From the sequence record PZ583738.1: a stretch of 64,000 nucleotides of DNA. One strand, written 5' to 3'. This DNA comes from a phage. How positions within the stretch are numbered: position 1 is the stretch's first letter; every line of letters starts with the position of its first letter. Position numbers and translations under genes: made by a program. The notes under the pieces were generated by a model, which did not search any database, was not told the origin of the DNA, and saw nothing but the letters and a program-made list of their open reading frames with translations. This document shows, piece after piece, positions 1-64,000 of this stretch.

Positions 1-99
1 GTTTACATATTGGTTGAGTATCTCTGACGAGTTTGTATTGTCATACCCGGTCCCGTCTTCAAGCCGGGCGAATAAGCTTGCATCATAAGAATTACGCAT
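1..99 (-). CDS. 14: probable neck protein gp14, N-terminal fragment (truncated by window edge)
   Basis: Minus-strand ATG at 99 opens a frame that runs off the window edge; location after gene 13 matches T4 order 13-14; assignment by synteny only. Confidence 0.3.
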   Translation of the reverse strand, partial: MRNSYDASLFARLEDGTGYDNTNSSEILNQYVN

Positions 100-727
100 A
101 ATTCCATAATTTCCATTTTTCGGCTGTACTTTTACATCTGTAAATGACCGCAGCCGGAGTTATTGAATAATATTCTGCACATTTTCTTCCGGTACAAAAT
201 TCTAGGTCGCCAGTAATAATTTTACGTGCCGCCGGATTTTTATCATCAGAAAAATCAGGATGTCGGTCCTTAAAATCAATCCACATTCGCGCCGTTGACT
301 CTTTACGACGTTTTAATCCTTCTTCGGACCATTCTCTTTGTTTTGCGGCTTCCGACATTCGTTTTCTTGATTCAGCTGTTCTCTTTTTACCAAAAGCAGG
401 AGAATCTTCTGGACGACTATAACCTTCTGGACCACCTCCCCCTGTTGGATGTAAATTTGCACAATTATCAAAACTTTCTAAAAGTTCACTAACTAGTAAA
501 GCTTCGGCTTCCTTTAATAGAGCAGGTGATTCAAAAGGTTTAGACCAGGTAATATCGACTAAACATTTTCTTCCATATTTTTGTTTAGCTCGTTTAACAA
601 TAGTACCCGACCCAAAATAACTATCCGCTTTAAAATCTTCATATGGCGAATGACGTTTACCGCCATACACCATTACCCCACCAGATGTTTCAAATGTCGA
701 CACATAAAGTCTATAATAAGTAGCCAT
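92..727 (-). CDS. GIY-YIG family homing endonuclease (Seg-like)
   Basis: 211 aa; N-terminal YRLYV..VMVYGGKR and YFGSGT motifs typical of GIY-YIG; basic NUMOD-like stretches (KRTAESRKRMSEA, GLKRRKEST); paralogous to ORF 14387-15064; inserted between genes 13 and 14. Confidence 0.6.
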   Translation of the reverse strand: MATYYRLYVSTFETSGGVMVYGGKRHSPYEDFKADSYFGSGTIVKRAKQKYGRKCLVDITWSKPFESPALLKEAEALLVSELLESFDNCANLHPTGGGGPEGYSRPEDSPAFGKKRTAESRKRMSEAAKQREWSEEGLKRRKESTARMWIDFKDRHPDFSDDKNPAARKIITGDLEFCTGRKCAEYYSITPAAVIYRCKSTAEKWKLWNYA

Positions 728-1665
728 TAGCCCACCAATATAGGAGTCGGTGCATCCAGCAGGTCAAGTTCTTCACGAAGACGTTCTTTTTCCATACGAG
801 CTTCTTCAATTAAACGAACACCATCAACTGTGACGCCACCTGGCATCATCATTCCCTGGTGTTTAGCTAATACGTTGCCATTAACTTCCTTAACGAGCGC
901 CGTGGCATAGTCTTTCACCCAACGGTTGTTGTATGCACCATCTTGAAGTCCAAGGTCCTCACCTGCTCTCATGCCGCTTATTCTGCGCGCCGGGTTATCC
1001 CACTGTGCACCAGCATTCCATGGATTATCACAATCGGCCGAAGCAAAACCATAGCCAGCTGTATTGCCTACCATTGAATCCACACCGTTATATGATTTGG
1101 TATAAACTTCAATTACAATCACATCTCCCTGACGGAAGTTGCCCATAATTTTAAGTTGTTCAGTATCGTCATTATACCAGTAATCTGGCAGCGGAACCAT
1201 CAGGTCTTGCATCATTGAACGGTATTGCATAAGCTGTGTAAAATAACCAAGGTCTGCACCAAAAGCATTTGGTCCAAAGCTGTTACATGAGCTACCCATT
1301 CCACCGTTAATCCCAGCAAGTCCCAGAACAAAATCTGTGAACCACGGATATGTGGCTTGCCCGTCCATCGAAGTTAATGAACCGACGTTAGTACGAATAA
1401 TCTGCGTTACTGCAAAAATATTACGGCCTTTTAAATCGAAAACACCATCGCGGAATTTCTGCTGTGAAACTTCATCATGGCCAATATAAAAAGCCTGATA
1501 ACCTTTGTTATAACCATTATAGTGATATTCGCCATATAATTCTAATGCGCGCTGGATGCAATCATAAACCTGTTCGGTCGTAACTTCGATATTCGTGATT
1601 GGCGCACCAAGACGACGAAGGATTGCATCTTTTAATTGTTTCGGGTTGTATGATTCAGTTGCCAT
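727..1665 (-). CDS. 13: neck protein gp13
   Basis: 312 aa, ATG at 1665 with SD (AGAGGAAAA); size and position after wac match T4 gp13 (about 309 aa). Confidence 0.8.
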
Positions 1666-1683
1666 ATGTTTTCCTCTTTACTG

Positions 1684-1691
1684 TATTTATA
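1684..1691 (-). promoter_or_regulatory. T4-type late promoter (TATAAATA) for gene 13
   Basis: Plus-strand tatttata = TATAAATA on minus strand, about 19 nt upstream of gene 13 ATG. Confidence 0.5.
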
Positions 1692-1693
1692 CG

Positions 1694-1715
1694 AAAAAAG
1701 GGCCGAAGCCCTTTT
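1694..1715 (-). terminator. rho-independent terminator after wac (UUCG tetraloop hairpin + U-run)
   Basis: Minus-strand RNA aaaagggc-uucg-gcccuuuuuucg immediately after wac stop. Confidence 0.6.
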
Positions 1716-1716
1716 A

Positions 1717-3348
1717 TTATGGTGCTGGATTTAATGTCACAAATGTTGACAAAAGAACCCATGCATTATCAACTAGAACATACGGGAGGCCATCGGCCAC
1801 AGGAGCGACAGGAGGCCTTTTGGCGAGCTCTGTTTCTAAGGCTGATACTTTACCTTCTAAAGTAGTTATCTTCGTCTCGGCCGCATCCAGGCGACCAGGA
1901 AGCGGAGTTACTGTACCTTCAAGAGTTGTCACACGAGTAGTTAATGGTGCGATTTTTGCAGTATCGAGTTTAATTGCATCAATCTCGGTTTTAGCATCGA
2001 TAATTTCAGCCCAGGTTCCTTGCTTACGTCCATATAGCTTATTATCCAGTGGTGCATCGTTCAGCTTGGACGCCATCAGCATATCCAAGTTAATTACAAC
2101 CGGAAGAACACCACGTTCAGCCACAGTAGCACCGTTAGGGTTTGTACCATTCATCTGACTAGTTAAAGTCAAAATAGAACCTTTCATACCAGTGTTATTT
2201 GTACCAATTTCAGCTTGTACATCCTGGAGACCTGATGCAGTTTCGTTAGCCAGCGTAGTGGTTGCATTCAACTTATACGTGATAGTGTTTGGCTCTGGAG
2301 ATTGCTCTGTACCGATTCTCTGAGAAAGCCATGCAGTGGTACCACGCAAACCGGAACTTGAATCCTGGCCAACAACAACCTGTAATCCATTGACATCCGC
2401 TCGTAAAGCACTGATTCGACCATTAATTGTCAATGGCTCCAGTGCTGTTCCAATATCAGCTTCAACCTTAGTGAGTCTTGGTTTGATATTCGCAATATCT
2501 GTTTCATTGACCGAAACACGCCCACCAAGATTTTCAACGCGGGTTGTAATTGCAATCCCTGTACCAAAACCAATAGCTTCTTGAATGTTGGCAATATCTT
2601 CGTCAATTTCGACTGCTTTACCATCAAGAGTATTCAGTCTAACAAATACAGCCGGTTTACCTATTGCTAAAGTAGACTCACCTAATTCTTCGCGAATTTT
2701 AATTACTTTTACGTTAAGAGAACCAACATCAGAATCATGGTAATTGTCCTCAAGAGTCTTAATACGAACTCCATGAGCAACAATAGCAGAACTGTTATCG
2801 ATGATGCGGCGTTTCATGCCTTTTGATGGATTGCCGATAACCTGGAGACCATTTATATCTTGGTCAACATACTGACCTAATTCATTTTTAATCCATACGA
2901 GGTCATTACGAACTGTGCGATAATATGAATCGGTTAACGGGTCATAAGCACCAACATCTTCTTTTAACGTTTTAAGACCTTCGGATGTTTCACTTGACAG
3001 CAATTCGGTATTAAATTGACGTTCATCAAGGTCAAGAATATCCGTACGGTTTTTTTCAATTTGTTTAACAACTTCTGTGTTAGTTGTTATATCCAAAGCT
3101 TCCTGAATATTATTGACGTTATCAATAATTTCGTTGATTTTTTCTTTAGATGCATTTGAGTTGTCGTCGAGTGTATCTACGTTTGTTTGAACGCCAACTG
3201 CAGCGGCGTTCAAATTACCATCATAACCATATTTGGTACTGGCCGCAGTCATACAATCGCCGTTTTGTATCCAACGAATTCTCTGTTGACCTTCGTCTGG
3301 AATACCGATGCTATACGGCAGCTCTTTGAGACTGAGTTTATTAATCAT
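1717..3348 (-). CDS. wac: fibritin (whisker antigen control, neck whiskers)
   Basis: 543 aa from ATG 3348 (MINKLSLKELPYSIGIPDEGQQRIRWIQNG resembles T4 wac N-terminus); long coiled-coil body; C-terminal foldon-like motif PYVLVDNAWVLLSTF; track start 3399 is upstream extension. Confidence 0.85.
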   Translation of the reverse strand: MINKLSLKELPYSIGIPDEGQQRIRWIQNGDCMTAASTKYGYDGNLNAAAVGVQTNVDTLDDNSNASKEKINEIIDNVNNIQEALDITTNTEVVKQIEKNRTDILDLDERQFNTELLSSETSEGLKTLKEDVGAYDPLTDSYYRTVRNDLVWIKNELGQYVDQDINGLQVIGNPSKGMKRRIIDNSSAIVAHGVRIKTLEDNYHDSDVGSLNVKVIKIREELGESTLAIGKPAVFVRLNTLDGKAVEIDEDIANIQEAIGFGTGIAITTRVENLGGRVSVNETDIANIKPRLTKVEADIGTALEPLTINGRISALRADVNGLQVVVGQDSSSGLRGTTAWLSQRIGTEQSPEPNTITYKLNATTTLANETASGLQDVQAEIGTNNTGMKGSILTLTSQMNGTNPNGATVAERGVLPVVINLDMLMASKLNDAPLDNKLYGRKQGTWAEIIDAKTEIDAIKLDTAKIAPLTTRVTTLEGTVTPLPGRLDAAETKITTLEGKVSALETELAKRPPVAPVADGLPYVLVDNAWVLLSTFVTLNPAP

Positions 3349-3356
3349 TTTGGTCC

Positions 3357-4907
3357 TTAGTAATGAATTTTGATAATATAGTTTAAAGACATATTCCATG
3401 GGCGAGTTTCATAACCAATAAGACCTTCACGGTTTAATGTACCTAAAGCATCTCTGCCGCCACCGAGTTCAAATCCATCGTTAGTAAAATATGAAGCGTT
3501 ATCCCAGTCTGCATATTTTCTTGTGCCCAGATAACCCTGATAAACTGATGCACCAAATGGAGCTTCGTTGCGTTGGTATTCACCCCAGCCACCCGCGTGT
3601 TTATGATATGACATTTGCTGAGCTTGTACACCACCGACCCATGAACCATCACAACCAACACCCAAACGGTCTTTGCCATAACCATCTTGACCGCGGTTAT
3701 TCAGAATATGTCCACCGGTACCAGCACCGCGAACAAACAAACCGCGCATATCAGGAATACCGACGTTAGTCCAATCGCCACCAAAACGAGTTCCAACAGT
3801 ATTTCGATAGTCAGGGAATTGGTCACCATTAACGGTGCCACCATGACACATAATCCAACCAGGAGGAGCACTATCACCCGCGAACATCATCACTGTTCCG
3901 ACAGGAACGCGTTCGGAAGCATAACGCTGTGTGGAAAGTAATTGGCCACCCATATGGGCCGTATTAGAATCAAAATTGCCGGTGGAAATATAATCTAAAG
4001 AAAGACTTCCATTAATTCGTTGACCGCCGCGAGTGTTGATTACATCGGCGTTCCAAGCCAGCGCCCCGGCACCGTCACCACCAGGAGCAACCCCAGCCTG
4101 AGTAGTTAATCTAACAACACCGCGAATATCGGTTGTAGCACCACGACCATTAAGAGTTGCTCCGGTTACCGCAACACCATCAGCACTGTTATTAATCTCT
4201 GACTGAGTACCAAGACGAATAATCCCCGCGCGGTCTTGTGTTGCTGTACGAGCATTTAAACCAGCCGGAGAAATTGCTACACCGTCACCCAGAGTTCCTG
4301 CTTGCACTTCAGCATTTGTAGCAATTCGTACTAAACCAGAAACAGTTTGTGTGGCAGTTGAATAAGTCGGAAGAGCTGCTGTTGCTTTGCCAATTGCCAG
4401 AGCAACTTTCAACGGAGACATAGCGGTTGTATCATCTGTACCAGCTAAAGCTGCATCCTCGGTACTAATACGAAGAACACCCAAATTATTTTCGGTACCG
4501 ACACGAACAGCAAAAACATCATCAATTGTTGCTTTTAATGAAGACGGAACAATAGCCGCATCGGTTAATGTCCCGGCAATTGCTTCAGCATTGGTTGCAT
4601 AACGGGTAATACCTACATAAGTTTCTGTGGCTTGCGTAGGGATGTCTAAACGAGCTTTTAAGGTCGCTGGAGTAACTGCAGAGTCTGGACTAATACCATC
4701 AATAACTTCTTGTGTGGTGGCTAGTCTGATGAGTCCTGCAGTCGTTTCGGAAGAGGCTGGGATATATCCATCTAACGCAATTTTATTAAGAGACCCTAAA
4801 GCCTCTTGTACGTTGGTAACAGTCGACGGGAAAGCTGTCCCCGTCGGGTCGAACGTTTTATATTCAGATTTATCGCTAATGTGTTTTAGCGTGTTAGTCG
4901 TTGTCAT
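3357..4907 (-). CDS. 12: short tail fiber protein gp12
   Basis: 516 aa; strong resemblance to T4 gp12 (FDPTGTAFP N-terminus, C-terminal MSYHKHAGG..ETRPWNxSLNYIIK receptor-binding region). Confidence 0.9.
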   Translation of the reverse strand: MTTTNTLKHISDKSEYKTFDPTGTAFPSTVTNVQEALGSLNKIALDGYIPASSETTAGLIRLATTQEVIDGISPDSAVTPATLKARLDIPTQATETYVGITRYATNAEAIAGTLTDAAIVPSSLKATIDDVFAVRVGTENNLGVLRISTEDAALAGTDDTTAMSPLKVALAIGKATAALPTYSTATQTVSGLVRIATNAEVQAGTLGDGVAISPAGLNARTATQDRAGIIRLGTQSEINNSADGVAVTGATLNGRGATTDIRGVVRLTTQAGVAPGGDGAGALAWNADVINTRGGQRINGSLSLDYISTGNFDSNTAHMGGQLLSTQRYASERVPVGTVMMFAGDSAPPGWIMCHGGTVNGDQFPDYRNTVGTRFGGDWTNVGIPDMRGLFVRGAGTGGHILNNRGQDGYGKDRLGVGCDGSWVGGVQAQQMSYHKHAGGWGEYQRNEAPFGASVYQGYLGTRKYADWDNASYFTNDGFELGGGRDALGTLNREGLIGYETRPWNMSLNYIIKIHY

Positions 4908-5572
4908 TACGATACTCGCTTATAATGGTAAAGTGAAATTGCGCCATTTGCTGTGCCACCTGATAATGTCTGGGTTGAAGTTCCAAGATATTCCCAGGAA
5001 CCATAACCACCGCGCGGTTGCTGTGTAATAATCTGGCTAAGCGTACAACCATATTGAGCGAAAGGTGCAAAATTATGGTTTTGGTAGTCGTTATATGTAA
5101 TATTTAATATAGACTGGTCCACACTATCAATTGCAGAGCTTGACACAATTAAACTATCAGCAACAGCCGTCAGCAAAGCATCGTTAACCTTGGAAGCAAC
5201 CAATACAGCCGAATCCCCGACAATAACCTCAACCGGAATACCAAAAATGAAAAACAAAACAGTATCACCGACCCCAGCGCCAGAAATAGACCCGGTGAAT
5301 TTAATTTTATCCGACTGACTAATTGCAGCAGGAGAAAGGTTATTTGTATTAGTAATTACACTGCCAACCGGAAGCTCACATCGAAACGCAATATCATCTA
5401 TTGCGCTCTGAACTGTTGGATAAAAAATACCCTCGGTTGTTTGTGTTGCGGATGGGCCGCCGATTGCTCGTTGACCCATGACAGCCGTAATATTTTTTGA
5501 TGTATTTTGAAATTCTAAGTAACTAGCAAGGCGGGAAATTACTCCAGCCTTTTTATTCGTTAATGTTTTCAT
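4907..5572 (-). CDS. 11: baseplate wedge protein gp11 (short tail fiber attachment)
   Basis: 221 aa; NKKAGVISRLA N-terminus and GYGSWEYLG motif resemble T4 gp11 (about 219 aa); position between 10 and 12. Confidence 0.85.
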   Translation of the reverse strand: MKTLTNKKAGVISRLASYLEFQNTSKNITAVMGQRAIGGPSATQTTEGIFYPTVQSAIDDIAFRCELPVGSVITNTNNLSPAAISQSDKIKFTGSISGAGVGDTVLFFIFGIPVEVIVGDSAVLVASKVNDALLTAVADSLIVSSSAIDSVDQSILNITYNDYQNHNFAPFAQYGCTLSQIITQQPRGGYGSWEYLGTSTQTLSGGTANGAISLYHYKRVS

Positions 5573-7383
5573 TAAGCAATCCTTACCCAGCGATGAGCAA
5601 TCAAATATGGAGGCATTGTATAAACCGGTTGAGCTTGAGGGTCTTGCGCCTGATTAATAGTGGCTTTGTCTTCTCTGTATTTGGTATAGGCTGGACCTTG
5701 TGCATCTGGGTCTACCTGACAACCGCCGACAACAATCGGACCATTATCATCAACAACCAAAAATTTCTCATCGGTTTCAAGTTTAGGTACGTTTATATCT
5801 TTAATATGAACTTCAACACTACCACCTGTGCCACCCGCCGTCGCTTGTGGGTTACCACCAGAATCCAGGTCATTATTGTTTGTATGGAAGTTTGAGGCAG
5901 GGTCGTCCGACCAGGCAACAATTACACGTTCTTTCAAACGTTTCCATGAACCAAACCCCATATAAGTAACCGGGTTATTCGGGTTAACCGTATTTTCGTA
6001 AATTGTACCAACCGGATAGAATAATTCAAAGATAGCGCCAACAGAAGATGGAACAACTTCCTGAAGACCGACTGGTTCAACGTTTGGTGCAAACGGATTA
6101 TCAAAATCTGTAATACGTACACGACCGGTTAAGCTCAATGTATTTCCCTGAGAAACATAAAGAGTGTCAGTCTCATCACGGATTTCATCCATGGTCATAG
6201 TTGTGCCGATATCGTTATTGTACCAAATGACCGACAGAATATCACCATCTTCAAATTCACGATAAATGCTAATACCTTCGATGCGGTTGTCATCATCAAA
6301 TTGCAGCAAATAATCCTGGGTTGATTCAGACCAACTGCCACCATTTGCGCTACATTCTGCCGCAGTGGAACCTTGCGCACCTTCGCAATAAAATACTGGA
6401 GTTCCTGCAGTCCCGGCTTGGTGTTGTAAAATACTGTTAATGAATACCTGACATGCATTTGGGTTAATTGGGCTACCCGGAGAGATACCAAGTTCTTCAA
6501 TTGTAAAGGTGTGTTTGGATGTCAAATCTGTAACAATCAAAGAACCATTAATTGTTGTTTCTTTGGTCCTGTCCTGACTACGAACAAGTACATCACGACG
6601 ATTATACGAACTACGCCATTGAGCAATACCATCATTAAATGTTCGGATGATAACAGTATCACCTTCAGCACATGGCATTTTCAGACGGATGCTTTTACCA
6701 TCAAGCGCAACGATTTCACCAGGGTTTGCACCAGGGGAACCAAATTCAGCATTCACCGGGTCGAAAATATCATCTTTACCATAAAACAGGTCGTTACCAC
6801 GATGTTTGACTTCTAAGTTCGATACGCTATACGGAATAGCACCAAACACATTGATAAAGTCAGTTTGTCCTTCGGTAGCAATAAACTGTTGGGATGCAAC
6901 TGTAGCAACGTCGTTATTTGAAATTTTATCGACTTGTTTATTATCGATATATTCCCAACGACCTGGTGAACAATATACAAGTTCAAGGTCAGCTAAGTTG
7001 CGTTTAATTTCTACTGGATTTGGTGAGCCTTTAATCGTATCCCCGACTGCAGGAACAATTGTCACCGGGTTGATTTGCCAGGTAGCAAACACGTCACGCA
7101 AGCGAATTACATAATTGTATTCTTGAGTTGTTCCTTTCGGGAGGACGACTCGAACAGCACCGGCTGATGTATCGATGGTATAGCTTCGACCCATAACAGC
7201 AGACAACTCGGTGCCTTCTTGTGTAGTCCAAGTTTTCCATGCACCAGCCGCATGAGGATTTTCACCGTCACCCAGCTGATAATAAAGGTCGTCAAAGTTA
7301 TTGTTTATTTTTTGACCGCCGAGACGAAGGTAATCACCAGTACCATCATCAACCATATTGCCAATTTTTAAATTCTGTTTCAT
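5572..7383 (-). CDS. 10: baseplate wedge protein gp10
   Basis: 603 aa; N-terminus MKQNLKIGNMVDDGTGDYLR..NFDDLYYQLGDG closely resembles T4 gp10 (about 602 aa). Confidence 0.9.
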   Translation of the reverse strand: MKQNLKIGNMVDDGTGDYLRLGGQKINNNFDDLYYQLGDGENPHAAGAWKTWTTQEGTELSAVMGRSYTIDTSAGAVRVVLPKGTTQEYNYVIRLRDVFATWQINPVTIVPAVGDTIKGSPNPVEIKRNLADLELVYCSPGRWEYIDNKQVDKISNNDVATVASQQFIATEGQTDFINVFGAIPYSVSNLEVKHRGNDLFYGKDDIFDPVNAEFGSPGANPGEIVALDGKSIRLKMPCAEGDTVIIRTFNDGIAQWRSSYNRRDVLVRSQDRTKETTINGSLIVTDLTSKHTFTIEELGISPGSPINPNACQVFINSILQHQAGTAGTPVFYCEGAQGSTAAECSANGGSWSESTQDYLLQFDDDNRIEGISIYREFEDGDILSVIWYNNDIGTTMTMDEIRDETDTLYVSQGNTLSLTGRVRITDFDNPFAPNVEPVGLQEVVPSSVGAIFELFYPVGTIYENTVNPNNPVTYMGFGSWKRLKERVIVAWSDDPASNFHTNNNDLDSGGNPQATAGGTGGSVEVHIKDINVPKLETDEKFLVVDDNGPIVVGGCQVDPDAQGPAYTKYREDKATINQAQDPQAQPVYTMPPYLIAHRWVRIA

Positions 7384-8252
7384 TATACCGGTACTCCGAT
7401 TGTTTGGGCGGAAATTACTTTAATAGCGAGCTTCATGGCAGTGGGTGAGCTTATAGCCGCCTGAATGATATCCTGGTTATCAATTCTAAAATCGATGGCA
7501 TATATCTCATCTTCTTCATTAGTTTGTCCACGTCTGATTACAGCGTATTCTGTGCTATATACCTTGCGGTCCTTAAGGTCGATGTAAAGTAATATTTCTG
7601 ATGCTTTGTATTTAGTTTCGTCTGTTGAAATAGCTGTCAGCATCAATTTGATAGTTTTATAATCTGCGCGGAAAGCAAGTGGAATATCACGAACAACCGA
7701 GCTCATATTGTATGTTTTGTCGAGCAATACAGATTGGTTGCCAAACATACTTTCAATTTTGTAGTCCCAGGTCCCTACGCCGTTAGCATCGTCAATACAC
7801 CACAATGTAATTTTTGTATAAGGCTGAGTAAATTTCATTTTGTTCGTTGCAGCAGTCAGGAATGAATCCGTGCCTTGTAGTTCAACTTCCAGAGGCAACG
7901 AGGTGGATAATGAACCATTGGAGTTAATAAAGATAACACCTTCGCCTGCTTTACCTTTTGCAATTCTTGCAGTGATAACACCTTCGGCAGTATTGACATC
8001 TCGCATAGAACCGAGAGCAACAGTCGAGTTCCATTCGATGATATTTGTGGCTTTTTGATAGTAGCCAGTCGCATGAAGTACCTGGGAGTTTTCTCCATTG
8101 TTCACAGAGTACAGACGCTGGTCGCCGAATGTATTATACAAACTGTCTAAATCCACGTTCAGTTTACGACCGCCTTCATATAGAATATCACCGGTGCTGG
8201 CGTTACCAATCTCGCCGATGTCTACTAATAATTTTGGGGTTTGATTAATCAT
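7383..8252 (-). CDS. 9: baseplate wedge protein gp9 (long tail fiber socket)
   Basis: 289 aa; GEIGNASTGDIL..HATGYYQ matches T4 gp9 (about 288 aa); SD GAGG upstream of ATG 8252. Confidence 0.9.
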   Translation of the reverse strand: MINQTPKLLVDIGEIGNASTGDILYEGGRKLNVDLDSLYNTFGDQRLYSVNNGENSQVLHATGYYQKATNIIEWNSTVALGSMRDVNTAEGVITARIAKGKAGEGVIFINSNGSLSTSLPLEVELQGTDSFLTAATNKMKFTQPYTKITLWCIDDANGVGTWDYKIESMFGNQSVLLDKTYNMSSVVRDIPLAFRADYKTIKLMLTAISTDETKYKASEILLYIDLKDRKVYSTEYAVIRRGQTNEEDEIYAIDFRIDNQDIIQAAISSPTAMKLAIKVISAQTIGVPV

Positions 8253-8279
8253 AGGTAAGCCTCGTTATTGATATAGCTA

Positions 8280-8287
8280 TATTTATA
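8280..8287 (-). promoter_or_regulatory. T4-type late promoter (TATAAATA) for gene 9
   Basis: Plus tatttata = minus TATAAATA, 28 nt upstream of gene 9 ATG. Confidence 0.5.
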
Positions 8288-8290
8288 GAA

Positions 8291-8313
8291 TAAAAAAGGG
8301 ACCCGAAGGTCCC
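8291..8313 (-). terminator. rho-independent terminator after gene 8 (UUCG tetraloop)
   Basis: Minus RNA gggacc-uucg-ggucccuuuuuua directly after gene 8 stop. Confidence 0.6.
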
Positions 8314-8316
8314 TTG

Positions 8317-9321
8317 TTAGAATTCAAAAATAATGTTAACTTCTTCTGTCTGGTCCATTGCACGAATAATCGGTGGGCGGTTTTCCATATAAATCATTTC
8401 CCCGGAATGACGGTCCAAATCAATTGCATCGTAGTATTCTTTGATTGCTTTGATATTTGGGTCATTAGGATGTACTTTAACTTCAAGTGGGTTGGATATA
8501 ATCGACAGCTGGCGGAAGCCTTTGTTCCCTGGAAGACTGAACTCTGGGAAATAAATGGAATCCATAAATGCTTTAAATCTGATTGTATATCCTTTGATTC
8601 TGTATATTAAACCGAAATCATCTTGTTGCCAGCTGATATTGTCTTTGTAACCCCAACGTGATGGGTCTTCTTCAATTTCTTCAGGCCATGGAACAACAAT
8701 ATATTCGTTAGTACAACGGTTGATGGATACATCAGGTGGAATCTCATACAAATATTCCCAGAGATAACCATCGCCCATATCGACTCGTCCTTCTGTATCA
8801 CCAGTCCCAGCTGGAGCTCTCGTCGAGTTATATTCAGCAGTCCATTTACCACCGAGTTTTAAACACTCTTCTTTATTGATAATAGAATAAATGGAGCAAG
8901 TCCCAACATCAGGAACGTCTACACAACGATAAACCATCCAACCTTTACCAACATCAGTTCGGTTATACGGAGCACTGTTAGCTACAACAATTTCCCCTAC
9001 CTGGAAGTTAAGCGGATTGGGATATCTGATATCGCCCCAGTCTTTACGTGGGACAACACAATCAAGCATTGACTTATAAACTTTGACTGCACCCATCATA
9101 TTTGTCCAAGTATCTTCAACACCTTGTGCTGTGTCAACCGGATAAGGAGGGGCGAACCCCGGGTCATTCTCATTCGAAGCCCAGGGTTCAGCACGACCGA
9201 ACGTTACATACATCGTATTCTGGTCGGGCTCATTACCAATCATTTTATAAAAGTTATACATTTTTTCAGTTCGAAATTTCGAGGTAATTATCGAACGATA
9301 AACTACAGATGAATTATTCAT
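8317..9321 (-). CDS. 8: baseplate wedge protein gp8
   Basis: 334 aa; N-terminus MNNSSVVYRSIITSKFRTEKM..FGRAEPWASNEN closely resembles T4 gp8 (334 aa). Confidence 0.9.
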   Translation of the reverse strand: MNNSSVVYRSIITSKFRTEKMYNFYKMIGNEPDQNTMYVTFGRAEPWASNENDPGFAPPYPVDTAQGVEDTWTNMMGAVKVYKSMLDCVVPRKDWGDIRYPNPLNFQVGEIVVANSAPYNRTDVGKGWMVYRCVDVPDVGTCSIYSIINKEECLKLGGKWTAEYNSTRAPAGTGDTEGRVDMGDGYLWEYLYEIPPDVSINRCTNEYIVVPWPEEIEEDPSRWGYKDNISWQQDDFGLIYRIKGYTIRFKAFMDSIYFPEFSLPGNKGFRQLSIISNPLEVKVHPNDPNIKAIKEYYDAIDLDRHSGEMIYMENRPPIIRAMDQTEEVNIIFEF

Positions 9322-12300
9322 TTACCTTTACCTGTGATGGGTCTTTCGGGTCGCGTGGATTACCAATATCATCCTTAAGACGTTGATTAACCAAATTGCG
9401 CCAGTTCGCAAAAGTCACGGCAGACTGGTCAAACAATGGACTGTATTTTTTACGACGTTCAGACGGGAGAGTCCCATGAAAATCTGAAAAATCGTTTTCG
9501 GCATCATAATCTGCCGGTAATGGGAACGGTAAACCTGCGTTAGGAGCAATATTATATACTGCTTCGCCTGTAACAGCATTATGCTCAATGTTTCCATCGG
9601 CTCCAATAACTGCAATACGGTCACACCATTCTGACGGAATACCCGACGACCAACGATAGTTGTTCAGTTTATTGATAATGGTTTCTGTATGTTTTAATGA
9701 CAGACCAGCATTAACAAACATTGTCAATAATGTAATTCCAACAAATCCAAATCCAACCGGATGAACAAATCGCAATACGTCATTACGATAACGAGATGTC
9801 GGGAGACTTGATTTAATGGTCATTACATAGTAAGAACGATTTCGGTTGATATAATCGATGTTGTTGCTAAGCAATTCTTTCCCGCGAACGCCCTGAACAA
9901 TCATGCCTCCAAAGGAAGTCCTTTCGGATTTAATTTCTTGCCCAACAATAAAGCGACCAAGCAAGTTATGAATCGTGATACGCCATCTCAATTTACCCTG
10001 TTTGTAGTCACGCTCCATATAGGTAACGTTACTGCGGCCGGTTGGTGTGTAAATTGTTTGCCCAACAATATCTTCGCTGATATTATCAGATTCGACAATT
10101 ATGTCATACTCGGTTCCGTTCTTGGATTCAATATCGATTTCAACGTCTTCATTATATAACAATTTGAATAAAAACTTATAGGATGCTTCAGTCCCCTTGG
10201 TTGCCCAAAAATCAGACTGTCTTGCTTCAAAGAAACGAACTACTTCGTCACGCTTGGTCTTTGACAAATATATGTTTCTTTTGTACATTTCACTCCAAAG
10301 GTATTCCCATGCATCTTCCTCGCGTGGGTACTGGTTGCGAATCAAGTTCAAAAGGTTGTTATAATATGTGCCAGAACCATCACTGATAAACTGTAAATAA
10401 TATTCACAGAATTTTTCGAAGTTGCTATCCTGGAGCAAATAACTATCCGGAACCATCTTTGTTAAAAGAGGACGCAAGTCCGGGTCTTTCTCTTGTTCAT
10501 CATTATCCGGGGTCCATGGAATATCATGTTCCTGGTTCTGTAATTCTGCAGTGAACATAACTTCTTTCGGTTTCCAGATTAATCTAACTTCATCACGCAT
10601 ACGATAGTCGAATTCAAAATAACCAATAAGCTCACCAGTATTTTTATGTAACATAATACCCGAGGCATATTTTTTAAAGCCATTGAATTCGATGTTAGGA
10701 GAAGTAACTTTCACTTGACCTTTATTCCAGTATTCGTGCACAATACGTTCAGGGGATGAACCACCAAAGGTATCGATAATCTTTTGATACAGCATGTCAT
10801 TATATACAACCAGAGCTCTGTCTGATGTGGTAATCCAACAACGAGTATCATCACGGCGAGACCAGTTAAAGAACGGTTCAGCGTAATATGACATACGTCC
10901 AGGTTTAAACTCTTCCCAACCTGAATCTTTATTCGACCTAAAACTCATCATCAAATAATGCTTGTCATGTATCCATTGTTCATCATACACATATTTGACT
11001 GCTTCGTTAACTTCTTCAGGATACTTAGCAGGGAGTTCGGTATCTGGCTCAACGGAATAACGGAAGTTACTTGAACTGATAAAAAGTTCAATTCCATCAG
11101 TTGACATGCTTGTGTAACCATGTTCAATACGGCGACGTTCATCCTCTGTATTACCAAAAACTCGTGTCCATGTATCGGTATCGGTATTTAATTTATAAAC
11201 GCCCTTTGATAATGAATCGACAACGTTTTCAGGCTTAGTCGGGTCTTGGCGTTCTTCCTTTACTTCACCCGTGATTAATGCAAACACTTCACCGTCAATT
11301 GAATCCATCTTGTAACAAACAGCTTTTGGGTTGCCGCTTATTGTGCTATATCCAGCTTCAAATAATTTTTCACCGAATGTTGGAGAGTTAGGGTCATTAT
11401 CAATTGGAGCATCAGAAGATTTAGCTTTGTATACACGGTCGCGGCCAGCAACGTAAATCATGGAATCGGTCGTAGTAATTGCTTCGGCAATTGTTGAGAT
11501 ATATGCCGGGAGTCTTGCGTATGTGCCAAATATTTCAATATCAAATCCGAGATTGAAATCCGAACCAATTTTTGCAAATGTTATATCCTGAGAACTGAAT
11601 CGAACATCATCAGCAGACCATCTTATGTCACTTGATTTACGACCGTAAAAAATTCGGTCATATCCGAGTACATAAGTTGTCGTATCTGATTGATAATAAA
11701 TTGTGCGCGATACTGGGTTACCGATACGGTCATTAAACAATTTTACATAATACCAGTTCTGCCCTTTATCATTGGAGACTTTGACAGTTGTCTGGAATCG
11801 TTCAAACAAATACAGTACGCCACCAAGTTCAGCAATCATTGTACGATTAACATCATTACACACCGGCTGAATACTACCCTGAATTTCGTGATATTGGTCT
11901 TCTTTTAATACATAGTTTGAAATTGAAGACAAATGAGAATAAGCAGGAGTAAAGCTAAAATCTTCAGACATCAGCGATGCCATAATTGCATCATTATTAA
12001 AGTTGATATAAGCCTGGTTATTGTTTGTGAATTTTTCTTCGATGAATTTATTTGTTAATGTAAACTCACGCATGTGTTCAAATGTGTATGCGTTAGTTGC
12101 AAAGGTTTCAAATTCTTCGGTATAAACCCAATCAGATTGTTCAAAACCCATTGCTGCAACAGCAACACGCATTTTGTAAAATGATACTGGACGAATAAAA
12201 TCTTGTTCGAACCATTCATTGTCTGGAGTATAACCTAAATTCCTCCATAACAGATTTTCTTCTGGAATAGCAACACCATTTTCTTTTGTCGGAGCAATCT

Positions 12301-12412
12301 CAACAAAATAATAAAAGTTGGCGCCAACATTATCCCATTTTATGCTAACCTGGTTAGCAGATAGTTTATCAATCCGTAAGCTGGTTACATAAGGGGCTTT
12401 AACACTCATCAT
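9314..12412 (-). CDS. 7: baseplate wedge initiator gp7
   Basis: 1032 aa from ATG 12412 (MMSVKAPYVTSLRIDKLSANQVSIKWDNVGANFYYFVE resembles T4 gp7 start); SD AGGAAACC upstream; track start 12505 is non-ATG extension. Confidence 0.9.
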   Translation of the reverse strand: MMSVKAPYVTSLRIDKLSANQVSIKWDNVGANFYYFVEIAPTKENGVAIPEENLLWRNLGYTPDNEWFEQDFIRPVSFYKMRVAVAAMGFEQSDWVYTEEFETFATNAYTFEHMREFTLTNKFIEEKFTNNNQAYINFNNDAIMASLMSEDFSFTPAYSHLSSISNYVLKEDQYHEIQGSIQPVCNDVNRTMIAELGGVLYLFERFQTTVKVSNDKGQNWYYVKLFNDRIGNPVSRTIYYQSDTTTYVLGYDRIFYGRKSSDIRWSADDVRFSSQDITFAKIGSDFNLGFDIEIFGTYARLPAYISTIAEAITTTDSMIYVAGRDRVYKAKSSDAPIDNDPNSPTFGEKLFEAGYSTISGNPKAVCYKMDSIDGEVFALITGEVKEERQDPTKPENVVDSLSKGVYKLNTDTDTWTRVFGNTEDERRRIEHGYTSMSTDGIELFISSSNFRYSVEPDTELPAKYPEEVNEAVKYVYDEQWIHDKHYLMMSFRSNKDSGWEEFKPGRMSYYAEPFFNWSRRDDTRCWITTSDRALVVYNDMLYQKIIDTFGGSSPERIVHEYWNKGQVKVTSPNIEFNGFKKYASGIMLHKNTGELIGYFEFDYRMRDEVRLIWKPKEVMFTAELQNQEHDIPWTPDNDEQEKDPDLRPLLTKMVPDSYLLQDSNFEKFCEYYLQFISDGSGTYYNNLLNLIRNQYPREEDAWEYLWSEMYKRNIYLSKTKRDEVVRFFEARQSDFWATKGTEASYKFLFKLLYNEDVEIDIESKNGTEYDIIVESDNISEDIVGQTIYTPTGRSNVTYMERDYKQGKLRWRITIHNLLGRFIVGQEIKSERTSFGGMIVQGVRGKELLSNNIDYINRNRSYYVMTIKSSLPTSRYRNDVLRFVHPVGFGFVGITLLTMFVNAGLSLKHTETIINKLNNYRWSSGIPSEWCDRIAVIGADGNIEHNAVTGEAVYNIAPNAGLPFPLPADYDAENDFSDFHGTLPSERRKKYSPLFDQSAVTFANWRNLVNQRLKDDIGNPRDPKDPSQVKVNE

Positions 12413-12425
12413 GGTTTCCTTAAAA

Positions 12426-12441
12426 AGCCTCCGAAGAGGCT
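12426..12441 (-). promoter_or_regulatory. UUCG-tetraloop stem-loop between genes 6 and 7 (weak terminator / RNA stability element)
   Basis: agccuc-uucg-gaggcu hairpin followed by short U-run just upstream of gene 7 SD. Confidence 0.3.
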
Positions 12442-14387
12442 TATAGTGTAATTGGTTCAAGGTCAATCTTTGTATATTGCGGACGAAGGTCATTCTCAAA
12501 TACAATCAGTGAACCATCTTGCGTGTATATATTATCTTGGTTAGGACTTGCATAAAGTTCGATTGATTGAACTTCAAAGCGGTCGGAGGTCAATCCAATC
12601 GCAGCGATATCCCAAAAAATATAATCAGAGTAATAGTCAATTTCGCCAATTGTGTAATAAACTGTTTGGTCAGCCGGAGCTTCCATTTTATTAAAGTCAT
12701 CTTGCAGGTAAGGCTGGATGTTTACATTTTCAATAACATCACCCGGACGGAATGGACCAATTACCATTTTACCATCACCACGAGAATCTTTATCAGTTGC
12801 AACAATGCGAACGTTATAGGCTTCACCTGTGGTCGGAACAAATTCAAATTCACTTGATTCGACTGAACGGTTGCCATACTGGTTATAGTATTTAATGCCG
12901 GATTCTGGAGTCTTAAAGAAGTTCAGGACTTCACGCACCATCGAAATGGTTGCAGACGAACCAAGAATACTATGGTCGGTATTATCCACATATGTAAGCA
13001 TTTTTGACTTAGCAAAACTTCTGTTAAAGATTTCAACTTCATCGATATAATAACGGTCAATCTGATTAATGATTTGTGCTTGCAACCATTGTTCAGATTC
13101 TTGTAATTTGTTCAGCGCATAAGATACTTTGATATTATGTTTAAGGAACAAATAATCCGGAGAAATAACCGATGGTGTAATTGTTGATACGTTGAACTCG
13201 CTAAGGTAGTTCTGGATGTCCTCACGTTGCACTGCGGTGAGATACAAGCCCGATTTAGGCTTAACTGATATAAACGCATACCCAGGTTTATTTGCGTCTG
13301 TAAACGTCTGTACGGCTTGCACGATTGAGCCAAATCTTTCGGATACGAAGGTATCATAATCCGTCCCGGTGACAGCACGCATCTGTGCTTCACGTTTAAC
13401 AACAGCCAGTTCGCGGATTCGTTCGATATCTTCCGGGTCACCACCACCATCGGCACCGACATAATCAGGGTCGTTGTTGTAGTTTTCGGTAATTTTATCC
13501 ACTGTAATATAAGACAAAGTATCAGCATAACTAAAATCAACAGCGCCGTTTGCATCTGCCCCGGAAGTACGAAGATACTCAATAACAATTGTTGAATCTT
13601 GCACAGGTTTAAGACCGCCAATATAGTTGGCTTCCATAACGCCACCGGCCACAGATTTGGTGGATTCACCTTCACCGAAGAAAAATTCGGTATAGCCATC
13701 GATTGTTTCACGCATATAAAATATGGTGGAAGTCGAACCAGCATGAACCATTGATTTGTTCGTCCAGTCATCCCACTCAACACCATTCACATATAACTTA
13801 ACTTCTTTGCGGTCAATATCCGGGTCGCGGATAAGAATAGGTTGTTTCGGGTCATATAAAAGTTCCGTACGAATAATACGACCCTGTGCCAGAGATACAA
13901 TCGGAAGGTATTGGTTGTTAATATCTTTAACCGCGATAACGTTTTCCGTGGTAACAAAAACATAAGGGTCAGCTGATGTATCACGAGCATAAGCCAGGAA
14001 TTTAGTTCCTCGTGGGATTTCAATATTCGATGGTTGCAGAGCATGAGAACATGTCAACATAACCGAAGTCTTTGCAGCCGAGCGAGAAGATGGAAGATAA
14101 CCATTATCCTGTGCAGCCTGAACAACTGAAGACCTTAAGTTTGCAGTTCCGATAAATGATTCGTAAACCGCCGTGTTAGCAAACTGCTGCATATACAATG
14201 TATTATATGCAAGCATGTCAATCAGGATATTCATTCGCGAACCTACGAAATCATAATCCTTAAATTCATCCTGGCTTGATAACCAGTCGATGATGTTCTT
14301 TTTAATTTCTTCAAACGTAGCTCCCACAAATACTTTTGGGATAGCGTTAACGGTTCTTGTTAATTGGTAATTCGTAGGAGTAGCCAT
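12441..14387 (-). CDS. 6: baseplate wedge protein gp6
   Basis: 648 aa; N-terminus NYQLTRTVNAIP..DYDFVGSRMN..LAYNTLYMQQF and C-terminus LIVFENDLRPQYTKIDLEPI resemble T4 gp6 (about 660 aa). Confidence 0.9.
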   Translation of the reverse strand: MATPTNYQLTRTVNAIPKVFVGATFEEIKKNIIDWLSSQDEFKDYDFVGSRMNILIDMLAYNTLYMQQFANTAVYESFIGTANLRSSVVQAAQDNGYLPSSRSAAKTSVMLTCSHALQPSNIEIPRGTKFLAYARDTSADPYVFVTTENVIAVKDINNQYLPIVSLAQGRIIRTELLYDPKQPILIRDPDIDRKEVKLYVNGVEWDDWTNKSMVHAGSTSTIFYMRETIDGYTEFFFGEGESTKSVAGGVMEANYIGGLKPVQDSTIVIEYLRTSGADANGAVDFSYADTLSYITVDKITENYNNDPDYVGADGGGDPEDIERIRELAVVKREAQMRAVTGTDYDTFVSERFGSIVQAVQTFTDANKPGYAFISVKPKSGLYLTAVQREDIQNYLSEFNVSTITPSVISPDYLFLKHNIKVSYALNKLQESEQWLQAQIINQIDRYYIDEVEIFNRSFAKSKMLTYVDNTDHSILGSSATISMVREVLNFFKTPESGIKYYNQYGNRSVESSEFEFVPTTGEAYNVRIVATDKDSRGDGKMVIGPFRPGDVIENVNIQPYLQDDFNKMEAPADQTVYYTIGEIDYYSDYIFWDIAAIGLTSDRFEVQSIELYASPNQDNIYTQDGSLIVFENDLRPQYTKIDLEPITL

Positions 14388-15064
14388 TATTCTGAATCCT
14401 GTTTAAATTGTTTTATCATTTTGTCATAAGCCGTATTTGGAAATCCGTTTTCAATGGCCAATCGTGTCATTTTTCTCCAACCTGGCTTATCATTTTCTTT
14501 CCATAATTTGAATAAAATATCATATGATTGCCAAATGGGGTGTTTTCTATTATTAAGTTTGCATAGGTCAATAACAGATTGAGGTCTTGGTCTTTTATAT
14601 AAAGGATGCTCTTCTCCTCTAACAAAAACCCTCGGTTTTGGAGGTAGCTTAGGTTTTCTCCTTTTGGCCATAGCTTTTTCAAAATTTTCAATATGTTCTT
14701 TACTTCTAGGTGGCTTTGGCCTACCCTTCATTTTGTCTGATGTTTGCTTTTTTGAAGATTCCTTATGCTTTCTTCCTCGCATACTTCCTTTGCCACCCAA
14801 ATCTATATTATAATATCTATCATCATAAATTATAGATTCGTCTACTAAAAATTCTTCGTAGTCGTAAGCTTCATCTTCAGTATCAAAAAATTTTATTATT
14901 TTTGTCTCAAACGAATCCTTTCCATATTTTTTATAAGCCTTTTTGATAAGCTCCCCTGTGCCGTAATATCCATCAAACATATCGTCAGTAGAATGTTTGC
15001 CTATATACTTTTTACCATTTTCTAGGTTTGTAGTTACATATACAAAATTAAATTCTTTGTTCAT
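14387..15064 (-). CDS. GIY-YIG family homing endonuclease (Seg-like)
   Basis: 225 aa; [21 protein letters not shown] and YYGTG motifs (GIY-YIG); lysine/arginine-rich NUMOD-like C-terminal region; inserted between gene 5.4 and gene 6. Confidence 0.7.
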
Positions 15065-15354
15065 TTTATGAACACCTTCCCTGAAGCTTGTGCGACAGTA
15101 TCACCACATGAAATCGGGTCTGCCATTTGAACAGCTTTCTTACCGGTAACAAATACTTTTGATGTGCGCGGTTGTGTTACTCCACCGTGAGTTTCATATG
15201 GTTTTTTAATTTCGGTATGCTCGGTAATAGGGTCTCCGGCAACTAACACCGGAATTCCCCCGGTGAATACTTTACCTTGAGTTGCATTAATTACAGTCGG
15301 TGGCCATGCTTCGTGGCCTGCTGTAACACATTGATTGAAACTTAATCCAGCCAT
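15061..15354 (-). CDS. 5.4: PAAR-repeat tail spike tip protein gp5.4
   Basis: 97 aa; size, glycine-rich repeat pattern with SCGD motif and position after gene 5/5.1 match T4 gp5.4. Confidence 0.7.
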
Positions 15355-15875
15355 TAATCCCTCGTGTATACGTATGAACGCAGTTTATCTGCCCATCTTG
15401 ACCAGTTACCAACGATAGTTTTTGTGTAAACTTTTGTCATTGTCTTTCTTACTGGAGCAGGAGGTGGGTCGGTCTCATTACCTGCACGGCTATTACTGCC
15501 ACCAGAGCTCCCTGTGTCTCCGCCAGAGCTCTCTTCTTGAAAGTCATAGGTTAGGGTTACCGTGTATGAAAAGACCTTCTGGAGGCTCGCTGGGGCCCTC
15601 CAGAGATACAATTGAGTACTCTTATCGGTAGGAAGGTCTTCCCATGAACCGGCAGTTTTGAATTCATCGTTAAGTCGGTATTTAAGCGCATCATCTGCAA
15701 ATCCGAACACGGATTCATAAACACCATAAAGATGATTACCCTCAACATTAACGCCAGGGGTGGCCTCATATTCAGTTATATTTATTTCGACTAATGTTTC
15801 GTTTGTTTCTAATTGAGCTGTAAACGTAACATCGATTGAGGCTCCTTCCATGGAGTCTCCTAGGTCAGTGCTCAT
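15354..15875 (-). CDS. 5.1: gp5.1-like protein (function unknown)
   Basis: 173 aa from ATG 15875 (first ATG after gene 5 stop; alternative ATG 15911 overlaps gene 5); position equivalent to T4 5.1; no SD seen. Confidence 0.45.
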
Positions 15876-15885
15876 TGGAAGTATA

Positions 15886-17628
15886 TTAGCCAATGTCAAT
15901 CCTCGAACCATCAATAGTATATTGACCAGATGCAATAGAACTCATTGTTGACATTGTTTCGGACCAATTGCCAGCCACGGTCATATCAACGTTTCCATTA
16001 ACGGACCATTTGACATTACCATTTACCGTATAATCATGGTTACCTTCGACAAGAGTTTTTGCGTCACCTTTAACAGTTATTTCAGCATTACCTTCGACCA
16101 GAATACTTACATTACCTTTGACGATAATTGTACCGTCACCTTCGATAGTTTTGGTTTCATTCCCACGAATATGAATGCTTTCGCTTCCATCGGTCTGGCG
16201 ACGAACATTAGCCATATTATAATAGGTTTCATCACCGCCAACGTTGACTTTATTATTTCCGCCCACGTAAGTGCTAGAATCACCCTGGGTCATATAATAA
16301 CCGTCAGCTACTGTCTTCGAAGTCTTACGACCATCTGGTGCAACTTCCTCGTAGGAACCGGTCGGGTGAATCAGTCGATAACGTTCTTGTCCAGGGGTGT
16401 TATCGAATTCCTGAATATGACCGCCTTCAGTTTGCATTGTCTGCACGTAAGGATATTCGCCCTTGTAACTTGATTCTGGCTCTTTAAACAGAATCCTTGT
16501 ATCTTCTGGGGTCCACGGGTCAGCTGGGTCAGAATTTGCAGGGGCTGCAAAGGTTTGAATCATCCTATATGAACGCCCTTTAAATGACCTTTCTTTAGGA
16601 GCCATAATACCGTATGATTCCATATTACCGGTAAGGATAATCATTGATACCCTTGATGCACGCCCTTTAGTTTGGTTAAACCATACTGAATTACGAGCTT
16701 CCTCAAATGCCTTTTTATAATCACCTACTAACATTGCGCTAAGCATTCCACGGAATTTAGCCAATCCGCCTAATCCCATTTGGAAAGCCATGTTTTCAAG
16801 AGCCATTTGTCTCGAACGGTTTTCTTTATTGTAAACTGGACCCACGACACTATGCCGGCCTATATCGTTTTGTACTTTTTTAAGGTCTTCTTGGAATAAT
16901 TTAGAGGCCTCGTCCATTGATATTGCGCCAGGGTTACCTTTAACTTCACGGCCTATTTGATTAGATAATATTTTGTTTATCTGATTCATATCTCTAATAG
17001 GTTGTGGTGCAATTAAGTGTCCTATACCTATAGTAGGATAACCTTCGGTGTCCCAATATACTTTCAAACGAAGACCTTCATCACGGTGAAGCATATTTTC
17101 AATTGTGAAATTAGGATTATCATCTGGCTTAACTTGACTCAAATCAAGGCCATCGGGGTTAATACCAAGGTCAAGGTTTGCATCCTGAATTACGTTCGAA
17201 GTTGCATCGTAACCGACCTCACCGCCTCGGTTGAGCGCAGCAGCATCATTACCTACATAAAGTGGATATTGTCCTGTGGGGTCAGAGAAGCCTTCGTTGG
17301 GATTTGCTTTTTGTCTTGAGGCTGAACCATACGTACCAATAACAAGCCCGTTGAGTTTCCACTTGTCTAAAAAGTGACCATATACCTGAGTCCCTGGCAC
17401 CATACCGGTCATTGCAGTTTGAATACCAGAAACTGATGCAGATGATGTTGGCATCAGTACAGACATCCATGGCAGGTCTTCAGTTCTGATACCTTTTACA
17501 GGCCCTTGTGATTTCTCATATGGATGCATACCCCATACACGGACACGGACTCGGCCTTGTTGAAGTGGGTCCATTCGGTCTTCGACAACACCGACGAACC
17601 AACTTACATTATCTGACATATTAATCAT
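15886..17628 (-). CDS. 5: baseplate hub / tail-associated lysozyme gp5
   Basis: 580 aa; N-terminus NVSWFVGVVEDRMDPLQQGRVRVRVWGMHP resembles T4 gp5 OB-fold start; central lysozyme-like region; C-terminal beta-helix repeats (VxGxxxxxV). Confidence 0.9.
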   Translation of the reverse strand: MINMSDNVSWFVGVVEDRMDPLQQGRVRVRVWGMHPYEKSQGPVKGIRTEDLPWMSVLMPTSSASVSGIQTAMTGMVPGTQVYGHFLDKWKLNGLVIGTYGSASRQKANPNEGFSDPTGQYPLYVGNDAAALNRGGEVGYDATSNVIQDANLDLGINPDGLDLSQVKPDDNPNFTIENMLHRDEGLRLKVYWDTEGYPTIGIGHLIAPQPIRDMNQINKILSNQIGREVKGNPGAISMDEASKLFQEDLKKVQNDIGRHSVVGPVYNKENRSRQMALENMAFQMGLGGLAKFRGMLSAMLVGDYKKAFEEARNSVWFNQTKGRASRVSMIILTGNMESYGIMAPKERSFKGRSYRMIQTFAAPANSDPADPWTPEDTRILFKEPESSYKGEYPYVQTMQTEGGHIQEFDNTPGQERYRLIHPTGSYEEVAPDGRKTSKTVADGYYMTQGDSSTYVGGNNKVNVGGDETYYNMANVRRQTDGSESIHIRGNETKTIEGDGTIIVKGNVSILVEGNAEITVKGDAKTLVEGNHDYTVNGNVKWSVNGNVDMTVAGNWSETMSTMSSIASGQYTIDGSRIDIG

Positions 17629-18227
17629 AATGACTTCTCCATCTCACGGATTAATGCCGAAATAAATGATTCGATATCATTAGGGTCGATTATCTTTATT
17701 TCTCGTTTATATTCATTTTTACGAATAGCATCTTCATAGATATCTACTGCAGCTAATGGACCTTCATATTGTGGGTACAATTTATTCTTATCACCTTTAT
17801 CATACCAGGTGTACGGATTATCAGGATAAGAAACAAGATTCCAGAATTTTTCACCATCTTCATTTACATGATAAAGAACCTGATTACCACCTATATTCGA
17901 ATAGCGTTGAATTGATGCCTGATACGATGATTCTTGTGAACATATCCAACCATAATACGGGTCATAGATATCATTAAGCATAAGGAGAACCCAATAGAGT
18001 TGAGTATTACCATAGAGCTGATATGCAAGTTCTTCAGGTCTTGGAGCTCCAGCGATGTAATATGTTTTCGGTGTATAATTAACCGCAACCTTATCAAAAT
18101 AGGCACGATAGTTTCTGAAGATGTCAGTCATCGGGATGCTTAAGACGTCTTCTTTCGTTAATGATGCCGAGTTTTTTCTGATTGTTTTAGCATCATAATC
18201 AATTGGGTTAAAAAATGAAAAAAGCAT
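17625..18227 (-). CDS. 53: baseplate wedge protein gp53
   Basis: 200 aa from ATG 18227 with SD GGAGG; MLFSFFNPIDYDAKT..MTDIFRNY resembles T4 gp53 (about 196 aa); track start 18257 is upstream extension. Confidence 0.85.
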   Translation of the reverse strand: MLFSFFNPIDYDAKTIRKNSASLTKEDVLSIPMTDIFRNYRAYFDKVAVNYTPKTYYIAGAPRPEELAYQLYGNTQLYWVLLMLNDIYDPYYGWICSQESSYQASIQRYSNIGGNQVLYHVNEDGEKFWNLVSYPDNPYTWYDKGDKNKLYPQYEGPLAAVDIYEDAIRKNEYKREIKIIDPNDIESFISALIREMEKSL

Positions 18228-18239
18228 AAAGCCTCCATT

Positions 18240-18247
18240 TATAAATA
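18240..18247 (+). promoter_or_regulatory. T4-type late promoter (TATAAATA) for gene 4
   Basis: Exact TATAAATA 29 nt upstream of gene 4 ATG in the 53/4 divergent intergenic region. Confidence 0.45.
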
Positions 18248-18275
18248 AGTATATCAATATTTATTAGGAGGCTAT

Positions 18276-18728
18276 ATGGCATACTCCGGGAAGTGGCAGC
18301 CAAAAAACGTTGCCAAGTACAAAGGAGACTGGAAGAAAATCACATACAGGTCAAATTGGGAAAAATTTGTATTTAATTGGTTAGATAATCATCCAGATGT
18401 GATACAATGGGGCTCTGAGACCGTAATTATTCCATATTTCAGTAATGCGGATGGTAAAAAACGCAGATATTACATGGATATGTGGGTGAAATTCTCAAAT
18501 GGACAACAGTTTTTCTTTGAGGTCAAACCCAAAAAGGAAACAAGGCCGCCAGCAAAACCAGTCAATACGACCGCTGCAAGTAAGAAGAGGTTTATGAACG
18601 AAATGTACACTTGGGCCGTTAACAAGGATAAGTGGAAAGCAGCGCAGGCCGTAGCCGATAAAATGGGCATCCAGTTTAGATTGATTACTGAAGATGCGCT
18701 TAGAAAAATGGGATATAAGGGTTTATAA
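18276..18728 (+). CDS. 4: head completion protein gp4
   Basis: 150 aa; MAYSGKWQPKNVAKYKGD..RSNWEKF resembles T4 gp4 (150 aa); SD AGGAGG. Confidence 0.85.
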   Translation: MAYSGKWQPKNVAKYKGDWKKITYRSNWEKFVFNWLDNHPDVIQWGSETVIIPYFSNADGKKRRYYMDMWVKFSNGQQFFFEVKPKKETRPPAKPVNTTAASKKRFMNEMYTWAVNKDKWKAAQAVADKMGIQFRLITEDALRKMGYKGL

Positions 18729-19456
18729 TGTACGATTGTTCAGATTTTAACATCACAAATGGCGAGATAGTGGGACAAGGCGATTTTAATAAATCAAAAA
18801 CTTTGATATTTGTAAAGTGCTTTATATGTGAAGAAACATGCAAATACAAAGCAACTGTTTTAAAGCATAAGTTAAAAACAAAAAGTTGGTGTTCTAATTG
18901 TAATTTAAAACGTTCTTATGGTGAAAGCAAATTAATATCTGAATTAGATGCAATCACAAGAATAAATTCCGTGAATCCATTGTATAGTTTTGATAAATGG
19001 GATACCACATATTCAACTTTTACAAAATCAAAAGCCTATATAAAGTGTTCTACATGTTCAACCAGTTGGATTACAAATCTAAACAACTTTACAACAAAAA
19101 ACAAAGGATGTCCAAACTGTTGTCACAAAGGATTTAACGCAAAGAAACCTGCTATTGTTTATGTTAATAAAATAGAATATCCGGGCGGAACTGCTTTAAA
19201 GTATGGTATAACTTCCAATCATGATTTTAGATTGTGGCAGCAAAATCATTTTTCCAAATGCATTAGTTCCAAATTATATTATCGAGAATTTGAACTGGGT
19301 GCACAAGCCAAAATGTTAGAATCCGCAATATCTGTATTATATATAAAAGACAGAGGTTATTTGAATAAAGATATTATGGTCGATGGCTATACAGAAACCT
19401 TACCATACTATTTAAAAAATGATTTGATTAATTTTATAGAAGGATGGAAAGGATGA
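18728..19456 (+). CDS. cysteine-rich putative nuclease (zinc-finger N-terminus, GIY-YIG-like C-terminus); possible homing endonuclease
   Basis: 242 aa; four CxxC pairs ([21 protein letters not shown]) then AIVYVNKI..(11)..KYGITS..R..E arrangement reminiscent of GIY-YIG; sits between genes 4 and 2. Confidence 0.35.
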
Positions 19457-20280
19457 GTATTTTTACATTTATCAATGAATCTGCAGATAAACCAGGTCCG
19501 AAACCCAGTAAATCAGAACAACAATGGGTTGAAATAGGGGTTGAATTTTATACAGCAAAAGAAAAGGGAATGACCTCGAAGAAGTTTGCTGAAGAGAAAG
19601 GAATCAACTATTCGACCTTTACCAAAAGCATGTCAAGATATCATTCGAGAATTCAGACTGCTTATAAAGTATCCAAGCTCAAAAAGAAACCTGCCGGTAA
19701 ACTTACGAAGGCTGAACGTCAGCTGATAATGGTGAATAGCTTTAGAAAGAGCATAAGAGATAAGATTGCTAACGAAGGCGCTGCAAGCAACACCAAATCT
19801 GCCAGATGGTTCGCTGAGACAATTAAGAAATCGGTTCGGGGCCACGTAACGGCTAAACCTCAACCGGGTAAGATTTATGCTTATATCTATGATGCAAAGC
19901 ATAAGGATACTCTTCCGTACTGGGACAAATATCCGTTAATCATTTATCTTGGGCTAGGTAAGCACAATTTGATGTATGGTTTGAACTTGCACTATATTCC
20001 ACCGAAGGCACGTCAAGAGTTCCTTGAGGAACTTCTTAAGCAATATGCCAATACTCCTACGATTACGAACAAGACTCATCTGAAGATTGATTGGTCAAAA
20101 GTGAAGGGATTTAAAGGGGCTGACCAGATGATTAAAGCATATATACCTGGCAATATAAAAGGTACTATCACTGAAATCAAGCCCAGCGACTGGGCAAATG
20201 TGGTATTACTCCCCCTTCAGCAGTTTTTTTCAAAAGGCAAAAGATTTTCTTCACAGAAAGTATGGAGAAATTCACTTTGA
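19453..20280 (+). CDS. 2: DNA end protector protein gp2
   Basis: 275 aa from ATG 19453 (ATGA overlap with upstream stop); size and position match T4 gp2 (about 274 aa). Confidence 0.75.
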
Positions 20281-28696: not shown

Positions 28697-29140
28697 ATGA
28701 AAACTTCAAAACTGGTTAAGTACGTTAAACTGGCATTAAACAACTCTTCTGAAGCTGAAGCACAATCCGCAGCACGTATGTTCTTCAAACGTCTGACAGC
28801 TGAAGGTATTTCATTTAACCCGGCAGTATTTGGTATCACTCGTGGCGAAGCTGCTAAACTGGCAACTCTGGCAGGTAAAATTTTTAAAGGTCTGAATGAT
28901 GAGCAGGTTAAACCAGAAGTTAAACCTACTCCTAAAGCTGAACCAAAAGCTGAACGTAAGGCACCTAAACGCTCCGGTATGAGCAACAAAGATTTGTGCT
29001 ATGATATGTTCAAAACTGTTAATATGTCTAATGGTGCTGCTCGCAGAGCTGTTATTGATATGATTGTGCGTGAGTTTGGATTCAACAAAGCATCAGTTCA
29101 GTCTTATGCTTCCAACTTCCGCAAAGAATTTGAAATTTAA
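28697..29140 (+). CDS. hypothetical protein, paralog B of a shared C-terminal-domain pair
   Basis: 147 aa; lysine/proline-rich linker then C-terminal domain (NKDLCYDMF..AARRAVIDMIV..VQSYASNFRK) homologous to ORF 27819-28244. Confidence 0.55.
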   Translation: MKTSKLVKYVKLALNNSSEAEAQSAARMFFKRLTAEGISFNPAVFGITRGEAAKLATLAGKIFKGLNDEQVKPEVKPTPKAEPKAERKAPKRSGMSNKDLCYDMFKTVNMSNGAARRAVIDMIVREFGFNKASVQSYASNFRKEFEI

Positions 29141-29146
29141 TTCAAA

Positions 29147-29180
29147 GGGGGTATACAAGCCCCCTGCTTTAAGGCATAAT
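29147..29180 (+). promoter_or_regulatory. GC hairpin overlapping an early promoter
   Basis: GGGGG-TATACAAG-CCCCC hairpin; -35 GTATAC inside loop, -10 CATAAT 18 nt later. Confidence 0.4.
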
Positions 29181-29246
29181 GATTCCATACTGAGTTACAC
29201 AATAAAACATTGGATAATAAAATATTAACCAACTGAAGGAAATACC

Positions 29247-29840
29247 ATGAATACTTTAAAGAAACTTGTTGAATTCATCCGCTCCAAACTGGGTACTGCA
29301 ATGGCACAAAACCTGTCTATTGAAGACCAATATACTAAAGCTGCTTCTACCCTGATTGACAAGATTACTGAGCTCCAGACTGCCCATGTTAAGTCTGTTA
29401 ATGAAGAAAAACGCATCCGCGAGTTAGCGAATGAAAAAGACCAGCTCGCTTCTTCTAAAGAACGCGAAATTCGTAAACTGATTGCTGATGGTGCTGATGT
29501 CCAGGTCCATGCTAAACTGGGTCTCCTGTATCGTCGCACTGCTAAACAACTTCGTAAGAAGGCAGATGATTATGTTGAAATGCGTAATGAAATTAAATTG
29601 AAAGTTAAAGAGCTGGATGACTCTCGTCAGGAACTAGCTGTTAAACTGGAATACATCCGCGAAACCCGTAAGGTGTCTGCACTGGGTATTGCAACCGCAG
29701 ATGATGTTGTTGAAATCGCTGCATTGACTAAGATTGATATTGAAGACACCCTGATGCGTGTTGAAACCTTCAAAGGCCCACAGGTTGGTGTGGATACCAC
29801 GTCCGCTGACATTGAAGAATACATCAATTCACTTAAGTAA
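29247..29840 (+). CDS. coiled-coil protein of unknown function
   Basis: 197 aa; heptad-rich, highly charged; ATG with SD AAGGAA. Confidence 0.5.
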
Positions 29841-29883
29841 GATAAAAGGGGGCTTTGCCCCCTAATTGGGAGAGGAGAATATT

Positions 29884-30438
29884 ATGAGCTTATATACTGA
29901 CCTTATATCAAATGTAGACTGGTTTAGTGGTAGTGGTCTTGCCACTGAAACTAACACGGTTCTTTACAGAATTCGCCAAGACCTGGGTTATTCCAATGAT
30001 TTCTTAAGAAGAACGACAAGTCGCGGCGATACTACCAAATTGCCTTTTATTTTTGCTTTAGCTGAAGACCTTTCTTTTGCAGATGCCTTGGAAATTATTG
30101 ATGTAAATCTGGGTATTCAACGAGTGGAATTCGGTGGACTACGTTATTCAGTATATGCGTTAAATGACCCAGATGATTATAGGCAACTTATTAATGCGGA
30201 CGATGGTGACCATTTGGTGTGTTATTTGATGTTGGAAAATGGTGACCACTTTGGAATGGTTGACCGCCGACCAACTTATACTGATATTAAAAATTATGAT
30301 AAAGATGAGCTTCTTGATTTGGCGGCTGAGTACACATTAGAGAGTCGTAAACGGAAACGTAAGCTTAATCGTTTTATTGCTGAATGTCGTGAATATGCTA
30401 AAGGGGTTCAAAATGCGAACGCTATATCTGCCAAGTAA
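29884..30438 (+). CDS. hypothetical protein
   Basis: 184 aa from ATG 29884 with SD GAGAGGAG; C-terminus NRFIAECREYAKG shares junction motif with three other genes. Confidence 0.5.
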   Translation: MSLYTDLISNVDWFSGSGLATETNTVLYRIRQDLGYSNDFLRRTTSRGDTTKLPFIFALAEDLSFADALEIIDVNLGIQRVEFGGLRYSVYALNDPDDYRQLINADDGDHLVCYLMLENGDHFGMVDRRPTYTDIKNYDKDELLDLAAEYTLESRKRKRKLNRFIAECREYAKGVQNANAISAK

Positions 30439-30772
30439 ACCAGAAAAATTTGTGTACGCAGACAAGATTGATAAAGACCTTATGCCTCCATTTGGAGCTT
30501 TGTCCATGTGCATCGTTGGGGTTATAATGATGGTGCTTTGTGGGGATATGAATATCATTAGTGTTGGAGTCGCCTGGTCACTAATAATTGCAGCACCTTT
30601 TATTACAGTCCTGAGCATGATATTGATAAACGTGTGGCATCAAAATCATATGAATAAAGGATATCGTGGGCGAGTTAAAGAGTGGGAACAAAAATGTGTT
30701 TCCCTGCAAGAAGAGCACAAAATTAAATGTGCCGAAGAATTTATTAAGGAGGTTCGTAATGGAACGGCCTAG
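30413..30772 (+). CDS. small membrane protein
   Basis: 119 aa from ATG 30413; two hydrophobic helices; C-terminus EEFIKEVRNG. Confidence 0.45.
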   Translation: MRTLYLPSKPEKFVYADKIDKDLMPPFGALSMCIVGVIMMVLCGDMNIISVGVAWSLIIAAPFITVLSMILINVWHQNHMNKGYRGRVKEWEQKCVSLQEEHKIKCAEEFIKEVRNGTA

Positions 30773-31112
30773 TCTTGCATCACATGTTTATCAATTGGCT
30801 GAATATGATATTGGTGCCAGTTTATTATTAGGGATTGTCACCGCCATGCTTGGCGGTTTGGTTGGTCTGGTAATGACCACGGTTATGGCTGCAATCGAGG
30901 GAGTCATGCCTATTGATATGGGCTTCTTTATGATAATTGCTCCGGCTGTTGTGGCTTATTTTATCCCTGTTGTGTATGATATCTGTCACACAAACGCCTT
31001 GAATGCTCCTAGTCGGAAGAGATATGCTTCAGCAATGGCTGAGTATAATAAGTTCCTAGACAAAACAAAACGTAATGACCTTGAAACCTTTATTAAGGAA
31101 TGTAAATCATGA
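30759..31112 (+). CDS. small membrane protein
   Basis: 117 aa from ATG 30759 with SD AAGGAGG; multiple hydrophobic segments; C-terminus ETFIKECKS. Confidence 0.45.
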   Translation: MERPSLASHVYQLAEYDIGASLLLGIVTAMLGGLVGLVMTTVMAAIEGVMPIDMGFFMIIAPAVVAYFIPVVYDICHTNALNAPSRKRYASAMAEYNKFLDKTKRNDLETFIKECKS

Positions 31113-31399
31113 ATAAAATTGAAATTGCTATCCCCAAGTATTATGATGAAAAATCTGCAGAAAAAGCTATCTATTCTCTTCTAAATAAGACCTCTGAAAT
31201 TGAAAAACACTGCGAAGAAATCGCAGATGAATACGGTATCCAATTCGGTACCGGTGATTATGGTTCAGGCCGTACATATTATCCTGTCGGTTATGAATGC
31301 TCCAAGTGGTTTAAAGATGAAATTGAAAACAACGGCGGCGAAGTTGAAAACGGTGTCGTTACAGTTGGTGCTTGGGTCTCCTCTTCGGCAATGTGCTAA
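31109..31399 (+). CDS. WVSSSxxC-terminus family protein 1
   Basis: 96 aa; ends AWVSSSAMC; first of four tandem paralogs. Confidence 0.55.
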   Translation: MNKIEIAIPKYYDEKSAEKAIYSLLNKTSEIEKHCEEIADEYGIQFGTGDYGSGRTYYPVGYECSKWFKDEIENNGGEVENGVVTVGAWVSSSAMC

Positions 31400-31408
31400 G
31401 GAAACTCT

Positions 31409-31690
31409 ATGATGAATGATTACCGTAAAAATAAAGAACTGGCTAACGCAGTAAATGACATCCATAAAGCTATTCGTCGTGCCGAGGAAATTGCAAACAA
31501 ATATGAGACTCATTTTAATATATACCCTGCTCGCGGTATGGGCGGTGACTATTATTCTCCTGGCGCCCTGAAAGCCGACCTTGCTCATTGGGAAGAACAT
31601 GGCCATCCTGAATGGGCTATTGTTAATACTCATGACTATACAACTGACCTGGAAAAAGGCGGTTGGGTGTCCTCCTCTTCTGAATGTTAA
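31409..31690 (+). CDS. WVSSSxxC-terminus family protein 2
   Basis: 93 aa; ends GWVSSSSEC; shares EEIAxxY..F..G..YYxPG region with protein 1. Confidence 0.55.
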   Translation: MMNDYRKNKELANAVNDIHKAIRRAEEIANKYETHFNIYPARGMGGDYYSPGALKADLAHWEEHGHPEWAIVNTHDYTTDLEKGGWVSSSSEC

Positions 31691-31698
31691 GGAATGTT

Positions 31699-31896
31699 AT
31701 GTCTCGTGAATTAGATTGTGCAATCCGTACTGCTGCGGCAGCTATTGAAAACGTTATCCAGATTTGCAAAGAAGAACGCGAAGAAGCTGATATCTATATC
31801 GATGGTGTTCGTGACCTAGAACGACATATCACGCTTTATAATGGTTGTATTACAATTAGTGGTACCTCTTGGGTGTCCTCCTCTTACGAATGCTAA
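31699..31896 (+). CDS. WVSSSxxC-terminus family protein 3
   Basis: 65 aa from ATG 31699 (SD TAAGGAA as in paralogs); ends SWVSSSYEC. Confidence 0.5.
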   Translation: MSRELDCAIRTAAAAIENVIQICKEEREEADIYIDGVRDLERHITLYNGCITISGTSWVSSSYEC

Positions 31897-31905
31897 GGAA
31901 TAAAA

Positions 31906-32130
31906 ATGTCTGATATTAATGAATTAGAAAAAGCAGCACTTGAACTGGCTGCATTGTATAAGAAAGTAAAAGATATGGCTAACGCTCAAGATTTCGGTAT
32001 TGAGCTTGACGAATATGATGGTGAGGTTCGTCTCGAAGACTGGTTGTACAGCTCTTGCTATGGCGAAGACGCTGGTCGCACCTTTGTTGCTCAACCTGAC
32101 GGTAAAATCTGGCACCCGAGTAGCTGCTAA
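31906..32130 (+). CDS. WVSSSxxC-terminus family protein 4 (divergent)
   Basis: 74 aa; ends KIWHPSSC; same junction architecture. Confidence 0.45.
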   Translation: MSDINELEKAALELAALYKKVKDMANAQDFGIELDEYDGEVRLEDWLYSSCYGEDAGRTFVAQPDGKIWHPSSC

Positions 32131-32175
32131 AATTATCACAAGGATGTGATAGGAGGACTTATGTGCAGAAATTTA

Positions 32176-32205
32176 GTGTACAAGCCTAAAGAAACGTAGT
32201 ATCAT
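32176..32205 (+). promoter_or_regulatory. early promoter (PeSL-like cassette)
   Basis: -35 GTGTAC, 18-nt spacer, -10 TATCAT; palindrome ATCACA..TGTGAT just upstream. Confidence 0.45.
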
Positions 32206-32233
32206 TATCTCGTCAACTAATGAGGAAAATATT

Positions 32234-32401
32234 ATGTATAATGTTCTTATTGTTTTTGTCACTCACCCGCAAGGTGGAGTAAGACAGAATACTTCTCAAG
32301 TGGTTCAATTTTCTTCACTAGAGGCCGCCAATCTTGCTGCCTCACGAATTGAAGCGAAAAAATCGGCACTTGGAAAATATGAAGTAACTCGTCTTTACTA
32401 A
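32234..32401 (+). CDS. hypothetical small protein
   Basis: 55 aa; ATG preceded by AATGAGGAAAATATT, a leader also found before ORFs 32415 and 34087. Confidence 0.35.
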   Translation: MYNVLIVFVTHPQGGVRQNTSQVVQFSSLEAANLAASRIEAKKSALGKYEVTRLY

Positions 32402-32414
32402 TGAGGAAAATATT

Positions 32415-33380
32415 ATGATGTTAGTTATTGGTTCTCGTGCATTACATAACGCTGGTCTGATTGAAAGTCAGAAAATTGAAAACTCTGATTGGGACTTTAT
32501 CGCTGACCAAGGCTCCTGGAACCACTTTAAAGCACGTATGTTCGGTGCTCATGTTCCTGTGGATAACCCTAACGTCCAAGCTTTTAAATGTATGTACAAT
32601 GGCAAAGAAACCTATTTTGAAGCTTATATTGTCCGTGCCCTGACCAACGTACGAGAAATTACTGGTGAGCTTCAAGACGAAGATTTCACCTCAAGTTATC
32701 GTCTCCTGAAATATGCTGAAAATCATATTAAAAAAGATCGTCTTACAGGTTTTTACTGGGCAACTCCTGATATTTGTCTGGCAATTAAATTATCTCATCG
32801 TTACCTGAAGAACAATCCATTCTTCCTGAAGACCATGAGTCATATTAATTACCTTCGCAATAAGGGTATTGTTCTTAATGATGAACTGCAGAAAATCATG
32901 CTGCAGCGTCAGGCAGAGACACTGTCATACAGTCACCCTAAACTAGACGTGGGCAAGAAAACTTTCTTTAATGATACAATCTATACCCTTGACCATGACT
33001 CCATCCACGAGGCCGTGGCGCTTGCTGATAAGCCTGCATATAAGTTCTATATGAAGGATGATTCAGAAGTCATGACCTCGCGTGAAAAATTTGAAGCACT
33101 CCCTGATGTTATTAAACTGGCAGGGGTTTATGAAGAAGCATGTGTGCTCGCTCTGGAGCGTTCGCAGGTTCCTAATGAGTTCAATATCTCTCCATCCGTG
33201 AGCTTCCATATTGCGCTGGAAAAAGTCTGCACCTCCATTACGTCTGGATGGTTTCGCACCTTCGCATATGAAAATTACGGCAAAATTATAAGTATGTATA
33301 ATGCTTTAGGTCATGACGATTATATTAAACGTTTTAAGGCTAACCAGCATTTAATTAAACCATTCAAAAAGGATGAATGA
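32415..33380 (+). CDS. hypothetical protein with possible nucleotidyltransferase-like N-terminal motif
   Basis: 321 aa; VIGSRALHNAG..ENSDWDF loosely fits hG[GS]x(n)[DE]h[DE]h; otherwise unrecognised. Confidence 0.5.
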   Translation: MMLVIGSRALHNAGLIESQKIENSDWDFIADQGSWNHFKARMFGAHVPVDNPNVQAFKCMYNGKETYFEAYIVRALTNVREITGELQDEDFTSSYRLLKYAENHIKKDRLTGFYWATPDICLAIKLSHRYLKNNPFFLKTMSHINYLRNKGIVLNDELQKIMLQRQAETLSYSHPKLDVGKKTFFNDTIYTLDHDSIHEAVALADKPAYKFYMKDDSEVMTSREKFEALPDVIKLAGVYEEACVLALERSQVPNEFNISPSVSFHIALEKVCTSITSGWFRTFAYENYGKIISMYNALGHDDYIKRFKANQHLIKPFKKDE

Positions 33381-34027
33381 TGGGAAGACCATTAGAAGAT
33401 TTGACTGGTAAAATTATTAATGGAATCAAATTTGTTTCGGTAGCATATAAAACCGCTGGAGTTTCTACTAAATGGAATTGTATTTGTCATTGTGGTAAAG
33501 AGTTTGTCACAGCCGCCGCTCGTATAAAATCAGGTAAAACCAAATCATGCGGCTGTCAGAAATATCATTATTCATTTATTTCTGACAAACCTACGTATTC
33601 ATCGTATGCTGCCATGATTGAAAGGTGTACAAATCCTAACCATCATCGTTGGAAGCAGTATGGTGGCGCTGGTGTACAAATATGTGATAGGTGGCTACCA
33701 AAGGGAAAAACTGGTTATTTGAATTTTGTTGAAGATATGGGTATTCGTCCAGCAGGTACAAGCATTAATCGGATAAATTCATGTAAGCTATACAGTAAAG
33801 AAACTTGCGAATGGGCTTCATCATCAATACAGTCATTTGACCAGGATACCCGAAAAGATTCACCTGGTCCAATTACAGGTGTCAAGTTTAGAAAAGACAG
33901 AGGTAAATGGATATCATATATTACTGTTAATCATAAAGAAATCCAACTTTACTATGGTGATTCTCGCGACGAAGCAATAGAAAGACGACGCACCGCTGAA
34001 TTGAAATATTATAATAGACAAAAATAA
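33377..34027 (+). CDS. AP2-domain endonuclease-like protein (homing endonuclease-associated family)
   Basis: 216 aa; YSSYAAMIERCTNPNHHRWKQYGGAGVQICDRW and MGIRPAGTSINRINS..CEWAS pattern, then C-terminal AP2-like segment ITGVKFRKDRGKWISYI..LYYGDSRDEAIERR. Confidence 0.45.
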   Translation: MMGRPLEDLTGKIINGIKFVSVAYKTAGVSTKWNCICHCGKEFVTAAARIKSGKTKSCGCQKYHYSFISDKPTYSSYAAMIERCTNPNHHRWKQYGGAGVQICDRWLPKGKTGYLNFVEDMGIRPAGTSINRINSCKLYSKETCEWASSSIQSFDQDTRKDSPGPITGVKFRKDRGKWISYITVNHKEIQLYYGDSRDEAIERRRTAELKYYNRQK

Positions 34028-34029
34028 TT

Positions 34030-34067
34030 GTGTACATCCAAGTGGGACTATGACACAATGGTCCCAC
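34030..34067 (+). promoter_or_regulatory. early promoter with stem-loop (PeSL-like cassette)
   Basis: -35 GTGTAC; inverted repeat GTGGGAC..GTCCCAC flanking the -10 region. Confidence 0.5.
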
Positions 34068-34086
34068 AATCAATGAGGAAAATATT

Positions 34087-34773
34087 ATGAACGGTCCGAA
34101 AACTTTTAATTCTAAAGCTCGTGCAGTAGGCGGATTTGCAGGTCATATTTCTAATGATGATATTAAAAACGAGCCTATGTTCTTTAACTGTGATTTGAAT
34201 TTTGCTGCACAAAATGGCGGTCCTATTACTCGTAGCTTTATTACTAATCTCCCTGATGAGTGGAAAGCCGTTGAATGTGTATTCGATTCTCGGGTTCATA
34301 TGTTGATGCCTGGTTGGTATCCTGCTATCCCAGGTTATCACCATGATGATGTGCCACGCCCGGATATTCCGGTTGGTCAACACTTTATTACTGCAGGGCA
34401 ACCTGATTATGATAATCCTCGTTACCATTCTGAACATATTCTTGGTCTTGTTAACGCTGATGTGTGTCCTACTTATTTTGCAACCGGAACTGCGCAATTT
34501 AGTCAGATTCCTGAAGGCGAACTTATCTATCGCCAGTGGCATAAAGAAGTTCTGGAAAAAATTGAGTCCAATGAATTAACCAAGTGGGATGCTCCTGACC
34601 GCACGTTGCTCCAGTTTGATTGGCAGACATGGCATACAGGTTCTCGCGCAGTAAGTAATGGTTGGCGCTGGTTTGGTCGTGTGTCTCGTAATACCGACCG
34701 TGTTAAAAAGATTACAAATGAAATCCGTGTTAATGCTCAAGTATATCTGGAATTCCCTATGGAGGGATGGTAA
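34087..34773 (+). CDS. hypothetical protein
   Basis: 228 aa; SD GAGGAAAA; no motif recognised. Confidence 0.55.
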   Translation: MNGPKTFNSKARAVGGFAGHISNDDIKNEPMFFNCDLNFAAQNGGPITRSFITNLPDEWKAVECVFDSRVHMLMPGWYPAIPGYHHDDVPRPDIPVGQHFITAGQPDYDNPRYHSEHILGLVNADVCPTYFATGTAQFSQIPEGELIYRQWHKEVLEKIESNELTKWDAPDRTLLQFDWQTWHTGSRAVSNGWRWFGRVSRNTDRVKKITNEIRVNAQVYLEFPMEGW

Positions 34774-35357
34774 TGCTGTATGAACCCGGTTGTATGGGTG
34801 TTGATGTAAACTTCATCCGCCGGGCAGAAAATGCAGGTATAATTGTATCAAGAGACGAATTTATGATTACCAAAAAATATTGGGCGAACCTTGATGATGG
34901 TGATGAAGGAATCAAGGTGGAAAATGTTGATTGGTCGCGATGCAATCGTCATGTGAAAGAGCTTTTAATTAAGGAATATAAAATGGGATACATCATTAAT
35001 GGGCATCAACCAGAACCACTCAAAGAACAGACACCCGACCCATTAATTTCTTATAGCAAGAAATATGGATTTCGTACCTGGAGTGATGAATTTGATAAAT
35101 TAATTTGTTCCAGGTTTTATGCCTGGGCTGGAATCTTATTTTTACCATTCCTGTGGTTTTTCCTGACAGGTAAAAATGAAGCACCTGTAGCTGTAATGGG
35201 CGCGTGCTTTTCTACTGCTCTTGCTGGACTTATTGCATCATTTTTATGGACTATGGTTATTGAAGTACCTTTTCGTATTTCTAAAGTTAAAAAGGTGTAC
35301 GACGATATCACTAAGAAAAATACATTGAACTCTTTTATTGAGGAATGCCGTAAATGA
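34773..35357 (+). CDS. hypothetical protein with C-terminal membrane segment
   Basis: 194 aa from ATG 34773 (TAATG overlap, SD GGAGGG); hydrophobic stretch near C-terminus; ends NSFIEECRK. Confidence 0.5.
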   Translation: MLYEPGCMGVDVNFIRRAENAGIIVSRDEFMITKKYWANLDDGDEGIKVENVDWSRCNRHVKELLIKEYKMGYIINGHQPEPLKEQTPDPLISYSKKYGFRTWSDEFDKLICSRFYAWAGILFLPFLWFFLTGKNEAPVAVMGACFSTALAGLIASFLWTMVIEVPFRISKVKKVYDDITKKNTLNSFIEECRK

Positions 35358-35590
35358 GTATTGCGATTTATATTAAATCTGAGTCATGTGATTCTTATCT
35401 GTATTCCTATGATACAGGCACATCAGAAGAGAAAATCAAAGAAGATTTAGAAAGTGATTTGGATATGTTCCGACCGATTTCTGAATACAGAATTCAAACT
35501 TCTGATAGTGAAAGCCCTTCATTGGAAAATAGACTTGAATTTTTAATGAGTGATATTTTTAACCAATCATGGAAACGTGACGATGAGTAA
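35354..35590 (+). CDS. hypothetical acidic small protein
   Basis: 78 aa; ATGA overlap with upstream gene. Confidence 0.45.
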   Translation: MSIAIYIKSESCDSYLYSYDTGTSEEKIKEDLESDLDMFRPISEYRIQTSDSESPSLENRLEFLMSDIFNQSWKRDDE

Positions 35591-36041
35591 GAAAAACAAG
35601 GTGAAAGAATTATCGGCTGGCATTATTTTCATGACTGAAGATAAAGAGTTATTCATGGGTCGTGTGACCGGTTCTCGTAAACCAGGTATGCCAGCACACA
35701 AATGGGACATCCCTAAGGGTCATGTGGAAGCTGGTGAATCCCCAATTGAAGCGGCTATTCGTGAAACCGAAGAAGAAACTGGGTTTACCCAATACGACCC
35801 GGCATTCTTAAAAGACCTCGGTGAGTTCCGTTATTCAGATAACAAAAACCTTCACCTGTTTTTGTATACGGTTCCTGTCGAGCATGAGCAATTCAGACAC
35901 AGTAAATGCTCTGCCTATCATACCTTCCCGGATGGCAGTTCGGTCCCAGAGTTTGATGCATTTGCTCTGATTAAACCGAGCCAATGGCAGTACGTGATGG
36001 GCAAATCGATGTACAAGGTAATGACTCAAATTTTCGGATAA
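35583..36041 (+). CDS. nudE: Nudix hydrolase (NudE-like)
   Basis: 152 aa from ATG 35583; Nudix box GHVEAGESPIEAAIRETEEETGF; directly upstream of lysozyme e as in T4 (e.1). Confidence 0.8.
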   Translation: MSKKNKVKELSAGIIFMTEDKELFMGRVTGSRKPGMPAHKWDIPKGHVEAGESPIEAAIRETEEETGFTQYDPAFLKDLGEFRYSDNKNLHLFLYTVPVEHEQFRHSKCSAYHTFPDGSSVPEFDAFALIKPSQWQYVMGKSMYKVMTQIFG

Positions 36042-36067
36042 TAAATACTCCTATATAAGGGGGTATT

Positions 36068-36562
36068 ATGAATATATTCGAAATGTTACGCATAGATGAA
36101 GGTTGTAAGTTGGATTTGTATAAAGATACTGAAGGCTATTGGACCATTGGTATCGGGCAACTGATAACTAAGAACCCATCAAAAGATGTTGCTCGTGCTG
36201 AGCTCGACAAGCTCATGGGTCGCGTCTGCAATGGTCGCATAACCCAACACGAAGCTGAAACATTGTTTAATCGTTCGGTCGAAAAAGCTAAAGCTGGAAT
36301 CTTGAGACATCCTGTCTTAAAACCTGTTTATGATGTACTGGATGAAGTTCGTCGCTGTGCACTCATTAATATGGTATTCCAGATGGGTGTTGCTGGGGTA
36401 GCTGGTTTTCCTAAGGGTATGCGACTTCTGAAGGCTAAATCATGGGAAGCTGCTGCTAAGGAACTAGCTGACTCAAGATGGTATAAAGTCCAGACTCCGA
36501 ATAGGGCAAAACGAGTTATCGAAACTTTCCGTACTGGAACTTTTGACGCATACAAAAGGTAA
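36068..36562 (+). CDS. e: endolysin (T4 lysozyme, muramidase)
   Basis: 164 aa; [57 protein letters not shown] closely matches T4 lysozyme incl. catalytic E11/D20/T26 positions. Confidence 0.95.
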
Positions 36563-36565
36563 AAT

Positions 36566-36835
36566 ATGAAAACGTATCAAGAATTTTTGGCTGAATCTGT
36601 ATTAAATGAATCAGATGAAAGCCGCATGGCATTTTTAGCTAAGAAAGAAGGCTTTGAGTTTACTTCTATTAAAAAAGTTAATGGAACTTCATTTAAAGTT
36701 GGTGATTGGACCTTTGGTAACAAAGGAAGTGGCCAGTGGCAAATTGTAGATAAATCTGGTAAAGAAGTGGATTATTTGTTTAATCAGAAATTGGGTGATA
36801 TCGCTAAACTTATGGGTCAATACTCTAAGAAATGA
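36566..36835 (+). CDS. internal-protein-like small protein (CTS N-terminus)
   Basis: 89 aa; N-terminus MKTYQEFLAES; adjacent to e as ipIII/ipII are in T4. Confidence 0.6.
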   Translation: MKTYQEFLAESVLNESDESRMAFLAKKEGFEFTSIKKVNGTSFKVGDWTFGNKGSGQWQIVDKSGKEVDYLFNQKLGDIAKLMGQYSKK

Positions 36836-36872
36836 TGTACATCTCCAAATGATAGGGTTATAATGACCCTAT
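36835..36872 (+). promoter_or_regulatory. early promoter with stem-loop (PeSL-like cassette)
   Basis: -35 ATGTAC, 18-nt spacer, -10 TATAAT, inverted repeat ATAGGGT..ACCCTAT around the -10. Confidence 0.5.
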
Positions 36873-36890
36873 CAACTACGGAGAACAAAC

Positions 36891-37307
36891 ATGACACGTA
36901 TTAACTTAACCCTGGTATCTGAACTTGCTGACCAACACCTTATGGCTGAATATCGTGAGCTTCCTCGCGTGTTTGGTGCGGTTCGCAAACATGTACAAAA
37001 TGGTAAAAAGGTTTCTGACTTTAAAATCCCATCATCTTTTCTTTTAGGGACTGGTCATGTCACCTTCTTTTATGATAAACTTTTGTTCCTTAAAAACCGC
37101 CATCAAGAACTTATTGCGGAATGTTTAAAGCGAGGGTTTAACATAAAAGATATTTCTACCCAAGATTTAAATGATATTCCTGATGAATGGAAGAATGATT
37201 ATCAACCATCAATCTGGTCAATTGAAATCAGTCAAGCCAGACTGAATGAGAAAATTTCTCAAAAGCCTACCTGGTACAAATACTATGGGAAAGCAGTGTA
37301 CGCTTAA
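36891..37307 (+). CDS. denV: endonuclease V (pyrimidine dimer DNA glycosylase)
   Basis: 138 aa; [44 protein letters not shown] nearly identical to T4 endonuclease V. Confidence 0.95.
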
Positions 37308-37355
37308 CTAAAAAGGTTGTATACTGATTTTATCAACCAAACAATAGAATATAAA

Positions 37356-37655
37356 ATGTTAACTTATAAAGAATTTATCACAGAAGCTAAAGCTCCTAAA
37401 GCATTTCAAATCGGAGTCCAAGGTAATTTAGACCAACAATATGTTGATGCTATTGTAGCAAGCCTCGGTAAACAGGGCGTGCAAGTGGATTCGGTTGATT
37501 TTACTAAAGGCAATACTTTTAATATTGTTACATCTAAAGGTTCTTTAGCTAAAGTTAAAAAGGCCTTTGGCGTAGCACAAGCATATGAAATTGACCATTC
37601 TGAATTAGAAAATAAAGGTCGCCAGAACACAATTAAAGGTTCTGGTTCTTTCTAA
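37356..37655 (+). CDS. internal-protein-like small protein (CTS-like N-terminus)
   Basis: 99 aa from ATG 37356; N-terminus MLTYKEFITEA; early promoter (-35 GTGTAC 37296, -10 TATACT) upstream. Confidence 0.55.
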   Translation: MLTYKEFITEAKAPKAFQIGVQGNLDQQYVDAIVASLGKQGVQVDSVDFTKGNTFNIVTSKGSLAKVKKAFGVAQAYEIDHSELENKGRQNTIKGSGSF

Positions 37656-37818
37656 TAAAGGCAAGCCGACCCTCTCCTCATGAACGTCGCGTCCTCTGAG
37701 TGATGGACCTTTCCCTACCTGTAATAAGGTCGAGCCCAAGTGCGGTAAAGGGTTTACATACGGATACATGGGCGAATTATGTGCCAAGGAATGGCCCCAC
37801 CACTTAAAAGAGACAATT

Positions 37819-38364
37819 ATGAAAACGTTTTTAACCGGTAGTTATCTATCCCTGATGAATGCTTTTGCAAACCATTCTGATGCTAGAGTAGAACACATTT
37901 GTAATAGTGGGTTTTATGTACCCGATTCACAAACCTTGTTTAAAGAATGCTGCACCTTAAAACTTGATGGTGGGCGCCAATCTGGTAAAACTAAAGCAGT
38001 ATCCATTTTTGCTACGGAATGGTTAGCTGATGGCGGCTCTATTGTTATTTTGTCTAATAACACGGCATATGCTAATGTTTCGGCTACTGCAATCCGAAAG
38101 GAATATTTTAATAACCATACAGAAAGTATTAAGCACCGTTTGTACACTGATTCTGTTCGTAGTTTTATTGGTAACACTGCATGCAAATTCCGTGGATTAT
38201 CACTTTCACGGGTTCTGTATATAATTGATGAGCCTGTTAAAACACCTGATATGGATAAGATTTATGATGCCCACATAAAGGTTGTGCATTATTGCTGTCG
38301 TGCATCATGTGAAGAAACCAATCAAACCACACGTCCTCTGTTCTTTGTGATAGGAATGCAATGA
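37819..38364 (+). CDS. small P-loop NTPase-like protein
   Basis: 181 aa from ATG 37819; Walker A-like DGGRQSGKTKA and Walker B-like LYIIDEP. Confidence 0.5.
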   Translation: MKTFLTGSYLSLMNAFANHSDARVEHICNSGFYVPDSQTLFKECCTLKLDGGRQSGKTKAVSIFATEWLADGGSIVILSNNTAYANVSATAIRKEYFNNHTESIKHRLYTDSVRSFIGNTACKFRGLSLSRVLYIIDEPVKTPDMDKIYDAHIKVVHYCCRASCEETNQTTRPLFFVIGMQ

Positions 38365-38660
38365 TGACCCATGAAGAGCTTTTTGACCAAATCTATTTTA
38401 TTCCAAAGGTTAGGTCAGAAGATTTCGTAAAGAATTTTGAAATCTTTAATAAAGCAAATTTCTTTGAGTATGTGTTTTTGTCTGGGCCTTTTATTGGGTC
38501 CAGATTTCGTTGCACTGCTCCGAGTATTCGCTTGATGAAGTTGGTTCCTTACTTTACTCTGGAATTTATTTCTGGACCGTGTAAGGGTATTATCACTCGT
38601 AGCCTCCTGACCTATGACCAGGATGTGCGATTAATTAGTGACTGGAAAAAATATGTCTAA
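38361..38660 (+). CDS. hypothetical protein
   Basis: 99 aa; ATGA overlap with upstream gene. Confidence 0.5.
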   Translation: MMTHEELFDQIYFIPKVRSEDFVKNFEIFNKANFFEYVFLSGPFIGSRFRCTAPSIRLMKLVPYFTLEFISGPCKGIITRSLLTYDQDVRLISDWKKYV

Positions 38661-38867
38661 ATTGACAATTGAAGGCTCTGATGAAGCTCTGAAAAGATTT
38701 GTTGAATGGTTTAATGGGCCAGGTGAACAAGACTTTCTGGAAGTTTGGGATGGTGGGCAATGGAACGGTAAAGAAATTGTTTATCCGACTACCTATATCT
38801 CCGTACAAGGTTGTCCTGATGGCCTTCGTTTGGTAGAATATGATATCGCAACTGGCGAGGAAGTGAA

Positions 38868-38871
<4 letters not shown>
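38653..38871 (+). CDS. hypothetical small protein
   Basis: 72 aa from ATG 38653. Confidence 0.45.
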
Positions 38872-39450
<579 letters not shown>

Positions 39451-39451
<1 letters not shown>

Positions 39452-39486
39452 TGTACAAGCAGGTTGAAATGAGTTATGATTATCCC
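39451..39486 (+). promoter_or_regulatory. early promoter (PeSL-like cassette)
   Basis: -35 GTGTAC, 18-nt spacer, -10 TATGAT, then TATCCCATCAAAC leader. Confidence 0.5.
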
Positions 39487-39507
39487 ATCAAACAAAAGGA
39501 GATAATC

Positions 39508-39966
39508 ATGACTACTATCGATTCAAGTGTTTACATTCGCCGCAATAAACTTCGTCGCATTTTTGAAACGGAGTTCCTCAAAATTAATAATGCTATCAAC
39601 AAGGCTTGTAAAGAAGCAGGCCTTGAGGCATTCTTCATTAAGTACAGTCCACACCTGTTGGACCGTGCAATCCAACGTGAAATTGATGAACAATATGTTT
39701 TTGACTTGTTTGGAAAAATCACACCACATGTAAAAGAAATCGTTGAATTCCTGGAGATGAAACCACTCCCGGAAGTTGAAGCACAAATTGACCCGAATGT
39801 GAACTACCGTCCACTTCGTCTGGAAATCACAGACAAGAACCTATGGTTAGGAATGACAGTTAACCCAGCTCTTCCTGGGAAGTCTCCGACCATGTGTTGT
39901 CGTATGGCGTTTGTTAACTCTAATCGTCTGGAAGGAAAAATTAGCACAAAAGTGATTTATATCTAA
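39508..39966 (+). CDS. regB: RegB-like site-specific endoribonuclease
   Basis: 152 aa from ATG 39508 with SD AAGGAG; VYIRRNKLRRIFETEF and HLLDRAIQREIDEQYVF match my recollection of T4 RegB (153 aa); position between denV and tk. Confidence 0.55.
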   Translation: MTTIDSSVYIRRNKLRRIFETEFLKINNAINKACKEAGLEAFFIKYSPHLLDRAIQREIDEQYVFDLFGKITPHVKEIVEFLEMKPLPEVEAQIDPNVNYRPLRLEITDKNLWLGMTVNPALPGKSPTMCCRMAFVNSNRLEGKISTKVIYI

Positions 39967-39976
39967 TGAGGAATTC

Positions 39977-40519
39977 ATGAAAAAAGTAATCGCCACCTTA
40001 CTATTGACAGTTAGTATGTCTGCCCATAGCGTAGAGCCTACTTTCAGTAATGAACAAATGGGGAACCTCCAATATGCTTATGCGTTTGGAGAACAGTTCC
40101 AGAAAAATGGTAAGTACAAAGAAAATCCGCACCAACATAATGGTTTGGGATATATCATGGCTGGTTTAGCCTGGCAGGAAAGTTCTGCTGGGATTAATAC
40201 TGGATTAAATAAAGATAAGCATCATGCATATGGTATATTCCAAAATTATCTTCCAACCGTGCGCGAACGCGTGAAACAGGTTGGGTGGACAATGACAGAT
40301 AAAGAAATAATCAAGATGATAAGCAAGAGAGAGAACAGCGCACGCTGGGCTTATATTGAGCTTTCATACTGGTTGAATATTCATAAGGGGGATATAAGGA
40401 AAACACTATCATCATATAACGCAGGGTGGAATGTGAAAGCTGGTAATACGTATGCTTCACAGGTCCTAGAAAAAGCTAACTACTTAAAATCACGAGGCCT
40501 ATTAAAAACGGTGGATTAA
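39977..40519 (+). CDS. secreted lytic-transglycosylase-like (SLT domain) protein
   Basis: 180 aa; signal peptide MKKVIATLLLTVSMSAHS; SLT-like motifs GLAWQESS, AYGIFQ, SYNAGW. Confidence 0.5.
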   Translation: MKKVIATLLLTVSMSAHSVEPTFSNEQMGNLQYAYAFGEQFQKNGKYKENPHQHNGLGYIMAGLAWQESSAGINTGLNKDKHHAYGIFQNYLPTVRERVKQVGWTMTDKEIIKMISKRENSARWAYIELSYWLNIHKGDIRKTLSSYNAGWNVKAGNTYASQVLEKANYLKSRGLLKTVD

Positions 40520-40521
40520 AA

Positions 40522-40881
40522 ATGGTAAGAGTTATCACTTTAGCCATAGGGTTAGTATTCAGCATGGGAGGAATAGCTTCAGTACAGAGCGATGACAACA
40601 ACAGCATCATAGAATATGCAACGAGGACGGCTAAAGATTATTGCGCAGCAAGCAATGTGGATTGTGTAATCCAGTTCAGTGCCAAGCTCACCGCAGCCTA
40701 TAAAGATGGCCAAAATGATGTTGAACATACGCTTTTGAAAAAGAATGTATTATCCAACAAATATGAAAAGAAATTATTTGAAATGGATTGCATTCTATCA
40801 AGTGCAAAATATAAGGCGGCCTGCACCAGTATGGTTGACAGGTTAGTGGATTCATATAATAGAGGATTGAACTCTAAATGA
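40522..40881 (+). CDS. secreted/periplasmic protein of unknown function
   Basis: 119 aa; N-terminal signal-like hydrophobic segment; four cysteines. Confidence 0.45.
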   Translation: MVRVITLAIGLVFSMGGIASVQSDDNNSIIEYATRTAKDYCAASNVDCVIQFSAKLTAAYKDGQNDVEHTLLKKNVLSNKYEKKLFEMDCILSSAKYKAACTSMVDRLVDSYNRGLNSK

Positions 40882-41351
40882 TTACCCAGTATATTAAGGG
40901 CGATATCGTCGCCCTCTTTCTTAGTGGTAAAAACATTGCACATGGTTGCAATTGCTTCCATACAATGGGTTCAGGCGTAGCTGGTCAGTTGGCGAAGGCT
41001 TATCCAAGGATTTTAGAAATAGACAAAACCTCAACCGACTATGGTTACAGAGGAAAACTCGGTGATATGTCTATTGTTTTCAAATATTCCCGAGGTCCGT
41101 CAACTTGCTTTAATCTTTACACCCAATATGAACCAGGACCAAATCTTGATTATCATGCTTTAGTAAATTGTATGGTAGAATTAAATCGAGTCCTGAGTGA
41201 AGGAACACTATTCCGACCAGTGGTTTATATCCCACGGATTGGATGTGGTATTGCAGGTGGAGATTGGGAAAAGGTCTCTATGTTAATTGATATTTTTACC
41301 CCTGACATTGATTTGATAGTGGTGGATTATGAGCCAAGCCCGAATTCTTAA
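40878..41351 (+). CDS. macrodomain (ADP-ribose-binding/processing) protein
   Basis: 157 aa; GDIVALFLSGKNIAHGCNCFHTMGSGVAGQL fits macro-domain N-terminal signature; second glycine-rich motif IGCGIAGGDWE. Confidence 0.55.
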   Translation: MITQYIKGDIVALFLSGKNIAHGCNCFHTMGSGVAGQLAKAYPRILEIDKTSTDYGYRGKLGDMSIVFKYSRGPSTCFNLYTQYEPGPNLDYHALVNCMVELNRVLSEGTLFRPVVYIPRIGCGIAGGDWEKVSMLIDIFTPDIDLIVVDYEPSPNS

Positions 41352-41535
41352 AACGGCCAAATGTGAAAAATGTGAATGGCCAGTAATCGCAGCTTTGTGC
41401 AACGATGAAATGGAATGTGAATTTGATTACTGGTGGTACTGTTCTAATAAAGGATGTTCTAATCATAAGGGTGAAGGTTTTCATTCTGGTTATTGCGAAC
41501 ATCCTAAATTTGTGCGATATGGGGAACCGAAATGA
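41329..41535 (+). CDS. cysteine-rich small protein (putative zinc-binding)
   Basis: 68 aa with 8 Cys (CEKCEWP, CNDEMEC, YCSNKGC, YCEH). Confidence 0.4.
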   Translation: MSQARILKTAKCEKCEWPVIAALCNDEMECEFDYWWYCSNKGCSNHKGEGFHSGYCEHPKFVRYGEPK

Positions 41536-41717
41536 GTTTAAGCATTAGTCAGAAAAGTAGATTATTTGAGCTTATCCATGAGCTTTTGGATGAGCATACG
41601 GAAGCAAATGCTTTTTATGATGAATATGGCCCGATAGATGCCGACCATCAGGAAGAATTTGCCAATCGATTTGATGCGAAAGAAAACGAATTAATAGCTT
41701 ATGTGAATACGCTTTAA
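41532..41717 (+). CDS. hypothetical small acidic protein
   Basis: 61 aa; C-terminus ENELIAYVNTL similar to ORF 43819-44001. Confidence 0.4.
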   Translation: MSLSISQKSRLFELIHELLDEHTEANAFYDEYGPIDADHQEEFANRFDAKENELIAYVNTL

Positions 41718-41726
41718 GAAGGTGAT

Positions 41727-42299
41727 ATGGCGAGTTTAATTTATCATTACGCAGCAATGAATGCAGGCAAAACAGCTTCATTGCTGACTGCAGCTTATTC
41801 CTATAAAGAGCGTGGAATGAGTGTGCTTTTGCTAAAACCTGTTATTGATAATCGGGACTCGGAAGGCGAAATTAAATCACGCATCGGTATTAGCCAGGAA
41901 GCAAACCTGGTAACGGCCGACATGAACCTGTTTGAATTCTATAAATGGGCCGAGTCTCAAAAGGATATCCATTGTGTCCTGGTCGATGAAGCTCAATTTT
42001 TGTTACCAGAGCAAATTGACCAGTTAGCTCAAGTGGTTGATAATTACAATATCCCCGTTATGTGTTACGGGCTAAGAACAGATTTTCGGGGTCAATTATT
42101 TCCCGGTTCGGCCAGACTTCTGGCTATTTCGGATAAACTGGTTGAATTAAAGGGCGTCTGTCATTGCGGCCGGAAAGCAACCATGACCGCTCGAGTAATC
42201 GACGGTGCTGCTGTAAAGGACGGCGAGCAAGTATTGGTCGGTGGGAATGAATCGTACGTATCTTTGTGCAGAAAACATTGGCTCGAATTAACAAGCTGA
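41727..42299 (+). CDS. tk: thymidine kinase
   Basis: 190 aa; P-loop AMNAGKTASLL, VLVDEAQF, zinc ribbon CHCGRKA..C; size matches T4 tk (about 193 aa). Confidence 0.9.
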   Translation: MASLIYHYAAMNAGKTASLLTAAYSYKERGMSVLLLKPVIDNRDSEGEIKSRIGISQEANLVTADMNLFEFYKWAESQKDIHCVLVDEAQFLLPEQIDQLAQVVDNYNIPVMCYGLRTDFRGQLFPGSARLLAISDKLVELKGVCHCGRKATMTARVIDGAAVKDGEQVLVGGNESYVSLCRKHWLELTS

Positions 42300-42306
42300 G
42301 GTTCGC

Positions 42307-42582
42307 ATGGTATACAAGGTTTGGACGTATATCTCTATTTTGATATTCCTGGTTTTGGTTTTTGTTCCTATGCAACAGGACCAGGAAAGGTATGAGCGCG
42401 AAGTCGAAATCGTTGCAAGTACCTATCACTCGTTCAACAAAGAGTGCCCGAATAAAAACGGAATAAGCCTGCAACAAGCGTACTATTTGTCAACGATTAC
42501 CAGCCCAAAACAACGGGTCTGGGTCGAACGTAATTTTGCAAGTTTATTTTCAGAGTACTGCTTTAATTTTAAAAGATTATAA
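42307..42582 (+). CDS. small membrane protein (rI.1 position)
   Basis: 91 aa; N-terminal transmembrane helix. Confidence 0.45.
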   Translation: MVYKVWTYISILIFLVLVFVPMQQDQERYEREVEIVASTYHSFNKECPNKNGISLQQAYYLSTITSPKQRVWVERNFASLFSEYCFNFKRL

Positions 42583-42654
42583 ATACAGTTACTAACTAGT
42601 ATTCCGCTATGTTAAGGCTGCAAAGCGTAATCATGACCAACAATAGGAGTCCTT

Positions 42655-42948
42655 ATGGACCTTATTCGAGGACTTTCATTAAGTCTAATAATCCTGGGCT
42701 GTTTAGGCCCAAATCTGTCCTCTGCAACAGAGGGGAAGTTTACCCAATATGCAGATAGTGCGATGAAGATTTATTCGCAATTCAAAGAACCAAGCGTGCA
42801 CCAATCCGAACAGTTCTGGGCGTTTATCAAGACTGAATGGAACAACAAAAGCCAATGCGAAACTGAAATTACCTGCAAAAGCGATGGTAAAGCTGCGGCG
42901 AGAGAGTACGCTAAATTAATGAAGGTAAAATTGGAAGATGAAATTTGA
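42655..42948 (+). CDS. rI: lysis inhibition regulator RI (antiholin)
   Basis: 97 aa; signal-anchor N-terminus; SVHQSEQFWAFIKTEWNNKSQC and AKLMKVKLE resemble T4 RI (97 aa). Confidence 0.7.
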   Translation: MDLIRGLSLSLIILGCLGPNLSSATEGKFTQYADSAMKIYSQFKEPSVHQSEQFWAFIKTEWNNKSQCETEITCKSDGKAAAREYAKLMKVKLEDEI

Positions 42949-43321
42949 TGATTTCGTAACGGGTCGTGGGTCTGAGGTGGATTCATATATTGGGTGGTTG
43001 TTAGTCTCTTTGGCTTATTTTAAGTCCGCCCATCTTGAAACCAAAAGTTACGCCCGCCATAAAGCTTATGATTTCTACTTCACAGAAATCCAAGGTCCAC
43101 TCGACCAGTTCAGTGAGCAATGGTTAGGTTACAGCGGGAAACAATACAAAGCTGCATTACCGTCCGCCTCGGACTTGCCGAAAGATACAATTTTGTTTTT
43201 AGATGAAATGATTAAAAGCTCGGAAAGAGTCTATAAAGTTGTACCCAAGGCTATTCAATCGACTCTGGACGATATCGTTGGAGTTTTCTTTCAGACTAAG
43301 TATCTGTTAACACTAGAGTAA
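42938..43321 (+). CDS. hypothetical protein (rI.-1 position)
   Basis: 127 aa; followed by strong terminator. Confidence 0.5.
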   Translation: MKFDDFVTGRGSEVDSYIGWLLVSLAYFKSAHLETKSYARHKAYDFYFTEIQGPLDQFSEQWLGYSGKQYKAALPSASDLPKDTILFLDEMIKSSERVYKVVPKAIQSTLDDIVGVFFQTKYLLTLE

Positions 43322-43327
43322 TTCAAA

Positions 43328-43354
43328 AGGTCTGCCTTCGGGTGGACCTTTTTT
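43328..43354 (+). terminator. rho-independent terminator
   Basis: AGGTC..GACCT hairpin followed by TTTTTT. Confidence 0.7.
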
Positions 43355-43363
43355 CATTTAGAG

Positions 43364-43393
43364 GTTTACAACACCATAAAAAGGGTGTACTAT
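43364..43393 (+). promoter_or_regulatory. early promoter (consensus -35 GTTTAC)
   Basis: -35 GTTTAC, 18-nt spacer, -10 TACTAT; followed by TATCCCATCAACTACTGAGG leader. Confidence 0.5.
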
Positions 43394-43421
43394 TATCCCA
43401 TCAACTACTGAGGAGAACACA

Positions 43422-43625
43422 ATGAGAATTAAAAATATCAAGATTGATGCAGTTAATACTGGTGATGAGGTTGTTATCTATCTTAATGATTATGCAATCT
43501 TTATGGACAGTGCCACTGATGAAGAAGTGGTTGAACTCTTACAGAAAGCTCCATTTGAACTGTGTGAAGAAGATGCTACCCATCTTTCATCAGCAATTTT
43601 CTCATTATCATATGTGGTGGAATAA
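43422..43625 (+). CDS. hypothetical small protein
   Basis: 67 aa; SD GAGGAG. Confidence 0.45.
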   Translation: MRIKNIKIDAVNTGDEVVIYLNDYAIFMDSATDEEVVELLQKAPFELCEEDATHLSSAIFSLSYVVE

Positions 43626-43819
43626 TGATTACTTTAGAACAAGCAAAGAGAATCTCTGCATTAGTTGCAGCAATTCGTGAAGCAGATGATGAAATGGCAG
43701 CTTATGCTTGGGCAGCCCCATCTGTATCTGGCGGTAAAGAATTAGAAGCAAAAGTTGGCAATGCTCTGGAAGCATTGGATATGTTCCTTGACGAAATTAT
43801 TGATTACAGGACTGCATAA
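43625..43819 (+). CDS. hypothetical small protein
   Basis: 64 aa; TAATG overlap. Confidence 0.45.
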   Translation: MITLEQAKRISALVAAIREADDEMAAYAWAAPSVSGGKELEAKVGNALEALDMFLDEIIDYRTA

Positions 43820-44001
43820 TGTTAACTACTGAACAGATTGAGAAAATTATCAAACTCGCTTGGCACATTGAAAATGCATCCAATGACCTGGCTGTTGAAT
43901 ATTGTGAAGGTTATTCATATTCTGGAATAGAACAGTGTAAGCGTGATTTGAATAGTTCTAAAGAAGAATTAATTGCTTATCTGAATGGGTTGAAAGAATA
44001 A
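43819..44001 (+). CDS. hypothetical small protein
   Basis: 60 aa; C-terminus KEELIAYLNGL similar to ORF 41532-41717. Confidence 0.45.
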   Translation: MLTTEQIEKIIKLAWHIENASNDLAVEYCEGYSYSGIEQCKRDLNSSKEELIAYLNGLKE

Positions 44002-44258
44002 TGGCTGTTGGATTTGCAAAAGATGGTGCTGAACAGTTAGAGATGGAAGCGGTTGTACAGGCCGCTATCACCCATGCGAGAGCACAGGTTGCAGTTGAAA
44101 GGGAGTCTGCTGAATTCTGTTTTGACTGCGACGAAAAAATTCCTGAAGCGCGGAGACAAGCGATTAAAGGTGTGATATATTGTGTTGGTTGTCAATCAAT
44201 GCATGATGAAATTTTTAAACGTGAACCAAGAAATTGTTGGCACAGGAGCATGAGATGA
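44001..44258 (+). CDS. TraR/DksA-type C4 zinc-finger protein
   Basis: 85 aa; CFDCDEKIPEARRQAIKGVIYCVGCQ four-cysteine motif. Confidence 0.55.
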   Translation: MAVGFAKDGAEQLEMEAVVQAAITHARAQVAVERESAEFCFDCDEKIPEARRQAIKGVIYCVGCQSMHDEIFKREPRNCWHRSMR

Positions 44259-44349
44259 TTTATTACTTAGAACCCTGGGCTTGGTCAACAATGATTATAG
44301 GTCCTATTTTAATCGGTTTATTCTTTTCGTGGTTAGTGAGGAAAATGTA

Positions 44350-44565
44350 ATGTTATATGATCCAAGCGGCAATTCTGAAAATGGTGTGATTGTTCTGGAG
44401 CCTGAGCATCCAGTTGGTGACGTATACCGCCCAGTTGAAGTATGCGAATGTAATTTTGTTAAAGGTAATACCGGTGGGATTTCCATTGAGCAAGATGATG
44501 ATGTTATTTACCTGGATGCAAGCCAAGTAGAAGCACTTTATAGTATTTTAAAACATAACCGTTGA
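44350..44565 (+). CDS. hypothetical small protein
   Basis: 71 aa from ATG 44350. Confidence 0.4.
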   Translation: MLYDPSGNSENGVIVLEPEHPVGDVYRPVEVCECNFVKGNTGGISIEQDDDVIYLDASQVEALYSILKHNR

Positions 44566-44575
44566 GGAACAGAAA

Positions 44576-45136
44576 ATGATTATTGAAACAACTGAATTGT
44601 TTGGCGAACTGACCGCTGAAGTAGTTAATAATGCAATTGAGCTTTGTCAAGAAGACGATAAAATCGTACTGACTATCCAAGATATTAAACCACTTTATGA
44701 TTTAAAGGTTTTGGATAAAGACGAATATCTTAGTGGTAGTTTTAGTGGTGTATTTGATATTAACGATGATGTATGTGCTCGCATTTATAAGCACGATGGT
44801 GGGTTTAATATTGAAACAGATGAAAAATGTCTGAGCATTAGCGATTCTGATAAATTCTTTGATTGTATTTTCAAACTGTTCCAGGAAGAATGTAAGCCAG
44901 AAGTTGAATGGAAAGTCCCAGGTCAAGATGCAGTGATTCGCTCTAGTGAAACCTTTGACGGTGACGAAGAGGAATTGAATTATAATACTGAACTGACTGT
45001 TGTTCAGCATGATGGTCGTGACCAACTATGTATTACCCAAGTACACGATGGTTTTAATGAAGTGGTATTTACTAAGGACGAGCTAAAAGTTTTAGTCTCT
45101 TATCTGAACTCTGTTATCCCAACTATGAACTCTTAA
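44576..45136 (+). CDS. hypothetical acidic protein
   Basis: 186 aa; SD GAGGAA. Confidence 0.5.
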   Translation: MIIETTELFGELTAEVVNNAIELCQEDDKIVLTIQDIKPLYDLKVLDKDEYLSGSFSGVFDINDDVCARIYKHDGGFNIETDEKCLSISDSDKFFDCIFKLFQEECKPEVEWKVPGQDAVIRSSETFDGDEEELNYNTELTVVQHDGRDQLCITQVHDGFNEVVFTKDELKVLVSYLNSVIPTMNS

Positions 45137-45146
45137 GGAAAATATT

Positions 45147-45599
45147 ATGATTATCAATGCAAACTCTTGGCACGTTAAATTACACGACCGTTTTTATGAC
45201 CGTCATTCTCGACCACACTCTTTGTGTGCTTACTTCTGGAAAATGGTTTGGGCTTGTTTTGTTTGTGCTATTGCTGCAGGTAGTATTGGTTTTGGATTAA
45301 CTGTTGCTGGCGCTGGTGTATTAGAGCATTTCTTTGTATTAAGTACTCCTGTTGGTTTGGGTTTGGGTTTTATTTTAGGACTAGCTACGCTGGCTCTTAT
45401 TCTGGCAGTCGCATTTGGTTTGATGTATGGTCTAATGAATCTATGGACCTGGTATGATTTACGTAAAGAAGAAAAGGAATGGCAACGCATTAAAGCTGAG
45501 CGTGAAGGCCGAGAAACTAAAGAAAACGTTTTCATTCAATATATCAAAGCTCGTAAATCTAAGATGTGTCCTATAATCCATTTTGAGGCGAAGAAATGA
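45147..45599 (+). CDS. membrane protein
   Basis: 150 aa; two glycine/alanine-rich transmembrane helices. Confidence 0.5.
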   Translation: MIINANSWHVKLHDRFYDRHSRPHSLCAYFWKMVWACFVCAIAAGSIGFGLTVAGAGVLEHFFVLSTPVGLGLGFILGLATLALILAVAFGLMYGLMNLWTWYDLRKEEKEWQRIKAEREGRETKENVFIQYIKARKSKMCPIIHFEAKK

Positions 45600-46606
45600 G
45601 AACAGTTATGAAAGGCTACTTCGGTAGCCACCTTTATGGAACAAGTACTCCAGAATCTGATGTCGATTTTAAAGAAATCTTTGTTCCGCATCCTCGTGAT
45701 ATTCTACTTGGGACGGCGATGAACCATACCAACCTGAACACGAATAACACGGCTACCAAAAATACAAAAGATGATGTTGACCATGAGCTTTACAGTCTGA
45801 AATATTTCTTTAAACTAGCGGCTGAAGGCGAAACCGTTGCTCTGGACATGATTCACACCCCGGCTGACCTGGTAGTCAAATCCGATTTGCCAGATGTATG
45901 GAAGTTTATCCAGGATAACCGTTCACGGTTTTATACAACTAACATGAAAGCCTATTTAGGGTATGTCCGTAAGCAAGCTTCCAAATATGGTGTTAAAGGT
46001 TCTCGATTGGCTGCACTGCGTGGTGTACTGGCAATCGTTAACCAGATTCCTGAACAGTGGGTCGACTATCAAGAAGGAATCCCTGATAGACTTCGTCGTA
46101 CTAAGGTAGAAGATATCAAACACAGACTCCCTGAAAACGAGTTCTGTGAATGGGTATTCCATAACCATGAGAAAACAGGTCCACAAACGTTCTATACTGT
46201 TCTCGGACGTAAGTACCAAACCACCTTGTCTTTAATCGAGCTCAAGCAATCTCTGAATAAACTCGACGCCGAATATGGTGAACGTGCTCGTAAAGCAGAA
46301 GCTAACGAAGGTATTGATTGGAAAGCACTGAGCCATGCTTATCGTGCAGGGTATCAATTGATGGAAATCTACCAAACAGGTGACTTGGTATTCCCATTGC
46401 GTGAAGCCTCTATCATTAAGCTGATTAAAGCTGGTGAATTACCATTTAAAGAAGTTCAAGAACTTCTTGAAGATACTGTCGATTTAGTTGAAGTTCTGGC
46501 CATCCAGGCTGCTAAGAATGGTATGCCTGATAAGGTAGACATGAAGTTCTGGGACAAGTTTGTTGAAGAGGTATACCTTGACAACCACAATTCCTATTAT
46601 CGTTAA
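45596..46606 (+). CDS. polymerase-beta-superfamily nucleotidyltransferase-like protein
   Basis: 336 aa; N-terminal YFGSHLYGTSTPESDVDF matches the hG[GS]x(9-13)DhD nucleotidyltransferase signature. Confidence 0.55.
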   Translation: MRTVMKGYFGSHLYGTSTPESDVDFKEIFVPHPRDILLGTAMNHTNLNTNNTATKNTKDDVDHELYSLKYFFKLAAEGETVALDMIHTPADLVVKSDLPDVWKFIQDNRSRFYTTNMKAYLGYVRKQASKYGVKGSRLAALRGVLAIVNQIPEQWVDYQEGIPDRLRRTKVEDIKHRLPENEFCEWVFHNHEKTGPQTFYTVLGRKYQTTLSLIELKQSLNKLDAEYGERARKAEANEGIDWKALSHAYRAGYQLMEIYQTGDLVFPLREASIIKLIKAGELPFKEVQELLEDTVDLVEVLAIQAAKNGMPDKVDMKFWDKFVEEVYLDNHNSYYR

Positions 46607-46613
46607 TGAAGAA

Positions 46614-46802
46614 ATGAAGGTCTTCTTATCATACGGAAGACCTCATAAAGGTCGGCGATGGTATCTCGAAGCAGTCTGTCGGGAAACTGGTCGTCGAGTC
46701 AATATCAAGTACACATGCAAACCAACACCCAAGCAAACTCGCAGGTTTGCTAATTGGGCTATCAATAATATCAGATTCCATAATTTTTGGAGTGCAATCT
46801 AA
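46614..46802 (+). CDS. hypothetical basic small protein
   Basis: 62 aa from ATG 46614. Confidence 0.4.
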   Translation: MKVFLSYGRPHKGRRWYLEAVCRETGRRVNIKYTCKPTPKQTRRFANWAINNIRFHNFWSAI

Positions 46803-46826
46803 GGACCCCTCGGGGTCCTTTTTTAT
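46803..46826 (+). terminator. rho-independent terminator
   Basis: GGACCCC-TC-GGGGTCC hairpin followed by TTTTTT. Confidence 0.75.
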
Positions 46827-46886
46827 TTTAAAGGTGTACAAACTTGTCTCTGTTGATGCATAATGAATTTTTACTAAGGAGCCATT

Positions 46887-47063
46887 ATGAATCATATGAG
46901 ACCTCGCGTATCCAAACAAACGCGCGAAGAAGCGATTGAACATTTTAAACGCCATCATGGAAGTCAATCATGTGAGGTGATTGTTGGTATCGACATAGAA
47001 AAGATGAAGGAAACTGCCAAGCACTACCAGGGCAGGATTGATATTAAAAATTATATAAAGTAG
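46887..47063 (+). CDS. hypothetical small protein
   Basis: 58 aa; SD TAAGGAG; not in ORF track (<60 aa). Confidence 0.35.
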   Translation: MNHMRPRVSKQTREEAIEHFKRHHGSQSCEVIVGIDIEKMKETAKHYQGRIDIKNYIK

Positions 47064-47122
47064 TGTACATCAGTATGGGGATAGACGTATAATGTTCCCA
47101 TACTGAGTTACCAAATAAACAA
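47063..47122 (+). repeat. PeSL direct repeat copy 1 (early promoter + stem-loop + leader)
   Basis: About 55 nt nearly identical to 47653-47712 (one-base indel); -35 GTGTAC, -10 TATAAT. Confidence 0.7.
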
Positions 47123-47134
47123 ACGGAGAATAAA

Positions 47135-47341
47135 ATGTTAGAATTAATCAAAGCTGCTGGTGAAAAAGGTCTGATGGTTAACACTCGTGACCCTGAACAA
47201 CGTCAAGCATTTGGTGAGTTAAAAGCCAAAGGTCTGGTTAAAGCATCCCTTGGTATTGGTAATGCTTTGCGTGTGACTTTGACCCCTGCAGGTAAAGCAA
47301 TGTTCTTCCCTAAACCATTACCAAAACGTCGTCGCAAGTGA
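47135..47341 (+). CDS. hypothetical basic small protein
   Basis: 68 aa; C-terminal KRRRK. Confidence 0.5.
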   Translation: MLELIKAAGEKGLMVNTRDPEQRQAFGELKAKGLVKASLGIGNALRVTLTPAGKAMFFPKPLPKRRRK

Positions 47342-47347
47342 GGAATT

Positions 47348-47650
47348 ATGAAGAAGTATGAACTTGACATGATTGATGCATGTCTGAAATCTGCTGACCA
47401 TTTTAAGTTGAAAATGCACAAGTTAAGAGGAATGGTCAAAACTCCAGAAGAGAAGAAGCGATATGCTCTGAAGGAGAAATGTAAAGCTCTTATCATGATG
47501 GATAAGCTGCAAATGGTCGCCGCAGAAGCTCACAGGACACGTAAAGCTGAGGCCCTTGGTGTTTATATGGCAGAGCAGCTCCATCGCGCCCAGCAAGCCG
47601 TTAAGAGCGTCTGGTTCAGCGGTGAAAATACTGAAAGAACTTTTAATTAA
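47348..47650 (+). CDS. hypothetical protein
   Basis: 100 aa; SD GAGGAA. Confidence 0.5.
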   Translation: MKKYELDMIDACLKSADHFKLKMHKLRGMVKTPEEKKRYALKEKCKALIMMDKLQMVAAEAHRTRKAEALGVYMAEQLHRAQQAVKSVWFSGENTERTFN

Positions 47651-47652
47651 AT

Positions 47653-47712
47653 GTGTACATAGTATGGGGATAGACGTATAATGTTCCCATACTGAGTTAC
47701 CAAATACTGGAG
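47653..47712 (+). repeat. PeSL direct repeat copy 2
   Basis: Near-identical to 47063-47122. Confidence 0.7.
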
Positions 47713-47718
47713 AATAAA

Positions 47719-48243
47719 ATGGAAGCCAAATCAATCTTTAATCTGATTAATTACAATAATGGTAATTTTAAATCAGAAGCACAAAGTAAGTTCTTTAATG
47801 ATGTTGCTTGTGCAGGCGAGATTACAGTATCAGGTGGTCAGACTTATAAAAACGCCTGGAACTGGATTGTGACTGTTGATTCAGTTGGTATTGTTGATGT
47901 GTATAAAAACACCAACAAAAACCGCTCTTTATTCTGGTCAAGAGAGACTAATGCAGAATATCAAGCGGCAAGAGCAAAGAAAAATATGCCTACTGAATCT
48001 GATGTACAAAACATCAAATCAGATATCCAATATTATGATGGTCTGATTGCTGAACAACAAGCAGTGCTTGATAAGTTCAATGAAATCAAGGCGTGTAAAG
48101 AGATTCCTGAATTCATGAGGGAATCAGTTAATGAACAATACAATCTCACTTCAGAGCGTATTGAAACCTATACCAAACAAAGAGCAGAGCGCCAGGTACT
48201 CCTTCAGAAGTTTGAAGAGCGTTTAAAGACGGTTCTCGCATAA
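47719..48243 (+). CDS. hypothetical protein
   Basis: 174 aa; SD GGAGAA. Confidence 0.55.
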   Translation: MEAKSIFNLINYNNGNFKSEAQSKFFNDVACAGEITVSGGQTYKNAWNWIVTVDSVGIVDVYKNTNKNRSLFWSRETNAEYQAARAKKNMPTESDVQNIKSDIQYYDGLIAEQQAVLDKFNEIKACKEIPEFMRESVNEQYNLTSERIETYTKQRAERQVLLQKFEERLKTVLA

Positions 48244-48269
48244 ACGCTTTATACCAAGGATGGTATAAT
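48242..48269 (+). promoter_or_regulatory. middle-promoter-like element (MotA-box-like + -10)
   Basis: AAACGCTTTA then 14 nt then TATAAT; same spacing as element upstream of gene 55. Confidence 0.3.
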
Positions 48270-48306
48270 GGTTCTGACCTTTGATTAATCTATTGAGGAA
48301 ATTATT

Positions 48307-49158
48307 ATGTCGCAAGCAATTAATGAAATTCGTTCTGAAGTTAAAAACGCTGTTAAATTCACAGGACGTATTCCAAGCACTAAAGATGTGGTTTTAAATG
48401 TTCTGTATATGATGTGGAATAAGTTCAATGTTTGTACTAATTCTGCTGAATTCACTAAAATCTTTGAAAAGACCAAAGGTCTTCTTACATTAGAAGACCG
48501 AGTCATGAAAACTCTTCATCGTTCGGGTATGTTGTCTCGCGCTAATGCCAAAATTATTCTTAAAAAATATAACAAAGGTTACGACCTTTATGGTCGTGCG
48601 ATTAGCACCATGACGTTTGATGAAGTGGTTAAAGACCTTTGGAAGAACCAACGTCGTTTACTGGCTCTTGGTGCGCGTCTTGCGAGTGGTCAAGATAAAC
48701 AAATGACCTTTAAAACCAATAATTCTTTAGATTATAAGGTATTCAATGTTATTAAAGGCCAAAATGAAGGCGAATACAGTATTTCTTCTTTTAGTGGATG
48801 TCAATATGAAAACTGGAAATTCCATCTTCGTTTAGCATTGTCTGAACTGGAATGTCATGGTGTTCTTACCTTTTATGATGTTCAAACTGGAGGCGTCCAG
48901 CGTATTAAATTATGCCAAATTAAAGACCGAGTTGAAGTCGAGAGTCCTTCAGAACAAGCTCCTAAAATGGAACCTGTTCCAGTGCGAAGCAATGAAAAAT
49001 ATTCAGAGCAAATTGAGCTTTTCACTAAACAGATTGAAGAACTTAACATCACCATCCAGCAACAAGATGATGAAATTTTCCGCCTGACAGGATTGAACAG
49101 TGCAGCGAAAGCTGAACGTCAGAAACTGATGAACGTTATTAAATTGCTTAAGGATTAA
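48307..49158 (+). CDS. hypothetical protein with C-terminal coiled coil
   Basis: 283 aa; no enzymatic motif recognised. Confidence 0.55.
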   Translation: MSQAINEIRSEVKNAVKFTGRIPSTKDVVLNVLYMMWNKFNVCTNSAEFTKIFEKTKGLLTLEDRVMKTLHRSGMLSRANAKIILKKYNKGYDLYGRAISTMTFDEVVKDLWKNQRRLLALGARLASGQDKQMTFKTNNSLDYKVFNVIKGQNEGEYSISSFSGCQYENWKFHLRLALSELECHGVLTFYDVQTGGVQRIKLCQIKDRVEVESPSEQAPKMEPVPVRSNEKYSEQIELFTKQIEELNITIQQQDDEIFRLTGLNSAAKAERQKLMNVIKLLKD

Positions 49159-49242
49159 TAATGGAATGGCTTGCTGTTCTTGGTTATGTAATCATTGCCA
49201 TAGGTATTCTGTGGCTGATATTCTCAAATATTGTAGGTTAAT

Positions 49243-49458
49243 ATGGAAATAGTAGGTTTTATTCTCCTTTACTTTGTGCTAGGATTCATAACGACCATTA
49301 TCATTCATAAATCGGGTGATTGGAATCCAATCGAAATTGAATCAAGCTATGACGCAGTATTCATTACACTAGTATGGCCTCTACTTTGGTTTGTTTGGGC
49401 AATTATGATGGTGTTTTGGCCTATTGCTAAATTCTATGAAAAATTATTTGGACTATGA
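49243..49458 (+). CDS. small membrane protein
   Basis: 71 aa; two hydrophobic helices. Confidence 0.45.
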   Translation: MEIVGFILLYFVLGFITTIIIHKSGDWNPIEIESSYDAVFITLVWPLLWFVWAIMMVFWPIAKFYEKLFGL

Positions 49459-49459
49459 T

Positions 49460-50332
49460 ATGAAAATTAAAACTCGCGCTGAATATATTAGTATTAGTGG
49501 TTATGAACCACATGACGGTCGTGTGACTCGTCTTATCGCAATGAATTCTTTGGTTAACTTTGGCAAAATCAAATCAGGTTCTGCTACCCAGGGGTATGGT
49601 CAACGTATTGTAAGAATTAACTCTCTGAATGATTACTGCCGTCGCCCAGCGTTTTTGTTTGGTGCCACGGTTCGTAAGAGTATCAAGGAAATTCTGGCCG
49701 GCGGATTTCGTATTCGCAAAGCTCCGGTTAACATCAAGAACTATAATTTCAATTCCAGTAACTTGATTATCAATATCAAGAATGATGGTGTGCAGATTAA
49801 GTTCAAGCCAACCACCAAGGGCGATGTTGCTCTTTGCGATACCTTTAAAGAGGTTATGGGTATTGCACTGTTTTATATGCGTCATGCCGTTGAAGCATAC
49901 ACGTTTGAAGAAGATACAAATTATATCCATCAAACAGAAAAATTCCTTAAAACTATAACCATTGATATTAAATTAACTAAAGAATATCTTTTGTCTTATG
50001 CTCCTTATCAGGAGAAAAAGGAACCAGAAATGGAACGTATCCCTACCGCATCATATGGTCAGTTTAAATCTTATGACCAGGCTAAAATTTCGCCACTGGA
50101 CGTTAAAAACATGTACAAATGGAAAGTCCAACCATCCAGCTCTATTGAAATCTTTAACCCACCAATGAAGCCTATTGAGAAACATCATGCTGATGCTATC
50201 CAGGAATCAGTAAACCGCTTAAATGGTCTGATTGAAGATGAGAAAAAGGGTATCCAGGATGTTCTGAATCGCATCAAGAACATGGAAACGCAACGCAATA
50301 AATTGCAAGCTGCAATCAAAGCATTAAAATAA
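49460..50332 (+). CDS. hypothetical protein with C-terminal coiled coil
   Basis: 290 aa from ATG 49460 (alternative ATG 49436). Confidence 0.5.
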   Translation: MKIKTRAEYISISGYEPHDGRVTRLIAMNSLVNFGKIKSGSATQGYGQRIVRINSLNDYCRRPAFLFGATVRKSIKEILAGGFRIRKAPVNIKNYNFNSSNLIINIKNDGVQIKFKPTTKGDVALCDTFKEVMGIALFYMRHAVEAYTFEEDTNYIHQTEKFLKTITIDIKLTKEYLLSYAPYQEKKEPEMERIPTASYGQFKSYDQAKISPLDVKNMYKWKVQPSSSIEIFNPPMKPIEKHHADAIQESVNRLNGLIEDEKKGIQDVLNRIKNMETQRNKLQAAIKALK

Positions 50333-50333
50333 T

Positions 50334-50363
50334 GTTTACTTCCAAGGATGGAGGGAGTATAAT
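50334..50363 (+). promoter_or_regulatory. early promoter
   Basis: -35 GTTTAC, 18-nt spacer, -10 TATAAT. Confidence 0.5.
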
Positions 50364-50390
50364 GAATTCCTACTTTATGAGGAGAACACT

Positions 50391-51380
50391 ATGACGCGTA
50401 ACGAATATATTCAGGCCTTTAGCACCACTATCGATTCAAAAGTAAAACCATTAATAGGCGAATCGGCTATCCTTTCAATTATCAATTTCTGGTTAAATCA
50501 GATTGACTCGACGATTGTTGCATCTGGTCGCTTCAAGAAAGACATTGCGACTATTGCGAGTCGTGCCGGTAACGATGATATCAAGAAAACTTTTAAAGGT
50601 TCCCGAGTCCTGGCATACCTGGTTAATAAAGACCTTCTTAACAAGTTTGGTGTTGAATCCAGACGTGGTAAAGGTACAATTGGATATCATTGGTTTGGCG
50701 ATGTTGAAAAATACTATCTTGATAAACAAGGCTATACTGCTTCTGAATTCGCAAATTGTTGGGCTCGTGAATTCAGAGATAACAAAATGTCTATCATCAA
50801 ATCAGCGACAAAATTGATGGGTGGCGATTATCGCACTATCTCCCAGCTGGCTGAGCACATGATAAATGTTAAAGAGTCTGGTGAAAACCAGGTAATTATT
50901 ACAGTTAAGTATGGATTCTTTACGCCAGTGGCTACTCCAGAAAATGTCAAAAAGTATTTTGATGCTGCGAGCACGCTTACTTCACAGATGCAGTGCGCCC
51001 TTAACTATATGCACACTGTTGAAAAAATTAAAGTAGACCCTATCACCAGTACTCATGGTTGGAAAGGTTGGAAAATTGTGGTGACATTGCGTGAAGTTAA
51101 ATGCGCAAAACAACCAACTGATGCAGAAATTTATAAAAAGAAAAGTGAGGAAATTATGAATGCACCACAAGAAACCACCCTTGAAGACCTGATTGATAAT
51201 CTGAATAATGAGCCAGTGGAACAAAAAGCGCCTGAAATTGTTGCTCTGGAAATGGCGTATAATAAAGCTCTTGCTGTTAATAAAAAGGCAACTGAAGACT
51301 ATACCAAAGCCAAGCGACTTTGGGAAGAATCAACTAATCGTCTGGATAAACTGGAACAGGCTCTGGAGCTGCTGAAATGA
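50391..51380 (+). CDS. hypothetical protein with C-terminal coiled coil
   Basis: 329 aa; SD GAGGAG. Confidence 0.55.
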   Translation: MTRNEYIQAFSTTIDSKVKPLIGESAILSIINFWLNQIDSTIVASGRFKKDIATIASRAGNDDIKKTFKGSRVLAYLVNKDLLNKFGVESRRGKGTIGYHWFGDVEKYYLDKQGYTASEFANCWAREFRDNKMSIIKSATKLMGGDYRTISQLAEHMINVKESGENQVIITVKYGFFTPVATPENVKKYFDAASTLTSQMQCALNYMHTVEKIKVDPITSTHGWKGWKIVVTLREVKCAKQPTDAEIYKKKSEEIMNAPQETTLEDLIDNLNNEPVEQKAPEIVALEMAYNKALAVNKKATEDYTKAKRLWEESTNRLDKLEQALELLK

Positions 51381-51715
51381 AACAACGTTTAGCTGAAGAT
51401 ATTGCAGAAACTGCATTTCCAGAATGGACCCCCGACGCGGGGCTTAATAAAGGTCTTTTAAAATTTATTGAAAACGCCGAAGGCGAAGACCTTGTGCAAT
51501 TGGGGAAGATTCATGGGTTTGATGATTATAGTCATGTTCCTGATTGGGATACGGTAATGGCTATAGTTCGTCGCCGTGAACGTGCTTCTAAACGTGTTCC
51601 TAACTGTCCAGAATGTGGAACTGAACAGGTCCAGTTGGTCCATTGGCAGACTAGTAATCTTCGTTATAAATGCAGACATTGTAAACATAAATTTGAGCGA
51701 GAAGAAAATGATTAA
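51377..51715 (+). CDS. zinc-ribbon protein
   Basis: 112 aa; C-terminal CPECG..(17)..CRHCKHKF. Confidence 0.5.
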   Translation: MKQRLAEDIAETAFPEWTPDAGLNKGLLKFIENAEGEDLVQLGKIHGFDDYSHVPDWDTVMAIVRRRERASKRVPNCPECGTEQVQLVHWQTSNLRYKCRHCKHKFEREEND

Positions 51716-51887
51716 TTTAGATGAATTAAAAAGGCTTAAAGAAAAGTGTGCTCTTGGTATCGATGACTTTGCAAAACAAATTTGTGAAGTCCAGCCCATG
51801 CCAGATAATTTAGTGTCAGACATCCTGGAAGCACTTGATGGTAAATCACTTGTAATCAGTCCGCGAGACGAAAATGGCAAAGCGTAA
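51708..51887 (+). CDS. hypothetical small protein
   Basis: 59 aa from ATG 51708. Confidence 0.35.
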
Positions 51888-52119
51888 AGAATATGTTGAG
51901 ACCGCCGAAAGAGTGGTCCGTGAATTAACTCTGGCCTATTATAAAGAACACGGTAAATTTCCGGATAGTTATTCGGTATTGAAATCCGCTTTAACTCGTT
52001 CGTATAATAATATCCTTACTGAAGTGCATGATATCAGAAATGCACACCTTAAAGAAACCGGGACAGAGCTAGACCGCTCTGAAGTATTCAAACAAGTATT
52101 AGGAATTCAAGATGTTTAA
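51874..52119 (+). CDS. hypothetical small protein
   Basis: 81 aa. Confidence 0.45.
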
Positions 52120-52375
52120 AGTATATGGTTACGATTCAAACATTCATCGTTGCGTTTTCTGTGACAATGCAAAACGTTTACTTGACGTTAAAAAACAACC
52201 TTACGAGTTCATCAATGTTATGCCGGAAAAAGGTGTATTTGATGATGAGAAGATTGCTCAACTCCTGGCTGCGCTTGGTCGCGAATCTCAAATTGGTTTG
52301 ACCATGCCACAGGTATTTGCCCCAGACGGAAGTCATATTGGTGGCTTCGACCAACTGCGAGCATATTTCAAATGA
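52112..52375 (+). CDS. nrdC: thioredoxin/glutaredoxin NrdC
   Basis: 87 aa; [43 protein letters not shown] nearly identical to T4 NrdC; CVFC active site. Confidence 0.95.
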
Positions 52376-52539
52376 TTGAATTAATGTTGGGTGTTTTGTA
52401 TCTTATCATCGGTATTGGCTATGCTAAGACCCTAGCTAAATTAGATGATTTCGGTGCAGGTGATTTTTGTTGGTGGCTGACGTCTATGATTTGTTGGCCT
52501 TTATTTCTGGTCGGTGCTTCATTCTGGAACTTTAAATGA
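52372..52539 (+). CDS. small membrane protein
   Basis: 55 aa; ATGA overlap with nrdC stop; not in ORF track. Confidence 0.3.
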   Translation: MIELMLGVLYLIIGIGYAKTLAKLDDFGAGDFCWWLTSMICWPLFLVGASFWNFK

Positions 52540-52561
52540 TTGACGAATTTATGGTGGAATT

Positions 52562-52870
52562 ATGAGTGAATTAGACGGACAAACAATTTATCTGGGTGAC
52601 GGTAAAGAAGACGACCTGGAACATAAACTCTATGAATACATGGTAGCCCTGGCGAAAGAAGAAGGTATTGACTTTGCTGTGGCTAACCCGTATGGTGAGA
52701 ACACTGTTGTAATTGGTGGCACTGCTTATGAAGTCCAATGGCAATACGTTGGCCTTGAATCTGAAATATATGAAGAAGATAAGCATGGTGATTGGCATCC
52801 GGTTGGTCCTTGGTACTGGGACGACGGCGAGCCTGATTTTGAAGTAAGTTGTTATTGGTGTGACCGTTAA
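52562..52870 (+). CDS. hypothetical acidic protein
   Basis: 102 aa; SD GGTGGA. Confidence 0.5.
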   Translation: MSELDGQTIYLGDGKEDDLEHKLYEYMVALAKEEGIDFAVANPYGENTVVIGGTAYEVQWQYVGLESEIYEEDKHGDWHPVGPWYWDDGEPDFEVSCYWCDR

Positions 52871-53540
52871 GCCTACTAAAACCTTAGACGAAATTAAAGA
52901 ACTTCTTAAAAGCAAATTGCCAATAAGGCAATTTGCTGAAAACTATTTCTCTTTAATAGAGTCTTCCGGACCTTTAATAAAAGGTAAAACCGAGTCTCAC
53001 CATATATTACCTAAATCGTTATTTCCTGAATTTAAAACGTCTAAATGGAATCTTGTAAATCTAAGTATAGAAAGCCATATTATGGCCCACTATTGGTTGG
53101 CCAAATCAGGAAACTATAAAATGGGATATGCTTTATCTAGAATGGGTGTACAGATAGATAAAATACCAGGACAATTAGACCTTAAAATTCTAAAAGAAAT
53201 AAACCACTTAAAGCATGAAGCTAAAGCCAGTCTTGATAGGAGTAAATACACCATTGAGCTTTTTGGCGCATTTGATTTAAGTTCAGGTGAATTGGTAGAA
53301 ACCTTTGATTATTTACCAGATGCAGCTAAATTTCTTTCAATTTATAAAGCAGGCAGTGCTATTAAAAGATGCCTTCTTAATGAGAGAAATCATACATTTG
53401 GATATGCTTGGAAATATATTACTTATGATGAATTTGGTAATCCGGTTACTAATATAGCTAATTTGATTGCCGCTGATTTAGAAAGGACCAGAGCTAGAAG
53501 AAAAGCTGCTTCTGATGCTAGGAAAAAGAATAATGAATAA
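52860..53540 (+). CDS. HNH family homing endonuclease (Mob-like)
   Basis: 226 aa; TESHHILPKSLFPEF..NLVNLSIESHIMAHYW is an HNH motif; apparent GTG start. Confidence 0.65.
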   Translation: MTVKPTKTLDEIKELLKSKLPIRQFAENYFSLIESSGPLIKGKTESHHILPKSLFPEFKTSKWNLVNLSIESHIMAHYWLAKSGNYKMGYALSRMGVQIDKIPGQLDLKILKEINHLKHEAKASLDRSKYTIELFGAFDLSSGELVETFDYLPDAAKFLSIYKAGSAIKRCLLNERNHTFGYAWKYITYDEFGNPVTNIANLIAADLERTRARRKAASDARKKNNE

Positions 53541-53656
53541 ACCTTGGTTTGTATGTAGATTTGAAACTGTCGAGCCAGAGGAACCTGTTTACAACGATTC
53601 CGAAATAGATTATAATGAACCTTCAAACAATGATTTAATTGATATGGAGTTTGGAT

Positions 53657-53830
53657 ATGAGTACCAAAATTGAAGTTGGCCGTCATAAAGGCCGTCTGAT
53701 TGAGCATTCGCTTTACGAATTGTCGGATTCTCGTAAGTTACCCGATGAAGAATCTGCTTTAATTTTTGCTGCAGCTGACTACATTCATTGGCTTGAAGCT
53801 CAACTCCGCTTTTCTGATGAGGCCTTTTAA
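53657..53830 (+). CDS. hypothetical small protein
   Basis: 57 aa from ATG 53657 with SD GGAG. Confidence 0.35.
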   Translation: MSTKIEVGRHKGRLIEHSLYELSDSRKLPDEESALIFAAADYIHWLEAQLRFSDEAF

Positions 53831-54102
53831 TGTTTTTAGAAATTGTTAATATTCATGCTGCTGCTCAATCAGGTTTTATGAAAGAGCTTCAAGACGCAGG
53901 ATTTAAAAATGGCGATGTTATCCAGGCGTTAAGACAACGTTTTGACCCTGATGTTGAATGTAATGTTTGGGACGTTGTTGAAACAGATGAATACCTTTTT
54001 GATACCATAGAAATTGAAGGGTCATGGGCCTGTATCACTGAGTATATGATAATTGATAATGGTAACGTTGACTGCCATTATCCTTGTTTTAGGATTGTTT
54101 AA
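53830..54102 (+). CDS. hypothetical small protein
   Basis: 90 aa. Confidence 0.45.
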   Translation: MFLEIVNIHAAAQSGFMKELQDAGFKNGDVIQALRQRFDPDVECNVWDVVETDEYLFDTIEIEGSWACITEYMIIDNGNVDCHYPCFRIV

Positions 54103-54278
54103 TGAAAACTGCATTAGTCTATACCGAAAAGTTAAACGGTGGCAAGGTCTGGAAACTCCTTATCAAAGGAAGTCCTACTGACCAGTTTATGGCCACCTGT
54201 GTGGGATTGTATACTCGTCCTACCAAAAAGATGATTCGTCAATTTAAACGGTTACACCGTTCGTTCTATGGGGTCTGA
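54102..54278 (+). CDS. hypothetical small basic protein
   Basis: 58 aa; TAATG overlap; not in ORF track. Confidence 0.3.
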   Translation: MKTALVYTEKLNGGKVWKLLIKGSPTDQFMATCVGLYTRPTKKMIRQFKRLHRSFYGV

Positions 54279-54377
54279 TATGGATGCTCTTATTACGGTA
54301 TTTTGGGCCGGAGTTGCTTTATTCGGATTGTTGTTAGTGCTAAGTTGCACTGCTAAACTATTAGGATATTAATAAAT

Positions 54378-54402
54378 ACCCTTATCTAATAATGGTAAGG
54401 GT
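54378..54402 (+). promoter_or_regulatory. stem-loop sequestering the gene 49 ribosome-binding site
   Basis: Inverted repeat ACCCTTA..TAAGGGT; 3' arm overlaps the SD just before ATG 54408. Confidence 0.4.
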
Positions 54403-54407
54403 TTATT

Positions 54408-54881
54408 ATGTTGTTGACTGGCAAATTATACAAAGAAGAAAAACAAAAACTTTATGATGCACAAGCTGGTAAGTGTCCAATTTGCCACCGTTATTTGGAC
54501 TCTGATGTTCAGGCTAACCATCTTGACCATGACCACGAATTGAACGGACCAAAAGCCGGTAAGGTTCGCGGGTTACTATGCAATCTGTGCAATGGAACAG
54601 AAGGACAAATGAAGCATAAGTTCAGCCGTTCGGGTCTAAAAAGTCGCGATGTTGACTACCTGGAATGGTTAGAGAGTTTGCTTGTCTATCTGAAATCTGA
54701 TTATACCGAAAACAATATCCACCCTAATTTTGTAACAGACAAAGCCAAAGAGTTTGGTCGTCTGGGGAAAGAAGAAATGATTCGGGAAATGCTTTTGAAT
54801 GGTATGACTTATAATGAATCTGACACCAAAACACAATTAATGGCTTCATTTAAGAAGCAGCTTAGAAAGAGTTTAAAATGA
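54408..54881 (+). CDS. 49: endonuclease VII (Holliday junction resolvase)
   Basis: 157 aa; MLLTGKLYKEEKQKLYDAQAGKCPICHR..LDHDHELNGPKAGKVRGLLCNLCN nearly identical to T4 gp49. Confidence 0.95.
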   Translation: MLLTGKLYKEEKQKLYDAQAGKCPICHRYLDSDVQANHLDHDHELNGPKAGKVRGLLCNLCNGTEGQMKHKFSRSGLKSRDVDYLEWLESLLVYLKSDYTENNIHPNFVTDKAKEFGRLGKEEMIREMLLNGMTYNESDTKTQLMASFKKQLRKSLK

Positions 54882-56695
54882 CAATTGAAAACGAAATTGA
54901 AGGATTGATTCATAAAACCAATAAAGACCTTTTAAACGAGAATGCTAATAAAGATTCTCGTGTTTTTCCAACTCAACGTGACCTTATGGCTGGTATTGTA
55001 TCTAAACACATTGCCAAAAATATGGTCGCGTCTTTTATTATGAAAGCACATGAAAGCGGAATTATTCATTTCCATGATATTGATTATTCCCCTGCTCTTC
55101 CATTTACTAATTGTTGTTTAGTAGATTTAAAAGGAATGCTTGAGAACGGGTTTAAGCTCGGTAATGCACAGATTGAAACTCCTAAATCAATCAGTGTTGC
55201 TACTGCAATTATGGCACAAATTACTGCACAGGTTGCTTCCCATCAATATGGCGGAACGACTTTTGCGAATGTAGATAAAGTACTTTCTCCTTATGTTAAA
55301 CGTACCTATGCGAAACATATTGAGGACGCGGAAAAATGGCAAATCACTGATGCGTTGAATTATGCCCAATCTAAAACAGAAAAAGACGTATACGATGCAT
55401 TCCAAGCTTATGAATATGAAGTAAATACTCTCTTTAGCTCAAATGGTCAGACTCCTTTTGTGACAATTACATTTGGTACCGGAACTGACTGGACCGAACG
55501 AATGATTCAGAAAGCAATTCTGAAAAATCGTATTAAAGGTCTTGGTCGTGATGGGATAACTCCTATTTTCCCTAAACTTGTTATGTTCGTTGAAGAAGGT
55601 GTTAATCTTTATAAAGACGACCCGAACTATGATATTAAGCAGCTTGCTTTAGAGTGTGCAAGCAAAAGAATGTATCCTGATATCATTTCAGCTAAGAATA
55701 ACAAAGCTATCACTGGTTCATCTATTCCTGTTTCTCCAATGGGTTGCCGTAGTTTCTTGGGCGTATGGAAAGATTCGACTGGTAATGAAATTCTTGATGG
55801 ACGTAATAATCTTGGTGTTGTAACACTTAATCTTCCTCGTATTGCGTTAGATTCTTATATTGGAACACAGTTCAATGAACAGAAATTTACTGAATTGTTC
55901 AATGAGCGAATGGATTTATGTTTTGAAGCTTTGATGTGTAGAATTAGTTCCTTAAAAGGAGTTAAAGCGACTGTTGCTCCTATTCTTTACCAAGAAGGTG
56001 CATTTGGGGTTCGTCTTAAACCTGATGACGATATAATTGAGTTATTTAAAAACGGTAGAAGTTCAGTGTCCCTAGGATACATTGGTATTCACGAATTGAA
56101 TATTCTTGTCGGTCGTGATATTGGACAGGAAATTTTGACTAAAATGAATGCTCGTCTTAAGCAGTGGACCGAAAGAACCGGATTTGCTTTTAGCTTGTAT
56201 TCTACTCCTGCTGAAAACCTGTGTTATCGCTTCTGTAAACTCGATGCCGAAAAATATGGAAGTGTAAAAGATGTTACCGATAAAGGCTGGTACACTAATA
56301 GTTTCCACGTTTCAGTAGAAGAAAATATTACTCCGTTTGAAAAGATTTCTCGCGAAGCCCCATATCATTTCATTGCAACAGGTGGTCACATTTCTTATGT
56401 TGAACTTCCTGATATGAAAAATAACCTAAAAGGTCTTGAGGCTGCATGGGATTATGCTGCACAACATTTAGATTATTTTGGTGTTAATATGCCAGTAGAT
56501 AAATGTTTTACGTGTGGAAGTACTCATGAAATGACTCCTACTGAAAACGGATTTGTTTGTTCCATTTGTGGAGAAACTGACCCTAAAAAGATGAACACAA
56601 TAAGAAGAACATGCGGCTATTTGGGGAATCCGAACGAACGTGGATTTAATCTCGGCAAAAATAAAGAAATCATGCATAGGGTTAAACATCAATGA
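54878..56695 (+). CDS. nrdD: anaerobic ribonucleoside-triphosphate reductase
   Basis: 605 aa; glycyl-radical motif RTCGYLGNP near C-terminus, zinc ribbon CFTCGS..CSICG; same length as T4 NrdD. Confidence 0.95.
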   Translation: MTIENEIEGLIHKTNKDLLNENANKDSRVFPTQRDLMAGIVSKHIAKNMVASFIMKAHESGIIHFHDIDYSPALPFTNCCLVDLKGMLENGFKLGNAQIETPKSISVATAIMAQITAQVASHQYGGTTFANVDKVLSPYVKRTYAKHIEDAEKWQITDALNYAQSKTEKDVYDAFQAYEYEVNTLFSSNGQTPFVTITFGTGTDWTERMIQKAILKNRIKGLGRDGITPIFPKLVMFVEEGVNLYKDDPNYDIKQLALECASKRMYPDIISAKNNKAITGSSIPVSPMGCRSFLGVWKDSTGNEILDGRNNLGVVTLNLPRIALDSYIGTQFNEQKFTELFNERMDLCFEALMCRISSLKGVKATVAPILYQEGAFGVRLKPDDDIIELFKNGRSSVSLGYIGIHELNILVGRDIGQEILTKMNARLKQWTERTGFAFSLYSTPAENLCYRFCKLDAEKYGSVKDVTDKGWYTNSFHVSVEENITPFEKISREAPYHFIATGGHISYVELPDMKNNLKGLEAAWDYAAQHLDYFGVNMPVDKCFTCGSTHEMTPTENGFVCSICGETDPKKMNTIRRTCGYLGNPNERGFNLGKNKEIMHRVKHQ

Positions 56696-57162
56696 ATTAT
56701 GATAGAATTTATCCTTGCGATTTTGTGAATGGCCCTGGTTGTAGGGTCGTTCTTTTCGTTACAGGTTGTTTGCATAAATGCGAAGGGTGTTATAATAAAT
56801 CAACATGGAATGCTAGAAATGGTGTTCCATTCACTGGTGAAACACTAAAACAATTAATTGAATGTTTGAATAATGATTATATAGAAGGATTAACTATAAC
56901 TGGAGGAGACCCTCTCTATCCTGATAACCGAGATGTTATTCACTCTGTGGTTCAAACTATTAAAAATCTTTATCCCAATAAAAGCATTTGGATGTGGACA
57001 GGATATAAGTTTGAAGATATTAAACAACTAGAAATGCTTAAATATGTTGATGTTATTATTGATGGGAAGTATGAGAAAAATCTTCCGACCAAAAAGTTGT
57101 GGCGAGGATCAGATAATCAGCGACTTTGGTCAAATACCGATGGGGTGTGGAAACATGATTAA
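56692..57162 (+). CDS. nrdG: anaerobic ribonucleotide reductase activating protein (radical SAM)
   Basis: 156 aa; cysteine cluster CDFVNGPGCRVVLFVTGCLHKCEGCYN; ATGA overlap with nrdD. Confidence 0.9.
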   Translation: MNYDRIYPCDFVNGPGCRVVLFVTGCLHKCEGCYNKSTWNARNGVPFTGETLKQLIECLNNDYIEGLTITGGDPLYPDNRDVIHSVVQTIKNLYPNKSIWMWTGYKFEDIKQLEMLKYVDVIIDGKYEKNLPTKKLWRGSDNQRLWSNTDGVWKHD

Positions 57163-57276
57163 ATTGAATTATATTATGGATACTATAAATGATATGGTTT
57201 TTCATTTTGGTCCAGAATTTTATTCGCAGTATAGTTTAGTGCTTATCAATGCTTGGTTAATCAATTAAGGGTAAAT

Positions 57277-57492
57277 ATGGATAAATTTAGAAATGCTGTT
57301 TCTGATATCCTGGCCAATATTACATTTGTCCTGTTTGTTGTGTGCCTTTTAATCCTGGTCATCCCATTTGGATTGCTGTTTGTGATGATTGGTGCCCTGA
57401 GTACTGAAAAGGGCCTTGAAGGGTCTGAGTTCGACAAACGAATCCAGGCTGTCCATAGTGTTATTGCTAAAATGATGAAGGTGAAAGAATGA
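57277..57492 (+). CDS. small membrane protein
   Basis: 71 aa from ATG 57277; one transmembrane helix. Confidence 0.4.
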   Translation: MDKFRNAVSDILANITFVLFVVCLLILVIPFGLLFVMIGALSTEKGLEGSEFDKRIQAVHSVIAKMMKVKE

Positions 57493-57788
57493 AACGTTTT
57501 GAAGAATATGTAGCTACTAATTGGACCGCATGGGACAAGTTCGGTGATGAATGGTACTTCCATGACTGCGACCTGAACCCGGAATTCTTTGTCGGTAAGG
57601 AAGAAGACCTTAAAGACATCTATGCTCTATCAGAGATTCATGGAATCAAACCGACGGTTTATTTCTCTTTCGATGACACGGGTTTCCTTATTCAGGTTTA
57701 TGTTCCATACAAAACCGTTGATGATGAAGAAGTTATTAAAACCTGGAACTACCAAGGAGTGATTTCCTGTGGGCCAAAACTCGACTAA
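57489..57788 (+). CDS. hypothetical protein
   Basis: 99 aa. Confidence 0.5.
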   Translation: MKRFEEYVATNWTAWDKFGDEWYFHDCDLNPEFFVGKEEDLKDIYALSEIHGIKPTVYFSFDDTGFLIQVYVPYKTVDDEEVIKTWNYQGVISCGPKLD

Positions 57789-58086
57789 GATTGAAATCTA
57801 TGGTATCCCCGAAGAAGTCGGTCGATGCCCTGGTTGTATGCACGTCAGGAGCCTTCTGGGCTCCTTAAACCTTCCCTATACATTCTATTCAGTCCTTAAC
57901 AAACAAGGCTCTGAAATCGCTTATGACAGGCCTTTAATCGTGTCTCTTGCTAAGCGTGCTGGATATCCTACCCTTAACATTCGTTACCCGGTGATTTTTG
58001 TCAATGATGAAAAAATGACCAATATTCCTGCCTTTAAAACAAAACTGATATCCCTGGGGTATGACCAGGACTTAATTGAAGATTAA
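57769..58086 (+). CDS. glutaredoxin-like protein (NrdH-like)
   Basis: 105 aa; KIEIYGIPEEVGRCPGCMH has thioredoxin-fold CPGC active site; apparent GTG start with SD AAGGAG. Confidence 0.6.
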   Translation: MGQNSTKIEIYGIPEEVGRCPGCMHVRSLLGSLNLPYTFYSVLNKQGSEIAYDRPLIVSLAKRAGYPTLNIRYPVIFVNDEKMTNIPAFKTKLISLGYDQDLIED

Positions 58087-58092
58087 AAAGGG

Positions 58093-58128
58093 GTGTACAA
58101 GCTCCTTTGAATGATGTATCATTATCCC
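58093..58128 (+). promoter_or_regulatory. early promoter with stem-loop (PeSL-like cassette)
   Basis: -35 GTGTAC, 18-nt spacer, -10 TATCAT inside palindrome AATGAT-GT-ATCATT; leader TATCCCATCAACCACTGA. Confidence 0.5.
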
Positions 58129-58153
58129 ATCAACCACTGATGAGGAAAACATA

Positions 58154-58336
58154 ATGACTATTAACGGTAAAGAAATTAAAGTTAACCAGTATTATTCGGT
58201 AAATGGCCATGTGGTCCAAGTAACTCAATTATCAAGTCTGGATGTATGGTATCGCATTTTGGGTTGGCCTGATGCACCCTTGATGGTATGTGACCGTGGT
58301 GTATTTTGTTCAGTAGCTAAGGAAATTAAATTATGA
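58154..58336 (+). CDS. hypothetical small protein
   Basis: 60 aa; SD GAGGAAAA. Confidence 0.45.
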   Translation: MTINGKEIKVNQYYSVNGHVVQVTQLSSLDVWYRILGWPDAPLMVCDRGVFCSVAKEIKL

Positions 58337-58587
58337 GCCTGAAATTACATTCAATGAAAAATGTCGCCACCCTTAATCTTGATGATGAGCGCCTGATTTT
58401 TATCACCGTCACTGATAAGAATATTGAAATTGCAAATGGTCCTAAGACTTATTGTTGCCCAGTGAAGAATTGGAAACATGTAACCTTTTTGACCCTGGGT
58501 GACCGTCTGAAAGACCTTAAGTTGGATTTGGATGTCAAAGATATCCAGTACATTAAAAATCTTATTGGATACAAACTGCTGAGGTAA
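58333..58587 (+). CDS. hypothetical small protein
   Basis: 84 aa; ATGA overlap. Confidence 0.45.
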   Translation: MSLKLHSMKNVATLNLDDERLIFITVTDKNIEIANGPKTYCCPVKNWKHVTFLTLGDRLKDLKLDLDVKDIQYIKNLIGYKLLR

Positions 58588-58589
58588 CT

Positions 58590-58883
58590 ATGGGTAAAAC
58601 TATTCGTCGCAAAGAATTGTCTGTAAAAGATTTTTATTATTCAGGACGCCGTCAGGCACCTGATGGTGTAAGTCAGGAACAAGTTGAAGAAAATATCTTC
58701 CGTTCAGACAAATGGAAGCGTATGCGTGGTGTTGATTCTGAAGTTAAGAATGAAATGAATCGCCAGCTTCGTAAAGAAGTTCGTCAGTTGAAAAAAGATG
58801 TATACGTTGAGGATGATTTGGATTATAATACTTCTCATCTTGTTGCAAAACGTAAATCAAACGAGTGCTATCGTTACAGCTGA
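58590..58883 (+). CDS. hypothetical basic protein
   Basis: 97 aa; SD GAGG. Confidence 0.5.
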   Translation: MGKTIRRKELSVKDFYYSGRRQAPDGVSQEQVEENIFRSDKWKRMRGVDSEVKNEMNRQLRKEVRQLKKDVYVEDDLDYNTSHLVAKRKSNECYRYS

Positions 58884-58890
58884 GGAAAAC

Positions 58891-59022
58891 ATGAATATCA
58901 AACGAATGCTTTTTAAACAAGGATTATACGCTTTAAATTCTGCTCCAAAAGGCGATACAACTAAGTGGTCAGTAAATGACTGGATTAAATTTATTGATGA
59001 AAACGGTAACTGGAAAATTTAA
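58891..59022 (+). CDS. hypothetical very small protein
   Basis: 43 aa from ATG 58891 with SD GAGGAAAA. Confidence 0.3.
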   Translation: MNIKRMLFKQGLYALNSAPKGDTTKWSVNDWIKFIDENGNWKI

Positions 59023-59220
59023 ATGAATCCTGAATCTAAATTATCACAGCGAATTGCTGAATCTCGTCGTCAGTTCTTTGAAAATATGATAGCTCAAGGT
59101 ATTGATGATGAAGTTTTTCTGAACTGGTTTTGGAATCACAAATATTCAAGTTGCTCGGGGGCTTTGTTAATTTCCGCCGCAATGATGTACGAAGGCTGGA
59201 AAGGTGCTAAAGCGCAGTAA
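59023..59220 (+). CDS. hypothetical small protein
   Basis: 65 aa; TAAATG junction. Confidence 0.45.
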   Translation: MNPESKLSQRIAESRRQFFENMIAQGIDDEVFLNWFWNHKYSSCSGALLISAAMMYEGWKGAKAQ

Positions 59221-59292
59221 AAACCAACGGGGCCATGGTATAATGACCCCAGGATAATAAAATTTTAATTTAATGAGACTGAGGAATATATC

Positions 59293-59619
59293 ATGACTGC
59301 ATCTATCACTAACATCATCGCTAATTTCGCATTTGCTAAAGTTAACACTCTGATGAAATCTGGTTTTGTTACCCCTGAGATTCTGGACCAGTGGGAAGGC
59401 GATGTACAGAAACTGATTATTGCAGAAGGTCAGACAATGGGTAAAGCGCGTATTCGTGAAAGCCTTGTCCAGTATATCCTGAACGAATTTGATGTAGTAG
59501 CGTTTGGTCTGCCGCTTCTGCGCGAAAACAAAGAAGTTTCTGATAAAGCTATCAAGCGTATGAAGTCCCAGCGCAAGAAAGGTTTTGTTGACCTGAAAAT
59601 TGTTAAGGGTGCGAAATGA
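59293..59619 (+). CDS. hypothetical protein
   Basis: 108 aa; SD GAGGAA; TATAAT preceded by GGGG..CCCC inverted repeat upstream. Confidence 0.5.
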   Translation: MTASITNIIANFAFAKVNTLMKSGFVTPEILDQWEGDVQKLIIAEGQTMGKARIRESLVQYILNEFDVVAFGLPLLRENKEVSDKAIKRMKSQRKKGFVDLKIVKGAK

Positions 59620-59864
59620 ATAATTTACCAGAAGGTGTATCAGCCATAATCGTCCTTAAAGCTTTATCTGGTTTCCAACGTACATCTATGATGGTTAATA
59701 GTGAAACTATTATAAAAGAGGCTAAGAGGCTACGTGGAAGTCATTATGATTTCAGGATACTTCCTATAAGCTCTAAGACCACTTATATGAAAATGCCTGA
59801 CCCTAAAATAGCTTGGGCGGAAGGCATGACATTAGACGAATTCCTGGACTACTTAAATGATTAA
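59616..59864 (+). CDS. hypothetical small protein
   Basis: 82 aa; ATGA overlap. Confidence 0.45.
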   Translation: MNNLPEGVSAIIVLKALSGFQRTSMMVNSETIIKEAKRLRGSHYDFRILPISSKTTYMKMPDPKIAWAEGMTLDEFLDYLND

Positions 59865-59897
59865 AATAAAACTCTCTAATTACGATAAAAACTGGAA

Positions 59898-60122
59898 ATG
59901 ATTACTATGAAAGAAGAACTCCTGAATGATGTACGTCTGGCGGGTTATGCAGTTCAATTTAATGATGTTGGTGTTCTCCAGATTGAAGGTGACCACTTTA
60001 TTATTGAATATGAATTCCATCAGTATTGGTTGTATGCCAAAGATGAAGTAGGTGGGATTGATTATGTTGACCAGTTTGATAAGCTTGACGATGTTTTAGA
60101 AGCTGCTCAGATGGTGTACTGA
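59898..60122 (+). CDS. hypothetical small acidic protein
   Basis: 74 aa. Confidence 0.45.
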   Translation: MITMKEELLNDVRLAGYAVQFNDVGVLQIEGDHFIIEYEFHQYWLYAKDEVGGIDYVDQFDKLDDVLEAAQMVY

Positions 60123-60388
60123 TGCACATCAATCATACAATGATATCCGTCCAGGACCTGGGAACGTTTTGGGTGGATGAATTTATGAAAATAACATTCT
60201 TCCCGCACGCAGAAGGGTATGGCTCTTGGGAGTCCCATATCGGTATGCTGAATGAAGGGCAATACCGCAACGAACATGACCGCCTGATGGAATTCATTAG
60301 CGATGCCGAGGTTATTCCTTATATTGACATTCATGAATTTAAGGCAATTATGGAGAAGGTCTTTCAGGCTTACTGTTTACTTCGCTAA
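60122..60388 (+). CDS. hypothetical small protein
   Basis: 88 aa; ATGA-type overlap. Confidence 0.45.
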   Translation: MHINHTMISVQDLGTFWVDEFMKITFFPHAEGYGSWESHIGMLNEGQYRNEHDRLMEFISDAEVIPYIDIHEFKAIMEKVFQAYCLLR

Positions 60389-60413
60389 TGCTTTGTATTA
60401 AGGATGATATAAT
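60389..60413 (+). promoter_or_regulatory. middle promoter (MotA box TGCTTTG + -10 TATAAT) upstream of gene 55
   Basis: AATGCTTTG then 14 nt then TATAAT, 24 nt before gene 55 ATG. Confidence 0.4.
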
Positions 60414-60436
60414 ATTCATATACTAAGCGAGGCGAT

Positions 60437-60994
60437 ATGAACGAAATTAAATTAACCAAGAATAACTATGTAAATAATAAAGAGCTTCTGAAAGCTATTT
60501 CGGAGTGGAAACAGAAGCTGAATGCGAACACCGACCCGAATAAAATTATTCGCCAGAACGATGTTATTGGTCTGGCAATTATGCTTATAGCCGAAGGTCT
60601 TAGCAAACGTTTCAACTTCTCCGGATATACCCAATCCTGGAAGCAAGAAATGATTGCAGACGGAATTGAGGCCGCAATAAAAGGTCTTCATAACTTCGAC
60701 GAAACAAAATACGATAATCCACATGCTTACATAACAATGGCTTGCTTCAATGCTTTCGTTCAGCGTATCAAAAAAGAACGTAAAGAAATGGCAAAGAAAT
60801 ATAGCTACTTCGTTCATAACGTGTATGATTCACGTGACGACGATATGGTGGCTCTGGCTGATGAAACATTTATCCAGGACATCTATGACAAAATGACACA
60901 GTACGAATCCTCTTTAGTTAAAGCGCCAGGGTCTGATAAGAGCGCCAAAGATAAAGAAGGTGATTTGGATTTTTTATATGGAACATCAATTTGA
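60437..60994 (+). CDS. 55: late transcription sigma factor gp55
   Basis: 185 aa; [75 protein letters not shown] nearly identical to T4 gp55. Confidence 0.95.
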
Positions 60995-61211
60995 TATTAC
61001 CGATTTTTTAGATAAAATCGAGGAAGACTTTACTGCGCTCCCATATTTCATTAAACTTTATCTGCGAGACATAAAAGGTCTTCCAATTGATATCGACCCT
61101 TTAAACGTCCGGAATTTGGAATTTACTTCGCCGGATAATAACGTTGATTACCGTTATCATGTGGATAATGCTAATCTATATTTTACAATTGAGTTAACTC
61201 CCAAGGATTAA
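60978..61211 (+). CDS. hypothetical small protein
   Basis: 77 aa from ATG 60978; overlaps end of gene 55 by 17 nt. Confidence 0.4.
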
Positions 61212-61212
61212 T

Positions 61213-61524
61213 ATGCAAGCTCCAGATATTTCTCAACTGACCGATAAGCAGATTGAAGAAGCACAGGAACGTCTCGAAGAAGCGAACGCGCTCGAAGCAA
61301 CCAGTCAAGCAGCAAAGATTCTGAAAAAGAATGCTCGTGAAATTGCACGACTGAATAAGCATGCTCAAGGGGCGGTGCTGGAAAACAATTTTGAAGCATA
61401 CAAATATGCTTTAGTTAAACTGCGTGGAATTTACCGCCAACCAGTTACGGAAGACCTGATTAAGTTGATGTGGGAAACTACTCGCAAACAAATTTGGGAA
61501 ATCGTAAATGGCATTAGTAAATAA
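61213..61524 (+). CDS. hypothetical coiled-coil protein
   Basis: 103 aa. Confidence 0.5.
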   Translation: MQAPDISQLTDKQIEEAQERLEEANALEATSQAAKILKKNAREIARLNKHAQGAVLENNFEAYKYALVKLRGIYRQPVTEDLIKLMWETTRKQIWEIVNGISK

Positions 61525-61708
61525 ACCTTTTAAACGGCTTCTTGTTGGAGCCGCTTTCAGACTTCGCTCATACGGTAATATCTGTATCAAGCAGACCGAA
61601 ACCGAATATAAAATGGTTGGGCAGTATTCTGATGGTATTTTTCAGATTGAGCCCGTGGCCAAGGTTTGGGTGGATTCACATCAACTTAAGAAGTGGTGGC
61701 AGCGATGA
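61508..61708 (+). CDS. hypothetical small protein
   Basis: 66 aa. Confidence 0.45.
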   Translation: MALVNKPFKRLLVGAAFRLRSYGNICIKQTETEYKMVGQYSDGIFQIEPVAKVWVDSHQLKKWWQR

Positions 61709-61789
61709 ATATCGGTTGCTTTGAAGACGAACACCCGGATTTTTAAACTTATGAATGACGAATACGAAAAAGTTTAAGAGGCTATATGA

Positions 61790-61963
61790 ATGACGAATTC
61801 GACGGATTTTGATAAGATTAAATCTGACAAAAATGAGATGATACTTCAATTTGAAGCCGCTCGTATTAAAGCAGAAAATGAAGGTACTATTACCCATAAG
61901 AAAATCAAGTTCAAGTCTAATCGCGAACCTCTGTATGGTGTATTAATTGGAAAGGAAGCCTAG
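61790..61963 (+). CDS. hypothetical small protein
   Basis: 57 aa; stop codon lies in loop of following terminator. Confidence 0.35.
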   Translation: MTNSTDFDKIKSDKNEMILQFEAARIKAENEGTITHKKIKFKSNREPLYGVLIGKEA

Positions 61964-61978
61964 TGCTTCCTTTTTTGC
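61954..61978 (+). terminator. rho-independent terminator
   Basis: GGAAGC-CTAGT-GCTTCC hairpin followed by TTTTTT. Confidence 0.7.
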
Positions 61979-62020
61979 TTTATATTCGGGATGATAAAAT
62001 GAACCAACTGAGGAGAGTAT

Positions 62021-62164
62021 ATGGAATTATTTTTAGGATATGTCGTGTTATTCATGGCATTCTACACATTCACACGAGCTTGTTGGATAGGATTCTTTTC
62101 TACTCCTGACGGGTTCATTTCAATAATTTTATTTTGCATTGCGATAATGGCGCTTGGCTTATGA
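62021..62164 (+). CDS. small membrane peptide
   Basis: 47 aa; SD GAGGAG; two hydrophobic segments; ATGA overlap with gene 47. Confidence 0.3.
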   Translation: MELFLGYVVLFMAFYTFTRACWIGFFSTPDGFISIILFCIAIMALGL

Positions 62165-63180
62165 AAATTTTAAATTTAGGTGATTGGCACTTAGGTGTCA
62201 AAGCTGACGACCCATGGGCTCAAAACATTCAACGTGATGGTATTTTACAGGCGATTGCATATTCTAAGGCGAATGGAATTAAAGTCTGGATTCAATATGG
62301 TGATATCTTTGACGTCCGTAAGGCCGTAACGCATAAGACGATGGAATTCAGTCGCGAGATTATGGAACTCCTTCGTGAAGCAGGAATTACTATGCACACG
62401 ATAGTCGGGAACCATGACATGAATCTGAAGAATAAGATTCATCCTAATGCTATCACCGAACTCCTGAATAAGTATGACCATGTTAAAATCTACGACAAGC
62501 CAACGACTGTTGATTTTGACGGCTGTCAGATTGATATGATTCCATGGATGTGTGACGAGAACGCGACTGACATTCATCAACACATCAAAACTTCTGGTGC
62601 TGAATATTGCATTGGTCACTGGGAATTGTCCGGGTTTTATTTCTATAAAGGATTGAAATCCCACGGGCTTGAGCCTGATTTCCTTAAGAAGTACAAGCAA
62701 GTTTGGTCTGGACACTTCCATACCATTTCAGAAGCTGCAAACGTTAAGTACATAGGGACACCATGGACATTAACAGCAGGTGATGAGAATGACCCTCGTG
62801 GGTTTTGGGAATTTGACACCGAAACCGAAGAGATGAAATTTATTCCGAATGAAACCACCTGGCATCGGAAGATTTTCTATCCAAACGAAACTATTAACTA
62901 CGACGACTTTAAAGACTTATCAGTCCGTGTTATTGTAGAAAAAGTCGATAAAGACCTGACCAAGTTTGAATCTGAATTAGAAAAGCGCGTGCATGATTTG
63001 CGTGTGGTCAATAAGGTTGACAATAGTGTTGATACGACTGACTCCGAAGAAGAGTTAGACATAAAACGCTTAACTGATATGATGGCAGAATATATCGATG
63101 CATTACCTGATGCCAATGAGAAAGAATCAAAAGCTCTCAAAGCATTGGCCAACAAATTATATCTTGAGGTGCAACCGTGA
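62161..63180 (+). CDS. 47: recombination endonuclease subunit gp47 (Mre11-like)
   Basis: 339 aa from ATG 62161; MKILNLGDWHLG phosphoesterase motif I, GNHDM motif; length equals T4 gp47. Confidence 0.9.
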   Translation: MKILNLGDWHLGVKADDPWAQNIQRDGILQAIAYSKANGIKVWIQYGDIFDVRKAVTHKTMEFSREIMELLREAGITMHTIVGNHDMNLKNKIHPNAITELLNKYDHVKIYDKPTTVDFDGCQIDMIPWMCDENATDIHQHIKTSGAEYCIGHWELSGFYFYKGLKSHGLEPDFLKKYKQVWSGHFHTISEAANVKYIGTPWTLTAGDENDPRGFWEFDTETEEMKFIPNETTWHRKIFYPNETINYDDFKDLSVRVIVEKVDKDLTKFESELEKRVHDLRVVNKVDNSVDTTDSEEELDIKRLTDMMAEYIDALPDANEKESKALKALANKLYLEVQP

Positions 63181-63440
63181 GACTTTACGATTTTAATGAA
63201 GCGGGGCTTGAGCATATCCGCGAATGTGATGTGGTTGACGACGATAATCAACCGAATACTATTAAGTATTGGTTTGAAGCTATCACCGACCGGGAAACCG
63301 GTCAACTTATCAAAGTCTATGTAGTCACCGATTGGGCCGTAGAATTTAGCTTTAATGTAATGGAAGATGATACTCCAGAGACATTAATTCATATGGCTGA
63401 ATCATGCATCAAGGATGCTTATTATGATGAAGACTTTTGA
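63177..63440 (+). CDS. hypothetical small acidic protein (46.1 position)
   Basis: 87 aa; apparent GTG start overlapping gene 47 stop. Confidence 0.4.
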   Translation: MRLYDFNEAGLEHIRECDVVDDDNQPNTIKYWFEAITDRETGQLIKVYVVTDWAVEFSFNVMEDDTPETLIHMAESCIKDAYYDEDF

Positions 63441-63633
63441 ATTTAATCTTGATGATGAATTTGTAGCAAATATTGATTATACCGAAGAAAATTCTAGATA
63501 TGTCGGAATAATTTATATCACATCAAAAACGGCGCAGGGAGTGGTTTGCATGGCTGAATTTGATGAATGCTTTTTAGATTATGATGATATGATAGAATGG
63601 TCTAAAAGATACATTAAAAGGAATCTTTTGTGA
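63415..63633 (+). CDS. hypothetical small protein (46.2 position)
   Basis: 72 aa. Confidence 0.4.
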   Translation: MLIMMKTFEFNLDDEFVANIDYTEENSRYVGIIYITSKTAQGVVCMAEFDECFLDYDDMIEWSKRYIKRNLL

Positions 63634-64000
63634 AGACTTTTAAGCTTAAGAAAGTTATCTATAAAAATATTATGTCGGTTGGTGCTCAACCGATTACTGT
63701 TGAACTGGATAAAGTCCAGAAAACTCTGGTCACCGGCAAGAATGGCGCGGGTAAATCTACGTTCCTTGAAGCGGTTACCTTTGCTATGTTCGGTAAGCCT
63801 TTCCGTGATGTAAAGAAAGGCCAGTTGATTAACTCGAGCAACAAAAAAGATATGCTCGTTGAATTGTGGATGGAATATGATGGAAAAGAATACTATATCA
63901 AACGCGGGCAAAAACCCAATGTTTTTGAAATCTCTTGTGGCGGTAAACGTCTTGATGAATCTGCCAGCAGTAAAGACTTCCAAGCGGAATTTGAACAGCT
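63630..64000 (+). CDS. 46: recombination endonuclease subunit gp46 (Rad50-like ATPase), N-terminal part, truncated by window end
   Basis: Walker A LVTGKNGAGKSTFLEA; KTFKLKKVIYKNIMSVG..ELWMEYDGKEYYIKRGQKPNVFEI closely matches T4 gp46 N-terminus; apparent GTG start; frame open to window end. Confidence 0.85.
   Translation, partial: MKTFKLKKVIYKNIMSVGAQPITVELDKVQKTLVTGKNGAGKSTFLEAVTFAMFGKPFRDVKKGQLINSSNKKDMLVELWMEYDGKEYYIKRGQKPNVFEISCGGKRLDESASSKDFQAEFEQ

Follow-up and report, generated by a model that had tools for sequence, protein, structure and literature searches.

What is raised by this locus is whether a sequence that recurs at several gene ends belongs to the DNA or to the protein that it encodes. 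In the window, that is, the whole 64,000-nt stretch of phage DNA analysed here (sequence record PZ583738.1), four ORFs carry at or near their ends very similar stretches that encode peptides of the FIxEC(R/K) kind. In the sequence-only reading, these ORFs were called unrelated, and the recurrent stretch, said to contain the SD and start codon of the next gene, was regarded as a possible portable junction carried along when modules are exchanged, an idea to be given up if the motif were missing from gene junctions of related genomes. The four ORF ends and peptides given there are indeed in the sequence (Table 1); NRFIAECR was wrongly taken for a C-terminus, and 15 residues (EYAKGVQNANAISAK) come after the motif at that site. 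The answer favoured here, with a probability of roughly three in four, is that what recurs is the stretch encoding a conserved C-terminal peptide (the tail) on the products of e.5, e.4, e.3 and e.2, as well as on that of a fifth gene in Mosigvirus.

Table 1. Carrier genes, motif copies and e.4-flanking repeats in the window.
Feature	Position	Strand	Description
Gene at T4 e.5 position	29884..30438	+	184 aa, soluble; phrog_8788, E=4e-111; follows e.6 as in T4
Motif copy 1, FIAECR	30373..30390	+	TTT ATT GCT GAA TGT CGT; internal, 15 residues before the e.5 stop
Left repeat of e.4	30399..30415	+	TAAAGGGGTTCAAAATG; SD and e.4 ATG 30413
e.4 homologue	30413..30772	+	119 aa; phrog_2604, E=2e-45; TM windows at residues 26-44 and 54-72
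Motif copy 2, FIKEVR	30740..30757	+	TTT ATT AAG GAG GTT CGT; holds the e.3 SD AAGGAGGT
Right repeat of e.4	30745..30761	+	TAAGGAGGTTCGTAATG; SD and e.3 ATG 30759
e.3 homologue	30759..31112	+	117 aa; phrog_2330, E=1e-45; TM windows at residues 22-40 and 54-72
Motif copy 3, FIKECK	31089..31106	+	TTT ATT AAG GAA TGT AAA
55-aa gene	32234..32401		between two repeats (see text)
e.2 homologue	34767..35357	+	196 aa (164 aa from ATG 34863); phrog_2203, E=4e-65
Motif copy 4, FIEECR	35334..35351	+	TTT ATT GAG GAA TGC CGT

The carrier genes and their kinship

In blastp and tblastn searches, e.2, e.3 and e.4 of the window match T4 e.2, e.3 and e.4. The e.4 homologue has 33-36% identity to T4 and Mosigvirus e.4, and the e.3 and e.2 homologues are matched by tblastn in 219 and 673 phage records, respectively. 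The e.5-position gene gives a weak colinear profile match to T4-type e.5 (hhalign, 69% probability over 147 columns). Gene order, mapped in the window and in 25 related loci, places the cluster after e.6 and before nudE and e. Judged from these matches and this order, the four ORFs are syntenic homologues of T4 e.5, e.4, e.3 and e.2.

Two TM-like segments, with a K/R-rich C-terminal region after the second helix, are found in e.2, e.3 and e.4 (in e.2 they stand between a soluble N-terminal domain and the tail), and there is no TM-like window in the e.5-position gene. That is to say, e.2, e.3 and e.4 are two-helix membrane hairpins and e.5 is soluble. The tail ends a predicted helix in all carriers, and the positions -3 (L/I/M), 0 (F), +1 (I/V) and +4 (C) share one face of a helical wheel. 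The tails are also helical in AlphaFold2 models, which are of low confidence (pLDDT 38 and 51).

The description of these ORFs as unrelated fails for e.3 and e.4, which resemble paralogues; in e.2 and e.5, no homology to e.3 and e.4 is detectable beyond the tail. The e.3 and e.4 profiles align with 90% probability over 44 columns and 78% over 89 columns (hhalign), the two proteins match in blastp (E=0.005 over 84 aa), the e.4 sequence cross-matches the e.3 PHROG colinearly (E=0.003), and the N-termini (M-x-K/R-P-x-L) are similar. With moderate support from these sequence comparisons, e.3 and e.4 are thus probable paralogues. Between e.3 and e.2, the profile alignment (84% probability) covers 19 columns only, namely the tail, and weak colinear matches are given by the PHROG search (E=0.0027) and blastp (E=0.002). 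The e.4 and e.2 profiles do not match, and e.5 aligns with the other e-gene profiles at the tail only.

The tail, its codons and the gene junctions

A six-frame scan of the 64-kb window for F[IV]xE[CV][RK] gives four matches only, all of them at the sites in Table 1 and each 1-15 residues from its stop; no further copies are found in the window, nor in a further stretch of 50 kb from the closest genome. The tail motif stands within the last 22 residues of 3 of the 58 long ORFs, against 0.0035 expected from residue shuffles (2000 shuffles, maximum 1). The DNA pattern TTYATTRMKGARKK, which was itself built from these four sites, has four matches against 0.25 expected. Most of the DNA identity between the copies is accounted for by codon usage (TTT 65%, ATT 60%, GAA 81% and TGT 70%). 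Since the F and I codons are TTT and ATT at all four window sites, for which codon usage alone gives a chance of about 0.02, an extra constraint on the tail codons may act at the level of DNA or RNA.

In relatives, the motif is found at gene junctions in 25 related loci of five genera, and thus the absence that was to tell against the earlier reading is not what is seen. The same genes end in the same tail in Gaprivervirus, Dhakavirus, Mosigvirus, Tequatrovirus and Kanagawavirus (Tevenvirinae). The tails of T4 itself read FVKECREY..., FVKESRCKSQS, FVIDCRKIK and FITECRK, the last of them out of frame, and an extra 101-aa gene is the fifth carrier in Mosigvirus. Although the window e.3 has only 19-30% identity to T4-type and Mosigvirus e.3, the tail has the same F and C throughout. 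Among nine e.2 sequences (the window e.2 and eight representatives of 50%-identity clusters), the tail I, C and R are the sole invariant residues after the N-terminal domain, and the aromatic residue ahead of them is F or W. At greater distance, the e.2 relatives have the looser ending [FW]IxxCR, and their representatives retain W..DD..G..W..C together with the tail. The motif is looser than first written, because Cys becomes V, S or I in e.4-type tails, and Glu gives way to D in T4 e.3 and, in Kanagawavirus as well as some e.2 relatives, to Q, N, G or M.

The codons behind these residues vary: F is written TTT or TTC, I/V is ATT, ATC, GTT or GTG, C is TGT or TGC, and Arg is CGT, CGC, CGA, AGA or AGG. 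The SD also moves, from the x-E codons in the window to the C-R-K/N codons in T4 e.3, fPS-90 e.2 and ST0 e.2. Because the codons vary freely and the SD shifts in this way, selection appears to act on the peptide, and the tail is best regarded as a conserved protein C-terminus and not as a DNA cassette.

The earlier claim that the next gene's SD and start lie in or just after the motif holds at three of the four sites. At the e.4/e.3 junction, the SD AAGGAGGT (30746-30753) precedes ATG 30759; at the e.3/next-gene junction, AAGGA (31095-31099) precedes ATG 31109; and at the e.2/next-gene junction, GAGGA (35340-35344) precedes ATG 35354, the stop and start overlapping as ATGA at both of the latter. 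It does not hold at e.5, where the motif DNA (TTTATTGCTGAATGT) is without an SD: the conserved e.4 start is ATG 30413, with the SD AAAGGGG at 30400-30406, and an alternative ATG at 30395 is confined to the window and a few close relatives, being TAC in most relatives compared. The genes overlap by 14 nt at e.4/e.3 and by 26 nt at e.5/e.4. As for the DNA consensus first proposed, it fits exactly at the e.3 junction and inexactly at the others.

Explanations of the recurrence

The conserved-peptide account runs as follows. The peptide has the form hydrophobic-x-x-F-(I/V)-x-(E)-C-(R/K), with the core [FW]-I/V-x-x-C-R, and its carriers, which are restricted to one cluster, are the products of a co-oriented, overlapping set of early genes of T-even phages. 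Purifying selection would keep the peptide and so be one source of the repetition in the DNA, and the AT-rich genome writes the tail nearly always as TTT ATT nnn GAA TGT. The free x position (AAG/GAG), or else the C-R-K codons (TGC AGG AAA), houses the SD of the next gene, whose ATG overlaps the stop or closely follows it, which would provide for translational coupling. The recurrence in the DNA would thus come from the peptide, from the AT-rich codon preference and from the SD and start codon embedded there.

A different view, in which a block of about 20 nt (tail codons, SD and ATG) serves as a patch of homology for module exchange, is improbable as the explanation of the recurrence, though part of it stands: junction repeats do mark single-gene indels. 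The e.4 gene is a start-to-start unit between two 17-nt repeats, identical at 13 of 17 positions, of which the right one overlaps the e.4 tail. Genomes with e.4 have the flanks TAAAG(G/A)GGTTCAAAATG and TAAGGAGGTTCGTAATG, and in Dhakavirus (JS98, VR5, WG01 and others) e.4 is missing exactly from its ATG to the e.3 ATG, a single repeat copy being kept; in one genome (L017), the fused junction carries the other variant of the repeat. Likewise, the 55-aa gene lies between two identical, non-coding 21-nt repeats with SD and ATG and is present or absent among relatives. The downstream neighbours differ by genus, with e.2 or the first gene of an insert of about 3.6 kb after e.3, nudE or a 78-aa ORF after e.2, and e.4 or e.3 after e.5. 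Moreover, crossovers have been mapped between the -10 element and the SD or ATG (Arbiol et al., PMC2839356) in PeSL, the promoter-early stem-loops, which are cassettes mediating modular shuffling in T4-type phages (PMC2839356, PMC4122927). The tail, however, is always on the same upstream gene family in the 25 related loci (e.5, e.4, e.3, e.2 or the Mosigvirus 101-aa gene) and therefore is not a mobile junction, and its residues are conserved although the codons have undergone many synonymous and multi-step changes. The FIxEC core is also not the crossover site of e.4, for 9 nt separate the left repeat from the e.5 motif upstream of it; the e.3-e.2 insert is without a second repeat copy at its right boundary; and copies of 14-23 nt with 74-83% identity are short for homologous recombination.

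It is very improbable that the tail is a C-terminal mimic of the capsid targeting sequence (CTS) and gp21 site. T4 IPIII starts with MKTYQEFIAE, the Y-Q-E-F-I-x-E of which resembles (hydrophobic)-x-x-F-I-x-E; its leader is cleaved after L/I-x-E, four window genes start with M(K/L)TY(Q/K)EF(I/L)xE, and I-A-E, I-K-E and I-E-E are found in the window tails. CTS residues 4 and 7 serve targeting and 8 and 10 processing, and gp21 and Alt are also processed C-terminally (PMC9026906). The shared pattern nevertheless amounts to four residues, the tail is C-terminal on membrane proteins, where cleavage would remove just 2-4 residues, and the Glu is not always kept: in Kanagawavirus, E stands in the CTS but Q, N or G in the tails; in several e.2 relatives, the residue is G or M; and in T4 e.3 it is Asp, which blocks CTS processing (PMC9026906). 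Even less credit is given to convergence forced by ribosome binding, by which an AU-rich stretch and AAGGA in frame would dictate a meaningless F-I-K-E. AAG GAA does give K-E and GAG GAA gives E-E, the less frequent of the Lys codons, AAG (27%), is taken wherever the SD is at x, and the adjoining tandem WVSSSxEC* genes likewise stop just before TAAGGAA; but the most conserved residues (F, C and R/K) fall outside the SD, the peptide persists with the SD at the C-R-K codons or fully downstream (e.5, and the Mosigvirus extra gene with AAA at x), and the motif is at no other gene end among the 58 long ORFs of the window despite common overlapping starts. A conserved RNA structure or regulatory RNA site is disfavoured and hardly to be reckoned with. 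RegB cuts at sites with the core GGAG, and GGAG, present at the e.4/e.3 junction, is absent from the other three; folding of the four junction segments of 91 nt gives z-scores of +1.15, +0.05, -0.71 and -0.99, and there is no credible Rfam match in 28000-37500.

If the conserved peptide is accepted, by the positive-inside rule the tail would lie in the cytoplasm, where it may act as an amphipathic docking or assembly helix that recruits the proteins to a shared partner or lets them join one another. It is possible, though doubtful, that the tail is an address label, by which four or five dissimilar early proteins, one soluble and the rest inner-membrane hairpins, dock on one partner or bundle as a membrane complex through a shared C-terminal amphipathic helix with invariant Cys-Arg. 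With label, SD and ATG in one block of 20-25 nt, the same block would therefore serve also as a promoter-less linker for gene loss and gain, as in e.4.

For the T4-like genes e.2-e.5, so far without assigned function, the tail is a modest new lead and a precise handle for experimental work; kept from T4 to Kanagawavirus while the rest diverges to 20-30% identity, it would mark one functional module. It also teaches caution: where a phage is AT-rich, a conserved peptide, biased codon choice and an SD inside the coding sequence can fully account for a sequence repeated at gene junctions. With their SD and ATG repeats on either side, the exact ATG-to-ATG indels are small promoter-less additions to the known PeSL-type shuffling in hyperplastic regions.

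Comparison with known systems

T4 e.2-e.5 (PHROGs 2203, 2330, 2604 and 8788) are the same genes in the same order with the same tails. Unlike in T4, ten genes (about 3.6 kb) lie here between e.3 and e.2 and a 78-aa ORF between e.2 and nudE, and the e.5-position gene has a strongly diverged body. In the literature searched, the shared tail is not described and T4 e.2-e.5 are not mentioned.

With PeSL, the junctions share short conserved boundary blocks in hyperplastic regions and the SD and start codon (included in the PeSL 3' end). Single-ORF indels between repeats, as in PeSL, are seen here for e.4, where one SD and ATG repeat overlaps the e.4 tail, and for the 55-aa gene; the large e.3-e.2 insert has no such pair at its ends. 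A further mark of PeSL is the formation of mini-circles through recombination between repeats, addressed by inverse PCR on infected cells (PMC2839356). The difference is that the junctions here lie inside overlapping coding sequence (four of four copies) and are not intergenic, and that the conserved part is a peptide. Moreover, no sigma-70-like promoter is found at three of the junctions, the fourth having one 9-of-12 match at 31081-31110 (such matches number 29 in the region, against a shuffle expectation of 27.1 +/- 5.4), and no terminator-like site or stem-loop is found at any of the four.

The CTS and the tail are both short terminal peptides with F-I-x-E on otherwise dissimilar proteins of the same genome region, and for both the coding DNA is a conserved block located at a gene boundary. 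In contrast, the CTS is N-terminal (ten residues), its carriers are soluble proteins that are packaged, and gp21 cleaves it behind a Glu that does not vary, whereas the tail is C-terminal, its Glu is not invariant, and three of its four carriers have two TM segments. Finally, translationally coupled genes likewise have overlapping stop and start codons and an SD within the last codons of the upstream gene; coupling in general yields no conserved peptide, whereas here the peptide is conserved and the SD moves within it.

The C-terminal tail and the genes that carry it

The window comes from a T4-like phage of the Gaprivervirus type, and its segment 29800-35700 shares 91% identity with phage VR26. 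By way of annotated relatives and T4 itself, the four ORFs carrying the tail (a short C-terminal peptide, F-I/V-x-E-C-R/K, with x free) were identified as the gene at the T4 e.5 position, e.4, e.3 and e.2. The PHROG profiles agree with these assignments (E 1e-45 to 1e-111); neither Pfam nor NCBIfam assigned a family to any of the four, and a word-indexed protein search returned close relatives only. A literature search on T4 e.2-e.5 yielded nothing relevant, and no account of the common tail was found in the literature searched. Directly 3′ of e.6 lies a GC-rich stem-loop, immediately after which the e.5-e.4-e.3 run begins; T4 has GGGGCTTCGGCCCC at the matching position, where the fPS-90 annotation places a terminator.

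Features of the e-cluster and its surroundings (SD, Shine-Dalgarno sequence of the next gene)
Feature	Position	Detail
CTS-type leader genes	23967, 24279, 36566, 37356	small, + strand
Paralogous genes	27819-28244; 28697-29140	141 aa; 147 aa
Stretch identical in the paralogues	28203-28233; 29096-29126	31 nt, encodes VQSYASNFRK
57-nt intergenic repeats	28275-28331; 28644-28700; 29170-29226	68-84% identity
e.6	29247..29840	left neighbour
Stem-loop	29845-29863	AGGGGGCTTTGCCCCCT, 5′ of the e.5-like gene
Gene at T4 e.5 position	29884..30438	phrog_8788
e.4 flanking repeats	30399-30415; 30745-30761	TAAAGGGGTTCAAAATG; TAAGGAGGTTCGTAATG
e.4	30413..30772	phrog_2604
e.4/e.3 junction	next ATG 30759	SD AAGGAGGT
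e.3	30759..31112	phrog_2330
Junction at e.3 end	next ATG 31109 (ATGA)	SD AAGGA
Four tandem small genes	31109-32130	phrog_899; 96, 93, about 65 and 74 aa
SD+spacer+ATG blocks	32216-32236; 32397-32417; 34069-34089	variant 29872-29886
55-aa gene	32234..32401	
216-aa ORF	33377-34027	between 321-aa and 228-aa ORFs
e.2	34767..35357	phrog_2203
Junction at e.2 end	next ATG 35354 (ATGA)	SD GAGGA
nudE, e, denV	35590 onward	right neighbours on the e.2 side

The tail motif is a real, statistically solid feature. A search of the 64 kb in all six frames for F[IV].E[CV][RK] gives just four matches, all of them in the e.5, e.4, e.3 and e.2 homologues; the distances to the stop, in rising order, are 1, 1, 4 and 15 residues. 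Three C-terminal occurrences were observed among 58 long ORFs, as against 0.0035 from residue shuffling. A scan of the window and a further 50 kb of VR26, which covered about 94 kb of the closest genome type (about 171 kb), turned up no additional copy. All four peptides named in the sequence-only reading are indeed present in window ORFs. However, NRFIAECR, taken there as a C-terminus, is not terminal and its DNA contains no SD; the placing of SD and next start in or just after the motif does hold at the other three junctions. The DNA consensus offered for the junctions in general matches that of e.3 alone. The conserved e.4 start is the ATG at 30413, with AAAGGGG upstream, and the ATG at 30395 is TAC in most relatives compared. 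The feature is best described as a C-terminal motif common to the T4 e.2-e.5 module, overlapping translational coupling signals.

The four ORFs had also been called unrelated, which does not hold entirely. For e.3 and e.4, profile-profile comparison gives 78% probability over 89 columns and 90% over 44, both proteins start with M-x-K/R-P-x-L, and each cross-matches the other's PHROG colinearly. For e.3 versus e.2 and for any of the set versus e.5, alignment is limited to the last 10-20 residues. All the same, e.2, e.3 and e.4 have one architecture: two transmembrane (TM)-like segments joined by a loop of 5-13 residues, then a K/R-rich region (37-47 residues) that closes with the tail; no TM segment was found in e.5. 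The idea that T4 e.5 was exchanged for an unrelated gene with the tail retained is weakened by a weak but colinear profile match between the two (69% over 147 columns), which includes YSVYALN in the window versus WSVCYLN in T4, and by a common block (W/Y)S(V/I)...(L/F)N; we read the two as probable diverged orthologues. The presence of the tail on e.5 and e.2 as well as on e.3 and e.4 could stem from an ancient duplication, from unequal crossover such as that behind the JS98 fusion described below, or from convergence.

Peptide and DNA compared across genera

The region was gathered from 25 related loci of Gaprivervirus, Dhakavirus, Mosigvirus, Tequatrovirus and Kanagawavirus, and, as the sequence-only reading had anticipated for junctions in related genomes, the same peptide ends the same genes throughout. 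The tails are ...KFVKECREYVKAITIPSK (e.5), ...KFVKESRCKSQS (e.4) and ...EFVIDCRKIK (e.3) in T4, ...NFITECRKLK in fPS-90 e.2, ...NFIKECRK (e.3), ...RFITECRNLR (e.2) and ...NFIKECRGK (an extra 101-aa two-TM gene) in Mosigvirus, and ...DFVDQCRA..., ...LFIKNVRRK and ...KFVKGCRNGRN in Kanagawavirus. Their codons vary freely among relatives (TTT/TTC; ATT/ATC/GTT/GTG; GAA/GAG/GAT; TGT/TGC; CGT/CGC/CGA/AGA/AGG/AAA). The SD occupies the x-E codons in the window (AAG GAA, GAG GAA) and the C-R-K/N codons (TGC AGG AAA) in T4 e.3, fPS-90 e.2 and Mosigvirus e.2; in e.5, and in the extra gene of Mosigvirus with AAA at x, it follows the motif. Moreover, tail F and C are invariant although the e.3 of the window is only 19-30% identical to the T4-type and Mosigvirus e.3. 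With e.2 as query, a full HMMER search through 1.84 billion representative proteins recovered 11 relatives. Eight of these were full-length and were aligned, and every one has [FW]-I-x-x-C-R-(K/N) at its end; among these eight and the e.2 of the window the tail I, C and R are the sole invariant residues past the N-terminal domain. Free codon variation, the moving SD and the invariant residues together argue that selection acts on the amino acids of the tail. The almost constant spelling TTT ATT nnn GAA TGT is explained by the codon preferences of the window (TTT 65%, ATT 60%, GAA 81%, TGT 70%).

Two apparently disrupted genes were also seen. In a Mosigvirus-like IMG/VR contig of 121 kb (L023 5960-6090), e.3 has a large internal deletion that leaves its first codons and the last ~28, yet both the tail (...NFIKECRK) and the ATGA overlap with the following gene are intact. 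In the T4 reference (L003, NC_000866 67491-67960, between e.2 and nudE), the annotated e.2 of 102 aa is a truncated reading, and the remainder of the gene, including ...NNFITECRK, is readable downstream after frame changes; in a second T4 record tblastn matches e.2 in two pieces. From these frame changes and split matches, e.2 appears to be broken in T4 itself.

Gene gain and loss at the junctions

The idea of a portable junction carried along with exchanged modules is only partly supported. Gene-order maps give a fixed backbone of e.6, e.5, optional e.4, e.3, an insert, e.2, an optional 78-aa ORF and nudE, in which the tail is always on the same gene families and the downstream neighbour alone varies: e.3 is followed by e.2 in Tequatrovirus and by the first tandem phrog_899 gene (WVSSS family) in nearly all other loci, and e.2 by nudE in Tequatrovirus and Kanagawavirus and by the 78-aa ORF elsewhere. 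Since the upstream family is constant and the window and the added 50 kb of VR26 hold no further copy, the tail behaves as a gene's own C-terminus and not as a mobile cassette.

What stands of the idea is that SD+ATG blocks coincide with single-gene indels, as two cases indicate. Dhakavirus lacks e.4 exactly from the e.4 ATG to the e.3 ATG. In the window, the e.4 flanks are 13/17 identical and the right-hand one overlaps the e.4 tail; the fused junction reads ...AAAGAGGTTCAAAATG|GAACGGCC... in JS98, with a CGT variant in one relative, locus L017. Tequatrovirus, Mosigvirus and Gaprivervirus all have e.4, which would make loss in Dhakavirus the simpler reading. Likewise, a non-coding SD+spacer+ATG block, (A/T)CTAATGAGGAAAATATTATG, precedes four genes, and the exact flanks of the 55-aa gene are two 21-nt copies, 100% identical, of the non-coding repeat ACTAATGAGGAAAATATTATG. 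This gene is present in VR7, VR26, VR20 and JS98 and absent in VR5, WG01 and several IMG/VR contigs; relatives without it have one block copy before the 321-aa ORF, whatever lies upstream. The FIxEC core itself is not the exchange point.

Other repeats and insertions were noted nearby. The 216-aa ORF, annotated in VR26 as a restriction or HNH-type endonuclease, occurs in only some relatives (VR7, VR26 and one IMG/VR contig), its place being empty or taken by another gene in other genera; this patchy presence suggests a mobile endonuclease gene. The tandem phrog_899 genes (four or five copies in relatives) end in WVSSSxxC or WHPSSC before the stop, then TAAGGAA and the next start, and a 33-nt repeat family of 70-91% identity covers their ends, which is a second recurrent junction encoding a conserved C-terminus. 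The 57-nt repeats precede three genes, up to and including e.6; every copy combines a -10-like hexamer (TATAAT or CATAAT) with a conserved leader (CCATACTGAGTTAC...) and a start codon, and the three may be PeSL-like (promoter-early stem-loop) early-promoter cassettes. Recent gene conversion may account for the identical stretch near the 3′ ends of the 141/147-aa paralogues, which also have 41 nt in common at 73% identity.

Possible role of the tail and comparison with known systems

The conserved C-terminal peptide is restricted to the e-cluster, and the overlap of stop and start codons, with the SD placed within the final codons, is the layout one would expect if translation were coupled and expression matched. 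The tail is probably cytoplasmic because the post-TM region is K/R-rich (positive-inside rule). It may be helical, as in AlphaFold2 models built from shallow alignments with pLDDT of only 38 (e.5-like) and 51 (e.3), and such a helix would be amphipathic, with positions -3, 0, +1 and +4 within a 100-degree arc at 100 degrees per residue. The tail would give e.5, e.4, e.3 and e.2 a shared means of docking or assembly.

It is very improbable that the tail instead mimics the capsid targeting sequence (CTS) and its gp21 site. The T4 IPIII N-terminus, MKTYQEFIAE, does share the hydrophobic-x-x-F-I-x-E spacing, and M(K/L)TY(Q/K)EF(I/L)xE, the capsid-targeting leader of T-even internal proteins, starts four window genes; gp21 cleaves after L/I-x-E, and the important CTS residues are 4, 7, 8 and 10 (PMC9026906). 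However, Kanagawavirus keeps this E in its CTS and has Q, N or G in its tails, a comparison for which the reading was downgraded; several e.2 relatives have G or M at the Glu position, and that the tail carriers are membrane proteins also counts against it. Two of the CTS-type leader genes flank the e-denV segment. An RNA structure at the junctions is disfavoured as well: folding of the junction RNA gave z-scores of +1.15 to -0.99, and Rfam had no credible match there.

PeSL cassettes combine a promoter with a stem-loop and are intergenic (PMC2839356, PMC4122927); the PeSL reading was rejected for the e-cluster junctions, which have no promoter and no stem-loop and are not intergenic. The common tail falls into familiar categories, namely a short linear motif, partial tandem paralogy and a coding sequence that overlaps a ribosome binding site.

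Follow-up and report, generated by a model that had tools for sequence, protein, structure and literature searches.

Gene content of the regB–vs.1–vs–tk.4 region

The locus lies within a stretch of 64,000 nucleotides (record PZ583738.1), referred to here as the window, whose source is a T4-like phage (Gaprivervirus, SP18/TH44-like). Both ORFs named in the original prediction are present on the plus strand at the positions it gave, and Pfam matches of the two flanking genes confirm that they are located between a regB-like and a macrodomain gene. The genes of the region are:

36068..36562, plus strand: lysozyme e homologue (endolysin), a 164-aa ORF with an N-terminus as in T4 lysozyme, recognised by sequence alone
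39508..39966, plus strand: regB, site-specific endoribonuclease, directly 5' of vs.1 (Pfam REGB_T4, E 5.7e-72)
39977..40519, plus strand: 180-aa vs.1 orthologue, predicted as the precursor of a soluble, periplasmic lytic transglycosylase of family 1 (SLT, GH23-type)
40522..40881, plus strand: 119-aa vs orthologue (annotated 'valyl-tRNA synthetase modifier'), predicted as the precursor of an exported four-helix bundle; four Cys are conserved
40878..41351, plus strand: tk.4 macrodomain gene (Pfam Macro, E 1.8e-6; phrog_335)
42655..42948, plus strand: rI antiholin homologue, an exported protein (phrog_1246 'lysis inhibition', E 2e-31)

The likely start of regB is the ATG at 39508, which has AAGGAG ahead of it; the mechanical ORF list places the start at a GTG at 39451. 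The order regB–vs.1–vs–tk.4 constitutes a conserved gene array, in which the start of tk.4 overlaps the vs stop codon (ATGA). The genes vs.1 and vs are separated by 2 nt in the window, and the same two genes overlap in T4 and AM101. A recent study identified the tk.4 product of T4 as AdfM, an anti-DarTG2 factor (bioRxiv 10.1101/2025.11.20.689424). The pair had been described as far from lysozyme e and rI, which does not hold, as the e homologue is located 3.4 kb upstream and the rI homologue 1.8 kb downstream. Promoter and terminator scans around vs.1 and vs gave nothing above shuffled expectation, and a motif search directly 5' of vs.1 yielded no convincing early or middle promoter. Co-transcription of vs.1 with regB is therefore an assumption.

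Both genes are orthologues of known T4 genes

ORF 39977 matched phrog_600 over residues 1-178 (E 2.6e-67), and this full-length match together with the position 3' of regB assigns the protein to the T4 Vs.1 orthologous group (PHROG 600); the synteny is shared with T4, SP18 and Karamvirus. T4 Vs.1 (T4p112, UniProt P13311) is 65% identical over the full length (180 vs 181 aa) and has the same signal-peptide architecture, motifs and position between regB and vs, the only difference being a divergence typical of another genus (Gaprivervirus vs Tequatrovirus). By tblastn, Vs.1 was found in 2071 phage records, which is far beyond chance.

ORF 40522 matched phrog_1256 over residues 1-118 (E 1.4e-32), and PF26829 was found on all 28 Vs relatives. 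Its T4 orthologue, Vs (T4p111, UniProt P13310, PF26829, PHROG 1256), is 45% identical and shares the four Cys, the near-invariant C-terminal SMVDRLVDSYNRGL, a signal-like N-terminus and the position between vs.1 and tk.4. Nothing structural sets the two apart, although the annotated ValRS binding fits poorly with the predicted export. The original prediction missed that the two ORFs correspond to T4 vs.1 and vs; its 'second secreted protein', T4 vs in this phage, retains the signal-like N-terminus.

The SLT similarity of T4 vs.1 and five relatives was reported in 2006 with reference to work from 2003 (PMC1524935), GenBank annotation already records this similarity and the periplasmic signals, and independent annotators have given both proteins a 'putative periplasmic secretion signal'. 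In addition, T4 vs.1 and vs are classed as 'early-RNA_middle-Protein' (PMC9697503 supplement), which implies that both proteins were detected in T4-infected cells. A search of the literature for a vs.1 phenotype returned only the 2006 comparative-genomics note, the expression class and the vs phenotype, and the papers searched yielded no Vs.1 biochemistry or genetics. In the main text of a genome-wide T4 transposon study, vs.1 does not appear under any tested condition (bioRxiv 10.1101/2025.11.20.689424). The finding holds, yet genes, SLT similarity and secretion signals are all on record, and the window adds nothing new to them.

Vs.1 and Vs possess predicted export signals

Signal peptides were called by n-h-c rules together with conservation across 64 family members plus distant homologues. 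In Vs.1 and Vs alike, the N-terminus has one or two Lys/Arg, a hydrophobic core without charges that spans 11-18 residues, and a small-x-small site, from which the following segments were assigned:

39977..40030, plus strand: Vs.1 signal peptide, residues 1-18, MKKVIATLLLTVSMSAHS, predicted cleavage between AHS and VEP
40522..40581, plus strand: Vs signal peptide, residues 1-20, MVRVITLAIGLVFSMGGIAS, cleavage between IAS and V at 20, alternatively between VQS and D at 23

This architecture was kept in 33 of 34 Vs.1 and in 27 of 28 Vs relatives despite diverged sequence, and distant homologues (KP15, bering, Sf15, AM101) show it as well; T4 Vs has a canonical cleavage site between ASA and D. 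By these rules, which ask for a positive n-region, an h-region of ~7-15 residues and small residues at -3 and -1, both proteins carry predicted Sec/SPase I signals and no lipobox Cys, in agreement with the cleavable signal peptide originally proposed for ORF 39977 and the signal-like N-terminus proposed for ORF 40522. In the AF2 model of Vs, pLDDT is <50 across residues 1-23.

Other readings of the Vs.1 N-terminus were rejected. Its hydrophobic core, VIATLLLTVSM, is with ~11 residues too short for a transmembrane anchor and also for a SAR endolysin, in which a weakly hydrophobic, uncleaved transmembrane domain of about 18-20 or more residues belongs to the enzyme, and an A-x-S cleavage motif follows. 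The SAR reading is further opposed by an N-terminus that varies within the family and is modelled off the SLT core at lower confidence, and the lack of a lipobox Cys speaks against a lipoprotein.

Vs.1 has the motifs of family-1 lytic transglycosylases

The SLT-type motifs noted originally, QESS (67-70), AYGIFQ (84-89) and SYNAGW (146-151), occupy positions that are unchanged or almost unchanged throughout the family alignment, and a fourth motif is added here:

40178..40183, plus strand: catalytic Glu68-Ser69, family-1 motif I (WQESSAG); E68 invariant in 35 sequences
40232..40243, plus strand: motif II, G86-I-F-Q89 (corresponding to G-L-M-Q); G86 and Q89 invariant, aligned to AIGLMQ of MltE
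40412..40426, plus strand: motif III, S146-Y-N-A-G150 (corresponding to A-Y-N-x-G); Y147, N148 and G150 invariant, aligned to E. coli YNxG
40451..40465, plus strand: motif IV, Y159-A-S-Q-V163 (Y-x-x-x-V); Y159 invariant and V163 at least 90% conserved, identified by inspection outside the hhalign-aligned stretch

Among the 35 sequences, S70 is also invariant and S69 is at least 90% conserved. Y159-V163 is what we take to be motif IV of the family-1 motifs of Blackburn and Clarke. Scanning with the SLT model, proposed as a check in the original prediction, gave a divided result, as 34 of 35 family members matched Pfam SLT at E <0.1 (best E 1.3e-7) but the window protein itself, with 16 bits (E 0.0088), remained below the gathering threshold of 21.3 bits. 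Several Vs.1 relatives carry a precomputed PF01464 match.

The family was then compared with the E. coli enzymes by profile-profile alignment. With MltE alone, hhalign aligned the motifs correctly without reaching significance (probability 0.35%, E 0.17), and a template profile of five E. coli enzymes (MltE, Slt70, MltC, MltD and MltF) was therefore used instead. Here E68 corresponded to MltE E64 and to the equivalent Glu of Slt70, MltC, MltD and MltF (E 2.9e-4, 87 columns), so that the catalytic glutamate, whose absence would have spoken against the assignment, is in place and invariant. Against the assignment stand the sub-threshold Pfam score and the searches of known structures: a phmmer search of PDB sequences with single-sequence Vs.1 gave no match, the family profile reached chance-level matches only (a metacaspase at E 0.29 and a g-type lysozyme at E 0.83), and Foldseek with the Vs.1 model returned weak matches (E at least 0.08). 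Vs.1 has the SLT/goose-lysozyme-like all-alpha fold, with a conserved N-terminal helix specific to the family (residues 25-38, with Q27, N30, A34, Y35 and G38), and the mature protein has a computed mass of ~18.6 kDa and is basic (pI 9.5). The computation covered synteny and orthology as well as fold, catalytic residue and signal-peptide architecture. Vs.1 is predicted to be an SLT enzyme, a prediction at a level that cannot separate a transglycosylase from a hydrolytic muramidase.

Relation of Vs.1 to characterized transglycosylases

The E. coli family-1 enzymes (MltE/EmtA, Slt70, MltC, MltD and MltF; PF01464) share the catalytic Glu-Ser, G-x-x-Q and Y-N-x-G with Vs.1, and MltE resembles it further as a single domain of ~200 aa, but identity amounts to only 12-17%. 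MltC, MltD and MltE are outer-membrane lipoproteins, whereas Vs.1 is predicted to be soluble and has no lipobox. Vs.1 also consists of the catalytic part only, with nothing comparable to LysM, to the superhelical ring of Slt70 or to the ABC-like module of MltF, and is set apart by the helix at residues 25-38, its phage origin and its early expression.

Specialised transglycosylases of envelope-spanning machines, among them EtgA of the type III system, VirB1, P19 of plasmid R1 and IpgF, offer a second comparison. They are likewise small single-domain SLT enzymes with a signal peptide, which are considered to gap murein locally without lysis. In contrast to these enzymes, Vs.1 has no secretion or assembly machine as a known partner, and the position corresponding to the extra Asp of EtgA (title of PDB 4xp8, D60N mutant) is not conserved in Vs.1. 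The virion-associated or endolysin transglycosylases of phages (phiKZ gp144, the T7 gp16 N-terminal domain and phi6 P5) act at entry as virion proteins or at lysis, whereas Vs.1 is early, non-virion and predicted to be Sec-exported, and resembles them less than it does the housekeeping enzymes of bacteria.

Proposed role of Vs.1

Taken together, we consider it probable that ORF 39977, the T4 vs.1 orthologue, encodes a minimal lytic transglycosylase with a limited wall-loosening role and that ORF 40522 encodes the exported orthologue of T4 Vs. Export, enzymatic activity, product type and physiological role of Vs.1 are what we infer from the data above. Vs.1 would be produced from early transcripts shared with regB, exported by Sec and released as a soluble periplasmic enzyme upon removal of the 18-residue signal peptide. 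Glu68 would serve as the single acid/base catalyst in the cleavage of MurNAc-GlcNAc bonds of the host murein, with 1,6-anhydroMurNAc as the product ends expected for the family. The enzyme would arrive at the wall within minutes after infection and without need of the holin, and as T4 endolysin mutants do not lyse, it would not be a lysin by itself.

The physiological role is conjecture, and this applies equally to the functions in lysis timing, superinfection exclusion or wall remodelling that were suggested originally. The likeliest role would be a limited, non-lethal cleavage of glycan strands in wall loosening or turnover, which may allow the infected cell, above all the lysis-inhibited cell, to go on expanding and may prepare the sacculus for rapid degradation after endolysin release.

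Alternatively, in line with the original suggestion of a role in lysis timing, Vs.1 could assist lysis without a holin, as an auxiliary enzyme by which the time of lysis is set or made sharper in concert with lysozyme e and the RI/T lysis-inhibition circuit. The muramidase-type fold and intact active site of the predicted-exported protein would suit such a function, as would the location of vs.1, e and rI within one 7-kb block. Gene order in other phages points the same way: in Acinetobacter phage AM101, vs.1 and vs are followed without interruption by two further genes annotated with secretion signals and then by rI, so that vs.1 is located four genes upstream of rI in a single run of secretion-signal genes, and in Mooglevirus Sf15 the Vs.1 homologue lies between rIIA/rIIB and spanin genes. 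However, T4 vs.1 RNA is early and the lysis genes are late, and no vs.1 lysis phenotype has been reported. It is also established that T4 defective in e fails to lyse its host, which indicates that Vs.1 alone cannot degrade the wall sufficiently. Furthermore, the abstract of the Spackle paper deals with two T4 lysozymes, the product of gene e and tail-associated gp5, and names no T4 genes for lysozyme activity other than e and gene 5 (PMC7650644). Such an auxiliary part in lysis thus appears unlikely.

The Vs protein and its relation to Vs.1

Vs was characterized further with respect to its cysteines, which had been counted as four in the original prediction and are all invariant or nearly so in the family alignment:

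40642..40824, plus strand: Vs cysteine codons, C41 (40642-40644), C48 (40663-40665), C90 (40789-40791) and C101 (40822-40824)

The AF2 model comprises four helices in the mature region (24-40, 46-69, 74-90 and 95-116; pLDDT ~85-90), with the cysteines at the junctions of helices 1-2 and 3-4, and the KP15 and AM101 Vs homologues preserve the spacing C-x(5-6)-C ... C-x(8-10)-C at ~25-35% identity. A search of 1.84 billion representative proteins with the Vs profile returned 8 clusters only and no bacterial relatives. Vs is predicted to be a Sec-exported, disulfide-stapled four-helix bundle with a mature mass of ~11 kDa. A more far-reaching proposal, that Vs is a disulfide-bonded periplasmic protein which regulates or partners murein cleavage and forms an envelope cassette with Vs.1 and, in some lineages, RI, is speculative and on present evidence rather unlikely.

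A related reading, in which Vs.1 and Vs form a periplasmic enzyme-partner module with Vs as inhibitor, chaperone or targeting factor for Vs.1 or another lysozyme-fold protein, would find analogies in T4 Spackle with the gp5 lysozyme and in Ivy or PliG with their lysozymes. Spackle (gp61.3) is a small helical periplasmic T4 protein with a signal peptide, which binds the lysozyme domain of gp5 and inhibits it, and Vs is similarly small and helical, with two putative disulfides and no bacterial relatives. The likeness is by analogy only, and any binding of Vs to a lysozyme-fold protein would be hypothetical. The Vs model has no detectable fold similarity to Spackle, and no fold or sequence likeness to the known inhibitor families (Ivy, PliC/MliC, PliG, T4 Spackle) was found.

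In favour of a module, export is predicted for both proteins, the genes are closely spaced or overlapping, the order regB–vs.1–vs is found again in Tevenvirinae, Karamvirus among them, and vs.1 and vs also adjoin in Twarogvirinae. Adjacency is thus conserved in many Straboviridae genera, but the pairing claimed originally overstates the link: Slopekvirus KP15 has three ORFs, a terminator and a promoter between vs.1 and vs, and Vs.1 occurs without a detectable adjoining Vs in Ackermannviridae, in Ounavirinae (Mooglevirus), in an Aeromonas phage and in Vibrio phage nt-1. As T4-like early regions are tightly packed everywhere, adjacency is weak evidence in any case. This distribution suggests that Vs.1 does not depend on Vs, and we regard a dedicated module as quite unlikely.

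The family annotated as 'ValRS modifier' looks exported, as judged from its N-termini, and a predicted export of Vs conflicts with the cytoplasmic target ValRS. The conflict would disappear if the hydrophobic N-termini were not functional export signals, with Vs acting on cytoplasmic ValRS and Vs.1 remaining cytoplasmic until a holin opens the membrane. The gene was historically assigned as encoding a factor that modifies host ValRS, which agrees with such a location. So does the phenotype of a T4 vs knockout, which plates poorly specifically on M9-glucose minimal medium, as a defect of this kind fits a role in amino acids or translation (bioRxiv 10.1101/2025.11.20.689424). On the other hand, the n-h-c and small-x-small pattern is retained in nearly all relatives while the residues drift, even at 25-35% identity, the conserved mature domain begins only past the signal-like segment, and the annotation of secretion signals was made independently for both proteins. 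The four conserved Cys of Vs would also suit an oxidising compartment. The factor purified in the 1970s is said to have been of roughly 10 kDa, and the computed mass of mature T4 Vs (11.05 kDa) is nearer to this value than that of the precursor (13.06 kDa). A cytoplasmic location of the two proteins would be quite unlikely. Finally, that Vs.1 is a catalytically dead pseudo-enzyme which only binds or marks peptidoglycan is highly improbable, since, although the window protein scores under the Pfam threshold, the catalytic Glu and the four motifs are invariant or nearly so down to ~30% identity and in other virus families, which is the pattern of an active enzyme.

Implications

With Vs.1 as a probable wall-loosening transglycosylase and Vs as a predicted exported protein, the more useful by-product of the analysis is the predicted periplasmic location of Vs as opposed to its textbook cytoplasmic target. 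If Vs is periplasmic, its link to ValRS would be indirect or stem from a non-exported fraction or from cell breakage, and the poor plating of T4 vs mutants on minimal medium would reflect an envelope phenotype. Vs.1 itself represents a predicted early, exported, murein-cleaving enzyme in >2000 lytic phages (Straboviridae, Ackermannviridae and Ounavirinae), and its role, once worked out, would provide a holin-independent step in the handling of the cell wall by large virulent phages.

Genomic context of vs.1 and vs

The region 39400-41600 matched 99 phage records by megablast, the best matches being Escherichia phages DK-13 (98.7%) and TH44, Shigella phage SP18 (Straboviridae, Tevenvirinae, Gaprivervirus) and relatives. 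The T4 gene order was kept around vs.1 and vs:

36068-36562, e, lysozyme
36891-37307, denV, after e
between denV and regB, vs.8-vs.3 homologues, assigned by synteny with SP18
39451-39966, regB, mechanical ORF beginning at GTG 39451
39977-40519 (+), vs.1, 180 aa
40522-40881 (+), vs, 119 aa
40878-41351, tk.4 orthologue, macrodomain gene adjoining vs
after tk.4, tk.3 and tk.2
41727-42299, tk
42307-42582, small membrane ORF (phrog_6298) with an N-terminal hydrophobic segment, directly upstream of rI
42655-42948, rI
42938-43321, rI.-1, after rI

An ORF check found both vs.1 and vs as originally predicted. A GAGGA ribosome-binding site lies 6 nt upstream of vs.1, vs begins 2 nt past the vs.1 stop, and the vs stop overlaps the tk.4 start (ATGA). 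The original prediction had also placed the pair far from lysozyme e and rI; however, e lies only 3.4 kb upstream and rI 1.8 kb downstream, and T4 itself has the same layout.

Several further elements were observed in this region. Within regB, ATG 39508 is preceded by AAGGAG, which places a GGAG of the kind cleaved by RegB itself in Shine-Dalgarno position; from this ATG the protein has 152 aa, and the Pfam model match begins at residue 23 of the longer ORF. At 40897-40915, 16 nt past the vs stop and within the 5' part of tk.4, a GC-rich hairpin of 8 bp leads into a T-rich tract (AGGGCGATATCGTCGCCCT CTTTCTTAGT). This may be an attenuator, an RNA-processing or stability element, or a chance occurrence, the last because terminator-like sites in the region were not above shuffled expectation. 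The rI start is preceded, at a distance of about 70 nt, by a T4 late-promoter-like motif (TATAAATA, 42578-42585), and no such motif was found before vs.1 or vs.

SLT fold and active site of Vs.1

By sequence, ORF 39977 is the orthologue of T4 vs.1: its product matched phrog_600 over its full length (E 2.6e-67), is 65% identical to T4-type proteins and 100% identical to the TH44 protein, and agrees with T4 Vs.1 in length and N-terminus. Alone, it scored 16 bits against Pfam SLT, just under the 21.3-bit threshold, and 34 of 35 relatives matched this family (best E 1.3e-7). A confident AlphaFold2 model built from the family alignment (pLDDT 85.8, pTM 0.79) had SLT and lytic transglycosylase families as top Foldseek matches, with weak E values of at least 0.08. 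The closest compact structural matches include MltE and the "specialised" transglycosylase EtgA, both of which act locally and without lysis.

The predicted SLT motifs proved real and coincide with positions that are invariant when 35 sequences (41-78% identity) are aligned; the invariant residues include W66, E68, S70, G86, Q89, N90, E128, W132, Y147, N148, G150 and Y159. For comparison, a template profile was made from the aligned domains of Escherichia coli K-12 MltE, Slt70, MltC, MltD and MltF, whose catalytic glutamates we take to be E64, E505 (precursor), E217, E125 and E314, respectively; all five carry an E-S motif at these positions. Alignment of a 39-sequence Vs.1 profile to this template by hhalign (E 2.9e-4 across 87 columns) placed Glu68 on the catalytic glutamate, AYGIFQ on AIGLMQ and SYNAGW on the YNxG motif. 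The conserved Y159-x-x-x-V163 presumably represents family-1 motif IV. An SLT fold is therefore detected and the catalytic glutamate is present, as indicated by the family SLT matches, the AlphaFold2/Foldseek result and the alignment of Glu68.

Vs.1 is thus a predicted SLT-family murein-cleaving enzyme, for which the sequence is compatible with both a transglycosylase and a hydrolytic muramidase. That Vs.1, with its sub-threshold single-sequence score and its invariant Glu68, is a pseudo-enzyme appears extremely improbable.

Predicted signal peptides of Vs.1 and Vs

The signal-like N-termini predicted for both proteins were judged by classical rules on each family member. Nearly all had one or two Lys/Arg and no acidic residue ahead of the hydrophobic core; the Kyte-Doolittle mean over 9 residues peaked at 2-3.9, and an A/V/S/T-x-A/S/G site lay within residues 16-23. 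The N-terminal residues drift freely and mature-domain conservation starts only after them; such drift under a conserved architecture is typical of signal peptides that are cleaved off, not of structural elements. The same architecture occurred in homologues of about 30% identity from Slopekvirus KP15, Kuttervirus bering, Mooglevirus Sf15, Lazarusvirus AM101, an Aeromonas phage and Vibrio phage nt-1. No lipobox cysteine was found at the N-terminus, and a membrane anchor or SAR domain in Vs.1 was ruled out, the hydrophobic core of about 11 residues being too short. We consider the biochemical identity and export of Vs.1 highly probable.

In the SP18 deposit (GQ981382.1), vs.1 (3617-4120 of the SP18 locus) and vs (4165-4482 of that locus) begin at internal Met codons, giving forms of 167 and 105 aa without signal peptides; upstream in-frame ATGs give 180 and 119 aa, as in the window and T4.

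Conservation of the vs.1-vs arrangement

A tblastn search found Vs.1 in 2071 phage records, among them phages of Klebsiella, Salmonella, Aeromonas, Acinetobacter and Vibrio. Three divergent Vs queries found 808, 176 and 365 records, sets that may overlap, and all Vs matches examined were in Straboviridae. The predicted pairing held in part. The order regB-vs.1-vs occurs in Gaprivervirus and Tequatrovirus (Tevenvirinae) and in Karamvirus, and Lazarusvirus (Twarogvirinae) has vs.1-vs with no regB upstream. However, the two genes stand apart in Slopekvirus KP15, with three ORFs, a terminator and a middle promoter between them, and Vs.1 has no Vs-like gene beside it in Kuttervirus bering, Mooglevirus Sf15, Aeromonas phage GomatiRiver_11 or Vibrio phage nt-1. 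Because of these lineages, Vs.1 is a self-sufficient module and Vs a frequent, lineage-restricted neighbour.

In the Acinetobacter phage AM101 locus (2459-4305), the depositors assigned a "putative periplasmic secretion signal" to five consecutive genes, vs.1 ("putative lytic murein transglycosylase"), vs, orf134, orf133 and rI, which is a suggestive context. By eye, orf133 resembles ORF 42307-42582, both lying just upstream of rI; in the window, tk.4-tk are inserted between vs and the small ORF and rI. An enzyme-partner module of Vs.1 and Vs nevertheless seems unlikely. Genes in T4-like early regions are packed without gaps, and that two of them are neighbours says little by itself about a functional link.

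In Shigella phage Sf15 (2501-3049 of its locus), outside Straboviridae, the Vs.1 homologue keeps the signal peptide and E-S motif and lies between rIIA/rIIB and polynucleotide kinase, with the i-/o-spanin genes following about 1.2 kb downstream.

Vs and its predicted location

Similarity identifies ORF 40522 as the T4 vs orthologue, a gene that carries the annotation "valyl-tRNA synthetase modifier": its product matched phrog_1256 (E 1.4e-32) and is 45% identical to T4 Vs, and all relatives carry PF26829. The four predicted cysteines are all conserved, and the C-terminus SMVDRLVDSYNRGL is nearly invariant. In the AlphaFold model (pLDDT about 85-90), residues 1-23 are disordered and helices 24-40, 46-69, 74-90 and 95-116 form a four-helix bundle, with cysteine pairs at the helix 1-2 and helix 3-4 junctions.

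The annotated cytoplasmic synthetase target clashes with the predicted export of Vs, whose cleavable signal peptide and four cysteines are conserved and whose neighbours are exported proteins; we found no discussion of this conflict in the literature. The factor originally purified was reportedly of roughly 10 kDa, nearer to mature T4 Vs (computed 11.05 kDa) than to its precursor (13.06 kDa), which would mean that the protein is processed and thus exported. That the signals are non-functional and Vs acts in the cytoplasm, as its annotation has it, is improbable.

In T4, vs was the gene most depleted in M9-glucose relative to LB by transposon sequencing, and a clean knockout plated poorly on M9-glucose; tk.4 is AdfM, an anti-DarTG2 counter-defence macrodomain (bioRxiv 10.1101/2025.11.20.689424). 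In addition, 17 separate stretches of a 3694-aa representative protein (P0118) matched Vs profile positions 14-54 (E 5e-10); this protein is probably repetitive, with similarity to the signal-peptide/first-helix region.

Earlier annotation

Earlier records already contain vs.1 and vs with their orthology, the SLT similarity (2003/2006) and, in GenBank entries of AM101 and relatives, the secretion signals. Existing labels for Vs.1 are "SLT domain-containing protein" and "lytic transglycosylase domain-containing protein", and deposited proteins are 98-100% identical to those of the window. The SLT finding is real and the core reading correct, but already known, and for the function of Vs.1 and Vs the window is no more testable than T4 itself. 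Many GenBank/UniRef Vs.1 homologues, including those of Ackermannviridae, are labelled "endoribonuclease", "protein RegB" or "site-specific RNA endonuclease", which looks like an annotation error spread from neighbouring regB.

Proposed role of Vs.1

Time-resolved T4 omics place vs.1 and vs as early RNA and middle-class protein (PMC9697503 supplement), and both proteins are therefore made (PMC9697503). No report of a Vs.1 activity or phenotype was found in the literature, and vs.1 is not mentioned in the main text of the T4 transposon preprint (bioRxiv 10.1101/2025.11.20.689424).

In the explanation that we favour overall, with some confidence, Vs.1 would be produced early, exported by Sec and cut after AHS18, releasing a basic soluble periplasmic enzyme of 18.6 kDa (computed) that would cleave glycan strands with Glu68 as catalyst. 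Vs.1 would reach the wall long before the holin and independently of it. T4 defective in endolysin does not lyse, so the activity of Vs.1 would have to be restricted and non-lethal, comparable to that of the host transglycosylases. A function as an auxiliary lysis-timing enzyme is unlikely. As the most likely role of Vs.1, still a tentative one, this predicted periplasmic enzyme may serve wall loosening or turnover in the enlarging, lysis-inhibited cell and thereby leave the sacculus primed.

What the first reader, a model, noticed from the sequence alone, without database searches (positions are those of the whole stretch)
40878..41351. Phage-encoded macrodomain protein next to tk
ORF 40878-41351 has a macrodomain-like signature (GDIVALFLSGKNIAHGCNCFHTMGSGVAGQL and a second glycine-rich loop). 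Macrodomains bind or hydrolyse ADP-ribose adducts and derivatives. In a phage this suggests reversal of ADP-ribosylation-based defence, or processing of NAD-derived signals.
Basis: partly seen in the sequence, partly recalled or inferred. Interest (0 to 1): 0.55.

Follow-up and report, generated by a model that had tools for sequence, protein, structure and literature searches.

The report
T4-type phage macrodomain Tk.4 (AdfM)

Summary

The window comes from a Gaprivervirus (SP18-like T-even phage; closest relative DK-13). The gene order regB-vs.1-vs-ORF-small ORFs-tk, and 57% identity to T4 Tk.4, make the ORF the tk.4 ortholog. A 2025 preprint showed that deleting T4 tk.4 sensitises T4 to DarTG2, and renamed the gene adfM.

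The most likely mechanism is removal of ADP-ribose from thymidines that DarT2 adds to single-stranded phage DNA. This is inferred from homologs and was not tested for this protein.

Details added here:
- The catalytic position is an invariant Gln (Q83), as in Streptomyces SCO6735. DarG, TARG1 and PhiKZ AdfM have Lys there.
- There is no DarT-binding domain.
- The gene body is a recombinant patch (dS about 1.0 versus SP18; flanks 0.02-0.25) under purifying selection.

Verdict: observation confirmed, interpretation supported, already known, low interest.

The parts
40878..41351 (+). tk.4 / adfM ortholog: stand-alone 157-aa macrodomain protein (stop included)
40941..40976 (+). Loop 1 of the ADP-ribose pocket, H22-G33 (HGCNCFHTMGSG). 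H22, G23 and N25 correspond to SCO6735 His24, Val25 and Asn27.
   Evidence: H22, G23, N25, C26 and G33 are invariant in 88-89 homologs. Residue correspondence comes from the HMMER alignments to 5e3b. Roles of the residues are from PMC9411070.
41124..41126 (+). Codon CAA = Gln83, at the catalytic position (SCO6735 Gln85; TARG1 Lys84; DarG Lys80)
   Evidence: Q83 is invariant in the family. It aligns to Q of NMIGQH in BT1257/SCO6735 and to K of LITKK in TARG1, and to K of FPTKK in M. tuberculosis DarG. SCO6735 Q85A is inactive (PMC9411070).
41232..41267 (+). Loop 2 (diphosphate-binding), P119-W130 (PRIGCGIAGGDW). G122 and G124 correspond to SCO6735 Gly126 and Gly128. A126 sits where TARG1 has Asp125.
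   Evidence: P119, I121, G122, G124 and W130 are invariant.
40922..41310 (+). Divergent (mosaic) body of the gene relative to sister Gapriverviruses
   Evidence: The nucleotide alignment with SP18 is near-identical outside this patch and about 77% identical inside it. dS is 1.02 and omega 0.16 in the patch, against dS 0.016-0.25 in vs.1, vs, tk.2 and tk. Only DK-13 (99.3%) and pEC-M719-6WT.2 (93.5%) share the allele among 50,697 phage records.
41326..41335 (+). ATTATGAGCC, the single remaining copy of a 10-bp direct repeat. It marks the loss of a small ORF between tk.4 and the Zn-binding ORF and sets the C-terminal tail (EPSPNS) of this Tk.4.
   Evidence: Alignment with DK-13, which has a 177-bp ORF flanked by the repeat, and with SP18, which has tk.3 there. 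The same arrangement is present in four metagenome contigs.
40522..40881 (+). Context: vs (valyl-tRNA synthetase modifier), whose stop overlaps the tk.4 start (ATGA)
   Evidence: PHROG 1256. Synteny with SP18 and T4.
41727..42299 (+). Context: tk (thymidine kinase)
   Evidence: Pfam TK E 4.1e-58. 100% aa identity to SP18 Tk.

Best explanation
The ORF is the tk.4 (adfM) gene of a T-even-type phage. It encodes an orphan, single-domain macrodomain ADP-ribosyl glycohydrolase of the ALC1-like class, made early in infection as part of the regB-vs.1-vs-tk.4-tk gene string. When the host carries a DarTG2 toxin-antitoxin defence, DarT2 ADP-ribosylates thymidines in single-stranded phage DNA and blocks replication. 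Tk.4 most likely binds the ADP-ribose adduct in its pocket (loop 1 H22-G33, loop 2 P119-W130) and hydrolyses the ribose-thymine bond, restoring replicable DNA. In effect it acts as a free-standing copy of the antitoxin's enzymatic half. The catalytic position carries Gln83 rather than the Lys of DarG and TARG1. The chemistry is therefore expected to resemble that proposed for Streptomyces SCO6735 (Gln positions the distal ribose; water/substrate-assisted cleavage) rather than a Lys-dependent route.

Shown here: the ORF, the fold class, orthology and synteny, the conserved residues, and the absence of a DarT-binding domain.

Taken from papers: the T4 tk.4 knockout phenotype, SCO6735 biochemistry, and PhiKZ AdfM biochemistry.

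Inferred: that this 57%-identical ortholog has the same activity and the same target.
For: - Macro domain: Pfam PF01661 28.3 bits against a cut-off of 22.
- Sequence matches to solved structures: BT1257, SCO6735, Poa1p, M. tuberculosis DarG macrodomain, TARG1. The family profile gives E 6.7e-21 to 1.4e-10 for the same set.
- Defence-system profiles: the only PADLOC hit is DarG (1.2e-8, macro part only), and the only NCBIfam hit is antitoxin DarG.
- Orthology: 57% identity over the full length to T4 Tk.4, with the same gene order as T4 and SP18.
- Function of the ortholog: in a transposon screen tk.4 was the only significant T4 hit on a DarTG2 host, and a clean tk.4 knockout is sensitised. The gene was named adfM (10.1101/2025.11.20.689424).
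- Biochemistry of the Gln type: SCO6735 removes ADP-ribose from DarT-modified ssDNA, rescues cells from DarT, and Q85A is dead (PMC9411070). Its His24/Asn27/Gln85/Gly126/Gly128 equivalents (H22/N25/Q83/G122/G124) are invariant in 88 homologs.
- Independent precedent: PhiKZ gp104 AdfM removes ADP-ribose from DarT2-modified DNA and protects the phage (PMC13309987).
- Selection: purifying, omega 0.16-0.20.
Against: - No experiment exists for this protein. The T4 evidence is genetic only, from one DarTG2 system, in a preprint.
- Identity to T4 Tk.4 is only 57%.
- The two lysines that SCO6735 uses to position DNA (Lys34, Lys89) are Ser32 and Glu85 here. The loop after the catalytic Gln is 5-6 residues shorter than in BT1257/SCO6735. 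The protein is acidic (pI 5.5), unlike the electropositive DNA groove described for SCO6735.
- Poa1p's His23/Ser30 positions are matched by H22/T29, so an ADP-ribose-1''-phosphate phosphatase activity cannot be excluded from sequence.
- SCO6735 and TARG1 also act on proteins, so additional substrates are possible.
Confidence: 0.75

Rival explanations
1. A housekeeping 'phosphatase' or small-molecule processor. The protein would hydrolyse ADP-ribose-1''-phosphate (as yeast Poa1p does), O-acetyl-ADP-ribose, or other soluble ADP-ribose derivatives arising from RNA repair or NAD turnover, rather than DNA adducts. This is the meaning of the 'phosphatase / A1pp motif' label in GenBank.
For: - T4, SP18 and many relatives annotate the gene as 'phosphatase; contains A1pp phosphatase motif'.
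- Poa1p's His23 and Ser30 positions align to H22 and T29.
- A 2022 comparative study proposed that phage Macro domains favour soluble ADPr derivatives (PMC9503650).
Against: - The only phenotype recorded for the ortholog is DarTG2 sensitivity.
- The label is a motif-based annotation, not an assay.
- The closest sequence relatives with solved structures (BT1257, SCO6735) belong to the Gln type, for which DNA de-ADP-ribosylation has been shown.
Confidence: 0.1
2. A protein de-ADP-ribosylase. It would remove ADP-ribose from host or phage proteins, for example Glu/Asp-linked adducts. This could tune the phage's own Alt/ModA/ModB modifications or undo a host protein-targeting ADP-ribosyltransferase.
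For: TARG1 and SCO6735, both close in fold, hydrolyse Glu/Asp-linked protein mono-ADP-ribose (PMC9411070). T-even phages are known, from established knowledge, to encode three ADP-ribosyltransferases.
Against: - The TARG1 Lys84/Asp125 dyad is absent (Q83/A126).
- From general knowledge, T4 Alt/Mod enzymes modify arginine, a linkage macrodomains are not known to cleave.
- No phenotype supports this role.
- It would not explain the DarTG2-specific loss of tk.4 mutants.
Confidence: 0.07
3. Mainly a stoichiometric DarT2 inhibitor. The macrodomain would bind and block the toxin directly, with catalysis secondary. Allele diversity would then track DarT2 diversity.
For: - Catalytically dead SCO6735, DarG and TARG1 macrodomains all inhibit DarT in vitro, and SCO6735 does so most strongly (PMC9411070).
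- The gene body here is a swapped, long-diverged allele.
- Substitutions relative to SP18 lie outside the invariant pocket residues.
Against: - The DarT-binding C-terminal domain of DarG is absent: 157 aa, matching profile positions 15-146 of 329.
- Pocket and catalytic residues are invariant across 88 homologs, which argues for an enzymatic role.
- omega is 0.16, with no sign of positive selection at gene level.
Confidence: 0.06
4. A degrader or sponge of NAD-derived immune signals (Thoeris gcADPR or His-ADPR).
Against: - That class is structurally more distant than the DarG/TARG1 class.
- No genetic or biochemical evidence exists for it.
- The window already has a separate sponge-type gene (Acb2/Tad1 hairpin domain, 38868-39146).
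Confidence: 0.02

Closest known systems
T4 Tk.4 = AdfM (anti-DarT factor Macrodomain), NP_049723; bioRxiv 10.1101/2025.11.20.689424
   Same: - Same position in the genome (vs - tk.4 - small tk.x ORFs - tk) and the same 4-nt overlap with vs.
- Same length (155 vs 157 aa), with 57% identity end to end.
- Same invariant residues, including the catalytic-site Gln (LYTQ).
   Different: - 43% of residues differ.
- T4 has PRIGAGIGKGNW where this protein has PRIGCGIAGGDW.
- T4 has tk.3 and tk.1, which this phage lacks.
- The DarTG2 phenotype was tested only in T4.
Streptomyces coelicolor SCO6735 (PDB 5E3B) and Bacteroides BT1257 (2FG1/2AFC): Gln-type ALC1-like macrodomains
   Same: - Gln at the catalytic position, plus the His/Asn/Gly-x-Gly equivalents and the same GCG(L/I)AGG(T/D)W loop.
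- SCO6735 cleaves thymidine-linked ADP-ribose on DNA.
   Different: - Cellular proteins, only 26-31% identical.
- This phage family has a loop after the Gln that is 5-6 residues shorter.
- It lacks the Lys34/Lys89 equivalents (S32/E85).
- It is acidic.
DarG antitoxin of DarTG2 (T. aquaticus 5M31/5M3E, M. tuberculosis 5M3I)
   Different: - Lys80 is replaced by Gln83.
- There is no C-terminal DarT-binding domain and no adjacent darT.
- NCBIfam score is 27.6 against a cut-off of 250.
- About 23-25% identity.
PhiKZ gp104 AdfM (chimallivirus DarG2-like antitoxin; Cell Rep 2026, PMC13309987)
   Same: A stand-alone phage macrodomain of about 160 aa that counters DarTG2. The biochemical removal of ADP-ribose from DarT2-modified DNA has been shown.
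   Different: - Only 23% identical (hhalign probability 95.7%).
- It keeps the DarG-type FPTK lysine, so it is a separate, Lys-type recruitment of the fold.
- It is imported into the phage nucleus.
Human TARG1/OARD1 (4J5S) and yeast Poa1p (6LFQ)
   Different: The TARG1 Lys84/Asp125 dyad is Q83/A126 here. Poa1p is a phosphatase of Appr1p, with a long insertion between the two halves.

Membership tests
Macro domain superfamily (Pfam PF01661) | Profile match above the curated gathering score | tested here: met
   28.3 bits against a cut-off of 22, residues 22-134 covering profile positions 2-115 of 118.
Macro domain superfamily (Pfam PF01661) | Three-layer alpha/beta/alpha macro fold | tested here: met
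   [not shown]
Macro domain superfamily (Pfam PF01661) | Binds ADP-ribose | not testable with these tools
   Only the conserved pocket loops (H22-G33, P119-W130) are seen.
ALC1-like macrodomain class (TARG1 / DarG / Poa1p / SCO6735) | Closest structural and sequence relatives are members of this class, clearly ahead of MacroD, viral Mac1 and PARG classes | tested here: met
   [not shown]
T4 Tk.4 / AdfM orthologous group | Full-length homology to T4 Tk.4 | tested here: met
   57% identity over 154 of 157 residues, E 2e-69. PHROG 335 E 6.7e-64.
T4 Tk.4 / AdfM orthologous group | Conserved position between vs and tk in the T-even early region | tested here: met
   regB, vs.1, vs, ORF, Zn-binding ORF, tk.2, tk, rI.
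T4 Tk.4 / AdfM orthologous group | Needed for growth on DarTG2-carrying hosts | not testable with these tools
   Shown for T4 only.
DarG antitoxin (type II TA system DarTG2; NCBIfam NF048014) | Full-length match above the curated cut-off, i.e. macrodomain plus C-terminal DarT-binding domain | tested here: not met
   27.6 bits against a cut-off of 250. Only profile positions 19-149 of 338 are matched. The PADLOC DarG match covers 15-146 of 329. The protein is 157 aa.
DarG antitoxin (type II TA system DarTG2; NCBIfam NF048014) | Catalytic lysine (Lys80 in T. aquaticus DarG) | tested here: not met
   Gln83 aligns with the Lys of FPTKK in M. tuberculosis DarG and with Lys84 of TARG1.
DarG antitoxin (type II TA system DarTG2; NCBIfam NF048014) | Encoded next to a darT toxin gene | tested here: not met
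   The neighbours are vs and a phage Zn-binding ORF. No ART-like gene lies in 37.7-44.3 kb.
Gln-type subclass (SCO6735 / BT1257) | Gln at the catalytic position, with the His24/Asn27/Gly126/Gly128 equivalents | tested here: met
   Q83, H22, N25, G122 and G124 are all invariant in 88-89 homologs.
Gln-type subclass (SCO6735 / BT1257) | Elongated 'mobile loop' after the catalytic Gln, said to characterise the subclass (PMC9411070) | tested here: not met
   The family profile needs a 6-residue insertion in BT1257 and 2+3 residues in SCO6735 at this loop.
Gln-type subclass (SCO6735 / BT1257) | DNA-positioning lysines Lys34 and Lys89 | tested here: not met
   They align to S32 and E85. pI is 5.5.
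TARG1-type glycohydrolase | Lys84/Asp125 catalytic dyad | tested here: not met
   Q83 and A126 occupy these positions.
Poa1p-type ADP-ribose-1''-phosphate phosphatase | His23 and Ser30 active-site residues | tested here: inconclusive
   H22 and T29 align to them. His is shared by the whole class, and Thr for Ser is conservative. Only the N-terminal half aligns significantly.

The most novel reading that the evidence does not exclude
T-even Tk.4/AdfM is a mechanistically distinct, Gln-type DNA de-ADP-ribosylase. It has an SCO6735-like catalytic centre on a TARG1-length scaffold, and it was recruited by phages independently of the Lys-type PhiKZ AdfM. The rare, long-diverged allele carried here was swapped in by recombination and is shared with only two sequenced phages. 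On this reading it reflects allele-level matching to different host DarT2 variants, for example through direct toxin binding, so that tk.4 alleles would have different DarTG2 host ranges.
Probability: 0.15. Interest if true: 0.45.

Novelty: already known. Interest (0 to 1): 0.2.

Why it matters
ADP-ribosylation of phage DNA by DarT toxins is a widespread bacterial defence, and phage enzymes that erase the mark decide which hosts a phage can infect. Recognising this ORF as adfM lets one predict that this phage, like T4, resists DarTG2. It also adds one more anti-defence gene to a neighbourhood that holds an Acb2-type sponge gene. The gene family, its macro-domain nature and its anti-DarTG2 role are already described, so the finding changes little. 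The modest additions are the Gln-type catalytic site, which contrasts with DarG and PhiKZ AdfM, and the evidence that the gene body is exchanged as a cassette between T-even phages.

Tried and rejected
- Promoter and terminator scan of 38.8-42.7 kb: counts do not exceed shuffled expectation (12 vs 10.8; 4 vs 2.8). No dedicated promoter or terminator can be claimed.
- In-situ positive selection as the cause of the divergent gene body: rejected. omega is 0.16 and dS about 1.0, which indicates import of an old allele.
- Assembly artefact as the cause of the missing small ORF after tk.4: rejected. Four independent metagenome contigs show the same arrangement.
- A link to CmdTAC (mRNA ADP-ribosylation): CmdTAC defends strongly against T4 although T4 has tk.4 (PMC11618068). 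Tk.4 evidently does not neutralise it.
- A link to Thoeris: the only macro domains found in the paper checked are host ThsA sensors.
- adfN (T4 gene 30.3, anti-DarTG1) lies elsewhere in T4. I did not look for it in this window.
- Conserved hairpin at 40897-40915: the fold z-score is -3.1 and the stem is kept in several genera, but pair counting shows conservation rather than compensatory change. Left unresolved.
- Antisense ORFs 40698-40961 and 41296-41502: they overlap conserved + strand genes and were not examined further.
It was repeated with permitted rows only.

Full report
**Observation**

The quoted peptide is residues 8-38. The second Gly-rich loop is PRIGCGIAGGDW (residues 119-130).

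The start codon overlaps the stop of the upstream gene (ATGA at 40878-40881), and the 3' end overlaps the next ORF by 23 nt, as is usual in tightly packed T-even early regions. A simple promoter/terminator scan of 38.8-42.7 kb found no more sites than in shuffled sequence, so the gene appears to be read as part of a longer + strand gene string.

**What the window is**

The 2.5 kb around the ORF is 98.9% identical to Escherichia phage DK-13 and about 95% identical to Shigella phage SP18 and other Gapriverviruses (Straboviridae, Tevenvirinae).

The neighbours are:
- RegB (Pfam REGB_T4)
- vs.1 (PHROG 600)
- vs (valyl-tRNA synthetase modifier)
- the ORF itself
- a phage Zn-binding ORF (PF23895)
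- tk.2 (DUF7438)
- thymidine kinase
- the rI antiholin

This is the T4 order regB-vs.1-vs-tk.4-tk.3-tk.2-tk.1-tk-rI.1-rI. The ORF is therefore the tk.4 ortholog. It is 57% identical to T4 Tk.4 over the full length and 79% identical to SP18 Tk.4. 'Next to tk' is nearly right: two small ORFs lie between.

**Is it a macrodomain?**

Yes. The evidence is as follows.
- Pfam Macro scores 28.3 bits against a gathering score of 22.
- The single sequence finds BT1257 (2AFC/2FG1), SCO6735 (5E3B), Poa1p (6LFU), the M. tuberculosis DarG macrodomain (5M3I) and TARG1 (4J5R) among solved structures.
- A profile of 88 homologs raises these matches to E 6.7e-21 (BT1257), 5e-18 (SCO6735), 3e-16 (TARG1), 3.6e-14 (Poa1p) and 6e-12 / 1.4e-10 (DarG). 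Coronavirus Mac1 trails at about 7e-4.
- An AlphaFold2 model built on 89 sequences is confident (mean pLDDT 95.5, pTM 0.90).
- Foldseek against the PDB returns TARG1, DarG, Poa1p, BT1257 and SCO6735 first.

The protein thus belongs to the 'ALC1-like' class, in the terminology of PMC9411070.

**What is known about the ortholog**

Three papers bear on function.
- A transposon-sequencing study of T4 (bioRxiv 10.1101/2025.11.20.689424) found tk.4 as the only significant hit lost on a host expressing DarTG2. A clean knockout was sensitised. The gene was named adfM (anti-DarT factor Macrodomain), and the authors proposed enzymatic removal of ADP-ribose from DNA.
- Earlier work had shown that T4 lacking adfA and adfN (gene 30.3) stays resistant to DarTG2, and predicted a further factor (PMC11825919).
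- Independently, the stand-alone macrodomain gp104 of PhiKZ, also called AdfM, removes ADP-ribose from DarT2-modified DNA in vitro and protects chimalliviruses from DarTG2 (PMC13309987).

Macro domains are very common in myoviruses, about 41% according to PMC9503650. In the phage collection, relatives of this ORF occur in 2,735 of 50,697 records, from T-even phages to rV5-, FelixO1-, phi92- and PAK_P1-like phages. Several relatives are already annotated 'macro domain protein', 'Poa1p-like', 'Appr-1-p processing' or 'phosphatase'.

**Mechanism and what is specific here**

The residue aligned with the catalytic Lys of TARG1 (Lys84) and DarG (Lys80) is Gln83 (codon CAA, 41124-41126). It is invariant in 88-89 homologs. 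TARG1 Asp125 corresponds to Ala126.

This is the arrangement of Streptomyces SCO6735 and Bacteroides BT1257. For SCO6735, removal of thymidine-linked ADP-ribose from DarT-modified ssDNA, rescue from DarT toxicity, and complete loss of activity in Q85A have all been shown (PMC9411070). The equivalents of SCO6735 His24, Asn27, Gly126 and Gly128 (H22, N25, G122, G124) are likewise invariant. I therefore expect Gln-dependent, water/substrate-assisted cleavage rather than Lys chemistry. This is an inference.

The phage family departs from SCO6735 in three ways:
- The loop following the Gln is 5-6 residues shorter. It is TARG1-like in length.
- The DNA-positioning Lys34 and Lys89 are Ser32 and Glu85.
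- The protein is acidic, with pI 5.5.

PhiKZ AdfM is only 23% identical and keeps the DarG-type FPTK lysine. Phages have therefore recruited at least two different branches of this class under the same name.

The protein is not a DarG in the family sense:
- It covers only the macro part of the DarG profiles (PADLOC 15-146 of 329; NCBIfam 27.6 bits against a cut-off of 250).
- It has no DarT-binding domain.
- It has no neighbouring darT.

**Rivals**

- Poa1p-like Appr1p phosphatase or other small-molecule role, which is the meaning of the database label 'phosphatase'. It cannot be excluded from sequence, since H22/T29 align with Poa1p His23/Ser30. It rests on a motif, whereas the DarTG2 phenotype is experimental.
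- Protein de-ADP-ribosylation. It is possible as a side activity, as for SCO6735 and TARG1, but the TARG1 dyad is absent.
- Stoichiometric inhibition of DarT. It is conceivable, since inactive macrodomains inhibit DarT in vitro. The invariant pocket argues for catalysis.
- Thoeris-signal processing. It has no support.
- CmdTAC. It still defends against T4, so Tk.4 does not counter that mRNA-directed ADP-ribosyltransferase.

**Local evolution**

Against SP18, all neighbouring proteins are 95.7-100% identical, but Tk.4 is only 79% identical. The nucleotide alignment shows sharp borders. Sequence is identical up to about 40921, about 77% identical to about 41310, then identical again.

In the patch dS is 1.02 and omega 0.16, whereas vs.1, vs, tk.2 and tk have dS 0.016-0.25. 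This is the signature of an imported, long-separated allele under purifying selection, not of rapid adaptive change in place. Among sequenced phages only DK-13 (99.3%) and pEC-M719-6WT.2 (93.5%) carry this allele.

Immediately downstream, the window lacks a small ORF that DK-13 (177 bp) and SP18 (tk.3) have. The junction is a 10-bp direct repeat, ATTATGAGCC (41326-41335), and the loss changes the last residues of Tk.4. The exact protein and the same arrangement occur in four independent metagenome assemblies.

**Verdict**

The feature is an ortholog of a gene whose fold has long been annotated and whose function has recently been reported. It is already known, and of low interest apart from the Gln-type active site and the cassette-like allele exchange, both of which are easy to test.

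Noticed in passing
window 40897-40915 (+), inside codons 7-13 of tk.4: GC-rich 8-bp hairpin AGGGCGAUAUCGUCGCCCU followed by a U-rich stretch. The 81-nt region folds better than all 200 shuffles (z -3.1). The stem is kept in SP18, T4, JLBYU22, IME341 and the Krischvirus KFS-EC while the loop base at the third codon position varies. It is lost in Entb_45, Klebsiella TU02 and Acinetobacter fHyAci03. Pair counting shows conservation rather than compensatory change, so it may only reflect the KGDIVAL codons.
   Followed up: partly
window 38868-39146 (+): A 92-aa ORF with the Acb2/Tad1 hairpin domain (PF24729, E 1.3e-15), at the position of T4 vs.4. From my own knowledge, T4 vs.4 is the Acb2 anti-CBASS cyclic-nucleotide sponge. 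A second anti-defence gene therefore lies 1.7 kb upstream of tk.4.
   Followed up: partly
window 41326-41335 and flanks: Precise absence of a small ORF between tk.4 and the Zn-binding ORF. DK-13 has a 177-bp ORF and SP18 has tk.3 at this site. The junction is one copy of a 10-bp direct repeat, ATTATGAGCC, which suggests deletion by short-repeat recombination. The same arrangement is seen in four metagenome contigs.
   Followed up: yes
window 40922-41310: The body of tk.4 is a mosaic patch. dS is about 1.0 against SP18, while the flanking genes have dS 0.016-0.25, and omega is 0.16. The allele is shared only with DK-13 and pEC-M719-6WT.2 in the phage collection.
   Followed up: yes
window 39977-40519 (+): The vs.1 ortholog (180 aa) has a hydrophobic N-terminus and a weak, sub-threshold match to the SLT lytic transglycosylase domain (E 0.0088, 16 bits against a cut-off of 21.3). 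Some relatives are annotated as an SLT-domain protein.
   Followed up: no
window 40522-40881 (+): The vs gene (valyl-tRNA synthetase modifier) lies directly upstream and is translationally overlapped with tk.4. The same preprint that named adfM reports T4 vs as the most depleted gene in minimal medium.
   Followed up: no
window 26004-26156 (+): Two adjacent tRNA genes, tRNA-Met(CAT) and tRNA-Arg(TCT), as expected for the T-even tRNA cluster region.
   Followed up: no
window 37768-38364 (+): A 198-aa ORF with a sub-threshold match to the N-terminal domain of T4-type large terminase / P-loop (E 2.4e-4, 21.3 bits against a cut-off of 22), in an early-gene region where a terminase is not expected.
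   Followed up: no

Follow-up and report, generated by a model that had tools for sequence, protein, structure and literature searches.

An orthologue of T4 NrdC.11 in a T4-like phage: a long-form RlaP nucleotidyltransferase with a proposed role in RNA 3'-end repair

The RlaP (RNA-ligase-associated Pol-beta) family of nucleotidyltransferases (NTases) reportedly received its name in 2016. According to a preprint of December 2025, two Pseudomonas members, PfRlaP and PaRlaP, extend RNA at its 3'-OH by one or two NMPs and leave DNA and protein unmodified (PMC12776372). Both enzymes favour Mn2+ and, as substrate, a cleaved-tRNA mimic; for a tRNA lacking one nucleotide, they restored aminoacylation in part. 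On the mimic, they preferred the 3' end belonging to the 5' half over an acceptor-like end; full-length tRNA-sized and single-stranded RNAs were labelled as well, and E. coli proteins stayed unlabelled (PMC12776372). The crystal structure of PfRlaP consists of an N-terminal NTase domain and a C-terminal helical domain, the last helix of which is packed back on the NTase domain. The same study listed T4 NrdC.11 as an RlaP member in cluster 5 of the SSN, with the assayed enzymes in cluster 1a, and pointed out that T4-type ligases need a 3'-OH product, which is exactly what RlaP makes (PMC12776372). In a survey of jumbo phages, the distribution of RlaP mirrored that of RNA ligases (PMC7824862).

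Here, we analysed an ORF in a 64,000-nucleotide stretch of phage DNA (sequence record PZ583738.1, hereafter referred to as the window). The ORF occupies positions 45596-46606 of the plus strand, stop codon included, runs from ATG to TAA and encodes a protein of 336 aa with the N-terminus MRTVMKGYFGSHLYGTSTPESDVDF. A GAGG Shine-Dalgarno sequence (45585-45588) is located 7 nt upstream of the ATG at 45596; in some records, the orthologue appears as a 332-aa version whose start is placed at M5. A sequence-only reading had proposed that the product is a Pol-beta-type NTase carrying an hG[GS]..DhD motif. We scanned the first 80 residues of each window ORF of at least 100 aa for the strict form of this motif, h-G-[GS]-x8-20-D-x-D-h. 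It occurred in two of the 83 ORFs, namely 45596-46606 and 32415-33380, whereas shuffled ORFs, which served as the control, yielded 0.18 ± 0.44 matches. A chance origin of the NTase motif was therefore rejected.

Database comparisons placed the protein in a named family. The Pfam model RlaP (PF10127) was matched with 48.4 bits, compared to a gathering score of 23 (E 1.3e-12), and the match spans only residues 8-135, equivalent to profile positions 25-143 of 249. PHROG 388, 'nucleotidyltransferase', was matched over residues 1-335 with an E-value of 5.6e-131. All listed homologues had a precomputed PF10127 match. An ungapped alignment with T4 NrdC.11 (NP_049709.1) covers 336 of 336 residues at 80% identity. 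We conclude that the product of 45596-46606 is the T4 NrdC.11 orthologue, a long-form RlaP (PF10127) NTase with an intact predicted active site of G-S, D22-x-D24 and D62. Thus, both the ORF with its motif and the earlier assignment to the Pol-beta NTases held up, the former through the ORF itself, Pfam, PHROG and residue conservation, and the latter through Pfam, PHROG and the predicted fold described below. The same reading had left the role open; it is less open than that, the family having a name and assayed Pseudomonas members.

Full-length homologues were found in 1443 phage records, and 3246 cluster representatives matched. The nrdC.11 orthologue is an ordinary phage gene that is already known and catalogued, and there is little new about the window gene itself, its family being named, covered by a Pfam model, assigned a proposed role and, since late 2025, characterised biochemically. 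Many database records mislabel the NrdC.11-type protein as 'thioredoxin', 'HNH endonuclease' or 'hypothetical'; the entry should read RlaP-family nucleotidyltransferase.

An HMM built from canonical RlaPs alone did not match the window protein at E-values up to 1, and hence the link between NrdC.11 and RlaP needs either Pfam's broader model or a profile-profile comparison. The latter, performed with hhalign between the NrdC.11 family and canonical RlaP, resulted in a Prob of 90% and an E-value of 1.7e-6. Membership in the CD-NTase/OAS, MntA, aminoglycoside NTase and CCA-adding families was dropped because the scores were either below threshold or absent. Pfam models of CD-NTase, SMODS and OAS did not match the window protein at E-values up to 1, and Pfam revealed no match in it to the PolyA_pol head domain (PF01743) of class II CCA-adding enzymes and poly(A) polymerases. 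NTP_transf_2 (15.2 bits, cut-off 21) and MntA (15.4 bits, cut-off 60) stayed below threshold, with matches limited to the G-S...D-x-D stretch at residues 8-26. PADLOC yielded nothing beyond a motif-level match of 17 residues to PDC-S09 (E 0.004).

To describe the predicted active site, we used an alignment of 124 homologues sharing 25-95% identity; all features given here and below are on the plus strand. Residues G10-S11 of the hG[GS] motif (45623-45628) are conserved in 124/124 (G) and 123/124 (S) sequences and align with the GS of canonical RlaP. The DxD motif (45659-45667) provides the catalytic residues D22 (124/124) and D24 (123/124), aligned with the canonical SDYD (78/78). A third catalytic carboxylate, D62 (45779-45781), is located at the start of the strand formed by residues 61-67, is present in all 124 homologues and corresponds to the third of the invariant Asp residues in the alignment with canonical RlaP. 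The GS, SDYD and LDV counterparts are each found in 78/78 sequences of the canonical set. The assignment of D22, D24 and D62 as the catalytic triad is based on strand topology, conservation and the alignment to canonical RlaP. A fourth conserved acidic residue, D84 (45845-45847), is a Glu in 85 and an Asp in 37 of the 124 homologues, and the canonical equivalent is a Glu in 77 of 78. Another invariant element is the K243-x3-H247-x2-R250 helix (46322-46345), each residue of which is conserved in 124/124 sequences; it is presumed to be an NTP- or RNA-binding motif. Canonical RlaPs possess a K-x3-Y-x2-R helix with identical spacing (K 78/78, Y 77/78, R 77/78), and we infer that the two helices are equivalent.

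The AlphaFold model (pLDDT 90.8) comprises an N-terminal NTase core and a C-terminal helical domain. The Pol-beta NTase core includes approximately residues 1-95 (45596-45880), with a strand at residues 2-9, G10-S11, further strands at 23-30 and 61-67, and helices within 68-85. The mostly helical C-terminal domain, approximately residues 99-336 (45890-46603), contains a three-strand beta insert at residues 184-208, according to the secondary structure of the model, and a long terminal helix at 316-335. The best solved Foldseek neighbours were HalB, 3c18, kanamycin NTase and LinB, all of them Pol-beta NTases; AadA, DrrA and MNT antitoxins were also among the structural neighbours. Searches of PDB sequences with either the single protein or the 124-sequence profile gave nothing meaningful in a set that did not include the PfRlaP structure.

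The canonical RlaPs of P. fluorescens and P. aeruginosa, which are encoded in rtcB-rlaP-rtcA operons (PMC12776372), share with the window protein the PF10127 family, the G-S, the DxD, the third Asp and the next acidic residue (Asp here, Glu there), as well as the succession of an NTase and a helical domain and the equally spaced K-x3-[Y/H]-x2-R helix. They are, however, only ~250-265 aa long and cover the whole Pfam model with 222.8 bits, whereas the NrdC.11-type proteins comprise ~330 aa, carry an extra region of ~100 residues with the beta insert and fall into a different SSN cluster. In the hhalign comparison, confident homology was restricted to the NTase domain and the terminal helices; no confident canonical counterpart was obtained for approximately residues 140-265, a stretch that contains the beta insert and the K243/H247/R250 helix. 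In the Pol-beta NTase superfamily, substrate choice is usually set by the C-terminal domain. Long-form and canonical RlaP genes are located side by side in 16 of 80 bacterial loci, with both partners catalytically intact, which suggests that the two forms are non-redundant. Such tandem pairs hint at a division of labour; the published work addresses single enzymes.

The genome carrying 45596-46606 is T4-like (Gaprivervirus), and the gene is flanked by mobD.1 upstream and nrdC.9, nrdC.8 and nrdC.6 downstream, as in SP18 and T4. T4 NrdC.11 likewise has 336 aa and identical catalytic residues, and its gene takes up the corresponding place in the pre-replicative tk-nrdC region, with mobD.1 on one side and nrdC.9 on the other. 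In T4, however, the mobD homing endonuclease gene lies directly upstream and nrdC.10 downstream. In the phage analysed here, these positions are taken by a gene for a 150-aa predicted membrane protein (45147-45599), labelled 'membrane protein' in SP18 and RZ and matching no Pfam family above threshold, and by a mini-gene for a 62-aa basic DUF7279 protein (46614-46802; Pfam 37.7 bits) in the transcription unit of nrdC.11. The stop codon of the upstream gene overlaps the nrdC.11 start codon (ATGA), indicating that the two genes are probably translationally coupled. The DUF7279 mini-gene had full-length tblastn matches in 212 phage records and is unannotated in several relatives. An intrinsic-terminator-like hairpin (46801-46830), with an 8-bp stem including five G-C pairs and a subsequent T-run, closes the unit. 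We found no RNA-repair gene next to nrdC.11, neither in the window nor in T4. In the close relative SP18, pseT, rnlA and rnlB are present and unlinked, tens of kilobases away from the nrdC.11 orthologue. The SP18 label 'RNA ligase' for 57B was dropped as evidence of a linked ligase, since 57B is Acb1, which is also encoded in the window.

Outside the T4-like phages, several NrdC.11-clade loci do have RNA-repair genes nearby. RNA ligases are encoded within 5 kb in phiM12, which has both Rnl1 and Rnl2 types, and in marine viral contigs; in another phage contig, the clade member lies within 5 kb of an RNA ligase and Thg1 is encoded too. A Pnk-type AAA_33 kinase gene was found either overlapping a clade member or 4 kb away from it. 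Vibrio phage 1.084.O encodes a homologue that overlaps a PolyA_pol/CCA-type NTase gene at the latter's end; the product of this neighbour matched PF01743. Several clade members had no RNA-repair gene among their neighbours; the neighbours in the jumbo Vibrio phage D479 were without Pfam matches, and several cellular contexts were uninformative. An RNA-repair neighbourhood is present at the level of the NrdC.11 clade and not at the window locus. Other associations were seen as well. Two independent loci, alphaproteobacterial or prophage, have the homologue translationally coupled to an HD_4 gene of the SpoT/small-alarmone-hydrolase type, and one bacterial tandem RlaP pair directly follows an AbiEi-like/AbiEii toxin-antitoxin pair.

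On the basis of the assayed Pseudomonas family members and the gene neighbourhoods of the clade, the NrdC.11 orthologue probably acts as an accessory counter-defence NTase for RNA 3' ends, which would restore nucleotides on broken tRNA or other RNA prior to ligation. In this scheme, D22, D24 and D62 would hold two metal ions, probably Mn2+, and one or two NMPs would be moved from NTPs to the 3'-OH of a broken RNA without a template. The most plausible substrate would be a tRNA whose anticodon loop has been cleaved by anticodon nucleases of the host. The polynucleotide kinase-phosphatase PseT would first prepare ends with a 3'-OH and a 5'-phosphate; next, NrdC.11 would replace the nucleotide taken off by a trimming nuclease such as RloC, and RNA ligase 1 or 2 would finally reseal the full-length tRNA. 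A weakness, conceded by the authors of the RlaP study, is that untemplated addition would restore the correct, normally modified wobble base in a minority of events only (PMC12776372). NrdC.11 would be dispensable on ordinary laboratory hosts; a genome-reduced T4 without the nrdC.11-mobD.3 segment is viable (PMC9825161).

The enzyme could instead target the acceptor (CCA) end of tRNA, rebuilding or capping 3' ends that have been damaged or blocked by host toxins such as 3'-trimming RNases, tRNA-pyrophosphorylating toxic alarmone synthetases or tRNA-tailing toxins of the MenT/AbiEii type. The overlap with a gene of the CCA-adding/poly(A) polymerase class in Vibrio phage 1.084.O, the HD_4 coupling, the position of one tandem pair just after AbiEi-like/AbiEii and the labelling of full-length tRNA-sized and single-stranded RNAs by the Pseudomonas enzymes all point in this direction. 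We consider it unlikely, however, given that those enzymes prefer the 3' end of the 5' tRNA half in a cleaved mimic to an acceptor-like end, that the ligase, kinase and Thg1 neighbourhoods favour break repair, and that the connection of HD_4 and AbiEii to tRNA 3' ends is drawn from few loci. Moreover, according to the classical literature, T4 uses the CCA enzyme of its host.

The similarity to other Pol-beta NTases raises the question of entirely different substrates. Kanamycin NTase ANT(4'), LinB and 3c18-type enzymes share the two-domain plan of the window protein, in which a Pol-beta NTase at the N-terminus is followed by a bundle of helices that forms the substrate cleft. They differ in that they use small-molecule acceptors, and they show 8-10% identity and TM-scores of ~0.3. 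Kanamycin NTase and LinB, together with AadA, DrrA, the MNT antitoxins and the weak motif-level MntA match, would fit an enzyme that nucleotidylates a protein, as the AMPylators MntA and DrrA do, or a small molecule, as aminoglycoside and lincosamide NTases do. Yet the cut-offs of NTP_transf_2 and MntA were missed, the Pseudomonas RlaPs left E. coli proteins unlabelled, and no HEPN or other toxin partner adjoins nrdC.11 in the window. Such an activity is therefore very improbable. We give equally little credence to the idea that the protein makes or consumes a nucleotide second messenger or a short oligonucleotide in the style of CD-NTases, OAS or HalB and thereby jams host immune signalling. 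Hailong HalB (PDB 9dbh/9dbj), a host defence enzyme producing oligo-dA signals without an RNA primer, has 13-14% identity to the window protein and no sequence-level relationship, and the Foldseek E-value of ~5e-3 reflects a likeness at the fold level. None of the CD-NTase, SMODS or OAS Pfam models matched, the PADLOC defence NTases shared just the short motif, and the assayed RlaPs halt after one or two additions on an RNA primer. In addition, the window already encodes Acb1, a known anti-CBASS enzyme that degrades the signal.

Returning to the repair of broken RNA, a more far-reaching version is conceivable, which we put forward tentatively and hold to be rather doubtful. The long-form RlaPs might be a functionally distinct subfamily, defined by the extra ~100-residue module with its invariant K-x3-H-x2-R helix and beta insert, and in bacteria often co-translated with a canonical RlaP. 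Standing alone in T4-like phages, they might represent the missing third enzyme of Pnkp-Rnl1 tRNA repair and defeat RloC-type nucleases or 3'-end-damaging tRNA toxins thought to be 'repair-proof'. If the T4 clade indeed restored nucleotides removed by RloC-type nucleases, a third enzyme would have to be added to the textbook scheme of T4 tRNA repair, and it would also be settled whether anything can counter the 'repair-proof' anticodon nucleases.

The sequence-only reading had also named 32415-33380 as a second, weaker NTase candidate, and this proposal was confirmed. The residues G6, S7, D25, D27 and E69 are invariant, and the predicted structure adopts a MenT/ANT(2'')-like NTase fold. An hhalign comparison of its family with the NrdC.11 family revealed no relationship (Prob 0.7%), so the two NTases of the window are not detectable paralogues. 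Judged by its model, the product of 32415-33380 is an uncharacterised NTase with a MenT-like fold and a more novel lead than the nrdC.11 orthologue.

The open reading frame at 45596–46606 on the plus strand extends from an ATG at 45596 to a TAA ending at 46606 and encodes a protein of 336 amino acids with the N-terminus MRTVMKGYFGSHLYGTSTPESDVDF. A GAGG lies 7 nt 5' of the ATG. This ATG and the stop codon of the 150-aa membrane-protein gene in front of it overlap (ATGA), suggesting that the two genes are translationally coupled. The sequence-only reading had recognized a nucleotidyltransferase (NTase) motif in this ORF. Such a short motif is weak evidence alone, yet specific within the window: among its 83 ORFs with a length of 100 aa or more, two had the strict pattern h-G-[GS]-x8-20-D-x-D-h in their first 80 residues, exactly the two named in that reading, versus 0.18 ± 0.44 in shuffled ORFs. 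Profile searches supported the NTase assignment. The protein matched the Pfam family RlaP, "RNA repair pathway DNA polymerase beta family" (PF10127), with 48.4 bits against a curated threshold of 23, and PHROG 388 "nucleotidyltransferase" over the whole ORF length (E 5.6e-131).

The gene is already known and already named. The DNA derives from a T4-like myovirus (genus Gaprivervirus); over the 3.2 kb around the ORF, identity is 94.9% with Escherichia phage MN01 and 90.9% with Shigella phage SP18. The protein shares 80% identity with T4 NrdC.11 over 336/336 residues with zero gaps, and its gene sits where it does in SP18 and T4, with mobD.1 on one side and nrdC.9/8/6 on the other, within the tk–nrdC region. 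It is the ortholog of T4 nrdC.11 and a member of the RlaP family. The NTase assignment of NrdC.11 goes back to 2006, then through COG3541 (PMC1524935), and the RefSeq product name of these orthologs is already "nucleotidyltransferase". Many GenBank and UniRef entries are mislabelled "thioredoxin", presumably carried over from the name of the neighbouring nrdC gene; some orthologs are called "HNH homing endonuclease" or "ArsR family regulator", and in some records the start is placed four codons later (332 aa). Full-length homologues were found in 1443 phage records, and 3246 representatives matched in an exhaustive search with 50% clustering. The T4 nrdC.11–mobD.3 segment is absent from a viable genome-reduced phage (PMC9825161), as expected of an accessory gene.

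To assess the active site, 124 homologues with 25–95% identity were aligned. G10, D22, and D62 were conserved in 124/124 sequences and S11 and D24 in 123/124, while position 84 was acidic in 122/124. A C-terminal cluster of G228, K243, H247, and R250 was invariant, too. The AlphaFold model of the protein was confident (mean pLDDT 90.8, pTM 0.78) and contained the NTase fold: strand 2–9 runs into G10-S11, D22 and D24 lie at the start of strand 23–30, and D62 begins strand 61–67, a place that in the model corresponds to the third-carboxylate position of Pol-beta-fold enzymes. Residues 99–336 form a mostly helical domain with a three-strand insert at 184–208. Thus, both the predicted fold and the putative catalytic triad, including the third acidic residue for which the sequence-only reading had proposed a test, are present.

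NrdC.11 is longer than the canonical bacterial RlaP. A canonical query of 259 aa covered the whole Pfam model with 222.8 bits, and a profile of 78 canonical RlaPs matched the NrdC.11 family with 90% probability (E 1.7e-6). Both forms share the GS, the DxD, the third Asp, and the acidic residue after it, all of which are conserved in 77–78 of the 78 canonical sequences. Confident alignment is limited to residues 1 to ~135 and the C-terminal helices; approximately residues 140–265 of the NrdC.11 form are without a confident counterpart in canonical RlaP. The T4 NrdC.11 clade carries a clade-specific module. An invariant K-x3-Y-x2-R in canonical RlaP has an equally spaced counterpart in K243-x3-H247-x2-R250 of the NrdC.11 clade; we infer that the two helices are equivalent, the one in the long form being set apart from the core by the insert. 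In 16 of 80 bacterial loci fetched with canonical RlaP (the L028–L106 set), a long form lies directly beside the canonical gene on the same strand, e.g., at L079:4001-5839 and L031:4007-5801, with gaps of −40 to +35 nt in 14 of the 16 pairs. These loci span several bacterial phyla, and loci L020 and L021 show the same arrangement. Both partners of the pairs have kept their catalytic residues. Together, these arrangements mark the long form as a distinct paralogous subfamily that apparently often works next to canonical RlaP. In the window there is a single long form, with no canonical RlaP.

RlaP was named for its association with RNA ligases, whose distribution it reportedly mirrors in jumbo phages, and was predicted to replace nucleotides taken by nucleases such as RloC ahead of ligation (PMC7824862). 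A preprint dated 30 December 2025 characterized two RlaPs of Pseudomonas whose genes lie between rtcB and rtcA (PMC12776372). Using any NTP, or dATP, as donor, they extended RNA at its 3'-OH by one or two NMPs. They did not accept DNA or proteins, preferred Mn2+ and the broken end of a cleaved-tRNA mimic, and partly rescued aminoacylation of a tRNA from which one anticodon-loop nucleotide was missing. In the crystal structure, an N-terminal NTase domain is combined with a C-terminal helical domain, and three aspartates are strictly conserved. T4 NrdC.11 was explicitly placed in the family (SSN cluster 5; the assayed enzymes belong to cluster 1a), and T4-type ligases take the 3'-OH product, whereas RtcB does not (PMC12776372).

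We therefore favour, with moderate confidence, untemplated repair of broken RNA as the role of NrdC.11. D22, D24, and D62 would hold two metal ions, and one or two NMPs would be put on the 3'-OH of the broken RNA, most plausibly a tRNA that anticodon nucleases of the host have cut and trimmed. PseT would heal the ends beforehand, and Rnl1 or Rnl2 would seal them afterwards. NrdC.11 could be a third member of the classic T4 pathway for tRNA repair. No RNA-repair gene adjoins nrdC.11 in the window or in T4; the close relative SP18 has pseT, rnlA, and rnlB elsewhere in its genome. Among NrdC.11-clade members outside T4-like phages, Sinorhizobium phage phiM12 carries Rnl2-type and Rnl1-type ligases 4–5 kb on either side, marine viral contigs a PF09414 ligase 0.6 kb upstream, and one phage contig Thg1 and an RNA ligase within 5 kb. 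Two further contigs have an AAA_33 kinase gene, overlapping or 4 kb off; the kinase domain of PseT belongs to this Pfam family. Three of the contexts examined had no relevant neighbour.

Other neighbourhoods point to the same chemistry aimed at tRNA acceptor ends, the main rival, which we regard as rather unlikely. In Vibrio phage 1.084.O, the NrdC.11-clade gene overlaps a PolyA_pol/CCA-class NTase gene, and at two unrelated alphaproteobacterial or prophage loci (L016:6471-7993 and L018:6378-7984) it is translationally coupled to an upstream HD_4 hydrolase gene of the SpoT/small-alarmone-hydrolase type. An AbiEii NTase toxin occurs on a Thermodesulfobacteriota chromosome (L028:1279-4771) in a same-strand row of DUF6088 (AbiEi-like), AbiEii, long-form RlaP, and canonical RlaP. 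Synthesis of, or interference with, a nucleotide signal is very improbable, given that there was no family-level match and that Acb1 is already encoded in the window. Nucleotidylation of proteins or small molecules, likewise without a family-level match, seems just as improbable.

The weaker GS..DxD candidate at 32415–33380 proved to be no false lead. This 321-aa protein (Pfam DUF7277 and DUF7275; PHROG 2141 "unknown") has invariant G6, S7, D25, D27, and E69 in 74 homologues, an extremely conserved C-terminal domain, and a confident model (pLDDT 91.7). No profile-level relationship to NrdC.11 was found. It occurs in 732 phage records, nearly always as "hypothetical protein", and DUF7275 was not mentioned in the literature searched. 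Of the two NTases, this one is the more novel.

Several other features were observed. A basic 62-aa ORF (46614–46802, plus strand; DUF7279, 37.7 bits) between the nrdC.11 stop and a terminator hairpin is conserved over its entire length in 212 phage records, with identities as low as ~40%, and is left unannotated in MN01, SP18, and several others. RZ, DK-13, and other closest relatives carry just 3' of nrdC.11 an additional CDS on the reverse strand, ~750 bp long and annotated "tail needle knob" (L014:2626-3372 in vB_EcoM_RZ, corresponding to window ~46800–46890), which is not in the window, MN01, or SP18 and accounts for the 92% query coverage of these records. The Acb1 anti-CBASS protein is the gp57B homologue at 22531–22986 (plus strand; PF23474, 200 bits); its SP18 RefSeq label, "RNA ligase", is apparently wrong. 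The tk.4 homologue, located ~4 kb upstream of nrdC.11 at 40878–41351 (plus strand), is a Macro-domain protein (28.3 bits vs 22), near which SP18 has regB and vs homologues. Genes for tRNA-Met(CAT) and tRNA-Arg(TCT) lie side by side at 26004–26156 (plus strand), where SP18 has three, for Arg, Asn, and Met.
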